Of a DNA stretch of 64,000 nt, positions 1-64,000 are shown in pieces. Position 1 is the first letter of the stretch. Each line of letters starts with the position of its first letter. This DNA is from Dehalococcoidia bacterium (lineage in GTDB: Bacteria; Chloroflexota; Dehalococcoidia; UBA2979): positions 928,001 through 992,000 of the forward strand of contig OZ219871.1 of NCBI GenBank assembly GCA_964291495.2, given 5' to 3'. Below the pieces are notes generated by a model. It did not search any database, was not told where the DNA came from, and saw only the letters and a program-made list of their open reading frames with translations. The translations under genes were made by a program, and so were the position numbers.

Positions 1-2
1 CC

Positions 3-806
3 TGCCTCGAGTGCAACGACCGCGTGAAGTTCCGCACGCTGCTCGATCGCGCCGACGCACTCGGCTTCGAGTTGCTGGCGACCGGGCACTACGCGCGCAT
101 TCGCGAACGGCCGCCCGCCGGGTTCTCCCTGCACGCGGCGGCGGACGAGGCGAAGGACCAGTCCTACGTCCTCTACACGCTGGGAGAGGGGCAGCTTGCG
201 CGGCTGCGCTTCCCGCTCGGCGATCTGCCGAAGTCCGAGACGCGGCGGATCGCCTCGGAGCTGGGTCTCGGCGTGGCCGACAAGCCCGACAGCGCCGACA
301 TCTGCTTCGTGCCGGGCGGCGACTACCGCGAGCTGCTGCGCGCACGCGGCGAGTCCTCGCGCGCCGGCGTGATTGTCGACGCCGACGGCAGCACGCTGCG
401 CGGCCACGACGGCGTCGCCGCCTTCACCGTCGGCCAGCGCCGCGGCCTCGGCGTCGCGACCGGCGAGCGTCGCTACGTGACCGAGATCGACGCGGCAGCG
501 GGCACGGTGCGCCTCGGCGCGGCCGACGATCTGCTCACGAGCGCCGTCGAGGCGTCCGCGCCGCGCTGGGTGTGCGCGGCGCCGCAGCCCGGTGAGCCGC
601 TGCTCGCCCGCATTCGCGCGCACGGGCCGCTCGTCCCGGCGCGCCTCGAGGAGCTCGCAACCGACGGCTTCCGCGTCGACTTCGAGCAGCCGCTACGCGC
701 CGCCGCGCCCGGACAGGCGATCGTGCTCTACCGTCCCGACGCGGAGCACGGGCACGAGGTCGCCGGAGGCGGCACGATCGAGCGCGGACGCCCGCCCCTG
801 CGTTGA
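3..806 (+). CDS. mnmA: tRNA 2-thiouridine(34) synthase MnmA, 5' end outside window
   Basis: CLECNDRVKF, ATGHYAR, KDQSYVL, KPDSADICF, FTVGQRRGLG and APGQAIVLY motifs; frame is open from the window start. Confidence 0.95.
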   Translation, partial: CLECNDRVKFRTLLDRADALGFELLATGHYARIRERPPAGFSLHAAADEAKDQSYVLYTLGEGQLARLRFPLGDLPKSETRRIASELGLGVADKPDSADICFVPGGDYRELLRARGESSRAGVIVDADGSTLRGHDGVAAFTVGQRRGLGVATGERRYVTEIDAAAGTVRLGAADDLLTSAVEASAPRWVCAAPQPGEPLLARIRAHGPLVPARLEELATDGFRVDFEQPLRAAAPGQAIVLYRPDAEHGHEVAGGGTIERGRPPLR

Positions 807-880
807 GCCTCGGTAGCGGCGCGGGCTACGATCTACGATGCGGCGAGGCGCGTTCGGGCGCCGGGAGGCTGGGAGCTCGG

Positions 881-1297
881 GTGCGCTGGATCCTGATCGT
901 CATCGGCGTGGTGGTCGTGGCCGTGATCGCGGCGGCCGTGTGGGCGCTCGCCGCCGGCGTCGTCGAGATCACCATGGACGAGGCGCGCGACACCGTGATC
1001 ATCGTCTACGGGCTGCTCGGCATCGTCTTCTTCCTCGTCGCCATCGTCGTCGCCCTTGCGATCTTCCTCGCGGTGCGCATGGTGACCGGCCTCGCCCGCG
1101 ACGCCTACGAGGAGCAGGCGCGCCCGCTGGTGGACGACGTGCGCGGCACGGTGCAGTCCGTGCGCGGCAGCGTCGAGTTCGTATCCGACCAGGCGATCTC
1201 CCCGATGATCCGCGTCATCGCCGTCGCGCGCGGCGTGCGCCGCGGCTTCGAGGCGCTGGGCGGCATCGCCCGGCGCGGCCGCCGGCCAGGCTCCTGA
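881..1297 (+). CDS. Hypothetical membrane protein (two TM helices plus amphipathic C-terminal helix; DUF948-like possible)
   Basis: GTG at 881 after a GGAG-rich leader; two hydrophobic segments; stop overlaps the next ATG (TGATG). Confidence 0.6.
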   Translation: MRWILIVIGVVVVAVIAAAVWALAAGVVEITMDEARDTVIIVYGLLGIVFFLVAIVVALAIFLAVRMVTGLARDAYEEQARPLVDDVRGTVQSVRGSVEFVSDQAISPMIRVIAVARGVRRGFEALGGIARRGRRPGS

Positions 1298-1698
1298 TGC
1301 GGCCGCGCTGGCCCTCGCGCCGCGCCACGAGCGAGCGTGAGCCGCGCTACCAGGTCGTCGAGGTGATCGGCGGCTCCGACCAGCTCGAAGAGGCCGTTGG
1401 GCACGCCGCCGAGCACATTGCGGAACGGCGCTCCGCGGGCGCGGCAGGCGGCCGCCGCGGTCTGCGCTCGCTGGCGCTGCTGGCGGCGGCGGTGGCGGGG
1501 CTGGCAGCCGCCGGGTACGCGGCAGCCCGCGTGCTGCTGGGCGGCGATACCGCGACCACCCGTCCCGACGGCACGAGCGCCGAGCCGCAGTCGGCTCGCG
1601 ACATCCTCGCGGCCGGCATCGCGGAAGGGCGGCGCGCGAGCGCGGAGGCCGAGCGCGAACTGCACGAGGATCTGCAGCGGCGTCGCGAGGGCGGCTAG
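1297..1698 (+). CDS. Hypothetical single-TM protein (YtxH-like architecture possible)
   Basis: ATG coupled to the upstream stop; one hydrophobic helix followed by a charged helical tail. Confidence 0.5.
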   Translation: MRPRWPSRRATSEREPRYQVVEVIGGSDQLEEAVGHAAEHIAERRSAGAAGGRRGLRSLALLAAAVAGLAAAGYAAARVLLGGDTATTRPDGTSAEPQSARDILAAGIAEGRRASAEAERELHEDLQRRREGG

Positions 1699-3290
1699 CC
1701 GGCCTCCGCCGCGCGCACCTCGGCCGGGCCGCTCACGCGATCGAACAGCTCCGAGACCTCGCCGCTCGGTGGCGGCGTCAGCAGCGTGACCAGCACGGCC
1801 GCCGGTGTCGCAATCAGGAAGCCGGGCGTGGCCGGCTGCATTGTCCAGATGCCGCCCGCGTCCGCCTGCATCACGGCCCACAGGCCATCGAGAGCGCCGA
1901 TCGGCGCGCTGGCCTCGGCGCCGAGGGGCAGATACCACCAGAGGGTGGCGACCGCCGTGCCGACCGTGATGGACGTCAGGGCGCCCCAGAAGTTGAAGCG
2001 CCGCCAGTAGAGCGCGAGCAGCGTTGCCGGCCCGAAGGCCGCGCCCATCCCTCCCCACGCCAGCGAGACGAGATTGAAGACCGAGTCCGGATGGTAGATC
2101 GAGAGCAGCGCGGCGATCCCGCCGACCACGAGGAGCATCAGGCGGCCCATCCAGACCCGGGCATGCGTCCGCAGCGAGTCCGTGAAACGCTTCAGCAGCG
2201 GCACGTCGCCGGTCGCAATCGCCGAGGCGAGGAGCAACTGGGAGTCGGCGGTGCTCATGACCGCGGCGACCACCGCCGTCAGGAGCAGGCCGGCCACGAG
2301 CGGGTGGAAGAACTCCGTGGAGGTGACCAGGTAGACGCGCTCCGGGTCGGCCGTCACCTGGTCCAGCAGACCCCGCTCGGTCAGCGCGGGCACGGCCACC
2401 ACGCCCAGCAGCAACCCGAAGCCGAACATCAGGGCCACCCAGGAGACCCCGATGTTGCGGCTGCGGGGGATGTTCTCCTCGCGGTCCACGGCCATCAGGC
2501 GCGCGAGCACGCGCTGCGATCCGAGGGCGCCGAGGCCCCAGCCGGCGCTGGAGAGGATGAAGACCACGCCCACCAGCTCGCCGGACTGGTCGGTCAGGGG
2601 GTTCCAGAAGCCCTCGCCGGTCGAGCCCAGCCCCCGGAACGGATCGTCGGTCATGACGATCAGCATCAACGGCAGCAGGACGAAGCCCCCGAGCATCATC
2701 AGCGACTGGAAGACATCGGTGCGGGACACCGCCAGGAAGCCCCCGATGAAGGTGTAGGTGGTGATCGCCGCGAGGGTGATGAGGACGCCCAGCCAGTGGT
2801 ACTCCGCGTGGCTGATGTCGAAGACTTCCTCGAGGAGCTTGGCTCCGGCGATCAGGCCGGAGCTGACATAGAAGACGATGAAGAAGACGGTGATGAGCGC
2901 GGCGAGGGTGCGCAGCGTTCCGGTGCGGTCCAGGAAGCGCTTCTCGAAGAACTCGGGGATGGTGAGCGAGTCGTCGGTGGCGACGGTGTAGCGGCGCAGT
3001 CGCCGTCCCAGCAGCGTCCAGACCAGCCAGTGGCCGGAGGCGATGCCGACCGCGGTCCAGAGGTGGATCAGCCCGGCCGCGAATGCCAGGGCGGGGAAGA
3101 CCAGCATGGTCCAGCCGCTGGCCGCCGAGGAGGCCGAACTCAGCGCCGAGGTGAACGTCCCCATCTTGCGGCCGCCCAGCACGTAGTCGGACATGTCGTC
3201 CATGTGCCGGGCGCGGACGATCGCGATGCCGATCAGGACTGCGAAGTAGGCGATGAAGACGAACAGCACCCAGTAGGCGAAGGTGGTCAC
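1695..3290 (-). CDS. putP: Sodium/proline symporter (SSS family)
   Basis: DYVLGGR, ALSSASSAASGW, YTFIGGFLAVSRTD and AAVMSTADSQLL motifs; ~13 TM segments. Confidence 0.88.
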   Translation of the reverse strand: MTTFAYWVLFVFIAYFAVLIGIAIVRARHMDDMSDYVLGGRKMGTFTSALSSASSAASGWTMLVFPALAFAAGLIHLWTAVGIASGHWLVWTLLGRRLRRYTVATDDSLTIPEFFEKRFLDRTGTLRTLAALITVFFIVFYVSSGLIAGAKLLEEVFDISHAEYHWLGVLITLAAITTYTFIGGFLAVSRTDVFQSLMMLGGFVLLPLMLIVMTDDPFRGLGSTGEGFWNPLTDQSGELVGVVFILSSAGWGLGALGSQRVLARLMAVDREENIPRSRNIGVSWVALMFGFGLLLGVVAVPALTERGLLDQVTADPERVYLVTSTEFFHPLVAGLLLTAVVAAVMSTADSQLLLASAIATGDVPLLKRFTDSLRTHARVWMGRLMLLVVGGIAALLSIYHPDSVFNLVSLAWGGMGAAFGPATLLALYWRRFNFWGALTSITVGTAVATLWWYLPLGAEASAPIGALDGLWAVMQADAGGIWTMQPATPGFLIATPAAVLVTLLTPPPSGEVSELFDRVSGPAEVRAAEAG

Positions 3291-3523
3291 CCGAACTCCC
3301 CCGAAAGCCTCGCGCGCGCCTGAGTCGTGCTGCCGGCAGGCGGTGGAACAGAGATAGGGTATCGATCGAGGAGCCCTCGCGCGACGCCCGATCTTCCTTC
3401 GCCATCCGATTTGTGCGATCGTTAATTGCGTGCGGACCGGGGGGACCGCCGCAGGCGCGGTTGGGACAGGATGGCTGCGCGCGCCGGCTACGAACGCGGC
3501 GCCGCACGACCCCCGGAGACGGC

Positions 3524-4465
3524 ATGAACGCCCTTCGAGAGATCATCGATACGACGACTCGCACGATCGGCCACGTCCTGGCGTGGTGGGACCAGCAGTC
3601 GCCGACCGTGCGCTTGTCCGCCGTCGCCGTGGCGCTCGGCGTCCTGGTCGGCGTCGTGATCGCCTTCGCGGTCTCGGGGGGCGGAGGCGGCCCCGCCGTC
3701 GTCGTCACCCCCGTCACGCCGACGTCGACTCCCGTCGTCGCCACGACCGCGACGCCCGCGGCGACGCCGACCCCCACCGCCGAGGCGACCGCGACCGCGG
3801 CGCCGACAACCGCGGCCACACCGCCGCCGACCCCCACGCCTGCGGCAACCGAGACTGCCACCCCGGCGCCGACCGCGACCCCGACCGCGACGCCCGCGGC
3901 GACGGCGACGCCCGAGCCGACAGTCCCCACCTACTTCACGCTCGACTCGCTACACGCGGCCCACGGCGAGGCGCCCGACGCGACGCTGGGGCGGATGCGC
4001 ATCCCGATCATCGGGGTCGACGCCGCGCTGGGGCAGCGCCTCGTGTCCGGCGGCCAGATGCAGAACCCGACGGGGCCGAGCGACGTGGTCTGGTACGACC
4101 TCTCGCTCTGGGAGGGCCTCGGCGGAGCGCCGGGAGCGGGCGGCAACGCCGTGTTCTCCGGGCACGTCGACTACCACGCGAGGATTTCGTGGGCGAACGC
4201 GCGCTACCGCGGCGACGGCATCTTCCGGAACCTGCCACTCCTGGCCACGGGCGACGTGATCGAGATCGAGATCGGCGGCCAGACGCTGCGCTACGCGGTG
4301 GTGTGGCAGCGCCAGGTCGAGGCCAACTCCAGTACGGCGGAGATCCTCAGTTCGGACGTGCCGGTGGACAGCATCACGCTGATCACCTGTGGCGGGGACT
4401 TCGACACGACAACGAGGAGCTACGCAGACCGCATCGTCATCCGCGCGGAGCGCATCAGGACGTAA
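3524..4465 (+). CDS. Class F sortase with N-terminal TM anchor and Pro/Thr linker
   Basis: GNAVFSGHVD (His), ITLITCGG (catalytic Cys), RIVIRAER (Arg). Confidence 0.88.
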   Translation: MNALREIIDTTTRTIGHVLAWWDQQSPTVRLSAVAVALGVLVGVVIAFAVSGGGGGPAVVVTPVTPTSTPVVATTATPAATPTPTAEATATAAPTTAATPPPTPTPAATETATPAPTATPTATPAATATPEPTVPTYFTLDSLHAAHGEAPDATLGRMRIPIIGVDAALGQRLVSGGQMQNPTGPSDVVWYDLSLWEGLGGAPGAGGNAVFSGHVDYHARISWANARYRGDGIFRNLPLLATGDVIEIEIGGQTLRYAVVWQRQVEANSSTAEILSSDVPVDSITLITCGGDFDTTTRSYADRIVIRAERIRT

Positions 4466-4516
4466 GCCGGACGAGGCTCCGGCGAGCACGGACCTGCTTC
4501 GGAAACGTGAGACAGC

Positions 4517-4607
4517 TGGCGGAGAGGGTGGGATTCGAACCCACGAGAGGGTGTTGCCCTCTACCCGCTTTCCAGGCGAGCCTGATCAGCCACTCCAGCA
4601 CCTCTCC
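4517..4607 (-). tRNA. tRNA-Ser(GGA)
   Basis: Reverse complement GGAGAGG...CTGGAAA loop...long variable arm...GGTTCGAATCC...CTCTCCGCCA. Confidence 0.95.
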
Positions 4608-4637
4608 GCGAGGTGAACGCTCGGGTTGCGCGCGGGC

Positions 4638-4723
4638 TGGCGGAGAGGGTGGGATTCGAACCCACGAGGCTTTCGCCTACCGCTTTTCGAGAGCGGCACC
4701 TTAAACCACTCGGACACCTCTCC
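4638..4723 (-). tRNA. tRNA-Ser(CGA)
   Basis: Reverse complement GGAGAGGTGTCCGAGTGG...CCGCT-CTCGAAA-AGCGG...GGTTCGAATCC...CCGCCA. Confidence 0.95.
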
Positions 4724-4730
4724 GTGGACC

Positions 4731-4736
4731 AGTATA
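4731..4736 (-). promoter_or_regulatory. Putative -10 box (TATACT) for the tRNA-Ser pair
   Basis: TATACT on the minus strand 7 nt upstream of the tRNA-Ser(CGA) 5' end, in otherwise GC-rich DNA. Confidence 0.5.
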
Positions 4737-4838
4737 TGGGACCGGCCCCCTAGCGCCCGCGCCGCCGCTTGTGCTGCGGGCCTTCCCGCTTCTGCTAACG
4801 TGTTTGCAGGCCGAAGCGTCGATCGAGGACGCCTGCAA

Positions 4839-6245
4839 GTGACGAACCACGACTACGACATGGTGGTCATCGGCTCCGGCCCGGCCGGCCAGCACGCCGC
4901 AATCCAGGCCTCGAAGCTCGCCGGGCGTGTGGCCGTGATCGAGCGGCTTCCCGACATCGGCGGGATCGACCTCTCCGCCGGCACCCCGGCCAAGACGCTG
5001 CGCGAGGCCGCGATGCACCTCACCGGCTACCGCGAGCGCAACGTCTACGGCAGCTCCTACGTCGTGAATCAGAACGTCTCGATGAGCGATCTGCTGGTCA
5101 GGACGAACTACGTCATGGAGCATCAGGCGCAGATGCAGCGCGCCCAGCTCGCCAGAAACCGCCTGGAGATGATCACCGCCGAAGCCTCGTTCGTTGATCG
5201 CAACTGCCTCAGGCTCTCCGACGGCACGGACGACCCGGACCGGACGATCACCGCGGAGAAGATCGTGATCGCCGTCGGTACGTTCTCCACGCCGCCCCCG
5301 GTGGTCCAGCCCGACGGACGGCTGATCCTCGTGAGCGACGACGTGCTCACGCTCCCCGATGTGCCCCGCACGCTCACGGTCGTCGGCGCCGGGGCGATCG
5401 GCCTGGAGCACGCCAGCACCTTCGCGGCGCTCGGAACACGCGTGACGATCGTGGACCGGGGGAGCCGCCTGCTGCCGTTCGCCGACGACGAAGTGGCCGA
5501 GTCGCTCACGTACCAGCTGCGACAGCACGGCGTGACGTTGCGCCAGACCGAAACCGTGTTCGACATCGAGTACGTGATCGGCGAGGCCGAGCCCCGCGTG
5601 CGCGTGATGCTGGAGAGCGGCAAGCAGATCGTCAGTCACGCCGTCATGTACTGCGTCGGGCGCACCGGTAACACCGAGTCGCTCAACCTCGAGGCCGCGG
5701 GTCTCGAGGCCGACGACCGCGGGCGCCTCAGCGTCGACGAGAACTACGAGACCGAGGTGGAGGGCATCTACGCGGTCGGAGGGGTGATCGGCTTCCCGGA
5801 CCTCGTCTCTACATCGCACCTGCAGGGCCGCATCGCCGCCTGTCACGCCTTCGGTGTGCCCGTCGAGGACTACTCGCGACTCTTCCCCTACTCGGTCTAC
5901 ACGATTCCCGAGATCGCGATGGTAGGGAAGACGGAGTCCGAGTTGACCGACGAGGGCGTCGCCTACGAGGTGGGGAAGACCAGCTACCGCGAGTCCGTGC
6001 GCAGCATCGTCATGGGCGACGTGTGGGACGGCTTCCTGAAGCTGCTCTTCGAGATCGAGTCGCGGAAGCTGCTCGGCGTGCACATCATCGGCGAGGGCGC
6101 CTCGGAGATGATCCATCTCGGCCAGGCGGTGATCGCCCACGGCGGGACCGTCGACTACCTGGCCGAATCCGTGATCGCCCACCCGACGTTCGCCCAGTGC
6201 TACGCCGCCGCCGCCCTGGACGGCCTCGACCGCCTCGGGCTGTAG
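4839..6245 (+). CDS. sthA: Soluble pyridine nucleotide transhydrogenase-like flavoprotein (divergent)
   Basis: GSGPAG FAD motif, KTLREAA, GAGAIG NAD motif, YTIPEI, LLGVHIIGEGASEMIHLGQAV; no redox CxxxxC. Confidence 0.78.
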   Translation: MTNHDYDMVVIGSGPAGQHAAIQASKLAGRVAVIERLPDIGGIDLSAGTPAKTLREAAMHLTGYRERNVYGSSYVVNQNVSMSDLLVRTNYVMEHQAQMQRAQLARNRLEMITAEASFVDRNCLRLSDGTDDPDRTITAEKIVIAVGTFSTPPPVVQPDGRLILVSDDVLTLPDVPRTLTVVGAGAIGLEHASTFAALGTRVTIVDRGSRLLPFADDEVAESLTYQLRQHGVTLRQTETVFDIEYVIGEAEPRVRVMLESGKQIVSHAVMYCVGRTGNTESLNLEAAGLEADDRGRLSVDENYETEVEGIYAVGGVIGFPDLVSTSHLQGRIAACHAFGVPVEDYSRLFPYSVYTIPEIAMVGKTESELTDEGVAYEVGKTSYRESVRSIVMGDVWDGFLKLLFEIESRKLLGVHIIGEGASEMIHLGQAVIAHGGTVDYLAESVIAHPTFAQCYAAAALDGLDRLGL

Positions 6246-6360
6246 CCATCGAGGCGCCTCGAGCCGTGGTCCCGCCTCGCTCGCCCGCTGGAGGCGGCCC
6301 GCCACGACCGCAGGGCAAACCGAGTAGACTGCCCGCGCAGCGGAGCGAAGGAGCAACACC

Positions 6361-7440
6361 ATGAGAGCAGCAATCCTCCACGAGATCGGCGCGCCACTGG
6401 TCGTCGAGGACGCCGACATCGACGACCCCCGCGACGAAGAGGTGCTGGTGCGCACCGCGGCCAGCGGCGTCTGCCACTCCGACTGGCACAACATCATCGG
6501 CGACTCGCCGATGCCCGTGCCGGCCCTGCTGGGCCACGAGGCGGCCGGCGTCGTCGAGGCCGTCGGCAGCAACGTGAGCTACGTGAAGCCCGGCGACCAC
6601 GTCATCGCGCGCGGCTCGTTCTGCGGCGCCTGCGAGATGTGCCTGCGCGGACACGCGAACCTCTGCCCCGAGAAGCCCGGGCGCGACCTCGACCTCAAGC
6701 CGTGGCGCATCAGCCTGCACGGCGAGCGGCTCAACACCTCGCAGTCGAACATCTCCAGCTTCGCGGAGCAGATGCTGCTCCACGAGAACGGGGTCGTGAA
6801 GATCCGCGAGGACATCCCGCTCGACGTCGCGGCGCTGGTCGGCTGCGGCGTGATGACCGGCGTCGGCGCGGCGCTGCGGACGGCGGCGGTCGAGCCGGGC
6901 TCCACGGTCGCTGTGTTCGGCCTCGGGGGGATCGGGCTGTCCGTGGTCCAGGGCGCGCGTATCGCCGGCGCGCTGCGCATCATCGCCGTCGACCTGATCG
7001 ACGAGAAGCTGGACGTCGCCCGCGAGTTCGGCGCCACCGACACGGTGAACGGAAAGACCGAGGACGCCGTCGCTGCGATCCGGGCGCTGACCGGGGACGG
7101 TGTCGACCACTCGTTCGACGCGATCGGGCTGTCGAGCGTCGCGCAGCAGTGCGTCCAGGTCCTGCGGCCTCGAGGGACGGCGACCCTGATCGGCGTCATC
7201 CCCGACGGTCAGACGATCCCCCTCGACTGGCGCATGCTGGGCGGCGAGAAGCGCGTCCAGACCTGCAACATGGGCTCGACGCGCTTCCGCATCGACATGC
7301 CGATGCTGCTCGACCTCTACAGCCAGGGCCGCCTCATGATCGACGAGATGATCACCCGTCGCGGCCCGATCGATGACATCAACGAGATGTTCGATGCGAT
7401 GGCCTCGGGTTCGGTCACGCGACAGGTGATCATGTTCTGA
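6361..7440 (+). CDS. Zn-dependent alcohol dehydrogenase (MDR family)
   Basis: GVCHSD, GHEAAG, structural-Zn CGACEMC...C, GLGGIG; SD GGAG. Confidence 0.92.
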   Translation: MRAAILHEIGAPLVVEDADIDDPRDEEVLVRTAASGVCHSDWHNIIGDSPMPVPALLGHEAAGVVEAVGSNVSYVKPGDHVIARGSFCGACEMCLRGHANLCPEKPGRDLDLKPWRISLHGERLNTSQSNISSFAEQMLLHENGVVKIREDIPLDVAALVGCGVMTGVGAALRTAAVEPGSTVAVFGLGGIGLSVVQGARIAGALRIIAVDLIDEKLDVAREFGATDTVNGKTEDAVAAIRALTGDGVDHSFDAIGLSSVAQQCVQVLRPRGTATLIGVIPDGQTIPLDWRMLGGEKRVQTCNMGSTRFRIDMPMLLDLYSQGRLMIDEMITRRGPIDDINEMFDAMASGSVTRQVIMF

Positions 7441-7467
7441 TCGCAGGCGCCGATCGGCCGAGCGAAT

Positions 7468-7491
7468 GAAGCCCCGCGGTCGCGGGGCTTC
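7468..7491. terminator. Hairpin, possible terminator
   Basis: GAAGCCCCGCG-GT-CGCGGGGCTTC inverted repeat after the ADH stop; weak U-tract. Confidence 0.5.
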
Positions 7492-7524
7492 GTGCCCTCG
7501 AGGACGACCAGGGAGCGACGGGCC

Positions 7525-8943
7525 ATGAGCGACCACCCGCTAGAGCAGGTCTTCCGGCCTCGATCGGTCGCGCTCTACGGCATCTCGCGCAACATGCAGA
7601 ACCGCAGCAACCAGTTCTTCCTCAAGGGGTTGCTCGACCAGCGTTTCCACGAGGCGGCGCCGCTCTACCTCGTGAACCCGAACGCCGATGAGATCGACGG
7701 GCTGCGCTGCTACCCCAGCCTCTCGGACTGCCCGGACCCGGTCGACTACGTGATCTCGCTGGTCCCGGCGCCGACGGCCGAGGGCCTCGTCGAGGAGTGC
7801 ATCGCGAAGGGCGTCCGCGCGCTGCACCTCTACACCGGCGGCTTCGCGGAGAACCTCGACCCCGAGCGGGCAGCGCTCGAGCGGCGGCTGATCGAGAGGG
7901 CGCGGAGCGGCGGCCTGCGCGTGATCGGGCCGAACTGCATGGGCCTCTACCACCCGGCCGCACGGATGGCGTTCATCCCCGGCCATCCGAGGGAGGCGGG
8001 GGACGTCGGCGTCGTCTGCCAGTCCGGTGGCAACGCGATGGACATCATCAGCGGGCTCGCCCAGCGCGGCGCGCGCTTCGCCAAGGTCGTCTCCTTCGGC
8101 AACGGGACGGACCTCGGAGCGGCCGAGCTGCTCGACTACGCGGCCGTCGACCCGGAGGCGCGGATCGTGCTCGCCTACCTCGAGGACACGAGCGACGGCC
8201 GCGCGCTCTACGAAGCGCTGCGGACCTGTGCCCGCGCGAAGCCGACGATCGTGCTCAAGGGCGGAATCTCCTCGGCTGGCGCGCGCGCGGCTCGCTCCCA
8301 CACCGCCTCGCTCGCCGGTTCGCACGAGGTGTTCGTGGCGGCCTGCCGCCAGGCGGGCGCGGCCGTCGTGCGTTCGCTGGACGAGATGATCGACCTGGCC
8401 GTGGCGCTCAGCACGCGCCTGAACAGGGCCGCAGGGCCTCGCGCGGTGCTGCTCGCCGTCGGCGGCGGCTACTCCGTGCTCACGACCGACGCGCTCGCCG
8501 GGCACGGCGTCGACCTCCCGGAGCTCGACGGCGCGACGCTCGAGCGCCTTCGCGGGGTCGTGCCCACGGACGGCAACAGCATCGAGAACCCGATCGACAC
8601 CGGCTACATGGGCGAGGACGCCGAGGAGGCGCTGCGCGAGGTGACGGAGGCCGCCGCGCGCGACGCGAGCACGGACTTCGTGATCACCATGCTGCGCGGG
8701 CGGGACGTACCCCTCGAGGAGCAGCGCCGCACCATCGAGGAGCTCGCGGAGCTACAGGAACGGACGGACAGGCCGATCGTCGTCGCGGCGCGGCGCGACG
8801 TCGCGGAGCTGGCGGAAGAGACGTTGCGCCTCGCCTACGAGCGCGGCGTCGCGGTGTTCCCGGGCCCGGTGAGCGCCGGGCGCGCCGTTGGCCTGCTGCT
8901 GGCGTGGCGACGCCAGCGCGAGGGCCTGCCCTCGCTGCCGTAG
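7525..8943 (+). CDS. CoA-binding protein, ADP-forming acyl-CoA ligase alpha-type (no ATP-grasp domain)
   Basis: FRPRSVA, IGPNCMG, QSGG, VSFGN, SHTASLAG phospho-His, NPID. Confidence 0.85.
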   Translation: MSDHPLEQVFRPRSVALYGISRNMQNRSNQFFLKGLLDQRFHEAAPLYLVNPNADEIDGLRCYPSLSDCPDPVDYVISLVPAPTAEGLVEECIAKGVRALHLYTGGFAENLDPERAALERRLIERARSGGLRVIGPNCMGLYHPAARMAFIPGHPREAGDVGVVCQSGGNAMDIISGLAQRGARFAKVVSFGNGTDLGAAELLDYAAVDPEARIVLAYLEDTSDGRALYEALRTCARAKPTIVLKGGISSAGARAARSHTASLAGSHEVFVAACRQAGAAVVRSLDEMIDLAVALSTRLNRAAGPRAVLLAVGGGYSVLTTDALAGHGVDLPELDGATLERLRGVVPTDGNSIENPIDTGYMGEDAEEALREVTEAAARDASTDFVITMLRGRDVPLEEQRRTIEELAELQERTDRPIVVAARRDVAELAEETLRLAYERGVAVFPGPVSAGRAVGLLLAWRRQREGLPSLP

Positions 8944-8964
8944 CGCCCGTCCGCCGACAGGCGC

Positions 8965-9575
8965 TGTCCTCCGCGGGGGGCTGCGCCCCCCACACCCCCA
9001 TCCCGGACAAGCACGCGCTACGCGCGGCTCGTCTGGATTCCGGCTTTCGCCGGAATGACGGACGGGAGTCCGGCCCCTCTCCCCCAGGAGAGGGAGCCGG
9101 ATCGGCGCACCAACCTATAGAGGACGGATCCGGCCCCCTCTCCCCTCGCCGCGGGAGAGGGCGGGGGTGAGGCGGCGCCGCGCGCCAGCGCGGCCAGCGA
9201 GAACCATCGAGGGCGCAACGAGCCTTCGAGGCAGCGTGTCACTCCGGCTCACCCCTCCCCGTCATTCCGGCGAAAGCCGGAATCCAGACGAGCCGCGCAG
9301 CGCGCTCGCTCCGACGCACGCCGGGCACGAGGTTCCGAGGGCGCAACAACCCTTCGAGAACGGCGGCGGCCCGGCGAGCCCCCTCACCCGCGGGGGGTGT
9401 GGGGGGAGTCCCCCCACAGAGCACTGGCTCTCCCCCAGGAGAGGGGGCCGGATCGGCGCAACAGAGTTCCGAGGGAGGATCCGGTCCCCTCTCCCCCTCG
9501 CGGGGGGGGGGGCGCCGCGCACCAGCGCGGCCAGCGAGAACCACCGAGAACGCACACGGACTCCCGAGGGCGCTC
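8965..9575. repeat. Mosaic of REP-like palindromes (cluster 1)
   Basis: TGGATTCCGGCTTTCGCCGGAATGAC at ~9033 and its inverse at ~9261; several CCCTCTCCC-Nx-GGGAGAGGG hairpins; GGGGGTGTGGGGG...CCCCC motif. Confidence 0.85.
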
Positions 9576-9580
9576 CGGCG

Positions 9581-10000
9581 CTACGGGTCCATGTGGATGG
9601 CGCGCTTCGCGAAGCGCCAGCCGTCGGGGGTCTTGCGCCACTCGTCGTGGTAGACGCCCGTGCCGCTCACCTGAGGCCCGCTCTCGCCGGGGTAGCGGCG
9701 CGTGCCGAGCAGCATCGTCCGCGAGCGGGCGGTGTCGGGGCCGAGCTCCTCGAAGATCGTGCTGGTCTGGTGGTGGCGGCTCTGGTAGCCCTCGGGCATC
9801 TCCTCGTGGAGGCCGCGCGCCCACTCGCGGATCGCCTCGCGGCCCTCGTTGTGGACCAGCGGCTTCTCGCGCCCGGCGTAGACCTCGAAGACGGCGTCCT
9901 CCGTGAACAGCTCCGCGTAGGCGTCCGCGTCCTGGCCGTCGTAGCTGTACGAGTAGTTGGCGATCACCTCGAGGATCGCGAGCCTGTCTTCGGTGCTCAT
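9581..10000 (-). CDS. NTF2/SnoaL-like family protein
   Basis: EDRLAILE..Y..D, LFTEDA, GREAI, RHH, GVYHDEWRKT.DGWRFAKR. Confidence 0.88.
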   Translation of the reverse strand: MSTEDRLAILEVIANYSYSYDGQDADAYAELFTEDAVFEVYAGREKPLVHNEGREAIREWARGLHEEMPEGYQSRHHQTSTIFEELGPDTARSRTMLLGTRRYPGESGPQVSGTGVYHDEWRKTPDGWRFAKRAIHMDP

Positions 10001-10021
10001 CGCTGCCTCCCTCCGGAGCGG

Positions 10022-10981
10022 TCAGTCCTCGTCACGTACGCAGCGGAAACCGGTGTTGCCGGCCGAGCTGTCCGGCGTGTTCGAGCTGCGCGCGGCCACA
10101 CGATAGCGGTTGCAGTACGAGCGGTGGCAGAGGTACGAGCCGCCTCGAATCACGCGCGAGGCGCCCTCGGGAGGACCGAGGGGGTTCTCGGCCGCGCCGT
10201 GGCCGCCGCCGTTGCGATGGAAGTCCGGGCTGAACCAGTCCGCGCACCACTCCCAGACGTTGCCCGAGGTGTTGTAGAGGCCGAAGCCGTTCGGCGCGAA
10301 GGCGCGCGCGGGCGCGGTCCCGAGGTAGCCGTCGTTCGCCGTGTTGCGGCCCGGGAACTCGCCCTGCCAGATGTTGCAGCGGTGCTCGCCGTCCGGCTGC
10401 AGCTCGTCGCCCCACGGGTAACGCCGGCCCTCGAGGCCCCCGCGCGCCGCGTACTCCCACTCCGCCTCCGTCGGCAGGCGCGCGCCGGCCCACGTGCAGT
10501 ACGCCGTCGCGTCCTGCCACGAGACGTGCACCACCGGGTGGTCCATGCGGCCCTCGAGGCGCGAGGCGGGGCCCTCCGGGTGGCGCCAGTCCGCGCCGAA
10601 CACCTGCCGCCACCACGGCGCCGAGGCCAGCGCGCGCGTCGGCGGGAAATCGTCCGGCAGGAACTGGCCGAAGACGAACGACCAGCCGTAGCGCTCGGCG
10701 TCCGTGCGATAGCCCGAGGCGGCGACGAACTGCTCGAACTGCGCGTTGGTGACCGCCGCCACGCCGATCGCGAAGGGGCGCAGCGCGACGCGCCGCACGG
10801 GGCCCTCGCCGTCCTGCGGGAAGCCCTCGGCGTCGTCGCTGCCCATCAGGAACGCGCCGCCCGGCAGCCGCGCCAGCTCGCCCGAGCCGCTCGAGGACGG
10901 CGCGGCGAGCGGCGGGTCTGCCGAGGGCGCACCCTCGCCCGGCGGCGAGGCGCGGCCGGGGCTGCAGCAGGCGGCGCTCAC
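10022..10981 (-). CDS. Formylglycine-generating enzyme (SUMF1/FGE)
   Basis: HPVVHVSW, RLPTEAEWEYAARGG, GNVWEW, RGGSYLCHRSYCNRYRVAAR with both catalytic Cys. Confidence 0.95.
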   Translation of the reverse strand: MSAACCSPGRASPPGEGAPSADPPLAAPSSSGSGELARLPGGAFLMGSDDAEGFPQDGEGPVRRVALRPFAIGVAAVTNAQFEQFVAASGYRTDAERYGWSFVFGQFLPDDFPPTRALASAPWWRQVFGADWRHPEGPASRLEGRMDHPVVHVSWQDATAYCTWAGARLPTEAEWEYAARGGLEGRRYPWGDELQPDGEHRCNIWQGEFPGRNTANDGYLGTAPARAFAPNGFGLYNTSGNVWEWCADWFSPDFHRNGGGHGAAENPLGPPEGASRVIRGGSYLCHRSYCNRYRVAARSSNTPDSSAGNTGFRCVRDED

Positions 10982-10991
10982 GAGGGCGACC

Positions 10992-12506
10992 TCACAGGCC
11001 CTCGCCGAACTCGGCGGCCTCGCGCTCGCGCAGCCACTCGAAGCGCTCGCGCAGCTCGAGGCGGCGGGAGCGGTCGTTGGCGAGGTTGACCAGCTCCAGC
11101 GGGTCCTCCTGCAGGTCGTACCACTCGTGGTCGTGGTCCTCGAAGGCGGCGTCGATGTCGAAGGCCTTGCGGGTCCAGAGGCCGAGGCCGCCGTCGGCGC
11201 GCTCGATGCCGACGCCGTAGTAGCGGGCGTACTTGTGGCGGCCGTCGAAGATGCAGCGCATCGCGTAGCGCAGCCGCAGGCAGTTCGGAAAGTCCGTCGC
11301 GCTGCCCAGGTCCTGCGCGAGCAGCACGTAGTCGCGCACGCTCGCCGAGGGGTCGCGCAGCACCGGCGTCAGGTCCACCCCACGGAACGTCGGCGCCTCC
11401 TCGACCCCGCCGAGGGCGAGAATCGTGCTGGCGAGGTCCACCGACGTGCCGAGCGCGGCGGTCTTCGACCCGGGCGTGGTGATGCCGGGCGCGCGGATGT
11501 AGAGCGGGATGCGCATCTGCTCCTCGTAGACGAACGGGCCCTTGTTGCGCAGCCCGTGCGCGCCGCACATGTCGCCGTGGTCCGTCGAGAAGATCACGAT
11601 CGTCTCGTCCGCCTGTCCCGAGGCGTCGAGCGCGTCGAGGATGCGGCCGAGGTAATGGTCGTTCTCCTGGTGCATCCGCCAGTAGTAGTCGAGCTGGCGG
11701 ATCCAGGCGCGCGTATCGGAGCGCTCGATGCGGCCCCAGGGCCCGCGGTTGGTGTCGAGCTCGTACTGGCGCTGGATGGCGGGCTTGGTGAAGAGATCGT
11801 CGTCGAGGTTGGGCGGCGGGGCGTCGAAGATCTCCTCGTAGGGCTCGTCGTAGGCGGGGTAGATGTCGCCCTCGCGCCAGCGGTTGAGGGTCTCGCGCCT
11901 GCGCTCGATCGTCTCGGCGTTGGCGGCCTGGTAGTCGGGCTGGTCGCCGGGGAACCACATCACGTCGTGCGGGTTGAGCATGCCGACGACGAGCAGCCAC
12001 GGCTCCTCGCGGCCGGCGTTGTCGCGCAGCCAGCCCTCGGCCTGCGCGGTGATCAGCGGGTCCGAGTGCAGCCCGGCCCCGGCGAGCCCGCGGAACGTCA
12101 GGTCGTCCCCCTGCCAGTCGCTGAACCCGTGCGCCTCGAGGTCCGGCGAGCGCGTGCGCGAGAGGTGCCACTTGCCGATGTAGGCGGTGTAGTAGCCCTC
12201 GGCGCGGAGTGCGTGGCCGATCGTCGGCACGTCCGGCTCGAGGTGCGGGACCTCCGGCTCGCGGCCCCAGTCGACGTTGCGGGTGACGCCGTGGTTGGGC
12301 AGGTACTGGCCGGTGAGGAGGCTGGCGCGCGAGGGCGAGCAGGGGTTGGTGTGGGTGTAGTAGCTGGCGAACTCGAGGCCCTCGTCGATCAGGCGCTGGC
12401 GGGCGGGGAGCGTGAGTCCGGCGGGGATCCAGTCGCGCTGGCGTTCCTCGTCGCTGAGCAGCAGCAGGATGTTGGGTCGGCGGTCGGAGCCCGTGTCGTC
12501 AGCCAT
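10992..12506 (-). CDS. Cys-type sulfatase
   Basis: RPNILLLLSDE, CSPSRASLLTG signature, GKWHL, NPHD, STDHG, KG..VYEE..RIPL, YDL..DP.E..NLA. Confidence 0.92.
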   Translation of the reverse strand: MADDTGSDRRPNILLLLSDEERQRDWIPAGLTLPARQRLIDEGLEFASYYTHTNPCSPSRASLLTGQYLPNHGVTRNVDWGREPEVPHLEPDVPTIGHALRAEGYYTAYIGKWHLSRTRSPDLEAHGFSDWQGDDLTFRGLAGAGLHSDPLITAQAEGWLRDNAGREEPWLLVVGMLNPHDVMWFPGDQPDYQAANAETIERRRETLNRWREGDIYPAYDEPYEEIFDAPPPNLDDDLFTKPAIQRQYELDTNRGPWGRIERSDTRAWIRQLDYYWRMHQENDHYLGRILDALDASGQADETIVIFSTDHGDMCGAHGLRNKGPFVYEEQMRIPLYIRAPGITTPGSKTAALGTSVDLASTILALGGVEEAPTFRGVDLTPVLRDPSASVRDYVLLAQDLGSATDFPNCLRLRYAMRCIFDGRHKYARYYGVGIERADGGLGLWTRKAFDIDAAFEDHDHEWYDLQEDPLELVNLANDRSRRLELRERFEWLREREAAEFGEGL

Positions 12507-12521
12507 GCCGGCACTATACCG

Positions 12522-13056
12522 CCCCTCCGGTCCCCTCTCCCCGAGGGAGAGGGAGCCGGACGGGAGCGGGGACCGGAGGGGCGCACCGGACGTCCGAGGC
12601 CGGATCCGGTCCCCTCTCCCCCGGAGGGAGAGGGTTAGGGTGAGGGGGAGGCGGGCGCAGCCCGCCCCCGAGGGCACAACGAGCCTTTCGAGGACGGCGA
12701 CGTCGAATCCCCCTCACCCCCCGCCCTCCCCCGCCAGGGGGGAGGGAGCCGGATCCGGACCCCCTCACCCCCCGCCCTCTCCCGCGAGGGGAGAGGGAGC
12801 CGGAACCGGACCCCCTCACCCCCCGCCCTCCCCCGCCAGGGGGGAGGGAGCCGGATCCGGACCCCCTCACCCCCCGCCCTCTCCCGCGAGGGGAGAGGGA
12901 GCCGGAACCGGACCCCCTCACCCCCCGCCCTCCCCCGCCAGGGGGGAGGGAGCCGGATCCGGACCCTCTCACCCCCGCCCTCCCCCGCCGCAAGGGGGAG
13001 GGAGCCGGACTCCGGTCCCCTCTCCCCCGGCGGGAGAGGGTTAGGGTGAGGGGGAG
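12522..13056. repeat. REP-like mosaic including a tandem array of six ~51-bp hairpin units (cluster 2)
   Basis: CCCCCTCACCCCCCGCCCTC(C/T)CCCGC(C/G)AGGGG(G/A)GAGGGAGCCGGA(T/A)CCGGA repeated from ~12709 to 13010 in alternating variants. Confidence 0.92.
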
Positions 13057-13406
13057 TCCGGAGCTGACTCGCGTAGCGCCAGCGCGATCGCCTCCAGCAC
13101 GGAGGTCGGACGCAGCAGCACATCGTCGTTCCAGAATCTCAGGACCGTGTAGCCGCGCGACTCCAGCCACCGCGTTCGCCGAGCGTCGTATGCCCGGCGG
13201 TCGGCGTGTTGCCCACCGTCCAGCTCGACGATCAGCTTCCGCTCGTGACTGACGAAGTCGGTGATGTACGGGCCGATCGGGGCCTGGCGGCGGAACCTGA
13301 CGCCTCCGAGGCGGCGATCCCTGAGCCTCGACCAGAGGGCTTGCTCAGCGTCCGTGGAATCCCGCCTGAGGCGCCGCGCCCTGGCCTTCGACCGGTCGTC
13401 CGCCAT
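13041..13406 (-). CDS. DUF559 / Vsr-like endonuclease domain protein
   Basis: RARRLRRDSTDAE..LW..LR.RRL.G.RFRRQ.PIGPY..DF....KLIVELDGGQH...D..R...LES.GY.VLRFWN.DV. Confidence 0.92.
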   Translation of the reverse strand: MADDRSKARARRLRRDSTDAEQALWSRLRDRRLGGVRFRRQAPIGPYITDFVSHERKLIVELDGGQHADRRAYDARRTRWLESRGYTVLRFWNDDVLLRPTSVLEAIALALRESAPDSPSP

Positions 13407-13476
13407 CGTCTGCCCTCGCTGTCCGATCCCCTCGCGAGGGTAGCCCCTGCCCTCGTTGGCCGCGCTGTCGCGCGGC

Positions 13477-13965
13477 TCCCCCTCACCCCCCACCCTCTCC
13501 CGCGAGGGGAGAGGGAGCCGGATTCCGATCCCTTGCCTCCGGTCCCCTCTCCCCCGGCGGGAGAGGGTTAGGGTGAGGGGGAGGCGGGCGCAGCCCGCCC
13601 TCGAGGGCACAACGAGCCTTTCGAGGACGGCGACGTCGGATCCCCCTCACCCCCCGCCCTCCCCCGCCAGGGGGGAGGGAGCCGGATTCCGATCCCTTGC
13701 CTCCGGTCCCCTCTCCCCCGGCGGGAGAGGGTTAGGGTGAGGGGGAGGCGGGCGCAGCCCGCCCCCGAGGGCGCAACGAGCCTTTCGAGGACGGCGACGT
13801 CGGATCCCCCTCACCCCCCCTCTCCCCCAGGAGAGGGGGCCGGATCCGGAGGGAGCGCCTGCGGGCGACAGCCCGCAGCCCACCCGGCACAAACCCCCAC
13901 ACCACGCCGCCAGCCTCAAGAATCCCAGGTGGATCGTGCTGGCGGGCGTGGGGGGACCCCCCCAC
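13477..13965. repeat. REP-like mosaic (cluster 3), direct repeats of the block on the other side of DUF559
   Basis: ~13539-13688 nearly identical to ~12607-12754; a further partial copy starts at ~13703. Confidence 0.9.
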
Positions 13966-13975
13966 GGCTTAAACA

Positions 13976-14003
13976 GAAGCGCCCCCGTTTCCGGGGGCGC
14001 TTC
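13976..14003 (-). terminator. Rho-independent terminator
   Basis: GAAGCGCCCCCG-TTTC-CGGGGGCGCTTC hairpin followed by TGTTT on the minus strand, downstream of 14058..14600. Confidence 0.7.
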
Positions 14004-14057
14004 GCAATCGGCTGGCGCCGGGCCGCCCGAGGGCGGTCCGCGGCGGGTGGCCGAAGG

Positions 14058-14600
14058 TTAGCTCACGCGGCGCGTCGCCACGCGGGCGCCGGCGATGCCG
14101 GCAACCGCGAGGAAGCCGAGCGCCAGCGCCGCAAGCGCCGAGCTCGACGAGCCGGTGACGAGACCGGCGTTGCCGGTGTCCGGCATGCCGACGCCGTCGC
14201 CGTCGCCGGGCATGGCCTCGCCGTTGTCGTCGCCGTCGCCAGGCATGGCCGCGACGGTCAGGCTGACCTCGGACACGTCGCCGCCGGACCACATCGCGGT
14301 CTCCTCGGCGGCGTCGCCGTTGATCGAGAAGCTGACGGTGTCGGCGTCCTCGGGCGAACAGTCGCCCGGGCCGACCTTGAGGGTCCACTGACCATCGGCG
14401 TTGGCCGTGGTGCTGGAGCACTCCGTGCCGTCGATCGAGGCGGCGACGGTGTCGCCTGCGTCGAGGCCGGTGCCCCAGTACTGGGCCGTGTCCGGGCCCT
14501 GCGCGTGTGCGGTGTGGAAACCGAGCGCAAGCGGGCCGAGCAGCAGCGCGAGGAGCGCCGCGGCGAAGCCGAGCCTGGCCGGTCCAATCGTTCGATTCAT
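14058..14600 (-). CDS. Secreted protein with C-terminal sortase-type sorting signal (MPDTG)
   Basis: Signal peptide ending AHA-Q; small beta domain with two Cys; MPDTG + hydrophobic helix + RR tail; SD AAGGAG. Confidence 0.8.
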   Translation of the reverse strand: MNRTIGPARLGFAAALLALLLGPLALGFHTAHAQGPDTAQYWGTGLDAGDTVAASIDGTECSSTTANADGQWTLKVGPGDCSPEDADTVSFSINGDAAEETAMWSGGDVSEVSLTVAAMPGDGDDNGEAMPGDGDGVGMPDTGNAGLVTGSSSSALAALALGFLAVAGIAGARVATRRVS

Positions 14601-14771
14601 TCGTTTCTCCTTGCCGGGCTTGTTTGCTTCCGAGCCCGCCGCTCGGAGTGTGCCTTACGAGGTTCCGACGCCGGGGAGCGGAATACGGTTCCCCGGGACC
14701 CGGCCGAAGCCGGGATCCCGGGGTCCGTCTCTATTCCATCGGCGTCTGGCCGACCAGAGCGTTCAGACGCT

Positions 14772-16712
14772 CTAGCCGCCCATCGCCCCCTCGCCCTCCA
14801 TGGCGTCGGCCTCACAGCTGGAGACCCAGACAGCCGCCGGGCCAGCGATGCCATCCGCGAAGGCCGCGTTGAACGTGGTGTTCACGATCGCGACGGCAGT
14901 GGTGCTGTAAACCTGCCAGCTGGAGCCGTCGTGGATCCAGATGGCCGCGCCACCGGGGCAAGCCGTCTCGGCAGCCGCGTGGAGGTCCTCAACCGAGCCG
15001 CCGCTGAAGATCATCAGCGGAGCGGTACCACTGAGAGTGGCGTCGTCGCTCGGCATCGGCTCTTCCGGCTCTTCCATCGCCTCGCCGATGTCCAGCGCGA
15101 CGCGGTGGTTCACGTCGCCGGCGGAGATCAGGATCTCCGACGAACCCGGGTTCGAGGGAGCGATGAACGTGAACTTGGACTGACCGTTGGAGGTCATCTC
15201 CGAGCCGCCCTCGCCCTCGTCCTCGATGAGGCCACCGCCGTCGACCTTGCGGACCTTGACGGCGGTGATGCCGACGAGCACGTCCTCGTCGTCCCACACC
15301 GAAACCGTGATCGTGGTAACGCTGCCCGGCTCAACCATGGCCGGAGCATCAGTCGTGATGCTGTTCGGCTTGCCGGCGACCTCGATCACGGCCGAAGCCT
15401 TGATCGTGCCGATCGCGAAGTTGAGCGTGTGCGGACCGCGCGTCGCGTCGTCGTCGGTTCCCGCTGCATCCGTAGCCGTCACGTGGACGACACACTTGCC
15501 GTCGGCATTGGTGCCATCGTCCGCGAAGACCTCGGTGGACGGGCTCGCGAGGTCGCCGACAGCGTCGTTACCACACGCCGGGATGTTCTTCGACGAATCC
15601 GTGGGGTGGATGAAGTCCTTGCTGTACCCGGTGCCCACGCTGTCGGTGGCCGCGTCCGCCGCCGGCGTGTCCTTCTCGGTCACGACGAGATTGGCGTCGT
15701 CAGTGGGACCTTCCACTTCCTTGGCCGGCGACGTGACAGGCGCGACAACCTGGCCGGAGACCGGGTTGCTGGCGCCGTCGGTGACGGTCAGCACGACGTA
15801 GACCGACCCGCCGATCTCGACAGAGCCCTGCATCGGCTCGGCCGAAAGGTTCTTGGCCTTGCCGTACATCGTCACGTCGAGCTGATCGGTGAGGCCGCCC
15901 ACGGTCACCGTGACGGTGGCCACGCCCTCACGACCGGCGCCGTCCAGCCTGACGGTGGCAAGGCCGGCAACGGTGGTGGTCTCGGTAGTAAGCGGGTTGT
16001 CGATGGTATCGGTCCAGATCGAGCAGACCTGGACACCAGACACCGCGACGGTGTCAGTGCCACCGGACGGGGCCGTTGTCGCGGGACAGGCCAGCGTGCC
16101 GAGCGTGGTGACGAAGGTCACCCGCTGCTCGTCGAGGCCGGTCGGCGTCGACGCGGCGTTCTTGACCGTGGCCACGATGTCCGCCTCGTTCGGGCCGCCG
16201 TCGTCCGCGGTGTTGTTGTCGTCATTCGCCGCGATCGTCTTGCTGCTCGTCGCCGCCTTAAGCGACCCCAGCAGCGTGCCCTTCGAGACGGTGATGACCT
16301 TGGTAACCTGGGCCGTAGGCGAGCTTCCGGCGACGCCCTCGACGCTCACGAGGATGTACCCCTCGCTAGAGTCCTCGTCCACGTTCAGGTCGACCTGAAT
16401 GGTGTTGGCGGTGTCGCTCTCGTCGCACCCTGTGCCGTCGGCACAAGAGATCGACTGACCGTCGTTCGCGGCGAAGCTCGCTCCGACGCCGTCGCCCGTG
16501 CCGGTGATGCTCACCTGCGCGAGCGCGCCTTCCACCAGAATCTGGACCGTGTCGCCCGGCGCCGCGGTTGCCGAGTTAGCGGCCGCAGCCAGCTCGACAT
16601 CGGCGGCCTCGGCCGTCGGAGTCGAGGAGACCGATACGAGCACCGCGAGCGCTACCGCGAAGGCGGCGGCGACGGCGAGGCCGTAGGCTCCCAACTTTGT
16701 TACGTAACTCAA
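14772..16712 (-). CDS. Large secreted acidic Thr/Ala/Val-rich protein with Ig-like repeats, putative S-layer or major surface protein
   Basis: TTG start after GAGGG; signal peptide (..TPTAEA); beta-strand-rich repeats; long upstream leader; more A/T-ending codons than neighbours. Confidence 0.65.
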   Translation of the reverse strand: MSYVTKLGAYGLAVAAAFAVALAVLVSVSSTPTAEAADVELAAAANSATAAPGDTVQILVEGALAQVSITGTGDGVGASFAANDGQSISCADGTGCDESDTANTIQVDLNVDEDSSEGYILVSVEGVAGSSPTAQVTKVITVSKGTLLGSLKAATSSKTIAANDDNNTADDGGPNEADIVATVKNAASTPTGLDEQRVTFVTTLGTLACPATTAPSGGTDTVAVSGVQVCSIWTDTIDNPLTTETTTVAGLATVRLDGAGREGVATVTVTVGGLTDQLDVTMYGKAKNLSAEPMQGSVEIGGSVYVVLTVTDGASNPVSGQVVAPVTSPAKEVEGPTDDANLVVTEKDTPAADAATDSVGTGYSKDFIHPTDSSKNIPACGNDAVGDLASPSTEVFADDGTNADGKCVVHVTATDAAGTDDDATRGPHTLNFAIGTIKASAVIEVAGKPNSITTDAPAMVEPGSVTTITVSVWDDEDVLVGITAVKVRKVDGGGLIEDEGEGGSEMTSNGQSKFTFIAPSNPGSSEILISAGDVNHRVALDIGEAMEEPEEPMPSDDATLSGTAPLMIFSGGSVEDLHAAAETACPGGAAIWIHDGSSWQVYSTTAVAIVNTTFNAAFADGIAGPAAVWVSSCEADAMEGEGAMGG

Positions 16713-17094
16713 ATTGTTCCCTCTTTCTTGGAGGTACTCATTTCGTTGTTGCGTTCCACTTCTCGCTGCCCGATCGCCCTCCTTGTACGGGGCTTCCGCT
16801 TGCGGGTGGGCCGTATCCGGGGGGCTTGCGCCGCCGCTCGAGCTGGACGCCGCAAGCAAATCGCTCACGCGGGGGATACCCCGCTGGCGCCGTCCCGCCG
16901 GCCCGTTCCGCTGGAAGCCTGTCCTTCCTCCCGCGCCTGCCTCGACGCGCACGGGACGCCTCGCGCCCCGGACGGCAAGGCCCGGCACATGGGGAGTAAC
17001 GCGCGGGGACGCCCTCGGGTTAACTCCGGGGCCGCCCCGCGAGCGGTCCTCGCCACCCCCGTTTGTAGCGAAGGCGTGGGTTGCCGTCCACTCG

Positions 17095-17785
17095 GCAAGG
17101 GGGGGTTCCCCCCCACACCCCCCCAGCACGATCCACTCTGGCTTCGTGGGGCTGCGGGGGTGGTGTGTGGGTTTTGTGCAGGGTGGGCTGCGGGCTCATC
17201 GCCCGCAGGCGCTTGCCCGGGGCGGGCTGCGCCCGCTCCGGTCTCCTCTCCCCTTCCGGTCCCCTCTCCCCGAGGGAGAGGGCGGGGGGTGAGGGGGTCC
17301 GGTTCCGGCTCCCTCCCCCCTCGCGGGGGAGGGCGGGGGGTGAGGGGGAGCGCGCGCAGCGCGCCCTCCGGCCCCGCCGGAGTCCCCCTCACCCTAACCC
17401 TCTCCCTCCGGGGGAGAGGGGACCGGAGGCGGAGGCGCGCGGGAGTCCTCCCCCTCACCCCCGCCCTCTCCCTCGGGGAGGGGACCGGACCCGTCCCCTC
17501 CGTCATTCCGGCGAACGCCGGAATCCAGGCACCGCCGGCCAGCGCCATCCTCGGAAGTCTCGTGCGCCCTCGGGGGCGGGCTGCGCCCGCCGGAGTCCCC
17601 CTCACCCTAACCCTCTCCCTCCAGGGGAGAGGGGACCGGAGGCGGAGGGGACCGGGATCCGGCTCCCTCTCCCCTCGCGGGAGAGGGCGGGGGGTGAGGG
17701 GGAGCGCGCGCAGCGCGCCCTCCGGCCCCGCCGGAGTCCCCCTTACCCTAACCCTCTCCCTCCGGGGGAGAGGGGATCGGAGGGT
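17095..17785. repeat. REP-like mosaic (cluster 4)
   Basis: Multiple CCCCT(C/T)ACCCTAACCCTCTCCCTCC(G/A)GGGGAGAGGGG copies (~17386, 17597, 17738) and GTCATTCCGGCGAACGCCGGAATCCAG at ~17502. Confidence 0.9.
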
Positions 17786-17800
17786 TGGGTGCGGCGGCGG

Positions 17801-19006
17801 CTACTCCCCGCCGGCGACGATGCAGACGAGGTCCTCTTGCTCGAACGAGGAGTAGCCCTCGCAGACGTAGCCGTCGCCGTCGTGGTCGAACTCGAGCGGC
17901 ACGCGGAAGTCCGGGAAGCCGCCGCCGGCGGCGAGCGCGCGGGCCGGGATGTAGCGCGCCGCCTCCAGGCAGGAGCCGTAGGCGAGCGCCAGCATGTTCG
18001 CGCGCTCCCGCTCCGCCCAGGTCTCGAACTCCGAGTAGAAGCGCACCAGCTCCACCCCGAACGCCGCCTCGAACGCCCCGTGCAGCTCCGCGCCGGCGAG
18101 GACGTCCTCGTAGAACTCCAGCCAGTCCTCGAACGTCCCGTAGTTCTCGACGGCGAACAGCATCGCCGCCGCCATCAGGTCGTCGTGCGCGCGGCCGGCG
18201 CGGAAGTCCGTGGCGAGCTGGTGGAAGATCGCCGAGCGGTAGCGATCGTCGCGCACGCTGGGCCGCTCGCCGTTCAGGTACCAGAACCAGTAGTACTCGA
18301 AGGTGGCGACGCCGACCCAGCGCACGGGCACGTAGGGGACCTCCACGGCGCGGATCAGCCACTCCCTGGCGATCGCCGCCGTGTCCGTGCGGCACTCCGG
18401 CCCGAAGAACATGTGCTGCCCGTGCTGGAAGGAGCAGGTGCTGGGCAGCTCCTCGAGCTTCTCGCCGAAGGCGTCCTGATAGCGCACGTTGAGGCCGCCG
18501 GTGGAGTAGGCGATGTTGAGCGTGATCGGGCCCTGGTGGGTGAGGCCGAACCGCGTGTTGGCGTCCTTGATGATCGCGCGCAGCTCGGTGGTGATGGCGC
18601 GTTGCGCCGAGCGCTGGTCCGACATGCCGCGCACCGAGCAGCAGCTCGCGCGCCCGGTCGGCGCCTCGCCGGGCGGGAAGAACGGCGTGGCCGCCGGCCC
18701 GACGACGAAGGTCGGTTGCCGGACCTCGTCGACCTCGAAGGTCACGGGCACGGAGAAGCTGACGGGGTCGCTGACGAGCAGGCCGTCGGCCTCGGGGGAC
18801 TCGTGCAGCGAGACGAGGTAGTCGTGTGTGGTCCACTGCTTGCCTTCCTGGCGAGTGCTGACGAAGGCGGCGCGGATCTCGGGAGCGAGCCAGAACTGCA
18901 GCTCGAGGGTGGTGCTGGTCTCGATGGTGCGGGTGGCGGCGAAGGCGCTGAGCCCTCCGGCGATGGTCAAGATGGCGGCGAGCGCGGCGATGACGGCGTG
19001 TTTCAT
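17801..19006 (-). CDS. Secreted hypothetical protein with C-terminal Excalibur-like Ca-binding motif
   Basis: Signal peptide; degenerate zincin-like region (AREW..., WVGVATFEYY); SCLEAA...DHDGDGYVCE. Confidence 0.6.
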   Translation of the reverse strand: MKHAVIAALAAILTIAGGLSAFAATRTIETSTTLELQFWLAPEIRAAFVSTRQEGKQWTTHDYLVSLHESPEADGLLVSDPVSFSVPVTFEVDEVRQPTFVVGPAATPFFPPGEAPTGRASCCSVRGMSDQRSAQRAITTELRAIIKDANTRFGLTHQGPITLNIAYSTGGLNVRYQDAFGEKLEELPSTCSFQHGQHMFFGPECRTDTAAIAREWLIRAVEVPYVPVRWVGVATFEYYWFWYLNGERPSVRDDRYRSAIFHQLATDFRAGRAHDDLMAAAMLFAVENYGTFEDWLEFYEDVLAGAELHGAFEAAFGVELVRFYSEFETWAERERANMLALAYGSCLEAARYIPARALAAGGGFPDFRVPLEFDHDGDGYVCEGYSSFEQEDLVCIVAGGE

Positions 19007-19104
19007 GGTTCCAGCTCCCTCGCAGGGTCGCGTCGAGCGTAGCGCTCCGCGCCCCGCCGGACCCTGACCCATCGAGGGCAGCGCAGCGCTGTCTGCCTGT
19101 CTTG

Positions 19105-20125
19105 GGCCCCTCCGGTCCCCTCTCCCCGAGGGAGAGGGTTAGGGTGAGGGAGGATCCCGGCGGGTGGCAGGTGAGGGAGGATCCGCCCTCTGGAGTTCCG
19201 TTGCGCCCTCGGGCGTTCTTGCCCGGCGGGCGCCGGACGAGCGCGCTGCGCGGCTCGGCTGGATTCCGGCTTTCGCCGGAATGACGGGGAGAGGGAGCCG
19301 GAATGACGGGGAGAGGGAGCCGGAATGACGGGCGCCCTCGTCCGGCCCCTCTCCTGGGGGAGAGGGAGTGCTTCGTGGGGGGAGACCCCCCACACCCCCG
19401 CGGGTGAGGGGGCTCGCCCGGCCGTCGCGATCCTCGAAGGGTTGGTGCGCCCTCGGGGCGGGCTGCGCCCGCCTCCCCCTCACCCTCCGCCCTCTCCCGC
19501 CGGGGGAGAGGGGACCGGATCCGGCTCCCTTTCCGTCATTCCGGCGAATGCCGGAATCCAGGCTCGGCAGACACGCGAGCGCCCTCGGAAGGTTGTTGCG
19601 CCCTCGAGGGCGGGCTGCGCCCGACTCCCTCTCACCCCCGCCCTCTCCCGCCGGGGGAGAGGGGACCGGATCCGGCTCCCTTTCCGTCATTCCGGCGAAC
19701 GCCGGAATCCAGGCTCGGCAGACACGCGAGCGCCCTCGGAAGGTTGTTGCGCCCTCGAGGGCGGGCTGCGCCCGACTCCCTCTCACCCCCGCCCTCTCCC
19801 GCGGGGGGAGAGGGAGCCGGACCGGCCCTCGGAAGGTTCGTGCGCCCTCGGGCTGGCGCGCCGGCGGCGCGCTCCCCCTCACCCTCCGCCCTCTCCCGCC
19901 GGGGGAGAGGGGACCGGACCGGCCCTCGGAAGCTCTGTGCGCCCTCGGGAGCTCCGGGTGGGGGTGTGGGGGCGTGGCCCCCACGAAGGGGGGCGCGGGG
20001 CGCAGCCCCGCTGCCGTTGAGGGCGGGTGGGTGGGGCGAGCCGCGCGCCGCGCGCGCGCTCTGTCCGGCGTGCGCCTCCCTCACCCTCCGCCCTCTCCCT
20101 CGGGGGGAGGGGACCGGAGCCGGCC
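19105..20125. repeat. REP-like mosaic (cluster 5, largest)
   Basis: Tandem ~150-bp duplication (~19490-19800), short GGAATGACGGGGAGAGGGAGCC tandem (~19278-19330), and many CCCTCTCCC/GGGAGAGGG hairpins. Confidence 0.9.
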
Positions 20126-20149
20126 TCGGCACGTGGTGACATGGGCGGC

Positions 20150-20181
20150 TTGACGCGTCCTTGGCACATCTGTTCTAGTAC
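20150..20181 (+). promoter_or_regulatory. Putative promoter with LexA (SOS) box-like motif upstream of the phage-like operon
   Basis: TTGACG at 20150; GCAC-ATCT-GTTC at 20164-20175 (one mismatch to GAAC-N4-GTTC); TAGTAC downstream with non-ideal spacing. Confidence 0.4.
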
Positions 20182-20320
20182 GCGCCGCCGGGACGCCCTC
20201 GCGTCTCCCCTGCACGCGGAGGGCGTCCCGGCAGCGGGCGAGGCGGGAGGAGGCGCGAGGCGCGATGAACGCCGGAACGGGTTCGGGACACCACAGGCAG
20301 GGCGGAACGGAAGGAACGCA

Positions 20321-20620
20321 GTGTCGATCTTCTCGGGGCTCGCGATTGCGGGCGAGCTGGCGACCGCGGGAAGCGGAGCGGCGAACGCCGCCTGGTTCGC
20401 GCATCGCGCCGCTGCTGCGGCGGGGCCGCGGCGCCTCGCGGCGTTGCTGCTGATGCTGCTCTTCGGCGCGGTGGCGCTGGACGCGGCGGCGCACGTGCTG
20501 CCCGGGGCGCCCTCGTGGCCCTCGCTGCAGGGCGCGCTGCTGCGGCTGCCGCTGCTGGCGGCGAACGTGCTGGCCGGGATCGCGATCCTCGCGGGCCCGC
20601 GCCGGGAGCGCGCGCAGTGA
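20321..20620 (+). CDS. Small membrane protein, first gene of the packaging operon
   Basis: GTG after AAGGAA; hydrophobic segments; GTGA coupling to the next ORF. Confidence 0.55.
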   Translation: MSIFSGLAIAGELATAGSGAANAAWFAHRAAAAAGPRRLAALLLMLLFGAVALDAAAHVLPGAPSWPSLQGALLRLPLLAANVLAGIAILAGPRRERAQ

Positions 20621-20784
20621 GCCCCGGGGCCGGCCCGCTCGCACTCGCGCTGCACGAGGAGCGCTACGAGGCCGCCGCGCTGCGGCTCGCGCTCGGCGTC
20701 CTCGCGGCGCTCGCGCGGGCGGCGGAGTCGGCGCCCGGCACGCGCGAGGAGCTGATCGCGCTGCTCGCCTCGGAGGGCGCGTGA
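20617..20784 (+). CDS. Small helical hypothetical protein
   Basis: GTGA overlaps on both sides; LALALHEERYEAAALRLALG...REELIALL. Confidence 0.55.
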   Translation: MSPGAGPLALALHEERYEAAALRLALGVLAALARAAESAPGTREELIALLASEGA

Positions 20785-21116
20785 GCGCAGTTGCGTCCGG
20801 AGGAGCCGGGGCGGCCGCCCGGGAGGGCTTCTACGAGTCGGCGCTGGCTGCGGCGGACGCCGCGGCGCTGCGCGAGGCGCGGACGTTGTCCGGCCTCGAC
20901 GACGAGGTTGCGCTGCTGCGGGTGCAGCTGCGGCGCGCCTTCGCGGACGCGGAGGCGGACCCGCGCACGGTGCAGGCGGGCGTGCGGCTGCTGGTGCAGG
21001 CGCTGCTCGCGCAGCACCGCCTCTCGCCGCAGCAGGCGGAGCACCTCGGCGAGGCCGTCGCGAACGTCCTCGAGGAGTTCGGCGAGGTGCTGGGCGCGGC
21101 CGGGGCGGCGGCGTGA
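20781..21116 (+). CDS. Putative terminase small subunit-like protein
   Basis: GFYESAL...GLDDEVALLRVQLRR, resembling the (H)GFY...L..EIALLR pattern of TerS-like proteins; lies upstream of TerL. Confidence 0.5.
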   Translation: MSAVASGGAGAAAREGFYESALAAADAAALREARTLSGLDDEVALLRVQLRRAFADAEADPRTVQAGVRLLVQALLAQHRLSPQQAEHLGEAVANVLEEFGEVLGAAGAAA

Positions 21117-21385
21117 GCCTCCGAGGGCGCAACAACCGATCGAGGCGGCAGCCCCGCCGGCGAGCCTGGATTCCGGCTTCCGCCGGAATGACGGGAAGGG
21201 AGGCCGGAATGACGGGGAAGGGACCCTCCGGCCCCCTCTCCTGGGGGAGAGGGTTGGGGTGAGGGGGCTCGCCGGCCGGACTGCCGGCTCGAAGGGTTGT
21301 TTGCCCTCGGGGGTTGGGTGCGGCGGGCTGCGCCCGCCCTCCCTCACCCTCCGCCCTCTCCCTCGGGGAGAGGGGACCGGAAGGG
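21117..21385. repeat. REP-like mosaic (cluster 6) inside the packaging operon
   Basis: CTGGATTCCGGCTTCCGCCGGAATGAC, CCCCTCTCCTGGGGGAGAGGG, CCCTCTCCCTCGGGGAGAGGG. Confidence 0.85.
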
Positions 21386-21416
21386 ACATGGAACGAAGCC
21401 GATGGAGGTAGCGGAG

Positions 21417-21650
21417 ATGGAGCGAGTGGAGACGGACCAGACGGAAGGCGCCGGCGAGCGGCTGGCGCTGGTGTTGCGGCGCATCGCGGGCGTCGAGACG
21501 CGCGACCGGCCGCCGGAGCACGACCTGCGCGCGCGCATCGACTACCTCGAGCGCGACGCCGGGGAGATGCGGATGCGGGTCAACGGCCTCTTCTTCGGCC
21601 TGATCGCGCTCGCCGCCGGCGAGATCCTGCTGCGGGCCCTGGCCGGATGA
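21417..21650 (+). CDS. Small coiled-coil protein with C-terminal TM (XhlA/holin-like architecture)
   Basis: SD GGAGG at 21404; RIDYLERDAGEMRMRVNGLFFGLIALAAGEILLR; ATGA overlap with TerL. Confidence 0.6.
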   Translation: MERVETDQTEGAGERLALVLRRIAGVETRDRPPEHDLRARIDYLERDAGEMRMRVNGLFFGLIALAAGEILLRALAG

Positions 21651-23122
21651 GCGCGACGACAACGCTGGACGCGCCCGCATCCGTACCCGCCGAGACGGGG
21701 CCGCCCTCGGAAGGCGCGAGCGGGCTGCCGCGACTGCGGCCCTACCAGGCCGCGGTCGCGCGCGCCGTCCTCGAGCGCGTGTTGGGCGGCGAGGGCGGCT
21801 CGATCTCGGTGCAGATCGCGCGCCAGGGCGGCAAGAACGAGCTCTCGGCGCAGCTCGAGCTGGTGCTGCTGCTGACGCGCCAGCGCGCCGGCGGGACGAT
21901 CGTGAAGTGCGCGCCCACCTTCGAGCCGCAGGCCGCGATCTCGCGCGATCGCCTGCTGGCGCGTGCGGACGGCGCGCGCCTCGGGGCGATCGTGCGCCGC
22001 GAGGGCGCGGCGTCGGTGCGCTGCGGTCGCGCCGCCGCGCGCTTCCTCTCGGCGGGGCCGGGCGCCTCGGTGCTGGGTCACACCGCGGACCTGCTGCTGG
22101 AGGTCGACGAGGCGCAGGAGGTGCCGGCCGAGAAGTTCGACCGCGACTTCCGCCCGATGGCCGCCTCGGCCAACGCGCCGGTCGTCTTCTACGGCACGCC
22201 GTGGGGGCCTCGATCGCTGCTGGCGCAGGCCGAGGCCGCGCATCGCGAGGCGGAGCGCGCCGACGGCCGCCGTCGCTGCTTCCGCTTCGACTGGGAGCAG
22301 GTGGCGGCGCACAACCCCTCCTACGGCGCGTACGTGGAGGAGGAGCGGCGGCGGCTCGGTGAGCGCCACCCGCTGTTCCGCACGCAGTACCTGCTGGAGG
22401 AGCTGCACGAGCAGGACCGCCTGCTCGACGGGGCCGCCCTCGCGCAGATCGAGGGCGCGCACGAGCGCGTGCGCACGCCCGTGCGCGGCGAGCGCTACGT
22501 CGCCGGCCTGGATCTCGCCGGACCCGCGTTGGAGGGCGGACGAATAGCGGAACAACACGACTGGACGGTGTTGACGATCGCGCGCGTGCGCGCGGGCAGC
22601 AGGGGCGGAGCCGCCCTGCCGCTGATCGAGGTCGTCGAGCACCAGGCCTGGCAGGGCGCGCCGGCGGGCGAGCTGCTGGACGCGCTGGCGGACCGCCTCG
22701 CGCGCGTCTGGCGCGTGCGCCGCGTCGTCGTCGACGCGACCGGCCTCGGCGGCCCGGTCGCCGATCTGCTGGCGCGGCGCCTGCCCTCGGGGCGGGTCGT
22801 GCCGCTCACGTTCACGGCGGAGCGCAAGTCGCAGCTCGGCTTCGGGCTGCTGGCGGCGGTGCACTCGGGCCGGCTGCGGCTCTATCGCATCGACGGGTCG
22901 CGCGAGGCGGCGGAGTGCCGCGTGCAGCTGGAGCGTGCTCGGGCGGCCTACGGCGAGCGCGGGCAGATGCAGTTCTCCGTGGACCCCTCGGAGGGCCACG
23001 ACGACTACCTGATGAGCCTCGCGCTGGCCGTGCACGCCGCGCGCGACGAGGGCGGAGCGCGCACTGCGCGCGGCCGCACGCCGACCGACGCGATCGAGGC
23101 GGCGACGGCGGTGGCGGCGTGA
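21647..23122 (+). CDS. Phage terminase large subunit
   Basis: Q-motif LRPYQ, Walker A ARQGGKNE, Walker B LLEVDEAQ, motif III YGTP, RNase H nuclease VAGLDLAG / VVVDATGLG / HDDYLMSLALA. Confidence 0.9.
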   Translation: MSATTTLDAPASVPAETGPPSEGASGLPRLRPYQAAVARAVLERVLGGEGGSISVQIARQGGKNELSAQLELVLLLTRQRAGGTIVKCAPTFEPQAAISRDRLLARADGARLGAIVRREGAASVRCGRAAARFLSAGPGASVLGHTADLLLEVDEAQEVPAEKFDRDFRPMAASANAPVVFYGTPWGPRSLLAQAEAAHREAERADGRRRCFRFDWEQVAAHNPSYGAYVEEERRRLGERHPLFRTQYLLEELHEQDRLLDGAALAQIEGAHERVRTPVRGERYVAGLDLAGPALEGGRIAEQHDWTVLTIARVRAGSRGGAALPLIEVVEHQAWQGAPAGELLDALADRLARVWRVRRVVVDATGLGGPVADLLARRLPSGRVVPLTFTAERKSQLGFGLLAAVHSGRLRLYRIDGSREAAECRVQLERARAAYGERGQMQFSVDPSEGHDDYLMSLALAVHAARDEGGARTARGRTPTDAIEAATAVAA

Positions 23123-23499
23123 GGGCCTCGGAGGAGCCGCAGCCGGAGCTGGTGCGCGCGGACGCGCTGCCGGAGCAGGTGGAGTACCGGGACCAGGGCT
23201 GCGACCTGTTCCCCTCATGCCTGCGCTGCCCGCTGCCGCGCTGCCGCTACGACGAGCCGGGCGGGGCGCGGGCGATGCTGAATCGCATCCGCGATCGCGA
23301 GATGCGGCGGCTGCGCCGCGAGCACGCACTCCCGGTGGACGAGATCGCGCGCCGCTACCGCGTCTCGCGCCGGACCGTCTTCCGCGCCCTGCAGCACGGC
23401 CCCGCCTCGCGAGGGCGTCGCGGCGCCTCCGGAGGCGCGCACGGTCCTCGCGGCGCACGCCGGGCAGACCACGCCGATCGGAAGGAGATCGAACGATGA
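23119..23499 (+). CDS. Cys4 cluster plus C-terminal helix-turn-helix protein
   Basis: GTGA overlap with TerL; YRDQGCDLFPSCLRCPLPRCRYD followed by VDEIARRYRVSRRTVFRAL. Confidence 0.8.
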   Translation: MRASEEPQPELVRADALPEQVEYRDQGCDLFPSCLRCPLPRCRYDEPGGARAMLNRIRDREMRRLRREHALPVDEIARRYRVSRRTVFRALQHGPASRGRRGASGGAHGPRGARRADHADRKEIER

Positions 23500-24722
23500 C
23501 ACAGGCAGCAGTCGCGCCGGCCGGCGCCACCCCGTTCCCTCGCACCCTCGCCCAGCGCGACCGGGAGCGCCTCGCCCGCTACCGCGAGTTCCTCGACTAC
23601 TACGAGGGGCGGCGGGGCGCGGCGCCGGGCGGCCCGCGCGAGCGCTCGCTGAGCTTCAACTACGCGCGCGCCTTCGTGGAGAAGGGCGCCTCCTACCTGA
23701 TGACCTCCCACCGCCCGACCGTGGTCGAGGCGGACGGCGGCAGCACCGCCGAGGCGGAGCAGGCGCTGCTCGAGCTGTGGGAGGCGAACGACCTCGAACG
23801 GCTCGACCTCGAGAGCGAGTTCGACACGGCGACGCTCGGCGACGGCGCGTTCAAGGTGAGCTGGGACGAGCAGGAGCAGCGCGTGGTGGTGAGCGCGCCG
23901 GACGTGCAGGGCCTGTACGTCTGGTGGCTGGGCGACGACGTGCGCCGCATCCGCCGCGTGGCCGCCCGCTACGAAACGCCCTCGGAAGACGCGGAGGCGC
24001 GGACGGGCCGGCTGCCGCGCGGCCCCGGCGGCCGGACGCCCGAGCGCGTCACGCTGACCGAGGTGTGGACGGCGGAGCGCTTCGAGTTGTGGGTGGAGGA
24101 CGAGCCCGTCGAGGCGCGGGCCAACCCGTACGGCGTGATCCCGTTCGTGATCTTCCCCAACACCCCGCGTCCGAAGCAGTTCTGGGGCATCTCCGACATC
24201 GAGCCGCTGCGCGAGTCGATCGTCGAACTGAATCGCGCGATGACCCAGCTGAGCCGCATCCTCGAGCTCTCCGGCAACCCGATCGCCGTCCTCGAGAACG
24301 TCGAGGAGTCACGCGGCATCGCGGTGCAGCCGGGGGCGGTCTGGGAGCTGCCGGAGGAGGCGCGCGCGTACCTCCTCGACCTGCTGCAGGGTGGCGGCGT
24401 GCGGCTGCACGCCGACTACCTCGGGCAGGTGTACCGGACGATGCACGACCTGGCGGAGATGCCGCGTATCGCGTTCGGAGACGGATCGGGCGACCGCTCC
24501 GGCGTCGCGTTGCGGCTGGAGCTGGATCCGCTGCTGCGCAAGGTCGCACGCAAGCGGTTGATCCGCAGCGCTGCGATGCGCAAGCGCGACCGGCTGATGC
24601 TGCGCGTCCTCGCGCACCACACGGGCCGCCGCTTCGAGGGCGTCCGCACCGAGATCGCCTGGTCCGCCATCTTCAGCGGCGACGAGACGGGGCTGCTCGA
24701 GGCGGCGCGAATCGCCTCGTAG
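23496..24722 (+). CDS. Phage portal protein, SPP1 Gp6-like
   Basis: SD AGGAG; YYEG..., FNYARAFVEK...YL, NPYGVIPFVIFPN, GISDIE, SGVALRLEL.PL..K. Confidence 0.85.
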   Translation: MTQAAVAPAGATPFPRTLAQRDRERLARYREFLDYYEGRRGAAPGGPRERSLSFNYARAFVEKGASYLMTSHRPTVVEADGGSTAEAEQALLELWEANDLERLDLESEFDTATLGDGAFKVSWDEQEQRVVVSAPDVQGLYVWWLGDDVRRIRRVAARYETPSEDAEARTGRLPRGPGGRTPERVTLTEVWTAERFELWVEDEPVEARANPYGVIPFVIFPNTPRPKQFWGISDIEPLRESIVELNRAMTQLSRILELSGNPIAVLENVEESRGIAVQPGAVWELPEEARAYLLDLLQGGGVRLHADYLGQVYRTMHDLAEMPRIAFGDGSGDRSGVALRLELDPLLRKVARKRLIRSAAMRKRDRLMLRVLAHHTGRRFEGVRTEIAWSAIFSGDETGLLEAARIAS

Positions 24723-24736
24723 CCCGGCGAGGCGGA

Positions 24737-26107
24737 TTACCCGCCGGCGGACGCGACTGGGGTGGCGTAGAGGGCCTCCCGGTAGGCCTCGAAGGCGTCG
24801 TAGAAGTCGTCGGCGGAGATGCCGAAGACCTTCTCGAACGCATCCTCCCAGTCCTCAGCGGCCGCGAGCCGCCGGTAGTACTCGATGTAGGCGGCAGTCT
24901 CCGTGAAGCTGTCCGGCCACCCGACCGCCTGCGGCGCGAACTCCGCCTCGTCCCCGGCGAAGGCGACACGCCCCTCCAGCCACTCGATTGCGACGGCGGC
25001 CAGGCTGTAGGCGGGCGCCTCACTGCCGTAGAACACGCGGATCAGCACGAGGTCGCCGAGCGGCTCCGTGATGTGCTTTGAGTGCCGCCAGCGAGCGTTG
25101 CGCAGTTGCTCGCCCGTGATGTTCCAGACCCCGAGCCGGTAGAGGCCGCCCGCGTACGTCGCGGTGCCCTCGGTCATCCAGGCCGGCGAGCGCGTCCTCC
25201 CGGCAAGGTGGCGTTGCAGGATGTGGAAGTACTCATGCGCCAGCGTCACCGCGCGCAGCGGGTAAGCCATGACGCTGCTGCTCAGCAGGATCCGGCCTGC
25301 GAGAGCTCCCGCGAAGATCTCCAGGTCCGGGTGGTACTCCACCGCGAACGGCGGAGGTTTGATCCCGTAGCGCTCGGCGAAGAACGTCACCACGGCGGTC
25401 ACGTCGTCGCGAAGCGATGCCCGCTCCTCCTCGGTCAGCTCATCCCCGAGCTCGAACGTCGTCCCCACGAGCTCCGACTGCCACCAGCGCGCTTCGTCGC
25501 TCAGCCTGATCCAGAACGCGTCGCCGCGATTCAGCTCGCGTAGCGTGTTGGCCGAGTCTTGCGCGTCCGGCCGGTACCGCTCGTACCGCCGCGTGACCGC
25601 GTTCCAGCGCCTCGCCTCCAGCAGTGCATCGCCGAAGCGTTCGGCCGACTCGGGGAACGGCGCTCCGTCTCGCCCTCCCCAGCCGACGAGGTTCCAGCCC
25701 GCCGCAAGGGAGACCAGCACGCCACCCTCGGACGGCGTGAGGGTCCACTCGACGATCGAGTCGCCGCCGATGTAGAGCCACAGCCCCATGCCCGTGCTCA
25801 CCTGCCTCAACGCATAGCGAGGAATGCTGGTTGGGAACGCCCGCAAGTAGCGCTCCGCCTCGTTGTCCCACGCGTAGACGCGCTCCAGTTCCGGAATCGC
25901 GTCGAAGACATCGGAGACGGGACCATCGGGCCCGAGCCAGGCGGCCATGTTCCAGCCGGGCTGCAGCTGCGTCGTCAGCGTGCCCGTCCCGGACTCTGCC
26001 CCCGGCTCCTCCGCCGAGGCAGTGGCGGATGTCAGCGCAAGCGAGGCGCTGAGCGCGACCGCAAGGAACAGACCGACAAGGGACAGACGAAGACGCCTCG
26101 GCAACAT
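24737..26107 (-). CDS. Secreted zincin-type metallopeptidase-like protein with two N-terminal GWN repeats
   Basis: Signal peptide; LQPGWN and LAAGWNLVGW repeats; LAHEYFHILQ (HExxH) plus WMTEGTATY. Confidence 0.75.
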   Translation of the reverse strand: MLPRRLRLSLVGLFLAVALSASLALTSATASAEEPGAESGTGTLTTQLQPGWNMAAWLGPDGPVSDVFDAIPELERVYAWDNEAERYLRAFPTSIPRYALRQVSTGMGLWLYIGGDSIVEWTLTPSEGGVLVSLAAGWNLVGWGGRDGAPFPESAERFGDALLEARRWNAVTRRYERYRPDAQDSANTLRELNRGDAFWIRLSDEARWWQSELVGTTFELGDELTEEERASLRDDVTAVVTFFAERYGIKPPPFAVEYHPDLEIFAGALAGRILLSSSVMAYPLRAVTLAHEYFHILQRHLAGRTRSPAWMTEGTATYAGGLYRLGVWNITGEQLRNARWRHSKHITEPLGDLVLIRVFYGSEAPAYSLAAVAIEWLEGRVAFAGDEAEFAPQAVGWPDSFTETAAYIEYYRRLAAAEDWEDAFEKVFGISADDFYDAFEAYREALYATPVASAGG

Positions 26108-26293
26108 GCGGCCTCCCGGTGCGGAACGGGACTCGGCCGTCCCGCTCCCGAGCAGCCGTAGGCTATCCGATGCCGCCCATGGCCGCGCGTGAGCGGCGCG
26201 GCGCCCTGGGGTCGGACGGCGCGCCGGGGAGCCCGCGCAGGCGCGGCCGGGCTCCCGGTGCGGCTACGATGAGCGGACGCGACGGGGGTACCG

Positions 26294-28060
26294 ATGCGCC
26301 TGCTGCTTGCCGCCGCCCTGCTCGTCGCCGTCTCCACCCTCGCAGACCGCGCCGCAGCCCCCGCCTCAGCCTGGCCACCCGCAAGCATCGACGTCTCACC
26401 GGTCGTGCGGCTGGACGCCGGGGTCGGAGTGTTCGCGGATCCGGGGGGCGCGCCGGTCGCCCCGGAGGCGGCGCCGCGCCTGCACGCCGGCCTCGACGAG
26501 CCGTTCGAGTTCGCGCGGCTCGGTCCGGCCTCGCTCCCGCCGCCGGGGGAACACCCGGAACAGTCCTTCGCCGGCGTCGCCGTCCTGGTGGGCGCGGACA
26601 TCTGGCACGAGGCGGGCTTCAGCGGCCACGGCGTGCGCGTCGCCGTCATCGACGTCGGCTTCAGCGGCTACGAGGAGGCGTTCGCCGAGGCCGCTGCACT
26701 CGTGCGCGCGCGCTCGTTTCGTGCCGACGGCAGCCTCGACGGCGGCTCCGGGCACGGGCTTCGTGCGGCATCGATCGTGCATGAACTGGCGCCGCGCGCC
26801 GAGCTGCTGCTGCTCAGCTTCTCCGGCACCGAGACGTTGGCCGCCGCCGTCGAGTACGCCATCGAGGAGGGCGTGGACATCATCTCCTTCTCGATCGGCT
26901 TCGTGCATAACGGCCCGGGCGACGGGACCGGGCCCGTCAACGAGATCGTCGATCGCGCGGTTGAGGCGGGGGTGCTCTGGGCCGCGGCCGCCGGGAACTG
27001 GGCCCGGCAGCACTGGGCCGGGCCGTTCAGCGACCCCGACGGCGACGGCGTGCACGAGTTCAGCCCGGGCGAGCCGCTGAACGGCCGCCACTACGCAGCC
27101 GGCGACCTGATCAGCGCCTCGCTGCGCTGGGACGACCAGTGGGGCGCTGCCTGCAGCGACTACGACCTCGAACTGGTCGGCCCGGAGGGGACGCTCGTGC
27201 AGGCCTCGCGGGGCGTCCAGGACTGCGACGACAACCCCGTCGAGGGGTTACGCGTGCTCGCGACGACGAGCGGCCGCTACGCGGCACGCGTGGTCGCCGC
27301 ACCCGGGACGTCCGAGTCGTCGAACGGGGAACACGCGCTCAGCCTGCTGCTGCTCGGCACACCCGGTCGGGACGAGCGGCTGGACTGGTTCGAACCAGCC
27401 GGCTCAATCTCGCAGCCGGCCGATCACCCCTCAGTGGTCGCGGTCGGCATACTCAGCAGCGCCGGCGAGGTCGCCCGCTTCTCCTCGCGCGGTCCGGCGG
27501 CGGACGGCAGGCTCAAGCCCGATCTGCTCGCGCCGACCGTGCTCCCCGACGCAGACGCAACCGGTCCGACGTTGGGGGGCACCTCGGACGCCGCGCCGAT
27601 CGTCGCCGCCGTCGGCGCATTGCTGATCGAGGCGATGCCGGAACTGTCAGGCGAGGAAGTGGCCGCGGCGCTGCGCGAACGCGCCCGGCAGCGTGGGGCA
27701 ACGCCGCCGGACCTCGAACGCGGTCCGGCGATCGTGCAGCTCGGCGCGCTCGACGGCCTCGGCCCGCTGCTGCCCCCGGGCGGCCGCGAGGCGACGCTGA
27801 GCGGCGAGCGCGACCCCGAGGGCGGTTACACGGCGTTCAGCTTCAGCGGCCCGGACGGCTACCCGCTGCGCTTCCTGCACCTGCTGCTGGACGACCCGCA
27901 GCCCCTCGCGATCTGGCGCTACAACGCCAACGAGGAGCGCTGGATGCTCCACGTCGCCGGCGCCCCGGACTGGGTGAACGACCTCGAGAGCTTCGATGGC
28001 GGAGACGAGCTGTGGATGCGTTTCCCGGTCGCGGAGGTTCCGGTCACGGAGGACAACTGA
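26294..28060 (+). CDS. Secreted S8 (subtilisin-like) serine peptidase
   Basis: VAVIDVG (Asp), HGLRAA (His), AAAGN, FSSRGP..GR.KPD, GGTSDAAPIVA (Ser). Confidence 0.88.
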   Translation: MRLLLAAALLVAVSTLADRAAAPASAWPPASIDVSPVVRLDAGVGVFADPGGAPVAPEAAPRLHAGLDEPFEFARLGPASLPPPGEHPEQSFAGVAVLVGADIWHEAGFSGHGVRVAVIDVGFSGYEEAFAEAAALVRARSFRADGSLDGGSGHGLRAASIVHELAPRAELLLLSFSGTETLAAAVEYAIEEGVDIISFSIGFVHNGPGDGTGPVNEIVDRAVEAGVLWAAAAGNWARQHWAGPFSDPDGDGVHEFSPGEPLNGRHYAAGDLISASLRWDDQWGAACSDYDLELVGPEGTLVQASRGVQDCDDNPVEGLRVLATTSGRYAARVVAAPGTSESSNGEHALSLLLLGTPGRDERLDWFEPAGSISQPADHPSVVAVGILSSAGEVARFSSRGPAADGRLKPDLLAPTVLPDADATGPTLGGTSDAAPIVAAVGALLIEAMPELSGEEVAAALRERARQRGATPPDLERGPAIVQLGALDGLGPLLPPGGREATLSGERDPEGGYTAFSFSGPDGYPLRFLHLLLDDPQPLAIWRYNANEERWMLHVAGAPDWVNDLESFDGGDELWMRFPVAEVPVTEDN

Positions 28061-28138
28061 TCCCAGGGCTGGGGAGACAGCAAAGCGCCCGGGCCGCAGC
28101 CCGGGCGGAGTCGCACATCCGGAGCCGGGAGCCGCTGC

Positions 28139-29140
28139 CTAGTAGTGCTCGCGGATGTAGTGGGAAGCGACCACCACGCCGTCCTGGGCGGCCCGGCGGG
28201 CGGCGCCGAGCGCGCGGCCGTTCTCCTCGTCCGCCCGCGCCGCCGCGAGCAGCGTGCGGCCATGCGCGGTCTGGGTGAGGAAGCTGATCACCTGCTGCTT
28301 GGAAACCACGTCGGGCTGCACCTCGAGCTGCTCCGCCACGAGCGCGATCGACTCGGTGATGTCCCGGAGCATCGCCGGATCCACCGGCTGACTGTGGTAG
28401 ACGTCGAAGGCAATCGCCGCGATCAGCGCGTCGATGCGCTCGATCTCCAGCTCGATCATCCGCGCGACGTACTGCGCCTCTTCACCGGGCACGACCGGAC
28501 CGAGATCAACCGGCGGCGGGACCGTCGGCCCGACCCTGCCGCCACCGAACACCTCGATGGCGTCGAGCTGCGGGCCAACCTCGTAGTCCCTGAAGAACCA
28601 GCCCCGGGCCAGGGGGGTCGGCTGCGGGACAAAACCGTCCTCCTGCAAGAGGGGACCGGGCTCCGCCTCAGCAGGGTCCAAGATCCGAACGGGGATCGTG
28701 ACTGTCTCCACCGGCGGGTAGTCCGCGGACGGCTCGACGACCGCGGCGGTCTGCGGCGGCGTCGAGTCCAGCTGCGTGGCGACGACGAACGCGAGCACGA
28801 GCACCGCCGCCGCCGCCGCGCTGAAGACGGGCGTCAGGACGTTCCAGCGGAAGATGAAGAACGGCTTCGGCTCCTCGCGAGGCGCGCTGTCGTCGACCTG
28901 CTGCGCCCGGCGCCTCGCCCCGAGGCGGTTCAGTACGTAGGTTCGCGAGCGCTCACGGTAGGACTCGAAGCGTGGCGAGCGGGTGGCGGCCTGCTCCGTG
29001 TCGTACAGCTCGGCCGCGAGCGCCGCGAGTGAGAAGAGGGTGGGATCCTCGCGCGGGTCGAGGTCCGGCTCCGCCAGCGCCTCGATCGCGTCGAGGGCCT
29101 GGGCGAATCGTTCGGCCTCCACCATCTCGAAGTCGGTCAT
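28139..29140 (-). CDS. Putative membrane-bound anti-sigma factor
   Basis: ATGA-coupled downstream of the ECF sigma; cytoplasmic N-terminus, single TM, extracytoplasmic domain. Confidence 0.6.
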   Translation of the reverse strand: MTDFEMVEAERFAQALDAIEALAEPDLDPREDPTLFSLAALAAELYDTEQAATRSPRFESYRERSRTYVLNRLGARRRAQQVDDSAPREEPKPFFIFRWNVLTPVFSAAAAAVLVLAFVVATQLDSTPPQTAAVVEPSADYPPVETVTIPVRILDPAEAEPGPLLQEDGFVPQPTPLARGWFFRDYEVGPQLDAIEVFGGGRVGPTVPPPVDLGPVVPGEEAQYVARMIELEIERIDALIAAIAFDVYHSQPVDPAMLRDITESIALVAEQLEVQPDVVSKQQVISFLTQTAHGRTLLAAARADEENGRALGAARRAAQDGVVVASHYIREHY

Positions 29141-29760
29141 GACTTCCTCGCCTCGCGGATCCCGGACGGTTCGGCAAGCAGTTCACGCAGGCGCTGCACG
29201 CCCTTGTGCTGCAAGACCTTCACGTTCGGCACGTGCTTCCCGAGCGCTTCCGCCGTCTCCCTGACGGAGAGGCCGGATGCGAAGCGCAGCAGGATCACGT
29301 CGCGCTGCGCTTCCGGAAGTTCTCGCACCGCCCGGAACACCTCCTCGATCGTCAGCTTCGTTTCTGTCAGCTCCTGAGGGCCGCGGCCCTCATCGCGGAG
29401 ACGCTCGGCGACGAGGTCGGAGAACTCCGCCCGCCGCGGTCGCGCCGCCGCCCGGCGCTGGAACGATGCCACCTCGTTGCGGGCGATGCGGAAGATCCAC
29501 GCCCCGAAGGGGATGCGCTGGCCCTCCGCGCCCGGCCGCCACTCGAAGCGGTCGATCGCTCCCAGGACCTTGACGAAGATCTCTTCCGTCAGATCCTCGG
29601 CCTCGGTCTCGTCGCCGACGCGGGTGAGGCAGTAGCGATACAGCCTCGCCACGTAGGCGTCGTAGAGGCGGCCCATCGCCTCGTTCTCACCTGCCTTGGC
29701 GCGGTCGACGAGCGACCGCTCCTCTTCAGGCGAGAGACCGAACAGTGGTGGAGTTGACAT
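29137..29760 (-). CDS. ECF-type RNA polymerase sigma-70 factor
   Basis: LYDAY..RLYRY, AEDLT.E.F, AWIFRIARN, LPEAQRDVILLRF..GLS..ETAEALG. Confidence 0.93.
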   Translation of the reverse strand: MSTPPLFGLSPEEERSLVDRAKAGENEAMGRLYDAYVARLYRYCLTRVGDETEAEDLTEEIFVKVLGAIDRFEWRPGAEGQRIPFGAWIFRIARNEVASFQRRAAARPRRAEFSDLVAERLRDEGRGPQELTETKLTIEEVFRAVRELPEAQRDVILLRFASGLSVRETAEALGKHVPNVKVLQHKGVQRLRELLAEPSGIREARKS

Positions 29761-29952
29761 GCAGCCGCTCCGCGCGAGCCCCCGACTGTCTGGTCCCGCC
29801 GAGGCCAGCGCAAGCCGGAATGGAACCCAGTATAGCCCCCTCCGGCGTGCGGGACGGCTATCCGCCGCATTCCCACCACACTCACAAGAACGCTCTGAAC
29901 CCGTAACCGGTTAACGACGCGTTTCCCGTGTCCGGCAACCGTGCCGGCGCCG

Positions 29953-30573
29953 TCAGCGCCGGCCCAGCACCGCCCCGAGCGCCTCCCGCGTCTCGATCGC
30001 CTGCGGGTGCAACTCGAATGCCTCGCGCTCCGAGCGCTCCACCTCCAGTTCGAGATAGGCGAGCGCCGCCGCCTCCAGCGAGTCCTCGGCGAGGTCGACC
30101 ACGCGCTGCAGCTCCGGCCGCCGGGCCAGCTTCGCCGGCTCGATCTTGTCGGCGACGAACATCGCCCACGCCTCGGGCCCGAACGCCGGGTGCCCCGGCG
30201 TGTGCCAGTGGATCGCGTGCAGCACCAGTTCGTCCGTGACGCCGAAGCGCTCCGCGAGTTCGATGGCGCCGAGCGGCCCGTGCAGCAGCACCGGCCGCGC
30301 CTGCTCGACCGGCAACAGCTCGAGGCCCCGCGCCTCCGCGCGCGCCAGCCACTCGTCGTCCGTGAGCGCGCGCAGCAGGTCGTGCCCCTGGGCAGCGAGC
30401 AGCGTGCGCTCGACGTCGGCGCCGTGGGCCCGCGCCAGCGGCTCGGCCGCCGCGACGACCCTGTCGATGTGCGCGATCATGAAGTCCGGGACCTCGGCTG
30501 CCATCCGCTCGCGCAGCGCCAGCCTCGCCGCCGCGCCCTCGGCTGCGTGGCCGCGTGCGTCGCCTTCGCTCAT
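29953..30573 (-). CDS. yqeK: HD-domain hydrolase, YqeK (Ap4A hydrolase)-like
   Basis: H..RV, HDL, LLHGPLGA, AIHWHT, FVADKIEP. Confidence 0.78.
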   Translation of the reverse strand: MSEGDARGHAAEGAAARLALRERMAAEVPDFMIAHIDRVVAAAEPLARAHGADVERTLLAAQGHDLLRALTDDEWLARAEARGLELLPVEQARPVLLHGPLGAIELAERFGVTDELVLHAIHWHTPGHPAFGPEAWAMFVADKIEPAKLARRPELQRVVDLAEDSLEAAALAYLELEVERSEREAFELHPQAIETREALGAVLGRR

Positions 30574-30604
30574 CGCGGTGCGATTCCGGCGCGACGCCGA
30601 GGCG

Positions 30605-31432
30605 CTACTGCGGGTAGCCGGCCATGCGGCGCAGCCGCTCGATGCGCTGCTCCATCGGCGGATGCGTGGAGAACAGGCCGGAGACGCTGTTCCCGCCCAG
30701 CGGGTTCACGATGTAGAGGTGCGCCGTCGACTCGGAGACCTCGCGCGGCATCAGCTGCGCGCCCTGTTCGAGCTTCGCCAGCGCCGAGGCCAGCGCGATC
30801 GGATCGCCGACGTAGTTCGCGCCGTCCGTGTCGGCCTGGTACTCGCGCGAGCGGCTGATCGCGAGCTGGATGAGCGAGGCCGCGATCGGCGCCAGCAGCG
30901 CCGCCAGCAGGGCGAGCAGGCCGCCGCCGTCGCGCCGCCCGCCGAACCAGAGGGCGAAGAACGAGAGGAACGAGATCGCCGAGGCCACCGTCGCGACCAC
31001 CGAGGAGGTGAGGATGTCGCGGTTGGCGACGTGCGCGATCTCGTGGCCGATCACGCCTCGCAGCTCGCGGTCGGTGAGCAGCCGGCGGATGCCGGTGGTC
31101 ACGGCGACGGCGGCGTGCTTCGGGCTGCGGCCGGTGGCGAAGGCGTTGGGTTGCGGCGAGTCCATGATGTAGACGCGCGGCATCGGCAGCCCGGCCCCGT
31201 TCGCGACCTGCTCGATCATGCGGAACAGGTCCGGGTCGTCCTCGTAGCCGATCTCCTGCGCGCCCGAGGTCTTGAGCACGATGTCGGCGGAGAACCAGTA
31301 GGAGCCGACGTTCAGCGCCAGCGCGATCACGAGCGCGATGATCAGGCCACCCAGCCCACCGACGCCAAACCCGATCAGCATCAGCAACCCGCTGATCGCG
31401 GCCAGCAGCACCACCGTCTTGAAGTTCTGCAT
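30605..31432 (-). CDS. htpX: Zinc metalloprotease HtpX
   Basis: PNAFATGRSP, GVIGHEIAHV.NRD, ISRSREYQAD, LFSTHPP.E.RI. Confidence 0.95.
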   Translation of the reverse strand: MQNFKTVVLLAAISGLLMLIGFGVGGLGGLIIALVIALALNVGSYWFSADIVLKTSGAQEIGYEDDPDLFRMIEQVANGAGLPMPRVYIMDSPQPNAFATGRSPKHAAVAVTTGIRRLLTDRELRGVIGHEIAHVANRDILTSSVVATVASAISFLSFFALWFGGRRDGGGLLALLAALLAPIAASLIQLAISRSREYQADTDGANYVGDPIALASALAKLEQGAQLMPREVSESTAHLYIVNPLGGNSVSGLFSTHPPMEQRIERLRRMAGYPQ

Positions 31433-31539
31433 CACCCAGTCCCGGTCTATGGAGTCCCGCCTGTGAGGCGCTGCAACACGCCTCGGATCGATCTTATTCG
31501 ATCTGGGGTCGCGGGGTGAGGGCTCGCGCATCGGTCGCT

Positions 31540-31790
31540 CGTGGGGGCTGCGCCCCCCACACCCCCCTCGGCTCCGCCGCATCGGTCATTCCGGCACCCT
31601 CTCCCCCCGCGGGAGAGGGTGGGGGTGAGGGGGAGCGGACGCAGCCCGCCCGGCGCGCAGCGCCGCTTCGAGCACGCACCGACGCCCCGAGGGCGGATCC
31701 GGCCCCCTCTCCCCGAGGGAGAGGGCGGGGGTGAGGGAGGCGCACGCCCGCGAGAGTTCCGAGGGGCGCGGCGCCGCCCGGAGGGCGATT
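31540..31790. repeat. REP-like mosaic (cluster 7)
   Basis: GGGGGCTGCGCCCCCCACACCCCC, GTCATTCCGGC, CCCTCTCCCCCGCGGGAGAGGG, CCCTCTCCCCGAGGGAGAGGG. Confidence 0.8.
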
Positions 31791-31810
31791 CAGCCTTCCG
31801 GCGGCAACGA

Positions 31811-31838
31811 AACGGGCCGCCCTCGCGGGCGGCCCGTT
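31811..31838 (-). terminator. Terminator downstream of the ACAD operon
   Basis: AACGGGCCGCCC-TCGC-GGGCGGCCCGTT hairpin with a short T-tract on the minus strand. Confidence 0.65.
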
Positions 31839-31861
31839 GGCTGCGTAGCCCTCGAGGGCGG

Positions 31862-32971
31862 CTAGATGCCGAGCTGGTCGGCCACCAACTCGCGGTGGTG
31901 GTCCGTGTCGCCCCAGGCCAGCTCCGCCCGCTTCTGGCGGCGGTAGTAGAGCTGGATCTTGTAGTCCTTCGTGAAGCCGATGCCGCCGTGGATCTGCTGG
32001 CCGTGCGCCACCACGCGGCGGGTCGCCTCGGAGGTCCACGCCTTCGCCATGTTCACGGCCATCTGCGTGTCCTCCTGGTCCGTGTTAATGGACCAGGCGG
32101 CCTTGTACATGATGAAGCGCGAGCCATCGACGTCCGTGACCATGTCCGCGCACTTGTGCTGGATCGCCTGGAACGAGCCGATCGGGCGGCCGAACTGCAC
32201 GCGCTCCTTGGCGTAATCCACCGAGATCTCGAAGTCCATCTGCGCCAGGCCCACCAGGTAAGCGCACTCGGCGACCGCGTAGCGCTGCATCACGGGCTGC
32301 AGCGACCCCCAGCCACCGCCGTCCTCACCGAGGAGCTGGCCCTTCGCGCCGTCGAGGATCACCTCGCATTGCTTGTCGCGCGCGATCGTCAGCAGCTGGT
32401 TGACCGTCACGCCCGGCTGGTCCGTCGCCACGATCGCCAGCGTCACCCCGTTGCCCGAGCGCGCCGCGACGACCATGTAGTCGGCGACGTTGGCGTCCGG
32501 CACGAACAGCTTCGTGCCCGTGATCGTCACCTCGTTGCCGTCGACGGTCGCCGCGGCCTCGATGCCCTGCTCGTCGAAGCGGGCGGAGGGCTCGGTCTGG
32601 GCGAGCGTGAAGATCAGGTCGCCGGAGGCGATGCTCGGCAGGAACTCCTGCTTCTGCTCCTCGGAGCCGGCCACCATCAGCGGCACCGCGCCGCCGAGGA
32701 CGGAGGACATGAACGGACCCGGCACGAGCGCGCGCCCGAACTCCTCGAGCAGCACGCAGAAGTCGAGGAAGTCGAAGCCGACGCCGCCGTACTCCTCGGG
32801 GATGAGCAGGCCCTGCCAGCCCTGCTCGGCCATCTTCGACCAGAGCTCGGGCGAGTAGCCGCGCTCGTCCTCTTCCATGTCGCGCACGAGCTGCTCGGGG
32901 CACTCGTTCTCGAGGAAGTCACGCGCCGCGTTCTTGAGCAGTTCCTGCTGCTCCGTGAAGCCCAGGTCCAT
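31862..32971 (-). CDS. Acyl-CoA dehydrogenase (beta-type partner subunit)
   Basis: MDLGFTEQQELL, IPEEYGG, RVQFGRPIGSFQAIQHKCADM, QIHGGIGFT. Confidence 0.93.
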   Translation of the reverse strand: MDLGFTEQQELLKNAARDFLENECPEQLVRDMEEDERGYSPELWSKMAEQGWQGLLIPEEYGGVGFDFLDFCVLLEEFGRALVPGPFMSSVLGGAVPLMVAGSEEQKQEFLPSIASGDLIFTLAQTEPSARFDEQGIEAAATVDGNEVTITGTKLFVPDANVADYMVVAARSGNGVTLAIVATDQPGVTVNQLLTIARDKQCEVILDGAKGQLLGEDGGGWGSLQPVMQRYAVAECAYLVGLAQMDFEISVDYAKERVQFGRPIGSFQAIQHKCADMVTDVDGSRFIMYKAAWSINTDQEDTQMAVNMAKAWTSEATRRVVAHGQQIHGGIGFTKDYKIQLYYRRQKRAELAWGDTDHHRELVADQLGI

Positions 32972-33083
32972 GTCGTCCTCCCTTTGCCCGCGCGCCTCCC
33001 GGCGCTCGGGCCGCGGCGTGCCGCCGGCTTTTTTCCTCTACGGTTTCTCCCGGTGTCCCGGGTGTCCGTGTTCTCCGTTGTCG

Positions 33084-34310
33084 CTAGCCGCGCGGCAGGC
33101 CGAGCCCGCGCGTGGCGATGATGTTGCGCTGAATCTCCGAGCTGCCACCCGCGATCGTCGAGGGGATCGCGCGCACGTAGCCGTGCGTGAACTGCGAGCG
33201 CATCGGCGCGTACGCCGAGTCCTTGCCCCAGACGTTCCCGTACAGCCCCAGCGTCTTCGTGCCCGTGCGCATCACCCGCTGGTGCGTCTCCGTGCCGAAC
33301 ATCTTGCCCGTCGAGGCCTCGTAGTTCGGCACCACGCCCGAGGCCTGCATCGAGGCGATGCGCATCCCGAAGTTGCGCGCCACGTCGCACTCGATGTAGC
33401 GGTCCGCGACCTCCGCCCGCAGCGTCGGCAGGTCGCCGGTCCGCGAGCACACGGCGCCCTCGTCGCTCCCGATGTATTCGATCAGCTCTTCGACCAGCGT
33501 GCGGTCGAGGATCGCGCTGTCGATGTTGGAGCGCTCGTAGTCGAGCAGCGTCATGCCGACGTACCAGCCGCGGTTCTCCTCGCCGAGGCGGTTGGAGACG
33601 GGGGCGCGCACGTCCTCGAAGAAGGTCTCGTTGAAGTGGTGGTTGAAGGTCATGTCGATCAGCGGGCGCACCTGCACGCCGGCCTCGTGGATGTCGTCGA
33701 TGATGATCAGCGAGATGCCGCGGTGCTTCGGCGCGTCCGGGTCGGTGCGCACCAGGATGTACATGTTGTCGGCGTTGTGCGCGTTGCTGGTCCAGATTTT
33801 CTGGCCGTTGATCACGTACTCGTCACCGTCGCGCCGGGCGCGCGTCTGCAGCGAGGCGAGGTCCGAGCCGGCGCCCGGCTCGGAGTAGCCCTGGCACCAT
33901 GCCGTGTCTCCCTCGAGGATGCCGGTCAGGTACTTCTCCTTCTGCTGCTCGTTGCCGTGCACGATCACCGTCGGGCCGATCTGCGTGACGCCCTGGCCGC
34001 CCACGGCGGGCGCCCCGGCCTCCGCCATCTCCTGCTTGAAGATGAACTGCTCCCAGACGGAGAGGCCGGCGCCGCCGTACTCGACGGGCCAGTTGGGCGC
34101 GACCCAGCCGTTCTCGGCGAGCGACCGCGCCCAATCGCGGGCCGCGCCGCTCTCCTCCGGATCGTCGCTCGCGCGATTCGCCTGCCAGCCGCCGTCGAGG
34201 CCGCTGCGATTGGCGTGCGCATCGCGATAGAAGTCGGGGAGTCGTTCGCCGACGAAGTCGCGGACCTGCGCGCGGAATGATGCCTGCTCGGCGGAGTCGC
34301 CCCAGTCCAT
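33084..34310 (-). CDS. Acyl-CoA dehydrogenase (alpha-type subunit)
   Basis: [56 protein letters not shown]. Confidence 0.93.
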
Positions 34311-34608
34311 GCTCGCCTCCTGCCTCGTCGCCCGCGCACTTGCTCCGCAACCGGCCCCGCGGCCAGACGCGCTGGCCGGATCGAGCGAGGCTGACGGAGC
34401 CGCGAACGACATACCGAGCCGCCGCTCGCTCGGCGGCGCGATTATGGATTTCGCCGGATCAGGCGTCAACCGCGCCAGCGCGGCCTCGCGCGCGGGGTTC
34501 GGACACGGATGTACCAAACGCGCATCGCCACTATCATTCGCCGACCGGCGATTCGGGGCAGCGCGCACGCACCGCGAGGACGCGCCCCCTGCGGGTGGGG
34601 ACCGCGGC

Positions 34609-35910
34609 TTGAGTCAGACCTCCGGGACGCGGTGGCGGCTGCTGCTCGCGTCCACGCTGATCGCGGGCGCGCTGCTTGCGTTGGCCCCCCTCGCAACGCC
34701 CGCCGGGGCTCAGACCCGGTCGTTCGCCGAGATGTGCGACGAGCTGCAGGCCACGGCCGCGGGCTTCGAGGGAAGGGTCGCCTTCGTCGTCCACGACCTG
34801 ACCGAGGGCACGCGCTGCGAACGCAGTCCCGACGAGGTCTACACCACCGCCTCGCTCTACAAGCTGATCGTGCTCGCCGAGGCGCACCGGCAACGGGAGG
34901 CGGAGACGTTCTCATTCAGCGAGGACATCGTGGGGCTCCGCGCCGACGAAGCGATCCGCAGCATGATCCAGGGGTCCACCAACGAAACGGCCCGCGGGCT
35001 GCTCGAACGCCTCGGGTTCGAGAACGTCGAGGCGCTCCCGGCGGCGCTGGGCATGAACGACACGGTCATCCGCGGAGAGAACTACACGACCACCGCCGCA
35101 GACATCGCGCACTTCTTCGATCAACTGGAGGCGGAGCGCCTGATCAGCCCCGAGGCGGACCGGGCGATGCTGCGGCTGCTGCTGGGACAGCGCATCCGCG
35201 ATCGGATTCCGGTGCTGCTCCCGCCCACCGTCGCGATCGCGCACAAGACGGGGCGCCTCGACCGCTTCGCCCACGACGCGGGCATCGTCTACGCACCCGG
35301 CGGCGCGTACGTGCTGGTGCTGCTGACCGAGGGCGCGCCGTACCAGAACTGGCTCCCGGGCCACGAGGTGATCCGCCAGCTGGCGGCGCTCTCCTACGCG
35401 GCTTACGGCCAGCTGCCAACGCCAACGCCCGAGGCGACTCCGACGCCCGAGCCGACGTCGACGCCCGAGCCAACTCCGACGCCAACCCCCGAGCTCACCC
35501 CGACCGCCGCGCCCACGCCAACCGAGACCCCCTCGCCCACTCCGACGGCGACGCCCGAGTCGACTCCGACGGCGACAGCGGAACCGACGCCCACGCCCAC
35601 GCCAACTCTGACGCCAACTGCGACGGCGGAGCCAACGCCGGCGGAGACAGCCACGCCCGCGGCGGCTGCGGCCGCCGCGCCCTCGCCGACCGCCACCTCC
35701 GAGGCGCCGACGGCCGCCGCGGCGCCTCGGCAGGAGGGCGGTCCGGACGCGCCGATCGCTTCCACGAGCGAAGCCGCCGAGCGTGAATTCGGATTCCCGC
35801 AAATCGGCTTGCTGCTGCTCGCCGTCGTGCTCGCGATCTGGTCGCTGGAGTTGCTGGTCCCGCAGTGGCGGCGGGATGCAACCGCCCCGGAGGAGCACGA
35901 GGGCGACTGA
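34609..35910 (+). CDS. Membrane-anchored serine hydrolase (class A beta-lactamase-like) with Pro/Thr stalk
   Basis: ASLYK (SxxK), STN, HKTG...HDAGIV; TPEP repeats; C-terminal TM; start approximate. Confidence 0.82.
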
Positions 35911-35917
35911 TCGCCGC

Positions 35918-36718
35918 CTACGGCTCCTCCAGCACGGGCGGCTCACCGATGATCACGCCCGTCGAGAGATCGAGCGGCGGCAGCGAGTCGTCCTCCAGGT
36001 CGGCGAGATCGACGACGTTGCCCGCCTCGATCTCGCGCTCGATCTCGCCCAGGCGCTCCTCACGGCGCTCACGCGCCTCCTCGGTCAGCTCCAGCTCCTC
36101 GGCGATGCGGTCGGCCAGCACGTTCGAGGGCGACTCGAAGTCCTTCGGCAGGCGCGCCTCGATCGCGGCGTCCAGCGCGGCGTACTCGTAGCCGCCGAGG
36201 AAGTGCAGCGGGCGCGTCTCCTCCGGGCCGAGCAGCCAGCGCTCGCCGAAGGAGCGCTCGTCCACATGCACCGCCACCGCAAGGGCGATGCACAGCTCGT
36301 GGTCGCCGAAGGGCAGCACCTCCTCCAGCTCGCACTCCACCCAGGCCACGCAGCCCTTGAGCAGGGGCGCGTCGATGTGCGTGGCGGTGAACGTCTCCAG
36401 CTGCGTCGCGTCGAACTTGTCCAGCTCCTCGCCGCTGTAGGAGCCGAGGTACTGGACCAGGTGCAGCAGCGGGCGCGCAGGGATGTTGAGCGCGAACTGC
36501 TCCGAGGCGCGGATCAGCTCCAGCGAGTGGCGCGACTGGTGCAGCGCGACGCCGACCAGCGGCGGCTCCGCCGAGAGCGGCGTGTGCCAAGCCACCGGCA
36601 GCACGTTGTCCGCGCCTCGATCGTGCGTGGTGACGAGCGCAACCGGCCCGCCGAGCAGGATGCGGGCGGCCACCGTCGCGGGACGGCGCTCGACGCCGTC
36701 GGGGGGATGTTCGATCAC
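35918..36718 (-). CDS. Flavin reductase family protein with acidic C-terminal tail
   Basis: PVALVTT, PLSAEPPLV, FALNIP, ECEL.....GDH. Confidence 0.85.
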   Translation of the reverse strand: MIEHPPDGVERRPATVAARILLGGPVALVTTHDRGADNVLPVAWHTPLSAEPPLVGVALHQSRHSLELIRASEQFALNIPARPLLHLVQYLGSYSGEELDKFDATQLETFTATHIDAPLLKGCVAWVECELEEVLPFGDHELCIALAVAVHVDERSFGERWLLGPEETRPLHFLGGYEYAALDAAIEARLPKDFESPSNVLADRIAEELELTEEARERREERLGEIEREIEAGNVVDLADLEDDSLPPLDLSTGVIIGEPPVLEEP

Positions 36719-36746
36719 GCCCGGAGTATAGGAGGGTGCGCGGCCG

Positions 36747-37868
36747 CTACGCGCCGTCGAGCACGGCGATCAGCGCTTCCTCGAGCTCCGCTTCCGGCGC
36801 GAACGCCTCGAAGCGCCCGGCCACCAGGCCGTCCGCGCCGACGATGAATGTCCACTCCGGCGTGTGCAGGCCCCACTGGCGCAGCAGCGGCGTCTCGATC
36901 GCCACGCCCAGGCCCATCGTGCGGATCTCCTCCGGGTTCTCGTAGAGATCGACGTGGATGAAGTTCGCGCGATCGCCGTGGCGCTCGCGCAGCGCGGTCA
37001 GGATCTCGGCCTGGGGCCCGCACAGCGCGTTCGTGCAGAAGCCCGGGCTGGCGAAGACGATCACGAACGGGCGCCCCGCCTCCAGCGCCTCGGCGACCGT
37101 CAGCTCGTAGAGCGCGGGGTCCGGCTCGGCGCCGGTGGAGAGCTGGTAGACGGACTCCACGTCGTCCAGCGTGCGGTTGAGGCTCGCGGGCGCCGGGTCG
37201 CCCACGTCCGGCGCGAGCGTGCGCGCCGCCACCTCGGCGGGGAAGCTCAGCACGGCGAGCGAGCCGTCGGGGCGGGGCAGGCTCACCTCGATCATCCACT
37301 CGCCGGCCTGATCGAACTCGAGCTCGCCGACGTAGAGCCCGCGAATGCCCTCGGGAAAGTCGAAGTAGCGCGCGATCGCGGTCACCGCCTCGCCGCCGCC
37401 GAGGCTCGCCGAGATCGAGACGACCGGCAGCCGCACGATGCCCTCGCTGTCGCTCAGCACGAAGGCGATGCGCTGCGGCCCGAGGCCGAGGTCCGGTGTG
37501 CCGAAGACCAGGATCAGGCCGGACGCCTCGTCCTCGTACTGCGGGTAGCTGGCCTCGAAGCCATCGCCGAACACGGAGGTGCGCTCCTCCGGCGTCGCCT
37601 CGGCGGCCGCCGTCGGCGTGGCCGTCGCGTCGCCCGCCGAGGTCGCCGCGGCTGTCGCGGTCGGCGTTGCCGCCGCGTCGTCCGACGAGGTCGCTGCGGC
37701 CGTCGCGGTCGCCGTCGCCGCGGGAGCGGCGGTGGCGGGCGCTGCCGGGTCGTCCGTCCCGCCGTCGCCGCAGGCGAGGGCGAGCGTGCCCGCGACAAGC
37801 GCGGCGAGCGCCAGCGACGCCCGGGCGCGCGTTCGTCCGCTGAGTGCCTGGCGGATCCGCATGATCAC
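36747..37868 (-). CDS. Lipoprotein with thioredoxin-like fold (CxxxxC)
   Basis: Lipobox LALAC; FASPGFCTNALCGP; FIHVDLY; W.L..EWTFIVG.DG. Confidence 0.75.
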   Translation of the reverse strand: MIMRIRQALSGRTRARASLALAALVAGTLALACGDGGTDDPAAPATAAPAATATATAAATSSDDAAATPTATAAATSAGDATATPTAAAEATPEERTSVFGDGFEASYPQYEDEASGLILVFGTPDLGLGPQRIAFVLSDSEGIVRLPVVSISASLGGGEAVTAIARYFDFPEGIRGLYVGELEFDQAGEWMIEVSLPRPDGSLAVLSFPAEVAARTLAPDVGDPAPASLNRTLDDVESVYQLSTGAEPDPALYELTVAEALEAGRPFVIVFASPGFCTNALCGPQAEILTALRERHGDRANFIHVDLYENPEEIRTMGLGVAIETPLLRQWGLHTPEWTFIVGADGLVAGRFEAFAPEAELEEALIAVLDGA

Positions 37869-39382
37869 GCCCCTTCCAGGTAGCTGCCGAACGTGAAGGC
37901 AAAGATCGCGAAGTTGTCGGAGTTCGAGGCGAGCTTGAGCTCGTGCTGCCCGAAGGCCGGCAGCTCGACGATCTCGTAGTGGCGAGACTCGGAGACGCGG
38001 ATGAGGCTCCGCTGCTCATCGTCCCAGACGATGTCCGAGCCGGCCTGCTCGCGGGTGAGCGGTTGGCCGTCGATCTCGATATAGACCTCGAACGGCTCGT
38101 CCCTGGGCGGGCTGATCACCACGTTGACGCTGCGCGCGCGGAAGATGAAAACGAAGTAGTCCTCGAGGTTCTCCGTCTCGCGCGCGTGTACCAACGCCTC
38201 GAGCTCGTTGCGCCAGAGGCCCTGCACGTACCACTTGTGGTTCTCGCGCTCCGCGGTCGGCGTGTTGTCTTCGTACAGCACCTCCCGGTTCGCACCGAGG
38301 TAGTACTCATCCTGTCCGGCGGAATGCCAATCGGTGTTGCTCGACGAGTTGCGCGTCCAACCGGCCCACATCTCACGGGTCTGGTCCCGGCGGGCCGAAT
38401 CGCGCCGCGGCTCCGGGATGCCGATCGAGATGTCGGAGACGTCGTGGCCGGCCTCGGTGAGGGCCTTGCGGATCGCGCGCTCGGTCTCCGTGTAGCGGCC
38501 TTCCCCGATGTTGGCCCAGACCACCTCGCCGGTCTTGTCGAAGAGGAACTTCGACGGCCAGAAGCGGTTGTTGAACGCTCGCCAGGTCCTCGAGTTGTTG
38601 TCCTGCGCCACCGGCCAGGCCACGTCGAGCCGCTCGATCGCCGCGGCGACGTTCTCCGCGGACTCCTCGAAGCGGAACTCGGGCCGGTGCACGCCGAGGA
38701 TCACGAGCCCTCGATCGGCGTACTTCTCGTGCCAGCTGCGCAGGTAGGGCAGCGTGCGCACGCAGTTGATGCAGCTGTACGTCCAGAAGTCGATCAGCAC
38801 GACGTTGCCGGCCTCGAGCTGCTCCTGGATCGTGAACGGCTCCGAGTTGAACCACATCCCGAGGCCCACCACCTCGTACTCCGGCACGATGCGCGGCCCT
38901 TCGGGCGTCGGCTCGGGCGTCGCGGTCGGGGTCGGCTCTGGCGTCGCCGTCGGGGTCGGCTCGGGCGTCGCGGTCGGGGTCGGTTCGGGCGTCGCCGTCG
39001 GTGTCGGCTCGGGCGTTGCCGTCGGCGTCGGCTCAGGAGTTGGCGTCGGAGTCGGCTCGGGCGTGGCCGTCGGCGTGGGCTCGGGCGTCGCGGTCGGCGT
39101 CGGCTCTGGCGTCGGGGTCGGGGTGGGCTCGGGCGTCGCGGTTGGCGTGGGCTCCGGCGTCGCGGTCGGTGTCGGCTCCGGCGTCGCAGTCGGGGGCGGC
39201 TCGGGGGTCGCAGTCGCGACCACGGCCGAGGGCGTCGCCGTGGCGGTCGGAGTCGGGGCGCCCTCGTCGGCGTCGTCGCAGCCCGCCAGCAGCAGCGCCG
39301 CCACGAGGGCCACAAGGGTCACGAGGACCGCGCGGCGAGCGGCGAGCGGGATCTGCCGGACCGGATGCGCTGTGAGCGTCAC
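37865..39382 (-). CDS. Redoxin-domain lipoprotein, DipZ C-terminal-like, with long TPEP linker
   Basis: Lipobox LLAGC; LIDFWTYSCINCVRTLP; GVH.PEF.FE; AFTFG end. Confidence 0.88.
   Translation of the reverse strand: MTLTAHPVRQIPLAARRAVLVTLVALVAALLLAGCDDADEGAPTPTATATPSAVVATATPEPPPTATPEPTPTATPEPTPTATPEPTPTPTPEPTPTATPEPTPTATPEPTPTPTPEPTPTATPEPTPTATPEPTPTATPEPTPTATPEPTPTATPEPTPEGPRIVPEYEVVGLGMWFNSEPFTIQEQLEAGNVVLIDFWTYSCINCVRTLPYLRSWHEKYADRGLVILGVHRPEFRFEESAENVAAAIERLDVAWPVAQDNNSRTWRAFNNRFWPSKFLFDKTGEVVWANIGEGRYTETERAIRKALTEAGHDVSDISIGIPEPRRDSARRDQTREMWAGWTRNSSSNTDWHSAGQDEYYLGANREVLYEDNTPTAERENHKWYVQGLWRNELEALVHARETENLEDYFVFIFRARSVNVVISPPRDEPFEVYIEIDGQPLTREQAGSDIVWDDEQRSLIRVSESRHYEIVELPAFGQHELKLASNSDNFAIFAFTFGSYLEGA
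38905..39205 (-). repeat. Intragenic 24-bp tandem repeat encoding (TPEPTPTA)n
   Basis: About 12 degenerate units with synonymous variation. Confidence 0.85.
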
Positions 39383-39486
39383 GCGACACCTCCACGAACC
39401 CCCGCGTCTCGCAGAGACGGCCCGTTAAGGATACGGCTTGCAACCCCTAGCGGCGCTCCCGCGAGCGCTGCTACGAGGGCAGGAGA

Positions 39487-39543
39487 CTACTCAGACGGCG
39501 GCCCAGAGGGGGCGACGGCGGCAAGCGCCCGGTCGAAGGTCAT
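39487..39543 (-). pseudogene. Remnant of a PIN/VapC toxin (C-terminal tail only)
   Basis: ATGA-coupled 18-aa ORF MTFDRALAAVAPSGPPSE resembling the TFD..L end of PIN domains. Confidence 0.45.
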
Positions 39544-39815
39544 GATCCGATCGCGCCTCGCCGCCGCGACTCCTCGATTACGCGCAGGTGGTCTTCCCAG
39601 TCCGGCTCGCGGTCGGGACCGGGCAGGGCGTCGCACTCCCGGAAGAACGCCGCGAGCTCCTCCGGCGACTCGAAGCGAGCGGCGCCCTCGCGTAGTTCGA
39701 GCCGGGCGCGGGCGGCCGCCCGCAACCACGCGCTGAGCGTCAATCCCTCAAGGCGCGCCTGTCGGACGAAGCGGTCCCGTTCTTCGTCCCGGATCGTGAA
39801 CTGCACTCTCGGCAT
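39540..39815 (-). CDS. Putative RHH-type antitoxin
   Basis: MPRVQFTIRDEERDRF...ARLEG.TLSAWLRAAAR; acidic C-terminal half. Confidence 0.7.
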   Translation of the reverse strand: MPRVQFTIRDEERDRFVRQARLEGLTLSAWLRAAARARLELREGAARFESPEELAAFFRECDALPGPDREPDWEDHLRVIEESRRRGAIGS

Positions 39816-39890
39816 CACCGCGCCTCTTCGGGTCACAGATGCGCTCAGAGAGAGATCGTACACGCGCTCCAGCCTCAAGCGCCGGTCCGG

Positions 39891-41081
39891 TCACGCCCCC
39901 TCGAGGTAGCTCCCGAACGTGAGCGCGAAGATCGCGAAGTTGTCCGAGTTTGAAAGCAGCTTCAGCTCGTGCTCGCCCCACGCCGGCAGCTCGACGATCG
40001 CGTAGTGGCGCGGTTCGTCGACGCGGATCAGGCTGCGCCCCTCCGCATCGAAGACCACGTCCGCGCCGGCCTCCTCCGGCCGCAGCGGCCGGCCATCGAT
40101 CTCGATGTAGACCTCGAATGGCTCGTCGCGAGGCGGGTTGAGCACCACGTTGACGCTGCGCGCGCGGAAGACGAAGGCGAAGTAGTCCTCCAGTTGTTCC
40201 GTTTCGCGCGCGTGGACGATCGCCTCGCGCTCGTTGCGCCAGAGGCCGTGGACGTACCAGCGATGGTGCATCCGCGGCTCCTCGGAGGTGTCGATGTCGG
40301 TGTAGAGCCGCTCCTCGTCGGGGCCGTCGTAGTACTGAACCTGGGCGGCATAGATGCCCACGCGGGTGTAGTTGCGGGCGTAGCCGCCGTAGAGCTCGCG
40401 GGTCTGGTCGCGCGCCTCGGGGTCGCGCTCCGGCTCGGGCTCCGGCAGGCCGGGGCTGATGCCGGTCACGTCGTGGCCGGCCGCGATCAGGGCGGCGCGG
40501 ATGATGCGCTCGGTCTCCTCGTACTCGCCCTCGCCGAAGTGGCGGTAGAGGATCTCGCCACGGGCGCCGAACAGATACTTGGCCGGCCAGTAGCGATTCT
40601 CGAACTCGCGCCAGGTCGCGAAGGCGTTGTCCTGCGCCACCGGCCAGGAGACACCCAGCCGCTCGATCGCCTCGGCGACGTTCTCCGCGTCGTACTCGAA
40701 GTCGAACTCCGGGGTGTGCACGCCGAGGATCACGAGCCCCCGCTCGGCGTACTTCTCGTGCCAGTCGCGCAGGTACGGCAGCGTGCGCACGCAGTTGATG
40801 CACGTGTAGGTCCAGAAGTCGATGAGCACGACGTTGCCGGCCTCGAGCTGCTCCGCGATCGTGAACGGCTCCGAGTTGAACCACGTGCCGAGGCCCGTGA
40901 GCTCGTGGTCCGGCACCACGGTCGGCCGGGGGGTTGGCTCTGCCGTGCGCGGGGTGGTGGACTCGGCGCCGGGTTGGGCGGCATCGCCAGCGTCGTCGGA
41001 GCCGGCGCACGCGGCGGCAGCGAGCAGCAGCACGAGCAGCGCGAGGCCGGCGAGGAGGCGGCTGCGCGGGGCGGAGCGCAC
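39891..41081 (-). CDS. Redoxin-domain lipoprotein, DipZ C-terminal-like (paralog 2)
   Basis: Lipobox AAAAC; DFWTYTCINCVRTLP; C-terminus ends TFGSYLEGA as in the paralog. Confidence 0.88.
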   Translation of the reverse strand: MRSAPRSRLLAGLALLVLLLAAAACAGSDDAGDAAQPGAESTTPRTAEPTPRPTVVPDHELTGLGTWFNSEPFTIAEQLEAGNVVLIDFWTYTCINCVRTLPYLRDWHEKYAERGLVILGVHTPEFDFEYDAENVAEAIERLGVSWPVAQDNAFATWREFENRYWPAKYLFGARGEILYRHFGEGEYEETERIIRAALIAAGHDVTGISPGLPEPEPERDPEARDQTRELYGGYARNYTRVGIYAAQVQYYDGPDEERLYTDIDTSEEPRMHHRWYVHGLWRNEREAIVHARETEQLEDYFAFVFRARSVNVVLNPPRDEPFEVYIEIDGRPLRPEEAGADVVFDAEGRSLIRVDEPRHYAIVELPAWGEHELKLLSNSDNFAIFALTFGSYLEGA

Positions 41082-41096
41082 GACGCCCTCGAGGCG

Positions 41097-41306
41097 CTAG
41101 CGGGCGATGGGGCGGCGGTCGCGGACCTGGTAGGGCAGGAACTCGGCGTGGCAGCGGTGGCAGACGAAGCCCATCGCCTTCGAGTCGTCGTCCATCACCT
41201 CGGGGCCGCGCCAGCGCGGGGTGAGATTCTCGCAAGCGCAGTCCGCCGGGTCGGGGACGTTGCCGGACGGCTCGGGTGTCTTCAAGAGCCTGCCGAGGCC
41301 TGCCAT
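41097..41306 (-). CDS. Small Cys-rich (Zn-ribbon-like) protein
   Basis: SD GGAGG; CxC...CHRC; stop lies 15 nt before the redoxin start. Confidence 0.55.
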   Translation of the reverse strand: MAGLGRLLKTPEPSGNVPDPADCACENLTPRWRGPEVMDDDSKAMGFVCHRCHAEFLPYQVRDRRPIAR

Positions 41307-41388
41307 CGCCTGCACCTCCCGCTCGCCCGTCCAGCCTAGCCCGCGCGTCCGCTGGACGCGACCGGGGGGCGCGGGCCGAGATGCACTG

Positions 41389-41814
41389 TCACGCAATCGC
41401 GTCGCCCGCGCTGGCGAATGGGTTGAGCACGGGGACGCCCGTTGGTTCGAAGTGCCTCGTGTTGCGCGTGACCATGGTCAGTCCGTGTTCCAGGGCAGTC
41501 GCCGCGATCATCAGGTCCGGGCCGTCGTGGCCGAGGTCGGCCGAGAGCCGTCCCCAGCGGCGCGCGGTGGCGGTATCGACTGCCAGCACCCTGTCCCCGT
41601 ACCAGGTCACGATCCGGTCCAGCCAGTCCGCCAGATCCTCCGCGAAGTCCGGGTCGCGCCTCCGCTGCCGGGCGATCCCGCGCTCGATCTCGCCCACGGT
41701 CACCACACTCAGGTGCAGATCAGCGGTCCGTTGCGCCTCCAGCCAGCGGCTCGCAGCCGGGTGCCGCTCCTGACGTCGCAACGCCGAGAGTACGTCCGTG
41801 TCCAGCAAGAACAT
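41389..41814 (-). CDS. vapC: VapC PIN-domain toxin
   Basis: MFLLDTDVLS, LSVVTVGEI..G, DLMIAATALEHGLT.VTRN.RHF. Confidence 0.92.
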   Translation of the reverse strand: MFLLDTDVLSALRRQERHPAASRWLEAQRTADLHLSVVTVGEIERGIARQRRRDPDFAEDLADWLDRIVTWYGDRVLAVDTATARRWGRLSADLGHDGPDLMIAATALEHGLTMVTRNTRHFEPTGVPVLNPFASAGDAIA

Positions 41815-41818
41815 CACG

Positions 41819-42073
41819 TCACAGCTCGAGTGGACGGGCCGGCCAGGGCAGGCGCTCGAACTCCCCATCGTCCTGCGGGATCTCAAGCAGCAACCGGGCG
41901 AACGTCGGCGCGGCCGCGTTGTCGAGCATGCGGAGGCGCTCGTACTCGTCTACGGCCAGCACCACCACGGCCGGGTTACCCCGGCGCGTCACCCGCTGGG
42001 GCTCGCCCGACATCGCGGCGTCTACGACGGCACTGAAGCGATTCTTGGCGTCTTGCAGCTGCCACACGGCCAT
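41819..42073 (-). CDS. Phd/YefM family antitoxin
   Basis: WQLQDAKNRFS.VV..A..GEPQ.VTRRG....VV...EYE. Confidence 0.92.
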   Translation of the reverse strand: MAVWQLQDAKNRFSAVVDAAMSGEPQRVTRRGNPAVVVLAVDEYERLRMLDNAAAPTFARLLLEIPQDDGEFERLPWPARPLEL

Positions 42074-42085
42074 GGTGACCTTCTG

Positions 42086-42132
42086 TCTAGACAGTCTGGC
42101 TAGATTGTAAGGGCCGCGTCGCATCCTGCCAA
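42086..42132 (-). promoter_or_regulatory. TA promoter with operator palindrome
   Basis: TTGGCA-17 nt-TACAAT on the minus strand; imperfect palindrome TCTAGCCAGACTGTCTAGA (42086-42104) immediately downstream. Confidence 0.7.
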
Positions 42133-42143
42133 GCCACGGACGC

Positions 42144-43430
42144 CTAGCCCGCCCGCCGCTGCGCCAGCCCAGCCTCGATGCGCCGCTCAGGACGCCCGAG
42201 GAGCACGGTGGCGATCGAGATCAGCGGGAGCGCGGCCATCACCAGCACGCCCACGTCGTAGCTGCCGGTCAGGTCGCGGAACAGCGCGAGCGGCAGCGGA
42301 CCGACCGCCGCGCCGGTGATGCCCGCCATCATCGCCGCGCCCTGCACCCGGCCCAGCCCGAAGCGCCCGTAGTAGTGCGCCCAGATCACGCCCTGCACGA
42401 TGCGCTGCGATCCGCCGGTGACGCCCATCGCGGCCACGTACAACACCGCCATCCAGACCGAGGTCACCACCAGCGCCAGCAGGCAGACCGTGAACAGCGC
42501 GCACATCGAGAACACGAACAGCCGCAGCGGACCGGTCCGCTCCACCACGAACCCGACCACCATCGAGGTCGCCGCCGAGGAGACCGCGAAGACCACGAAC
42601 ACCGCCGCCGCGAGCGTCGCGCTCAGCCCGTGCTGCTCGAAGATCGAGGTCTGGTGGAAGACCAGCGCCGTCACCACCAGACCCGGCGTCGCCAGCGGGG
42701 CGGCCAGCATCCAGAACGCCAGCGATCGCATGACCGGCCTCGCGGCGGCCGCCGCCGGGCTGAACGCCGGGGTCTGCTCGATCAGCGGCGGGTGATCGGC
42801 GCCGTCGGGGAACAGGCCGACGTCCTCAGGGCGGTTGCGAATGAGGAAGACGGCGGCGGGGATGATCAGCAGCAGCACCAGCACACCGAGCAGCGCATAC
42901 GCCTCGCGCCAGCCGTAGGCGTCGATCAGGAAGCGGCTGAGCGGCGGCAGCACGGCGTTGGAGAGCGGGAAGCCCAGGCCCATCAGCGCGATCGCGCGGC
43001 CTCGGCGCGTCACGAACCACTGGTTCACGAGCAGCGTCGCGTTGATCGCGAGCGAGCCCTGGCCGAGCGCCCTCAGACCGGCGAACGAGAGGTAGAACGC
43101 GGCGAGGCCGACCGAGAACGCCATCCCGAAACAGGCCGCGCCGAAGGCGACGCCCACGAGGATCAGGTTCAGGCGCGCGCCCCAGCGGTCCGCCAGCCGG
43201 CTCACCAGCACCACCATCAGCGCGCTCAGCCCCGTGCTGACCGCGTACAGCGCCGAGATCGTCGAACGCGAGAACCCGGTGTCCTCGATCATCGAGTCGA
43301 CGAAGATCGAGAAGACGAACGACTGCCCCGGCCCGGTGCTGAACACGACCATCGCGCAGGTGACGACGATCACCCAGCCGTAGAAGAAGCGGCGGGGCCC
43401 GATGACCTGCGGCGTCGCGTCTTCCGGCAC
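42144..43430 (-). CDS. MFS transporter
   Basis: FFYGWVIV, GPGQSF.FSIF, RLADRWGAR motif A, WF..RRGRA; 12 TM segments. Confidence 0.92.
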   Translation of the reverse strand: MPEDATPQVIGPRRFFYGWVIVVTCAMVVFSTGPGQSFVFSIFVDSMIEDTGFSRSTISALYAVSTGLSALMVVLVSRLADRWGARLNLILVGVAFGAACFGMAFSVGLAAFYLSFAGLRALGQGSLAINATLLVNQWFVTRRGRAIALMGLGFPLSNAVLPPLSRFLIDAYGWREAYALLGVLVLLLIIPAAVFLIRNRPEDVGLFPDGADHPPLIEQTPAFSPAAAAARPVMRSLAFWMLAAPLATPGLVVTALVFHQTSIFEQHGLSATLAAAVFVVFAVSSAATSMVVGFVVERTGPLRLFVFSMCALFTVCLLALVVTSVWMAVLYVAAMGVTGGSQRIVQGVIWAHYYGRFGLGRVQGAAMMAGITGAAVGPLPLALFRDLTGSYDVGVLVMAALPLISIATVLLGRPERRIEAGLAQRRAG

Positions 43431-43598
43431 GCAGCCTCATCCCGTCCGTGGTCGCGAGGAAGCGCCGAGCCTACCGGCGCCGCTCGCGAGGGGCGAACCG
43501 CACGCCGCATCAGTGCCCCTGGGCTGGCCTGCAAAGACAAGACATATTGTGGGTCGCCACTGCCTGTGCGGAGGCGTAGAATCACGAAAGTGACATCC

Positions 43599-45496
43599 AT
43601 GCCGCAGACCGAAACGCGGCTGGCCGGACGCCTTTCCGGTCCCCGCATGCCCGTATTGCTCCGGCTTGTCGGGCGCTCGCTGCCTTACAAGGGCGCGATC
43701 GCGATGTCCTTCGTCGTACTGATCATGGCCGCCGCCCTCGACGTCGCCGCGCCCGCCCTCGTCGGCGTCGCCATCAACTACGGGCTCGACATCGCGACCG
43801 AGCGCGGGGCCGGGGGCATCGAGCAGACGGTCGCGCGAGGCACGATCGCAACGCTGCTCCTTGCGGTGGGCGCGCTGCTGCTGGCGGGCGTCGGCCGCGG
43901 GCTCTTCAAGTACGGCCAGGCATACCTCGGCGAGCGCATCTCGCAGGACATCGCCTACGACTTCCGCAACGACATCTACGACCGCCTGCAGCGGCTCAGC
44001 TACGCCTACCACGACCAGGCGCAGATCGGGCAGATCATGTCGCGCGCCACCGGCGACGTTGAGGGTGTGCGCATGTTCGTGAGCATGGGCGTGCTGCGCT
44101 TCCTCTACGTGATCGTGCTGTGCGCGGCCGTCTACGCGCTGATGATCACCACCAACGCCAAGGTCGGCCTCGCGGCGCTGGTCTTCACGCCGATCATCGC
44201 CATCCAGGGCACCTGGACGTCCGCCAAGCTGCGGTCGGTCTGGCTCTACGTGCAGGACTTGCAGGGTCAGATGGCCAACGTGCTGCAGGAGAACCTCACC
44301 GGCCAGCGCGTGGTCAAGGCCTTCTCGCGCACCGAGCACGAGCAACAGAAGTTCGACGCCAAGGTCGACGAGCTCTTCAAGCACTCGTACTCGACCAGCA
44401 AGTTCCAGGCCTTCAACGAGCCATTCCTGCAGTCACTCTGGCTGCTCTCGCTGGCCGTCGTGTTCTGGCTGGGCGTGACCGAGGTGCAGGCGGGGAACAT
44501 GAACACCGGCCAGCTCGCGTCGTTCCTGCTCTGGCTGACCTTGCTGCAGGTGCCGGTCCGCTCGATCGGCTGGATCATCATGATGTTCGCGCGCGCCCAC
44601 TCCACGGGCAGCCGCATCTTCGAGATCCTCGACGCGGAGTCTCCAGTCCAGGAGAACCCCGGCGCGTCCCCATCGAGGTCGAGCGCGGCGACGTGCGTTT
44701 CGAGGGCGTCAGCTTCCAGTACGACGCGGCCTCGCCCGTCCTGCGCGACATCTCGATCGCGGCCAGCCCCGGCGAGACGATCGCCCTGCTCGGGCGCACC
44801 GGCTCCGGCAAGTCCACCGTCGTCAACCTGCTGCCGCGCTTCTACGACGTGAGCGAGGGCCGGATCGCGATCGACGATCAGGATGTCCGCGAGGTGACCC
44901 TCGAGTCCCTGCGCGACGCGATCGGCATCGTGCAGCAGGATCTCTTCCTCTTCATCGGCACCATTCGCGACAACATCCGCTACGGCCAGCTCGACGCCAC
45001 CGACGAGGAGGTGATCGAGGCGGCGAAGGCCGCACGCATCCACGAGTTCATCGAGGAGATGCCGGAGGGCTACGACACCTGGGTCGGCGAGCGCGGCGTC
45101 ACCCTCTCCGGCGGACAGCGCCAGCGCATCTCGATCGCACGCACACTGCTGCGCGACCCGCGCGTGCTGATCCTCGACGACTCGACGGCGTCCGTGGACA
45201 TGCGCACGGAGTACGAGATCCACGGGGCGCTGGATGCGCTGATGGAGAACCGCACGACGTTCGTGATCGCGCAGCGCCTGCGCACCGTGAAGGAGGCCGA
45301 CCAGATCCTCGTCCTCGAGGACGGCGTAATCGTGGAGCGCGGCCGCCATGACGAGCTGCTCGAGCGCGACGGTTTCTACCGCCAGATCTACGACCTCGAG
45401 CTGCGCGACCAGGAGGAAGCCCAGGCCGCCTTGGAGCAGCAGCCCAGCGCCGCGGAGGCTCACGAGCCCGCGCCGGCGGCCGGAGGAGGCAGCTAG
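43599..45496 (+). pseudogene. ABC exporter half-transporter (TMD+NBD) split by a frameshift at ~44666; pseudogene or sequencing error
   Basis: TMD in one frame to ...QENPGA; NBD (GRTGSGKST, LSGGQRQR, ILDDS, AQRL) in another frame from VPIEVERGDVRF. Confidence 0.85.
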
Positions 45497-47421
45497 TGGC
45501 CTACTGGGGCGGCGGTCAGGCAGGCGGCTGGAGCGGCGACATGCGCGGCGTCCGCCAGGGCCGCGCCGTCGACGGCTGGGACTACGACGAGCTGGGCCGC
45601 GTCTACGACCCCGTACTGGTGCGGCGCATCGTGCCGATGCTCGGGCCCTACAAGGTGCAGGCGATCATCGCGGTGATCGCGATGGCGGTCTTCGCGATCG
45701 CCTCCTACGCACAGCCCTACGTGATGGCCGCCGCGACCGAGTCGATCGTCGACAAGCTGCGCTCCAACGACCCGGCCGTGGTCGCACAGGTGGACAACGA
45801 GATCGTCGAGTTCGGCGTGCTGCTCGTCGCGCTCGCCGCCGTCTCGTTCGTCTCCGCCGCGGTGCAACGGCTGATGACGGGCTACGTCGGGCACCGCATT
45901 CTGCGCGACATGCGCAGCAGCATGTTCGCGCACCTCAACCGGCTCTCGCTGAGCTTCTACGACCGCGAAGAGGTCGGGCGCATCATGTCGCGCGTCACCT
46001 CGGATGTGGTGACGCTGCAGGAGCTGATCACCACCGGCTTCCTTAATATCCTCGCGGACGCAGTCGGGCTGGCGCTGATCGTCGGCTTCCTGTTCTGGCT
46101 GGATCCGCTGCTCGCGGTGGTGGCGCTGTCCGTGATCCCGTTGCTGCTCATCTTCATGGCCTGGTGGCAGACGCCCGCCGCGCGCGCCTTCATCCGCGTG
46201 CGACAGGCGATCTCGATCGTCAACGGCGCGATCAACGAGAACGTCTCCGGTGTTCGCATCGTCCAGTCCCTCAACCGCGAAGAGGAGAACCTCAAGCGCT
46301 TCGAGCTGCTCAACCGCCGCCACCGCGACTCCAACATGCAGGCCGTGCGGCTGCAGGCCAGCGTCATCCCCACGGTCGAGGTGCTCGCTACCGCCGCCAC
46401 AGGCATGGTGCTGATCGTGATCGGCATCCGCGTCTTCAACGGCAGCCTCGGCGCCGGCGAGGCGCTCGGCTTCACGGTCGGTTTCCTGCTCTACATCCAG
46501 CGCTTCTTCAACCCCGTCCGCGACATCGTCCTGCAGTACACGATGCTCCAGCGCGCCATGGCCGGCGCCCACCGCATCTTCGAGGTGCTCGACACCGAGC
46601 CGGAGATCGTCGACCCGCCGGACGCCCTCTCCCTCCCCGATGTCGAGGGCCGCATCGACTTCAACAACGTCGACTTCAGCTACGTCAGGGACGTCCCCGT
46701 GCTGCGTGGCTTCGACCTGCAGATCGCGGCCGGCGAGACCGTCGCCTTCGTCGGCCACACCGGAGCGGGCAAGACGACGGTGACCGCCCTGGTCAACCGC
46801 TCCTACGATATCCAGGACGGCGAGATCCTGATCGACGGGCACGACCTGCGCACAATCGAGCGCGCCTCGCTGACGCGGCGCATGAGCGTGGTGCTGCAGG
46901 AGCCCTACCTCTTCTCCGGCACGATCGGCGACAACATCCGCTACGGCCGCCTCGACGCGACCGACGCGGAGATCGAGGAGGCCGCCCGCGCGGTGGGCGC
47001 CAGCGAGTTCATCGAGCGCCTGCCCGAGCGGTACGAGACCGAGCTGCACGAGCGCGGCCTCAACCTCTCGGTCGGGCAGCGCCAGCTGATCGCCTTCGCG
47101 CGCGCCGTCGTGGCGGAGCCGCGCATCCTGATCCTCGACGAGGCGACCGCGAACATCGACACGCACTCGGAGCGGCTGATCCAGCAGGCGCTGCGCACGA
47201 TCCTGCGCGACCGCACCTCGCTCGTGATCGCCCACCGGCTCTCGACGATCCGCAGCGCCGACCGCATCGTCGTGATGCGCGACGGCGAGATCGTCGAGAT
47301 CGGCCCACACGAGGAACTCATGGCCCTCGACGGCGTGTATGCCGACCTCTATCGCATGACCTACCAGCGCTCCGAGGATGGCGGCGCACCCGTTGAGGAG
47401 GGCGCCGGGGCCGGGGCCTAG
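45496..47421 (+). CDS. ABC exporter half-transporter (partner subunit)
   Basis: GHTGAGKTT, LSVGQRQ, ILDEAT, IAHRLST. Confidence 0.93.
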   Translation: MAYWGGGQAGGWSGDMRGVRQGRAVDGWDYDELGRVYDPVLVRRIVPMLGPYKVQAIIAVIAMAVFAIASYAQPYVMAAATESIVDKLRSNDPAVVAQVDNEIVEFGVLLVALAAVSFVSAAVQRLMTGYVGHRILRDMRSSMFAHLNRLSLSFYDREEVGRIMSRVTSDVVTLQELITTGFLNILADAVGLALIVGFLFWLDPLLAVVALSVIPLLLIFMAWWQTPAARAFIRVRQAISIVNGAINENVSGVRIVQSLNREEENLKRFELLNRRHRDSNMQAVRLQASVIPTVEVLATAATGMVLIVIGIRVFNGSLGAGEALGFTVGFLLYIQRFFNPVRDIVLQYTMLQRAMAGAHRIFEVLDTEPEIVDPPDALSLPDVEGRIDFNNVDFSYVRDVPVLRGFDLQIAAGETVAFVGHTGAGKTTVTALVNRSYDIQDGEILIDGHDLRTIERASLTRRMSVVLQEPYLFSGTIGDNIRYGRLDATDAEIEEAARAVGASEFIERLPERYETELHERGLNLSVGQRQLIAFARAVVAEPRILILDEATANIDTHSERLIQQALRTILRDRTSLVIAHRLSTIRSADRIVVMRDGEIVEIGPHEELMALDGVYADLYRMTYQRSEDGGAPVEEGAGAGA

Positions 47422-47538
47422 CGCGCTTCACCTTCTCCCTACTATTATGAGACTCCGTACCGTTCGCACCGTACGGCATGCAGCGTCTACAATGCCGCCG
47501 CAGCCGGACCGAACGCGGGGTTCGCAGGAGGCTGACGC

Positions 47539-48456
47539 ATGCCGCACACGCTGCTGCTCGCCGAGCCTCGCGGCTTTTGTGCGGGCGTGGTGCGCGCGAT
47601 CGACGTCCTTGACGCGGTGCTCGACCGCGAGCCGCCGCCGATCTACGCCTTCCACGAGATCGTCCACAACCGCCACGTCGTCGACGGCTTCCGCGCCCGC
47701 GGCGCCGTCTTCGTCGACGATGTCGCCGAGGTGCCCGAGGGCTCGCGCATCGTCTTCAGCGCGCACGGCGTCTCGCCCGCCGTCGTCGACGAGGCAGAGC
47801 GCCGTCGCCTGCGCGTCATCGACACCACCTGCCCGCTCGTGACCAAGGTGCACCTCGAAACGAAGAACGCCGTCAAGCTCGGCTACGAAGTGCTGCTGGT
47901 CGGCCACCGCGGCCACGACGAGACCGTCGGCACCTACGGCGAGGCGCCGGATCGCACCACGATCGTGGAGAACGCCGGCGAGGTCGCCGACATCGAGGTT
48001 GAGCGGCCCGTCTTCGTCGTCACGCAGACGACGCTGTCCGTCAACGACACGGCGGACGTCATCGACGAGATCCGCGGCCGCTACCCGGACGCCGAGGTGC
48101 GCAACGATATCTGCTACGCGACCACCAACCGCCAGTTCGCGGTGCGCAAGGTCGCCGAGCGAGCCGACCTCCTGCTCGTCGTCGGCTCCCGGAACTCAAG
48201 CAACTCCGTGCGCCTGCGCGAGGTTGCCGAGGACGCCGGCGTGACCGCCTATCGCGTGGACGGCCTCGACGAGATCGACCCCGCCTGGTACGAGGGCGTC
48301 GACGTGGTCGGCCTCACCTCGGGCGCCTCGGTGCCCGACGAGCTGCTCGAGCCGATCATCGAGGACCTGAAGGCTCGCGGCGTCACCCGCGTCGAGCCCG
48401 TCGTCGTCGCCGAGGAGAACGTCGAGTTCCGCCTGCCGCAGGGTCTGGAAGCGTAG
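47539..48456 (+). CDS. ispH: 4-hydroxy-3-methylbut-2-enyl diphosphate reductase, copy 1
   Basis: PRGFCAGV, EIVHN, FSAHG, TCPLV.KVH, QTT, ICYAT.NRQ, SSNS. Confidence 0.95.
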   Translation: MPHTLLLAEPRGFCAGVVRAIDVLDAVLDREPPPIYAFHEIVHNRHVVDGFRARGAVFVDDVAEVPEGSRIVFSAHGVSPAVVDEAERRRLRVIDTTCPLVTKVHLETKNAVKLGYEVLLVGHRGHDETVGTYGEAPDRTTIVENAGEVADIEVERPVFVVTQTTLSVNDTADVIDEIRGRYPDAEVRNDICYATTNRQFAVRKVAERADLLLVVGSRNSSNSVRLREVAEDAGVTAYRVDGLDEIDPAWYEGVDVVGLTSGASVPDELLEPIIEDLKARGVTRVEPVVVAEENVEFRLPQGLEA

Positions 48457-48471
48457 CGGCGCGCAATAGCC

Positions 48472-48684
48472 TCACGCCGGGATGAGTTCATCTCTCACGA
48501 GGTGGAGCCGGATCGTACGGGGGCGTTCGGGATCGCCCTCGTCGAAGTGGGTGCGGACGGCGTCACGGGTCATCTCACGAAGCTTCTCGAAGGTGTCCGC
48601 CTCGGTGAAGATCGAGTGTCCGAGCGCCTGGGCGGTGTAGCCGCCTTCCGCCGCTTCCTCGACCGCGAAGATGATCTCGCTCAT
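48472..48684 (-). CDS. HicB-like small antitoxin
   Basis: EIIFAVEEAAEGGYTA.A...SIFTEADT...LR...RDAV..HFDE; SD GGGGA. Confidence 0.75.
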   Translation of the reverse strand: MSEIIFAVEEAAEGGYTAQALGHSIFTEADTFEKLREMTRDAVRTHFDEGDPERPRTIRLHLVRDELIPA

Positions 48685-48833
48685 GTCGTTCCCCTATCCC
48701 CGAGAGCATATGGCCTTACTGCGCCCATCGGGCCTGTCGCCCCCGCGCAGCCACGGTCGGCTGTGGGGCCCGTGCTACGATTGACAGCGCGACCGGGTTT
48801 CATCCGCTACCGGTCCCGGGGAGGGCCCGCCGC

Positions 48834-49754
48834 ATGCCGCACACCCTCCTGCTCGCCGAGCCGCGCGGCTTCTGCGCCGGCGTCGTGCGCGCGATTGACG
48901 TCCTCGACTCCGTGCTCGACCACGAGCCGCCGCCCGTCTACGCCTTCCACGAGATCGTGCACAACCGGCACGTCGTCGACGGCTTCCGCGCCCGTGGCGC
49001 CATCTTCGTCGACGACGTCACCGAGGTGCCCGAGGGCTCGCGCATCGTCTTCAGCGCACACGGCGTCTCGCCCGCCGTGGTCGACGAGGCGAAGCGCCGG
49101 CGCCTGCGCATCATCGACGCCACCTGTCCCCTGGTGACCCGTGTGCACCTCGAGACGCGCAAGGCCGTCAACGACGGCTACGACATCCTCCTCGTCGGCC
49201 ATCGCGGCCACGACGAGACCGCCGGCACGCTCGGCCAGGCGCCCGATCGCATGCGGATCGTCGAGGACGCCGACGAGGTCGCCAGGATCGATCCCATCGA
49301 GCGCCCGGTGTTCGTCGTCACGCAGACCACGCTGTCAATGGACGACACGGCGAGCGCCATCGACGGGATCCGGGAGATCTACCCCGACGCCGAGGTGCGC
49401 AACGACATCTGCTACGCCACTACCAATCGCCAGCTCGCCGTGCGCGCGATCGCCGAGCGGGCCGACCTCCTGCTCGTCGTCGGCTCGGCGAACTCGAGCA
49501 ACTCCGTGCGGCTGCGCGAGGTTGCCGAGGCGGCCGGCGTGAGGGCCTACCGCGTCGACGGGATCGACGAAATCGACCCCGCCTGGTACGAGAGCGCCGA
49601 CATCGTGGGCCTCACCGCCGGTGCCTCCGTGCCCGACGAGCTCCTCGATCCGATCATCGAGGATCTGAAGGCCCGCGGCGTCACGACCATCGAGCCGATC
49701 GTCGTCGCCGAGGAGACCGTGGAGTTCCGGCTGCCGGACGAGCTGGAGGTCTAG
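48834..49754 (+). CDS. ispH: 4-hydroxy-3-methylbut-2-enyl diphosphate reductase, copy 2
   Basis: Same three Fe-S Cys and QTT/SSNS motifs; closely similar to copy 1. Confidence 0.95.
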   Translation: MPHTLLLAEPRGFCAGVVRAIDVLDSVLDHEPPPVYAFHEIVHNRHVVDGFRARGAIFVDDVTEVPEGSRIVFSAHGVSPAVVDEAKRRRLRIIDATCPLVTRVHLETRKAVNDGYDILLVGHRGHDETAGTLGQAPDRMRIVEDADEVARIDPIERPVFVVTQTTLSMDDTASAIDGIREIYPDAEVRNDICYATTNRQLAVRAIAERADLLLVVGSANSSNSVRLREVAEAAGVRAYRVDGIDEIDPAWYESADIVGLTAGASVPDELLDPIIEDLKARGVTTIEPIVVAEETVEFRLPDELEV

Positions 49755-49758
49755 CGAC

Positions 49759-49983
49759 GTGAACTGGGAGACTTGCTCTGCAGTCGAGCGCCACGCTGAC
49801 ACAATGAGCGGAGCATGGGTGTTCCGCGGTACCCGCGTGCCCGTCTCGACGCTCTTCCAGAACCTCAAGGATGGCGCCTCGACGGAGGAGTTCCTGGCGT
49901 GGTTCCCCGGCGTCGAGCGAAGCCACGTGGAGGCTGTCCTCGATAACGAAGTCAAGGGTTTGGCAGCCCCGATTCGTTCGTGA
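49759..49983 (+). CDS. DUF433 family antitoxin
   Basis: SGAWVFRGTRVPV..LF.NL.DGA..EEF..WFPGV. Confidence 0.85.
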   Translation: MNWETCSAVERHADTMSGAWVFRGTRVPVSTLFQNLKDGASTEEFLAWFPGVERSHVEAVLDNEVKGLAAPIRS

Positions 49984-50030
49984 GGATCCTGTTCGACCGG
50001 GATGTACCCGCACCAGGGCAGTCACGATGA
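49980..50030 (+). pseudogene. Remnant N-terminus of a DUF5615/PIN-like toxin
   Basis: GTGA-coupled MRILFDRDVPAP, then a stop after 16 aa. Confidence 0.55.
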
Positions 50031-51088
50031 GATCACGAGCTGCGATCCTCACCGGCGCCGACGCGCCGATCCTCGTCGAGGAGGTGGAACTCGGGGAGCC
50101 GGCGGCGGGCGACGTGCTCGTGAGGATGGCGGCGACCGGCGTCTGCCACTCCGACCTGCACTACCTGCGCGGCTACCGCGAGATCGCCAGGCCCACGCTG
50201 ATGGGGCACGAAGGGTCCGGCGAGGTGATCGCCGTCGGCGAGGGCGTTACGCACCTCGCCCCCGGCGATCGCATCATCACCTCGGTCGTACGGCGCGACG
50301 GCAATCCGGCCGACGCGGCCAACGCCTCCTCGGCCAGCTCGGTGACGTGGCGCGGCGAGGAGCTCGACGGGCACCAGAGCGCGATCTACACGTGGGCGGA
50401 GCACACGCTGCTCAACGCCGATCACGTGGTGAAGGTGCCGGAGGAGACGCCCCTCGACGTGGCCGCGCCGCTCGGCTGCGGCGTCCTCACCGGGGCTGGG
50501 ACGGTGCTCAACGCGCTGGACGCGCAGCCCGGACGCTCGAGCGCCGTCTGGGGCGTCGGCGGCGTCGGTCTCTCGGCGATCACCGCACTGAGCGTGCGTG
50601 GCTGCGACCCGATCATCGCCGTCGACCTCTCGGACGAGAAGCTCGAGTTCGCGCGCCGCTTCGGCGCGACCGAGGTCGTCAACGCCACCGCGGGCGACCC
50701 CGTCGAGCAGGTCCGTGAGCTGAGCGGCGGCGGTGTGGACTACGCGATCGACGCGATCGGCGCGCGCGGGACCACGCAGCAGATCGTCGAGGCGACGAAG
50801 GGCCACCGCGGCGCCGAGCGTGGCGGCACAGCCGCGATGATCGCCACCGGCAACATGGTGCGCGTCCCGGCGGGCCAGATGGTGATGAGCCAGAAGACGC
50901 TCATCGGCGTGCTGCTCGGCTCGGCCGTCCCGGAGCGCGACGTGCCCGAGCTGCTGCGCTGGCACCGCGAGGGGATGTTCGACCTCGACGCGCTCGTGAC
51001 CGAGCGCTACGCGCTCGACGAGATCAACGAGGCGACAAGCCGGCTCGACAGCGGCAAGGTCTTCGGCCGCAGCATCGTCGTCTTCTAG
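50027..51088 (+). CDS. Zn-binding dehydrogenase (MDR) lacking the structural-Zn loop
   Basis: GVCHSD, GHEGSG, LGCG, GVGGVG; no CxxCxxC. Confidence 0.88.
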   Translation: MRSRAAILTGADAPILVEEVELGEPAAGDVLVRMAATGVCHSDLHYLRGYREIARPTLMGHEGSGEVIAVGEGVTHLAPGDRIITSVVRRDGNPADAANASSASSVTWRGEELDGHQSAIYTWAEHTLLNADHVVKVPEETPLDVAAPLGCGVLTGAGTVLNALDAQPGRSSAVWGVGGVGLSAITALSVRGCDPIIAVDLSDEKLEFARRFGATEVVNATAGDPVEQVRELSGGGVDYAIDAIGARGTTQQIVEATKGHRGAERGGTAAMIATGNMVRVPAGQMVMSQKTLIGVLLGSAVPERDVPELLRWHREGMFDLDALVTERYALDEINEATSRLDSGKVFGRSIVVF

Positions 51089-51486
51089 CCGCCGGGCGGT
51101 GGCGCGACGCGCACCGAGGCGCGGCTCATCTCGATGCCGTTGAGCACGAGGTGGAACGAGTGATCGCCGTAGGCGGGGAAGTTCACGCCGACGAGGTTCA
51201 CCAGCACCCGCGCCGTGCCGCTCGTGCCGCCGCTGACCGGCGGCAGCGGCATCTCGCCCTCGATGCGGTCGATGATCTGCTGGCCGTCCGCGTCGTAGCC
51301 GCCGACCTCGAGGCGGTGCGTGCCTGCCTCGGCGACCGAGTAGCGGATCTGCGCGACCATCGTGAGCAGCGGGTGCCGCGTCGGCACCTCGGCGGCGTGG
51401 ATCGTGTCGACGCCGATGCCGAGCGCGTGCAGCTTGCCGCCGGACTCCTCGGCGAAGTCGCTGAGGAAGGCGAACTCCAGGTCCAT
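51085..51486 (-). CDS. Hypothetical beta-rich protein (DUF6941-like)
   Basis: FAFLSDFA...GKLHALG.G.D.I, FP.YG.H...L..NG; directly follows lpdA. Confidence 0.65.
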   Translation of the reverse strand: MDLEFAFLSDFAEESGGKLHALGIGVDTIHAAEVPTRHPLLTMVAQIRYSVAEAGTHRLEVGGYDADGQQIIDRIEGEMPLPPVSGGTSGTARVLVNLVGVNFPAYGDHSFHLVLNGIEMSRASVRVAPPPGG

Positions 51487-51491
51487 CGTCG

Positions 51492-52928
51492 TCAGCCTCT
51501 CCCGTGGCCGCGCCGCCGCCCGATGTAGTCCGGGCTGCGGCCGTAGAAGGCGGCGGCGGCGTTCATCAGCGTCTCGCCCAGCGTCGGGTGCGGGTGGATC
51601 GTCAACTCGAGGTCCTGCACGACCGCCCCCATCTCGATCGCCAGCGCCGCCTCCGAGATCAGGTCGCCCGCCCCGACGCCGACGATGCCCACGCCGAGCA
51701 CGCGGTCGGTGTGCGGCTCGACCACCAGCTTCGTCGCGCCGTCCGTGCGGCCGAGCGTCGTCGCGCGACCGGAGGCGGCCCACGGCAGCGTCGAGGTCTG
51801 GACCTCGATGCGCTGGTCCGCGGCCTCCGTCTCCGTCAGCCCGACCCAGGCGATCTCCGGGTCCGTGTAGACCACCGCGGGAATGACGCGCGCGTCCCAG
51901 ACCAGCGGCTTCCCCGCGATCGCCTCGACGGCGACCGAGGCCTCGTGCGTGGCCTTGTGCGCCAGCATCGGCTCCCCGGCCACGTCGCCGATCGCGAAGA
52001 TCGCCGGGTCCGCGCTGCGGCGCTGCGCGTCGACCTCGACGAACCCGCGCGCGTCCAGCTGCGCTGCCGTCTGCTCCAGGCCGAGGCCGGCGCTGTTCGG
52101 GCGGCGCCCCACGGCGACGAGCACTTGCTCGAACAGCTCCTCCGAGGGCTCGCCGTCCGTCCCGCCGAGGCGCGCGAGCACGCCGCCCTCGGCCTCCTCC
52201 ATCGACAGCACCGTGGTCTCCAGGCGGATCGCCTCGAAGTTCCGGCGCAGGCGGCGCTGCAGCGTGCGCACGAGGTCGCGATCGACGCCCGGCAGCAAAC
52301 CGTTCGTCATCTCGACGACCGTGACGCGGGAGCCGAGCGCGGCGTAGACGCTGCCCAGCTCCAGCCCGATGTAGCCGCCTCCAATGACGAGCAGCGTCTC
52401 CGGCACGCGCTCCAGCTCAAGCGCCGAGGTGGAGTCCATCACCAGCGGCGAGTCGAGCGCGAGGCTCGGGATCGTCGCCGGAACCGAGCCGGTCGCGACG
52501 ATCGCGTACTCGAAGCCGATCGTGCGCGGCTCGCCCTCGGCCGAGGTGACCTCGACGGAGCGCGGGCCGTTGAAGCGGGCGCGCCCGCTCACGAACTCGA
52601 CGCCGTGCTGCGTCGTCAGCTGGCCGAGCCCGCCGGTCAGGCGGTTGACTACGCCCTGCTTCCACTGGCGCAGCTTGTCGAGGTCGATCGAGGGGTCGCC
52701 GTAGCTGACGCCCCACTCGGCGGCGTGCTTCGCCTCCTCGAGCTGCGCGGCGACGTGCAGCAGCGCCTTGGAGGGGATGCAGCCGCGGTAGAGACAGACG
52801 CCGCCTGGGTTCGGCGCGTCGTCGATCAGGGTGACCTTCATCCCCATGTCGGCAGCGAGGAAGGCCGCCGGATAGCCACCCGGCCCGCCGCCGATCACTA
52901 TCAGGTCGCTGGCGCCGTCGGTCACCAT
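51492..52928 (-). CDS. lpdA: Dihydrolipoyl dehydrogenase (E3)
   Basis: GGGPGGY, GGVCLYRGCIPSK, MLAHKA, HPHPTLGE. Confidence 0.96.
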   Translation of the reverse strand: MVTDGASDLIVIGGGPGGYPAAFLAADMGMKVTLIDDAPNPGGVCLYRGCIPSKALLHVAAQLEEAKHAAEWGVSYGDPSIDLDKLRQWKQGVVNRLTGGLGQLTTQHGVEFVSGRARFNGPRSVEVTSAEGEPRTIGFEYAIVATGSVPATIPSLALDSPLVMDSTSALELERVPETLLVIGGGYIGLELGSVYAALGSRVTVVEMTNGLLPGVDRDLVRTLQRRLRRNFEAIRLETTVLSMEEAEGGVLARLGGTDGEPSEELFEQVLVAVGRRPNSAGLGLEQTAAQLDARGFVEVDAQRRSADPAIFAIGDVAGEPMLAHKATHEASVAVEAIAGKPLVWDARVIPAVVYTDPEIAWVGLTETEAADQRIEVQTSTLPWAASGRATTLGRTDGATKLVVEPHTDRVLGVGIVGVGAGDLISEAALAIEMGAVVQDLELTIHPHPTLGETLMNAAAAFYGRSPDYIGRRRGHGRG

Positions 52929-54289
52929 CAGTCCTCCGATCCCGACTCGGACTCCGGGAACTCCTCGAGCATGTAGGGCCGCGGCTGCTCCAGCGTCTCG
53001 CAGATCCAGGCGAGGGCGCGTGCGCCGTCGGCGCCGTCGATTAGCCTGTGGTCGAAGTTGATCGCCAGCGGCATGCGCAGCCGCGGCTCGAACTCGCTGC
53101 CCGTCCAGACCGGCTCCTGCTCGGCCCGGCCCACGGCGAGGATGCCGACCTGCGGCGGCAGCAGCACGGCGTTGAAGAAGCCAATTCCCATGCCTCCGAG
53201 ATTCGAGATGGTGAAGGTGCCGCCGCGCAGGTCCTCGAGCGTGCTCTTGCGATCGCGGGCCCGGCCGACCAGCTCGCCGATCTCGATCGCGAGCTCGGTG
53301 ATGGTCTTCTCGTCGGCGTTGCGCACGACGGGGACGATCAGGCCGTGGTCGGTGTCCGTGGCGACGCCGACGTGCACGTAGTGGCGGTAGACGATCTCCT
53401 CGCTCGCCACATCGATCGAGGCGTTGAGCCGCGGGAACTCGCGGAGCGCCCCCGCGACGACCTTCATCAGGATCGGCATCATCGTCAGCTGGCCGCCGGA
53501 CGCGGCGACGCGCTCGCGGTTGACGCGGCGGATCGCCTCCAATTCGGTGACGTCGGCCTTGCGCTGCAGCATCACGTGCGGGCTTTGCGCCCAGGACTGG
53601 CTGAGCGTGCGCGCGGTGGTGCGGCGCACGCCCGTCATCCGCTCGCGCTCCACCTCGCCGAACTGCGAGAGGTCCGGCAGCGCGGAGGGCGCGGGCGCGG
53701 CGCCCCGGCGAGGCGCCTCGGGCGCGTCGGCTGGCGCTGCGCCGCTGCGCATCAGGCGCGCGTGCGCCTTCACATCGTCGATCGAGACGCGCCCGCCGGG
53801 GCCGCTGCCCGCGACCTCGCCGAGCGCCACGCCGATCTCCCTCGCGAACATCCGCACCGAGGGCGAGGCGGGCACCAGGCCGCCATCGGAAGGCAGCACG
53901 GGCGTGGCCGCGCCCGGCGGCCTCGCGGGTGCGGCAGGCGCCGGTGCCGGAGCAGGGGCGGGCGGCGGCGGGGCAGCCGGCTCGACGGCAGGCGGCGCGC
54001 TCGCGGCGGGCGGCGCCACGGATACGGCCGGGGAGGACGGCTTCACGCCCTCCTCGGCCTCGATCGCGACGATCGCCTGGCCCGGCCGGATCGTGTCGCC
54101 GACGCTGACGTGGACGGCGGTGATAGCGCCCGCGTATGGCGCGGGCACGTCGAGGTTCGCCTTCTCCGTCTCCACCTCGATCACGGCCTGGTCGCGCTCG
54201 ACGCGGTCGCCCGCGTGGACGTGCACCGCGATCACCTCGGCCTCTTCGATGTCCTCGCCGAGGTCGGGGAGCAGGTAGTCCGTTGCCAT
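52928..54289 (-). CDS. aceF: Dihydrolipoamide acetyltransferase (E2), single lipoyl domain
   Basis: VETEKA lipoyl Lys, ASPSVR E3-binding domain, TFTISNLG, FDHRLIDG. Confidence 0.92.
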   Translation of the reverse strand: MATDYLLPDLGEDIEEAEVIAVHVHAGDRVERDQAVIEVETEKANLDVPAPYAGAITAVHVSVGDTIRPGQAIVAIEAEEGVKPSSPAVSVAPPAASAPPAVEPAAPPPPAPAPAPAPAAPARPPGAATPVLPSDGGLVPASPSVRMFAREIGVALGEVAGSGPGGRVSIDDVKAHARLMRSGAAPADAPEAPRRGAAPAPSALPDLSQFGEVERERMTGVRRTTARTLSQSWAQSPHVMLQRKADVTELEAIRRVNRERVAASGGQLTMMPILMKVVAGALREFPRLNASIDVASEEIVYRHYVHVGVATDTDHGLIVPVVRNADEKTITELAIEIGELVGRARDRKSTLEDLRGGTFTISNLGGMGIGFFNAVLLPPQVGILAVGRAEQEPVWTGSEFEPRLRMPLAINFDHRLIDGADGARALAWICETLEQPRPYMLEEFPESESGSED

Positions 54290-54335
54290 GCGTCCTCCTG
54301 CAAGCCCCTCTGCAAGCCCAGCTGGGCGCACTCGC

Positions 54336-57070
<2,735 letters not shown>

Positions 57071-57074
<4 letters not shown>

Positions 57075-57991
57075 GACGTGCCTCCCGTTCCCGCCGGCGC
57101 AGCCTTGGAGGCCTGCTCGGCGGCGTGGTAGGAGCTGCGCACCAGCGGTCCGCACTCGGCGTGGCGGAAACCGATGGCGTGTGCGTAGTCGGCGATCTCG
57201 GCGAACTCGTCCGGGTGCCAGAAGCGCTCGATCGGCAGGTGCTTCAGCGAGGGCCGCAGATACTGCCCCACGGTCAGCAGATCGCAGCCGTGCTCGCGCA
57301 GGTCGTCGAGGACCTCGCGTACCTCGTCCAGCGTCTCGCCGAGGCCGACCATGATGCCGGACTTGGTCGTCATCGCCGGGTCGATCTCCTTGACGCGGCG
57401 GATCAGCTCGAGCGAGCGCCGGTAGCGCGCCTTCGGCCGCACCCGCCGGTAGAGCCGCGGCACTGTCTCCGTGTTGTGGTTGAGCACCACCGGCTGCGCC
57501 TCGATCACGGTCGCGAGGGCGTCCCGGTTGCCCTCGAAGTCCGGGATCAGCACCTCCACCTGCGTCTGCGGCAGGCGGCGGCGAATCGCGCGGATGCAGG
57601 CGGCGAAGATCTCCGCGCCGCCGTCCGGCAGGTCGTCGCGGTTGACCGAGGTGATGACGACGTAGTCGAGGCCCAGCCGCTCGACGGCCTGCGCGAGCCG
57701 GAACGGCTCCAGCAGGTCGAGGCCCTCGGGGCGGCCGGAGGTCACGTCGCAGAAGCCGCAGGCCCGCGTGCAGATGTCGCCGAGGATCATGAAGGTGGCG
57801 GTGCCGGCGTTGAAGCACTCGCCGATGTTGGGGCAGCGCGCCTCCTCGCAGACGGTGTGCAGCTCGTTCTCGCGCAGCAGCGACTTGATTTCGGAGAAGC
57901 GCTCGCCCGCGGGGAAGCGCGCCTTCAACCAGCGCGGCTTGCGCGGGAAGGGCCGCTCCATGAGGGGGGCTGCCGCGCCTCGCGCGCTCAC
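57071..57991 (-). CDS. lipA: Lipoyl synthase
   Basis: CEEARCPNIGEC, CTRACGFC, VRSSYHA. Confidence 0.96.
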
Positions 57992-58752
57992 GACGCTGCT
58001 CCAGCCAGCGCCGCCGGCGCCGGCGCGTCCGCGTCCCACGACGTGGCGACCAGCCGGCAGCCGAACTCGCGCGCGAAGGCCTCGGCAATCGCGTCCTCCA
58101 CCTCGCGCATCGGCGGCGCCTCGTCGAGCAGCCGCTCCAGCGAGGTGGCCTCGATGTCCGGGATGCCGCAGGGCACGATCCGCGCGAACCACTCGAGGTC
58201 GGTCGAGACGTTGAGGGCGAGGCCGTGGCGGCTGATGCCGCGGCTGACGCGCACGCCGACGGCCCCGAGCTTCGCGCCCTCCACCCACACGCCGGGGCGA
58301 CCTCGCACGCGCTCGGCCTGTACGCCGAAGCGCGCGACGGCCTCGATCATCACGGCCTCGAGCATCCGCACATAGCGCGCGGCGCCGACGCCGCGGCCGC
58401 GCAGGTCGAGGATCGGATAGGCGACAAGCTGGCCGGGGCCGTGGAAGGTCACGTCGCCGCCGCGGTCGGTGTGCACCACCTGCGCCCCGAAGGCGGCCAG
58501 CGCCTGCGGGGTGACGAGCAGGTTGGAGTCATTGCCGCGCGCGCCGAGCGTGTAGACCGGGGCGTGCTGCAGCAGCACCAGCGCCTCGCCCTCACTGCCC
58601 GTGTAGAGGGCGGCGGCGCGCTCGTGCTGCCACTCCAGCGCTGCCGCGTAGTCGACGAGGCCGGGACGCCAGAGGCCCACGACGCCCTCGTGGCGCTCGT
58701 CGCGCTTCGTTCGGGCGTCTGCCTGGAGGGTCATGGGCTCCCCCGCGCTCAT
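57988..58752 (-). CDS. lipB: Lipoyl(octanoyl) transferase
   Basis: LQHAPVYTLG, DRGGDVTFHGPGQLVAYPI, HGLALNV, IVPCGI. Confidence 0.95.
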   Translation of the reverse strand: MSAGEPMTLQADARTKRDERHEGVVGLWRPGLVDYAAALEWQHERAAALYTGSEGEALVLLQHAPVYTLGARGNDSNLLVTPQALAAFGAQVVHTDRGGDVTFHGPGQLVAYPILDLRGRGVGAARYVRMLEAVMIEAVARFGVQAERVRGRPGVWVEGAKLGAVGVRVSRGISRHGLALNVSTDLEWFARIVPCGIPDIEATSLERLLDEAPPMREVEDAIAEAFAREFGCRLVATSWDADAPAPAALAGAAS

Positions 58753-58951
58753 TCGCCCGCCCCCGCGGCGGTTCGCCGCGGCGGCTCAGGCCAACGTATC
58801 CAGTATATGAAGCGACTGCTGCCGGTGCGCGGCCACGCGGACCACATGGTGCATGGGGGATACACCCGCGGCGTCGGGCCGTCGCGCTGTCCGCTATGCT
58901 CCGGGCGAGTCGGGGTCCGGACGGGCGCCCGGAGCGTGAGGCGAGGAAGCG

Positions 58952-59935
58952 ATGCAGATCAGCCCCTCCGTGCGCGCCGCGATGGTGCCGGACGAGAACG
59001 TGATGCACCCGGACTTCACCTCGATCTACCTCGTCGGTCCGCCGGGCGGCCAGTCGCTGACGATCGACTCCGGCGAGGCGATCGAGCGCTACCAGTGGTT
59101 CCTGCGGGGCTACCTGGCGGCGACCGAGCACGCCGAGATCGGCGTCGCCACGATCACCCACCACCACGCGGACCACTCCGGCAACCTCAAATGGGCGAAG
59201 GAGTTCCTGGAGGCCGAGATCTCGATCCCGCAGGGAGGGCGGCGCCTGCTCAAGGGCCGCATCCCCCGCCAGGTCAATCAGCTGGCCGACGGCGATGTGC
59301 TGGACATGGGCGGCGGCGTCCGCCTGCAGGTGCTCGCGACGCCCGGCCACAGCATCGATTCGCTGTGCTACTACCTCGAGGACGAGGGCGTGCTGTTCAC
59401 CGGCGACACGCTGCTTGGCTCCTCTACGACGACGGTCGGCGACCTCGGGGCGTACCGGCGCAGCCTCGAGCGGCTGCTCGAGCTACCGAACCTGCAGGTG
59501 ATCTGCCCCGGCCACGGCAAGATCGTGAACGACCCGCGCGAGCGCCTCCAGATGTACGTCGACCACCGCAACCTGCGCGAGCAGCAGATCCTCGCGGTGC
59601 TCAAGGGCGGGGAGCAGCTCAGCAGCTGGGAGATCATGCTGCGCGTCTACGGCGACGAGATCGACACTCGCCTCCGCCGCGCCGCCGACGGCAACGTGCG
59701 CAGCCACCTCGATCAGCTCCGCGACGAGGGCCGCATCACCGAGTACGAGGGCAAACCGAAGCGCGCTCGCAGCAAGCGGGCAGTCGAGCGCGAGCACGAA
59801 CACGAGCGCGAGCGAGACCGCGTCCTCCGCGAGGCGAGGCGCATCAGGGCAGCCCGCAGTCGCGAGGAAATCCGCCGCCAGGAGAACCCGCCGAGCGAGC
59901 AGTGGTCCAAGCCGCCGCTCTACGAAGTCGCGTGA
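58952..59935 (+). CDS. MBL-fold metallo-hydrolase with C-terminal winged helix (LACTB2-like)
   Basis: THHHADHSG, TPGHS, FTGD, PGHG; HR..RE.QI; charged C-terminal extension. Confidence 0.88.
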   Translation: MQISPSVRAAMVPDENVMHPDFTSIYLVGPPGGQSLTIDSGEAIERYQWFLRGYLAATEHAEIGVATITHHHADHSGNLKWAKEFLEAEISIPQGGRRLLKGRIPRQVNQLADGDVLDMGGGVRLQVLATPGHSIDSLCYYLEDEGVLFTGDTLLGSSTTTVGDLGAYRRSLERLLELPNLQVICPGHGKIVNDPRERLQMYVDHRNLREQQILAVLKGGEQLSSWEIMLRVYGDEIDTRLRRAADGNVRSHLDQLRDEGRITEYEGKPKRARSKRAVEREHEHERERDRVLREARRIRAARSREEIRRQENPPSEQWSKPPLYEVA

Positions 59936-59996
59936 CTACCCCGCTGCCAGCAACAACCCCGCAGTGAGGTCGCGGCGCTGACCCTTGCAACGCGGA

Positions 59997-60464
59997 TCAG
60001 CCGATGTCGAGTTCCGGGAAGTAGCGCGAGTAGTACCCGCGATCGCGCGTGATCAGCCGATCGGCTTGCATCGCGGCGTGCGCCCCGATCATGAAGTCGG
60101 CCACGATGTGTTGCCGTACCGGGATGTCCGCTCCGCACGCCTCGCACCGCCCTTGCTGGGCCGCGCCGCAGCGCGGGCAGGTGAGCGACCGCTGGCGGCG
60201 CCTCGCATAGGTCCGCCATGCGCTGCCGGCACGCTGCAACGTCGCCGGGCTCGACGGCATGAGGCGAATGCCAGTGTCTTCAACAAAGCGCTCCATCTCG
60301 GCGGACTGCTCGAACCGTCCGGCCAGCTCGGCGTAGACCGCCCCCGAGATGACGATAGCGCCCTCGCGAGCGGCCTCGGCCAGCCGGAACGCGGAGGCGT
60401 TCGCGTCTGGTGCGTCGGGAATGAGGAGATCGAGCAGGACGTTCGTGTCGAGCGCCGAGATCAC
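59997..60464 (-). CDS. PIN-domain toxin with inserted CxxC...CxxC ribbon
   Basis: ALDTNVL, VYAEL, CPRC..CEAC, ADFMIGAHA, LITRD. Confidence 0.9.
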   Translation of the reverse strand: MISALDTNVLLDLLIPDAPDANASAFRLAEAAREGAIVISGAVYAELAGRFEQSAEMERFVEDTGIRLMPSSPATLQRAGSAWRTYARRRQRSLTCPRCGAAQQGRCEACGADIPVRQHIVADFMIGAHAAMQADRLITRDRGYYSRYFPELDIG

Positions 60465-60688
60465 GGCCCGCGCATTTCCTCAACCAACTCATCGGGGTGG
60501 CGGTCGCTGAGATGCCGGAGGTAGCCGCGGTACTTCTCGAACGGAGACTCGGCGACTTCCTTCCGGATGCGCCACACGCCTGCTTCTTCGACGAAGCTCA
60601 CCTGGTCGCCCGGGCGCAGCCCGAGCCGGTCGCGCACCGGCTTCGGGATCGTGATCTGACCCTTGCTTGTGACTTTGGCCGTTGTCAT
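60461..60688 (-). CDS. AbrB/MazE-type antitoxin
   Basis: KVTSKGQITIPKPVRDRLGL.PGD. Confidence 0.93.
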   Translation of the reverse strand: MTTAKVTSKGQITIPKPVRDRLGLRPGDQVSFVEEAGVWRIRKEVAESPFEKYRGYLRHLSDRHPDELVEEMRGP

Positions 60689-60711
60689 GGCTACCTCGTA
60701 AGAACATGATT

Positions 60712-60730
60712 CCTTACATCAAGTGTAAGG
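60712..60730. promoter_or_regulatory. Operator palindrome for the AbrB-PIN TA pair
   Basis: CCTTACA-TCAAG-TGTAAGG perfect 7-bp inverted repeat ~24 nt upstream of the start. Confidence 0.65.
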
Positions 60731-60772
60731 CGCGGCGGCCGAGGCCGCAACGATCCGCGCAAGAGACTGCCG

Positions 60773-61735
60773 TTACGCCAGCCGCCGCAGCTTCTTGATG
60801 CTCCGCAGCTCGCGAGGCGGATCGAGGTGGCGGCCGCGGATCGTGTGGGAGACCTCGGCGACGTAGATGTCACCGCGCGAGTCGACCGCCATCCCGTGCG
60901 GCGCGATGAAGCGGCCCGCCTCGTCGCCCTCCTCGGGCTGCCCGAGGCGCGCAAGCAACTCGCCCTCGCGACTGTAGATGCTGACGCGGTGCCCCACGCC
61001 CGGTGCGCCGCTCATCAGCGCGACGCCGTTGAGCTCGCCGATGTAGACAAGGCCGTCCCCGCCCATCGTGATGCCGCAGGGGCGATGGACGTTGTTCCAG
61101 ATCGCCAGCAGCTCACCCTCGCGGTCGAAGACCTGCACGCGGTGACTCTCCCGGTCCGCGACGTAGATGCGGTCCCCCTCGTCGATCGCGAGGTTGTGCG
61201 GGACCATGAACTGCCCGGGGTCGATGCCCGGTGAGCCCCACGACAGCTCGCGCTCGCCCGCGGCGGAGTAGCGGTGGACGCGCGCGTTGCCGTACCCGTC
61301 GCTGATGAAGATCGAGCCGTCGTGCGAGGAGACGACGGCGTCGGTCGGGCGGTTGAAGGGCTCGCCGCTGAACCGCTCCGAGGAGACGCCGGGCTCACCG
61401 ATGGTGAGCAACAGCTCGCCCTCGCGCGTCCACTTCGTGATCGTGTGCGAGCCGTCGTCGGCGCAGTAGAGGAAGCCGTCTGGCCCGACGCCGACAGCGT
61501 GCGTGCGGTTCGTGAACACGCCGTGTCCGAAGACGCGCAGGACGTTCCCGTCCGGATCGAACACGATCAGCGGGTTCGCGGTGTTCCTCGTGAGCACGTA
61601 GACGAGGTCATCGGCGTCGACGGCGACGCCCGGGGACTCGTGGAGGGTCATGCCGTCGGGCAGTTGCTCCCACGTCGCCAGCGCCTCGTAGCGAAACGTG
61701 CCGCTCCCGAGTTCCACCGAGTCTGCTGCGACCAT
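60773..61735 (-). CDS. NHL-repeat protein, peptidyl-alpha-hydroxyglycine lyase (PAL)-like
   Basis: FNRPTD, SDGYGNARVH, PHNLAID, VADRE.HRVQVFD, PHGMAVDSRGDIYVAEV. Confidence 0.88.
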   Translation of the reverse strand: MVAADSVELGSGTFRYEALATWEQLPDGMTLHESPGVAVDADDLVYVLTRNTANPLIVFDPDGNVLRVFGHGVFTNRTHAVGVGPDGFLYCADDGSHTITKWTREGELLLTIGEPGVSSERFSGEPFNRPTDAVVSSHDGSIFISDGYGNARVHRYSAAGERELSWGSPGIDPGQFMVPHNLAIDEGDRIYVADRESHRVQVFDREGELLAIWNNVHRPCGITMGGDGLVYIGELNGVALMSGAPGVGHRVSIYSREGELLARLGQPEEGDEAGRFIAPHGMAVDSRGDIYVAEVSHTIRGRHLDPPRELRSIKKLRRLA

Positions 61736-61937
61736 GCCCCACCTCCTCGCCTCGGTCGCGAGTATTGCACGGCCGGCGCCGCCCAGCGCCGACCGGATCG
61801 ATGCAGGCGGCGGGCAGTGCCCGTAGCGTGCCAAATCCGTATCATTCGTGAGGTCCACACGTTCCCGCTTTGAATGGCGCTACTCCCACCGGTGCAGACG
61901 CGCGGCGCGGACCCCACGCGCGCGGACGAGGACGGCA

Positions 61938-64000
61938 ATGCTCGTACGAATCGCCCGCTGGTGCTTCAACAACCCCCGCAAGACCGTCGCCGCCTGGGTC
62001 GCAGTCGTCCTCGCGACATTCGCGGCGGCCGGCGTCATCGGCCCCTCGTTCTTCGCGCAGCTCGAGGCCCCCGAGTCGGACAGCCGCAACGGCTTCGAGG
62101 TGCTCGAGGAGCACTTCGGCGGGATCGGCAGCGGCCTCAGCGGCTCGATCGTCTTCCGCGCCGAGTCCGGCATCGATGACCCGGCGGTGCGCGCGGCGAT
62201 GGAGGCGATGTTCGAACAGGTCGATGCGTTCGAGGGCGTCACCGTCACCAGCCCGTACCTGGCGGCGACCCCACCCCCGGACGCACCGCAGCAGCAGACC
62301 CGGAGCCTGCCTCACGCGCCCGGCCGGCCCCAGGTCAGCACGGACGGGCTGGTCGCGTTCGCCAGCATCGACCTCGCGCCGGATCTGGACTTCAACGAGA
62401 CCTCCGAGCTGGGCGGGGAGTTCGCCGACCTCGTGCCCGAGCTGCCGGGGCTGACGGTCGAGATCGGCGGCGAGGCGCTCAGCGAGTTCGAGCCGCCGCA
62501 GTCGGAGTTCATCGGGCTGGCGTTCGCCGTCGTGGTGCTAATCCTCGCCTTCGGCTCCGTGATGGCGATGGGCCTGCCGATCGCCATCGCGGCGGCCGGC
62601 GTCGGGTTCGGCCTCGCCGTGGCGATCATGCTGTCCAACGTCCTCTCGATCCCCGAGTTCGCGACGACGATCGGCGCGATGATCGGCATCGGCGTCGGCA
62701 TCGACTACGCGCTGTTCATCGTGACCCGCTACCGAGACGGCCTCGCGGAGGACGGCGCCGTCGAGCCCTCGATCTTCCTCGCCATGGACACGGCGGGGCG
62801 GGCGGTGATCTTCGCCGGGCTGACGGTGGTGATCTCGCTGCTCGGCATGCTCTTCATCGGTCTGCCGTTCATCAGCGGGCTTGCGGTTGCCGCGGCGATT
62901 CCGGTCGCAGCCACGATGATCGCCTCCGTGACGCTGCTCCCGGCGCTGCTCGCGTTCGTGCGCGACCGCATCGAGGTCACGCGCTGGCGCGGGCTGATCG
63001 CCGCCGGGCTGGTGGCGGTGGCGCTGCTCGGCATCGGCCTCGGCTTCCGGCCGCTGCTGCTCGGCGCCCCGCTCGCCCTCGTCGTGCTCCTCGCCGGGTT
63101 CGTGGCGCCGCCGCTGCGCGCGATCGTGCCGAGGCGCCCCCGCGCGCCGATGGAGCAGACATTCGCGTGGCGCTGGAGCCGCCTGGTGCAGCGCCACCCC
63201 TGGATCGCGCTCGCCGCCGGCACCGCGATGCTGCTCGCGATGGCGTCGCCCGCGCTCTCGCTGCAGCTCGGCTTTGCCGACGAGGGCAACTACCCGCAGG
63301 AGACCACGACGCGTCGCGCCTACGACCTCCTCGCCGAGGGCTTCGGGCCGGGGTTCAACGGGCCGCTCCTCGTCACGGTCGAGCCGCAGAGCGAGGGCGA
63401 TCGCGCGGTCATCGAGCCCCTGGTCGCGACCTTCTCGGCCACCGACGGCGTCGCCTCGGTGAACGGCCCGCTGCCCAGCGACTTCGCGAATCCCGCGAAC
63501 GCAGCCGCGTACATCGTGCAGGTCTACCCGGCGACCGCCCCGCAGGACCCGGCCACCGCCGATCTCGTCGACCGCCTGCGCTCCGAGGTGATTGCCGCGG
63601 CAGTCGAGGGGAGCACGCTGGCGGTCAACGTCACCGGGTTCGTCCCGCTGGGCGTGGACTTCACCGACTACCTCGCCACGCGCACACCGGTCTTCTTCGC
63701 GGCGGTCCTCGTGCTCTCGTTCCTGCTGCTGCTGATCGTCTTCCGCTCGATCCTGGTGCCGATCAAGGCGGTGATCATGAACCTGCTCTCGATCGCCGCC
63801 GCGTATGGAGTGGTCGCCGCCGTCTTCCAGCACGGCTGGCTGGGCTCCCTGATCGGCGTCGACGCAGGCCCGATCGAGCCCTTCATCCCGATGATGCTGT
63901 TCGCCATCGTCTTCGGGCTCTCGATGGACTACGAGGTGTTCCTGCTCTCGCGGGTGCGCGAGGAGTACGACCGCACCGGGGACGCGGTCGGCTCGGTTGC
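61938..64000 (+). CDS. MMPL/RND family transporter, 3' end outside window (absent from the ORF track)
   Basis: MLVRIARWC.., GIGVGIDYALFIVTRYR, TAGRAVIFAG, VFRSILVPIKA, FGLSMDYEVFLLSRVREEY. Confidence 0.92.
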   Translation, partial: MLVRIARWCFNNPRKTVAAWVAVVLATFAAAGVIGPSFFAQLEAPESDSRNGFEVLEEHFGGIGSGLSGSIVFRAESGIDDPAVRAAMEAMFEQVDAFEGVTVTSPYLAATPPPDAPQQQTRSLPHAPGRPQVSTDGLVAFASIDLAPDLDFNETSELGGEFADLVPELPGLTVEIGGEALSEFEPPQSEFIGLAFAVVVLILAFGSVMAMGLPIAIAAAGVGFGLAVAIMLSNVLSIPEFATTIGAMIGIGVGIDYALFIVTRYRDGLAEDGAVEPSIFLAMDTAGRAVIFAGLTVVISLLGMLFIGLPFISGLAVAAAIPVAATMIASVTLLPALLAFVRDRIEVTRWRGLIAAGLVAVALLGIGLGFRPLLLGAPLALVVLLAGFVAPPLRAIVPRRPRAPMEQTFAWRWSRLVQRHPWIALAAGTAMLLAMASPALSLQLGFADEGNYPQETTTRRAYDLLAEGFGPGFNGPLLVTVEPQSEGDRAVIEPLVATFSATDGVASVNGPLPSDFANPANAAAYIVQVYPATAPQDPATADLVDRLRSEVIAAAVEGSTLAVNVTGFVPLGVDFTDYLATRTPVFFAAVLVLSFLLLLIVFRSILVPIKAVIMNLLSIAAAYGVVAAVFQHGWLGSLIGVDAGPIEPFIPMMLFAIVFGLSMDYEVFLLSRVREEYDRTGDAVGSV

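Follow-up and report, generated by a model that had tools for sequence, protein, structure and literature searches.

Does a phage DNA-packaging operon without a capsid gene beside it represent the remains of a dying prophage, or part of a system that its bacterial host has kept? The question is raised by positions 20321-24722 of the window (the whole stretch of 64,000 nucleotides of Dehalococcoidia DNA that was analysed), which hold seven genes on the plus strand:

20321-20620, + strand: g1, 99 aa, hydrophobic (membrane-like); open reading frame with a GTGA overlap
20617-20784, + strand: g2, small helical protein, 55 aa
20781-21116, + strand: g3, 111 aa, short and terminase-small-subunit-like, directly upstream of TerL class-wide
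21117-21401, no strand: intergenic gap between g3 and g4, 285 bases, G+C-rich genome-wide repeat element
21402-21650, + strand: g4, 82 aa, helical N-terminal part and hydrophobic C-terminal end
21647-23122, + strand: TerL, terminase large subunit (ATPase and RNaseH-like nuclease), 491 aa; Pfam and PHROGs
23119-23499, + strand: g6, Cys4 zinc ribbon and HTH, 126 aa
23496-24722, + strand: SPP1-type portal, 408 aa; Pfam and PHROGs

As the sequence-only reading had described, the genes are co-oriented and overlap at all junctions but one, with 4-base GTGA or ATGA overlaps at five of the six by inspection of the letters. The only non-overlapping junction is the g3/g4 gap. Its repeat has a core of 20 bases at 21343, of which the genome contains 33 exact copies and the window four (19479, 19878, 20080 and 21343). 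The gap is missing in L258 and L259, relatives with 71-73% identity, where g3 abuts g4. The absence of a compositional shift, also claimed, was not borne out: the G+C fraction of the module is slightly raised (0.75-0.78 versus 0.66-0.76 elsewhere in the window). The portal had further been said to be followed by a convergent secreted peptidase. A convergent gene is indeed present (24737-26107), but it has no Pfam match, and its signal-peptide-like start and HExxH motif were read from the translation alone. The gene after it was confirmed as an S8 subtilase.

The proposed identities of TerL and the portal are confirmed by both Pfam and PHROGs. TerL matched Pfam Terminase_6C (E 1.5e-7; 31.9 bits, cut-off 22.6), being the only protein of the genome to do so, and four PHROG TerL families. 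Its ATPase and nuclease motifs had been called intact; in an alignment of 24 sequences, the Walker A-like motif (RQxGKN), Walker B (hhhExDE) and the three Asp motifs of the nuclease are conserved in 95% or more of the rows. The portal matched Pfam SPP1_portal (E 7e-14) and phrog_64 (E 1e-20), and no second portal of either portal Pfam family was found in the genome. Its C-terminal end is about 55 aa short compared with most class-level homologues, which are mostly 450-465 aa long. The predicted Cys4-HTH protein, g6, constantly lies between TerL and the portal, and C28, C34, C37 and C42 are invariant and accompanied by an HTH in 26 aligned sequences. It matched phrog_836 'late transcriptional activator' (E 6.5e-6) and HTH_23 (E 5e-5; 23.4 bits, just under the cut-off of 24.6), while comparison with the PDB gave only weak, generic HTH matches. 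By inference, g6 is a candidate for activating late genes or for recognising DNA.

The four smaller genes are less readily assigned. For g3, the TerS-like label is supported by position and by its homologue in genome G038, which matched TerS PHROGs 1889, 370 and 509 (E 6.6e-9 to 1.3e-4, phrog_1889 being the best) and, below cut-off, NCBIfam TerS_not_xtmA (E 4e-5); g3 itself matched no Pfam or PHROG family. An alignment of 15 sequences was available for this gene, and its structure model was all-helical (pLDDT 73.7) without a fold match. Neither g1 nor g2 matched a Pfam or PHROG family, and the sole match of g4 was a spurious, sub-threshold Pfam hit. Homologues of all three are restricted to the own genus and family, those of g1 lying upstream of the module and those of g2 occurring in L019, L020 and L255-L260. 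A holin-like accessory role for g1 is possible, by inference only.

The lack of a capsid gene, as originally noted, holds for the window but not for the genome. Orphan head genes had been suggested as something to look for, and the missing ones were found about 300 kb from the packaging operon on the same contig, where a scaffold, an epsilon15-type capsid, an SU10-type adaptor and a 656-aa tail hub adjoin ruvB:

C5:1254417-1255304, strand not given: capsid, the only HK97-fold capsid of the genome

The capsid matched NCBIfam MCP_gp7_epsi_15 (NF045672; E 2e-58, 198 bits, cut-off 75) and phrog_212 (E 1.4e-71) and also reached Pfam SU10_MCP. The adaptor matched Pfam SU10_adaptor (E 1.5e-9), and Pfam scores for the head module were 39 bits for PF24175 (cut-off 27), 28.3 bits for PF17236 (cut-off 24.1) and 52 bits for PF05133. 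The structure model of the hub (pLDDT 93.2) matched Mu gp44 (1wru; Foldseek E 1.3e-14) and aligned with VgrG/eCIS hubs with VIA Z scores of 23-25 (approximately 300-318 residues, over model residues 17..656); residues 42..336 form a lectin/sialidase-like propeller (Z 24). The gp27/gp44-type hub is the sole distal protein seen; searches without dedicated nozzle models revealed no further tail gene next to the cluster here.

Comparison with relatives indicates how the two loci belong together. In distant relatives all eight core genes lie in one cluster, as seen in G038 and in 8 of 80 genome loci, and this single cluster spans about 12-22 kb in some relatives. The ancestral order would have been TerS-like protein, TerL, Cys4-HTH protein, portal, scaffold, epsilon15-type capsid, SU10-type adaptor and tail hub. 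The own genus has this cluster split, with the packaging half in the window and the other half about 300 kb away by ruvB. Among families, both halves are kept at varied spacing: adjacent, or about 50 kb, 112 kb, 170-190 kb or 0.3-2 Mb apart, with a maximum of about 2 Mb in G013. The distances in this genome and in G013 would be too large for any capsid of this type, a judgement made without a measured capacity. The halves have thus separated independently in several families, and both were retained. Host genes flank both loci. Synteny, proposed as a check, is conserved: the flanks of the packaging locus are the same in all four close relatives examined, and ruvB adjoins the hub gene in 32 of the 80 loci.

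These observations bear on the idea that the element is still mobile and moves among Dehalococcoidia, whether as a temperate phage of very small size or as a satellite that forms its own capsid and borrows tails from a helper phage. IMG/VR contains 338 'viral' contigs with close capsid relatives, and other Chloroflexota classes carry related modules in a different order (portal identity 32-46%), one of them with an Amidase_2 lysin. However, the best 80 of the 338 contigs are fragments of 4-27 kb with the same gene order, in which our queries found no extra phage genes. Neither locus has an integrase, tRNA or att site, as had been stated for the operon with regard to integrase and att repeats, and none of the three tyrosine recombinases of the genome lies within 100 kb. 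The module is present in single copy with ruvB as a fixed neighbour in 32 of the 80 loci, searches around both loci revealed no second prophage, and no helper prophage was recognisable in the genome, which is 93.7% complete. Moreover, the dS of module genes is similar to that of neighbouring host genes, although NG86 estimates of dS are crude at 90% GC3, and the halves, at 300 kb from each other, would not be expected to fit into one capsid. Nor are the closest homologues those of free phages: the nearest were only 25-42% identical, cultured phages reaching 42% for the capsid and at most 31% for TerL, with no match for the hub. We therefore regard a mobile element as very improbable.

Vertical inheritance accords with the distribution of the genes, which is not patchy in the lineage. 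TerL was found in 18/18 genomes of the genus and in 36 of the 41 relatives searched, its identity grading from 95% to 46%. In a class-wide sample of 301 genomes, the capsid was present in 172 and the portal in 182, almost always in single copy and with near-identical tallies per family; capsid identity across the class is 56-96%. Five of the 16 genomes from its own family yielded no copy of the element, and the same was true of whole families represented by 17, 7 and 6 genomes; the element is therefore dispensable and has been repeatedly lost. The capsid tree (73 rows, 23 host-family labels) tracks host families, requiring 23 label changes where the minimum is 22; shuffled labels gave a mean of 58.9, and none of 200 shuffles was as low. 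Family-level clustering of this kind could also be produced by host-specific phages.

The genes are also under purifying selection, with dN/dS ratios well under 1 and near those of host genes. Values were 0.02-0.11 for the portal, 0.13-0.27 for the capsid, 0.20-0.33 for TerL, 0.26-0.35 for the adaptor and 0.21-0.32 for the hub, compared with 0.06-0.13 for ruvB, 0.09-0.19 for clpB and 0.15-0.42 for dsbA. The smaller genes gave 0.10-0.32 (g6), 0.05-0.36 (g3) and, at the genus level, 0.11-0.35 (g1); g4 is the least constrained, at 0.16-0.73 within the genus.

Could the genes nevertheless be the remnant of an old defective prophage that decays slowly and has no current function? The absence from many genomes and from whole families would fit, as would the repeat element inside the operon and the disruption of TerL or g6 in 5 of the 18 genus relatives. 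The TerL match contains a TAG stop in G017 and a TGA stop in G016 and covers only residues 218-490 in G009. Re-examination of three loci (G011, G014 and G017) revealed a frameshift at about codon 61-64 in G011, a TerL cut after residue 423 with neither g6 nor portal beside it in G014, and a TerL cut after residue 384 with g6 down to 25 residues in G017. Some of these disruptions may be long-read assembly errors. In addition, lysis genes (including Amidase_2), fibres and proteins for head completion all went unrecognised in the genome, so that the parts list is perhaps incomplete or the particle perhaps non-functional. On the other hand, in this genome the reading frames of all eight core genes are open, dN/dS values of 0.02-0.4 are comparable to those of host genes, catalytic motifs are kept, and both halves have survived independent splits in several families. 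Since neutral remnants would not survive intact at class-level divergence, we consider a decaying remnant improbable, if not to the same degree as a mobile element.

We thus favour, with a probability of roughly 60%, the reading that the operon is the packaging half of a particle system that derives from a phage, comprises about eight core genes, is fixed in the chromosome and is vertically inherited in the class Dehalococcoidia. The Cys4-HTH protein would turn the genes on, and scaffold, capsid and portal would build a prohead, into which the TerS-like protein and TerL would pump the DNA that they cut. The adaptor would then close the portal, and the hub, modelled as a trimeric protein of the Mu gp44/T4 gp27 type with an inserted six-bladed lectin-like propeller, would serve as both minimal tail and receptor-binding tip. 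Because the genes lie 0.3-2 Mb apart in the genus and replication and integration genes are lacking, we infer that such a particle could not propagate itself and would carry host DNA only. This would mean a life style like that of a gene transfer agent, or of PBSX. The data show the gene identities, the split, the vertical inheritance and the purifying selection. Assembly of a particle, packaging of host DNA and its delivery remain inferences, since observations of particles, packaged DNA or transfer are lacking.

The same genes might alternatively form a domesticated particle that does not transfer genes, namely a PBSX-like killer (a phage-like bacteriocin) or one with another use such as DNA release. 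Packaging of host DNA would then be incidental, and competitor cells would be bound and harmed by the hub and its lectin propeller. Vertical inheritance and purifying selection fit this possibility as well. The hub is the most variable of the conserved genes (33-87% identity where the capsid has 70-96%), and this variability fits an arms race over surface recognition. A precedent is PBSX of Bacillus subtilis, which packages 13-kb host fragments and yet is a bacteriocin. To our knowledge, however, all killer particles described to date depend on contractile or long tails, and no sheath, tube or tape measure is present here. The conservation of the TerL motifs and the low dN/dS of the portal argue that packaging itself is selected. 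A killer particle therefore seems unlikely to us, though it is the strongest of the alternatives.

How does the system compare with known ones? A gene transfer agent (viriform) in the broad sense is expected to have phage-derived structural and packaging genes in the chromosome without genes for integration, replication or lysogeny, and to be inherited vertically with a host clade under purifying selection; both expectations hold here. The family of RcGTA is defined differently, since its cluster comprises a PF04860-type portal, a prohead protease, a tape measure and a siphovirus tail, and the present system does not belong to it. We detected no PF04860 portal, no tape measure (PhageMin_Tail) and no other portal or terminase in the genome. 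The module does qualify as epsilon15/SU10-like by its gp7-type capsid, SU10-type adaptor, portal and head-module order. Classification as an integrated prophage or satellite was rejected: there is no tRNA, nearby recombinase or other phage hallmark gene, the position is fixed, and the element occurs in all members of the genus that were searched.

Like RcGTA of Rhodobacter capsulatus and other Alphaproteobacteria, the system consists of phage-derived head and packaging genes that are fixed in the chromosome, inherited vertically across a large clade and under purifying selection, and it occupies several loci, lacks integrase and replication genes and has been lost in some lineages (for agents of the RcGTA type, see PMC5721377 and PMC9765227). 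In origin and build the two are unrelated: here a separate scaffold accompanies an epsilon15-type capsid, no prohead protease was recognised, the portal is of the SPP1 type, tape measure and tail tube are missing, and the tail is reduced to the adaptor and the gp44-type hub. The core genes number about 8, compared with about 17 in RcGTA, and function is untested here. With the epsilon15/SU10 podophages the module shares the capsid and adaptor families and the order portal, scaffold, capsid, adaptor, but none of their nozzle, needle, fibre, ejection, replication or lysis genes was recognised in it (dedicated nozzle models were not searched). Its distal part is a gp27/gp44 hub in the style of myo- and siphophages, and identity to cultured phages does not exceed 42%. 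PBSX resembles it in having chromosomal genes under selection for a non-propagating particle, which here would package host DNA. PBSX is a full myovirus-like particle of one species group, whereas the present set is minimal, tail-less but for the hub, conserved in the class and divided between unlinked loci. The capsid-forming satellites (cf-PICI) are likewise small, with their own terminase, portal, capsid and connector and no tail; unlike the present set, they have integrase, regulation and replication modules and are mobile, patchy and helper-dependent, and none of this was found here.

Taken together, the set appears to be an undescribed system akin to a gene transfer agent rather than a dying prophage, although DNA transfer has not been demonstrated. 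All the conditions that had been named beforehand as refuting the initial proposal were checked, and every outcome favoured the proposal. Of what had been proposed initially, co-option and the multi-locus organisation stand for this genome and its clade, and the function as a gene transfer agent is still an inference. It is quite possible, though somewhat less likely than not, that a gene transfer agent has evolved independently in Dehalococcoidia and extends across the class, in the form of a minimal particle of eight genes, scattered yet working in trans, with a lectin-propeller hub as its whole tail. If this is true, the domestication, or a family of such events, would reach as deep as the phylum, given the related minimal modules of other Chloroflexota classes.

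The source assembly comprises 3.08 Mb at 71% G+C and is 93.7% complete. The sequence-only reading had described a co-oriented operon of seven genes with overlapping junctions, including a terminase large subunit (TerL) and an SPP1-type portal, and this was confirmed, with small corrections, by inspection of the sequence and by searches against Pfam and PHROGs.

Packaging operon, window positions 20321-24722, genes in order
g1, + strand, 99 aa, hydrophobic; no family in Pfam or PHROGs
g2, + strand, 55 aa; no family in Pfam or PHROGs
g3, + strand, 111 aa; TerS-like by homologue only, the protein itself without a family match in Pfam or PHROGs
g4, + strand, 82 aa; no family in Pfam or PHROGs
TerL, + strand, 491 aa; Pfam Terminase_6C (E 1.5e-7) and four PHROG TerL families
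g6, + strand, 126 aa, HTH protein with four Cys; phrog_836 'late transcriptional activator' (E 6.5e-6)
portal, + strand, 408 aa; SPP1_portal (E 7e-14) and phrog_64 (E 1e-20)

Neighbouring genes overlap by four bases (GTGA or ATGA) at five of the six junctions. The exception is the g3/g4 junction, a gap of 285 bases containing a repeat whose 20-base core recurs exactly at 33 sites in the genome, four of them in the window (19479, 19878, 20080 and 21343). This G+C-rich element clusters upstream of the module (17100-20100 in general), occurs once inside it and reads through on both strands as pseudo-ORFs of the type 'GEG..G/PLP..'; the copy between g3 and g4 is found only in close relatives of this genome. 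A promoter and terminator scan of 19000-25200 returned no sites and is uninformative at 75% G+C. At least 95% of 24 aligned TerL sequences retain the Walker A-like, Walker B, coupling and three nuclease acidic motifs, and the four cysteines of g6 are invariant across 26 homologues, whose alignment profile gave only generic HTH matches among PDB sequences. In its own family the portal lacks approximately 55 C-terminal residues.

The label 'TerS-like' given earlier to g3 is supported for the family, by way of a homologue. In a genome of the same class (G038; 1.5 Mb, 51% G+C), the g3 homologue matches the TerS families phrog_1889 (E 6.6e-9), phrog_370 and phrog_509 and, below the cut-off, NCBIfam TerS_not_xtmA. 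In the g3 protein of the window little of the basic N-terminal motif is left, and the predicted structure is helical (pLDDT 73.7). A fold search revealed no BFVD match at E <= 0.001, and the alignment profile gave only chance-level matches to PDB sequences. Because the fold search was empty, the label rests on the PHROG matches of the homologue.

The portal is followed immediately by a convergent gene (24737-26107, - strand) whose 456-aa product has an N-terminus resembling a signal peptide, an HExxH motif and no Pfam family. A secreted S8 subtilase (26294-28060, + strand) comes next, and the position of both is kept in the four close relatives examined. Upstream of the module, 14772-17129 (- strand) encodes a probable surface protein of 785 aa, rich in Thr, Ala and Asp, in whose place relatives carry a diverged gene (36-44% identical).

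The sequence-only reading took the stand-alone operon for a candidate domesticated, gene transfer agent-like module and left it open whether capsid or tail genes lie elsewhere. A whole-genome search identified exactly one HK97-fold capsid gene, approximately 300 kb away on the same contig (C5), in a locus that also encodes an adaptor and a hub.

Second locus, four genes on one strand in order, then ruvB
Inferred scaffold, 212 aa (about 162 aa from the likely true start); acidic coiled-coil, no family
Capsid, C5:1254417-1255304, 296 aa; NCBIfam MCP_gp7_epsi_15 (E 2e-58, 198 bits, cut-off 75), phrog_212 (E 1.4e-71), Pfam Phage_capsid and SU10_MCP
Adaptor, 221 aa; Pfam SU10_adaptor (E 1.5e-9)
Hub, 656 aa; no sequence family, weak match to phrog_1887 'tail protein' (E 0.002)
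ruvB, convergent to the preceding genes

The scaffold assignment is inferred from position and composition. For the hub, the alignment profile had no match among PDB sequences. An AlphaFold model built from a 29-row alignment was confident (mean pLDDT 93.2, pTM 0.89) and matched the baseplate hub Mu gp44 (1wru; Foldseek E 1.3e-14) as well as eCIS, VgrG and T4 gp27 relatives (VIA Z 23-25, with approximately 300-318 residues aligned over residues 17..656). Inserted at residues 42..336 is a six-bladed propeller resembling those of fucose lectins or sialidases (Z 24). The predicted hub-adaptor complex scored 0.00, which gives no verdict and speaks neither for nor against an interaction.

The window operon and the second locus derive from one ancestral cluster, of which each is a half. 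In G038, both gene sets are combined on one strand, with housekeeping genes on either side, in the order g3 homologue, TerL, an inserted opposite-strand surface-protein gene, Cys4-HTH gene, portal, scaffold, capsid, three small variable genes including one for a LamG-domain protein, adaptor, small membrane protein and hub. The spacing between portal and capsid differs among families: the genes are adjacent in some and separated by about 50 kb, 112 kb or 170-190 kb in others, and by 0.3-2 Mb in the genus of the window. The cluster was therefore split several times, and both halves were retained each time. We also examined 80 capsid-centred loci in named genomes, all Dehalococcoidia or Chloroflexota MAGs and many on short contigs. 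The capsid is followed by the adaptor in 68 of these loci and by the hub in 60, and preceded by the scaffold in 52; ruvB adjoins the hub in 32; a g3-TerL-g6-portal block lies at most 10 kb upstream of the capsid in eight. The packaging operon is flanked by the same genes in G001, G004, G010 and G012, the four close relatives examined; in genus members with 71-73% identity the flanks differ and the module is intact.

Between capsid and adaptor, many loci, including those from IMG/VR, contain a variable insert of 0-3 kb (e.g. locus L016:2199-3582) that is absent from the genome studied here. Its products in many low-GC relatives are two proteins of 154 and 78 aa and one with a LamG domain, possibly decoration or fibre parts.

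TerL was detected in 36 of 41 relatives searched, including 18/18 of the genus, mostly as a single copy; the more distant the relative, the lower the identity of TerL, in steps from 95% down to 46%. Across an evenly drawn sample of the class, 172 of 301 genomes (134/223 high-quality) have the capsid and 182 of 301 the portal. The tallies for capsid and portal nearly coincide by family (16/17 vs 16/17, 15/17 vs 16/17, 11/12 vs 11/12), and three families have neither (0/17, 0/7 and 0/6 for both). From our own reading of the two tables, which include one unpublished genome (G264), approximately 160 genomes carry both genes, 12 only the capsid, 22 only the portal and 107 neither. Within the family of the window the element was not found in five of 16 genomes. 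A scan of 185,579 species genomes yielded 482 loci with capsid relatives, the best 80 of which are 70-96% identical. In a maximum likelihood tree of the capsid (73 rows, up to nine per family, 23 host-family codes), the family labels change 23 times against a minimum of 22; shuffled labels gave a mean of 58.9, and none of 200 shuffles was as low. Among the 15 families in the tree's table, 12 each form one side of a branch. The tree follows the host families, a comparison made at family level. Two 1.5-Mb single-contig genomes of one group (G079 and G155, group g64) match the portal query (E 3e-92 and 3e-81) but not the capsid query, and in the sister group g92 the block is complete from portal to hub (loci L253 and L254); this could reflect partial loss or a different element.

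Selection on the genes was estimated by pairwise Nei-Gojobori comparison of this genome with genus-level relatives.

Pairwise dN/dS of module and host genes
portal, 0.02-0.11
capsid, 0.13-0.27
TerL, 0.20-0.33
g6, 0.10-0.32
g3, 0.05-0.36
adaptor, 0.26-0.35
hub, 0.21-0.32
scaffold, 0.20-0.40
ruvB (host), 0.06-0.13
clpB (host), 0.09-0.19
dsbA (host), 0.15-0.42

Values for the core genes of the module span 0.02-0.40, compared with 0.06-0.42 for the three host genes; the lineage-specific g4 is the least constrained gene (up to 0.73). Module and host genes have dS values in the same range, which fits co-divergence and argues against recent transfer. Signs of the decay expected of a prophage remnant exist, as TerL is disrupted in five of the 18 genus relatives: by a frameshift inside the Walker A region (G011), by a TGA stop (G016), by reduction to the C-terminal half (G009), and by truncation, in G014 beyond residue 423 in a locus that lacks g6 and portal, and in G017 beyond residue 384 next to a g6 of only 25 residues. 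Some of these disruptions may be long-read indel errors; in G014 and G017 the decay appears genuine.

A live phage or satellite was rejected as an explanation. Neither locus has a tRNA. As the sequence-only reading had it, there is no integrase near the operon: each of the three tyrosine recombinases of the genome either lies on another contig or is over 100 kb distant. The genome contains no PF04860 portal, tape measure, second terminase nuclease domain or second capsid; no lysis, fibre or head-completion genes were recognised, Amidase_2 was absent by search, and homologues of the G038 accessory genes are missing. Cultured phages are only distant relatives: the capsid reaches no more than 42% identity to theirs (293 records, headed by Pseudomonas siphophages) and TerL no more than 31% (six records); the hub had no match among them. 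Two further candidates were ruled out, an encapsulin by the portal, terminase and Phage_capsid match, and a tailocin by the presence of a head without sheath or tube.

In IMG/VR, a capsid relative is encoded on 338 contigs. The top 80 of these (L103-L182) are fragments of 4-27 kb with exactly the gene order of the host locus, and no additional phage genes were detected in them with the queries used. We read these contigs as pieces of Dehalococcoidia chromosomes that were called viral for their hallmark genes; hundreds of short 'viral' contigs appear to be fragments of this chromosomal element.

Related modules also occur outside the class. In a phylum-wide sample, 40 of 301 genomes had a capsid match, and 20 of these lie outside Dehalococcoidia (47-56% identical). 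Ten such loci were fetched (L243-L252), in which the order is portal, adaptor, scaffold, capsid and a large protein, with TerL also present. This order differs from that of the Dehalococcoidia cluster, the portal is 32-46% identical, and the large protein (590-916 aa, e.g. in L247:4958-15025 and L245:6365-12212) has no family. One locus carries an Amidase_2 lysin gene; the flanks are host-like in L245 and L247, the only loci with ORFs listed. These modules may be a sister family of similarly reduced domesticated elements, or remnants of related prophages.

We conclude, with a probability of roughly 0.85-0.9, that the two loci are a vertically inherited, selectively maintained, non-autonomous set of phage-derived particle genes, of which the window holds the packaging half. 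That the element acts as a gene transfer agent is inferred from the parts list and the apparent impossibility of self-packaging; its function is untested, and we hold this step only tentatively, at somewhat below an even chance. A PBSX-like or other non-transfer use of the particle is possible and, in our judgement, unlikely. Among the sequencing runs listed as containing this stretch there is no RNA run, and the best DNA runs are metagenomes. Full-text searching of the literature found no description of the element. A preprint on Dehalococcoides viruses concerns IME1, a different and unrelated element without tailed-phage genes.

A conserved particle system would account for the fact that hundreds of short IMG/VR contigs labelled 'viral' are host loci, and misread fragments of this kind would inflate virus counts in Dehalococcoidia-rich samples. 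To our knowledge, head, adaptor and a hub with a lectin propeller make up the smallest particle parts list. Because it is so small, this minimal architecture is attractive for structural work and for the question of how little suffices to package and deliver DNA. We know of only a handful of independent gene-transfer-agent lineages, and of none in Chloroflexota. Among the Dehalococcoidia are organohalide respirers that serve in bioremediation, SAR202-type groups abundant in the sea and symbionts of sponges; the majority have not been cultured, their genomes are small, and their gene flow is poorly understood. A host-encoded DNA-packaging particle, if true, would provide a concrete and testable route for gene flow in Dehalococcoidia.
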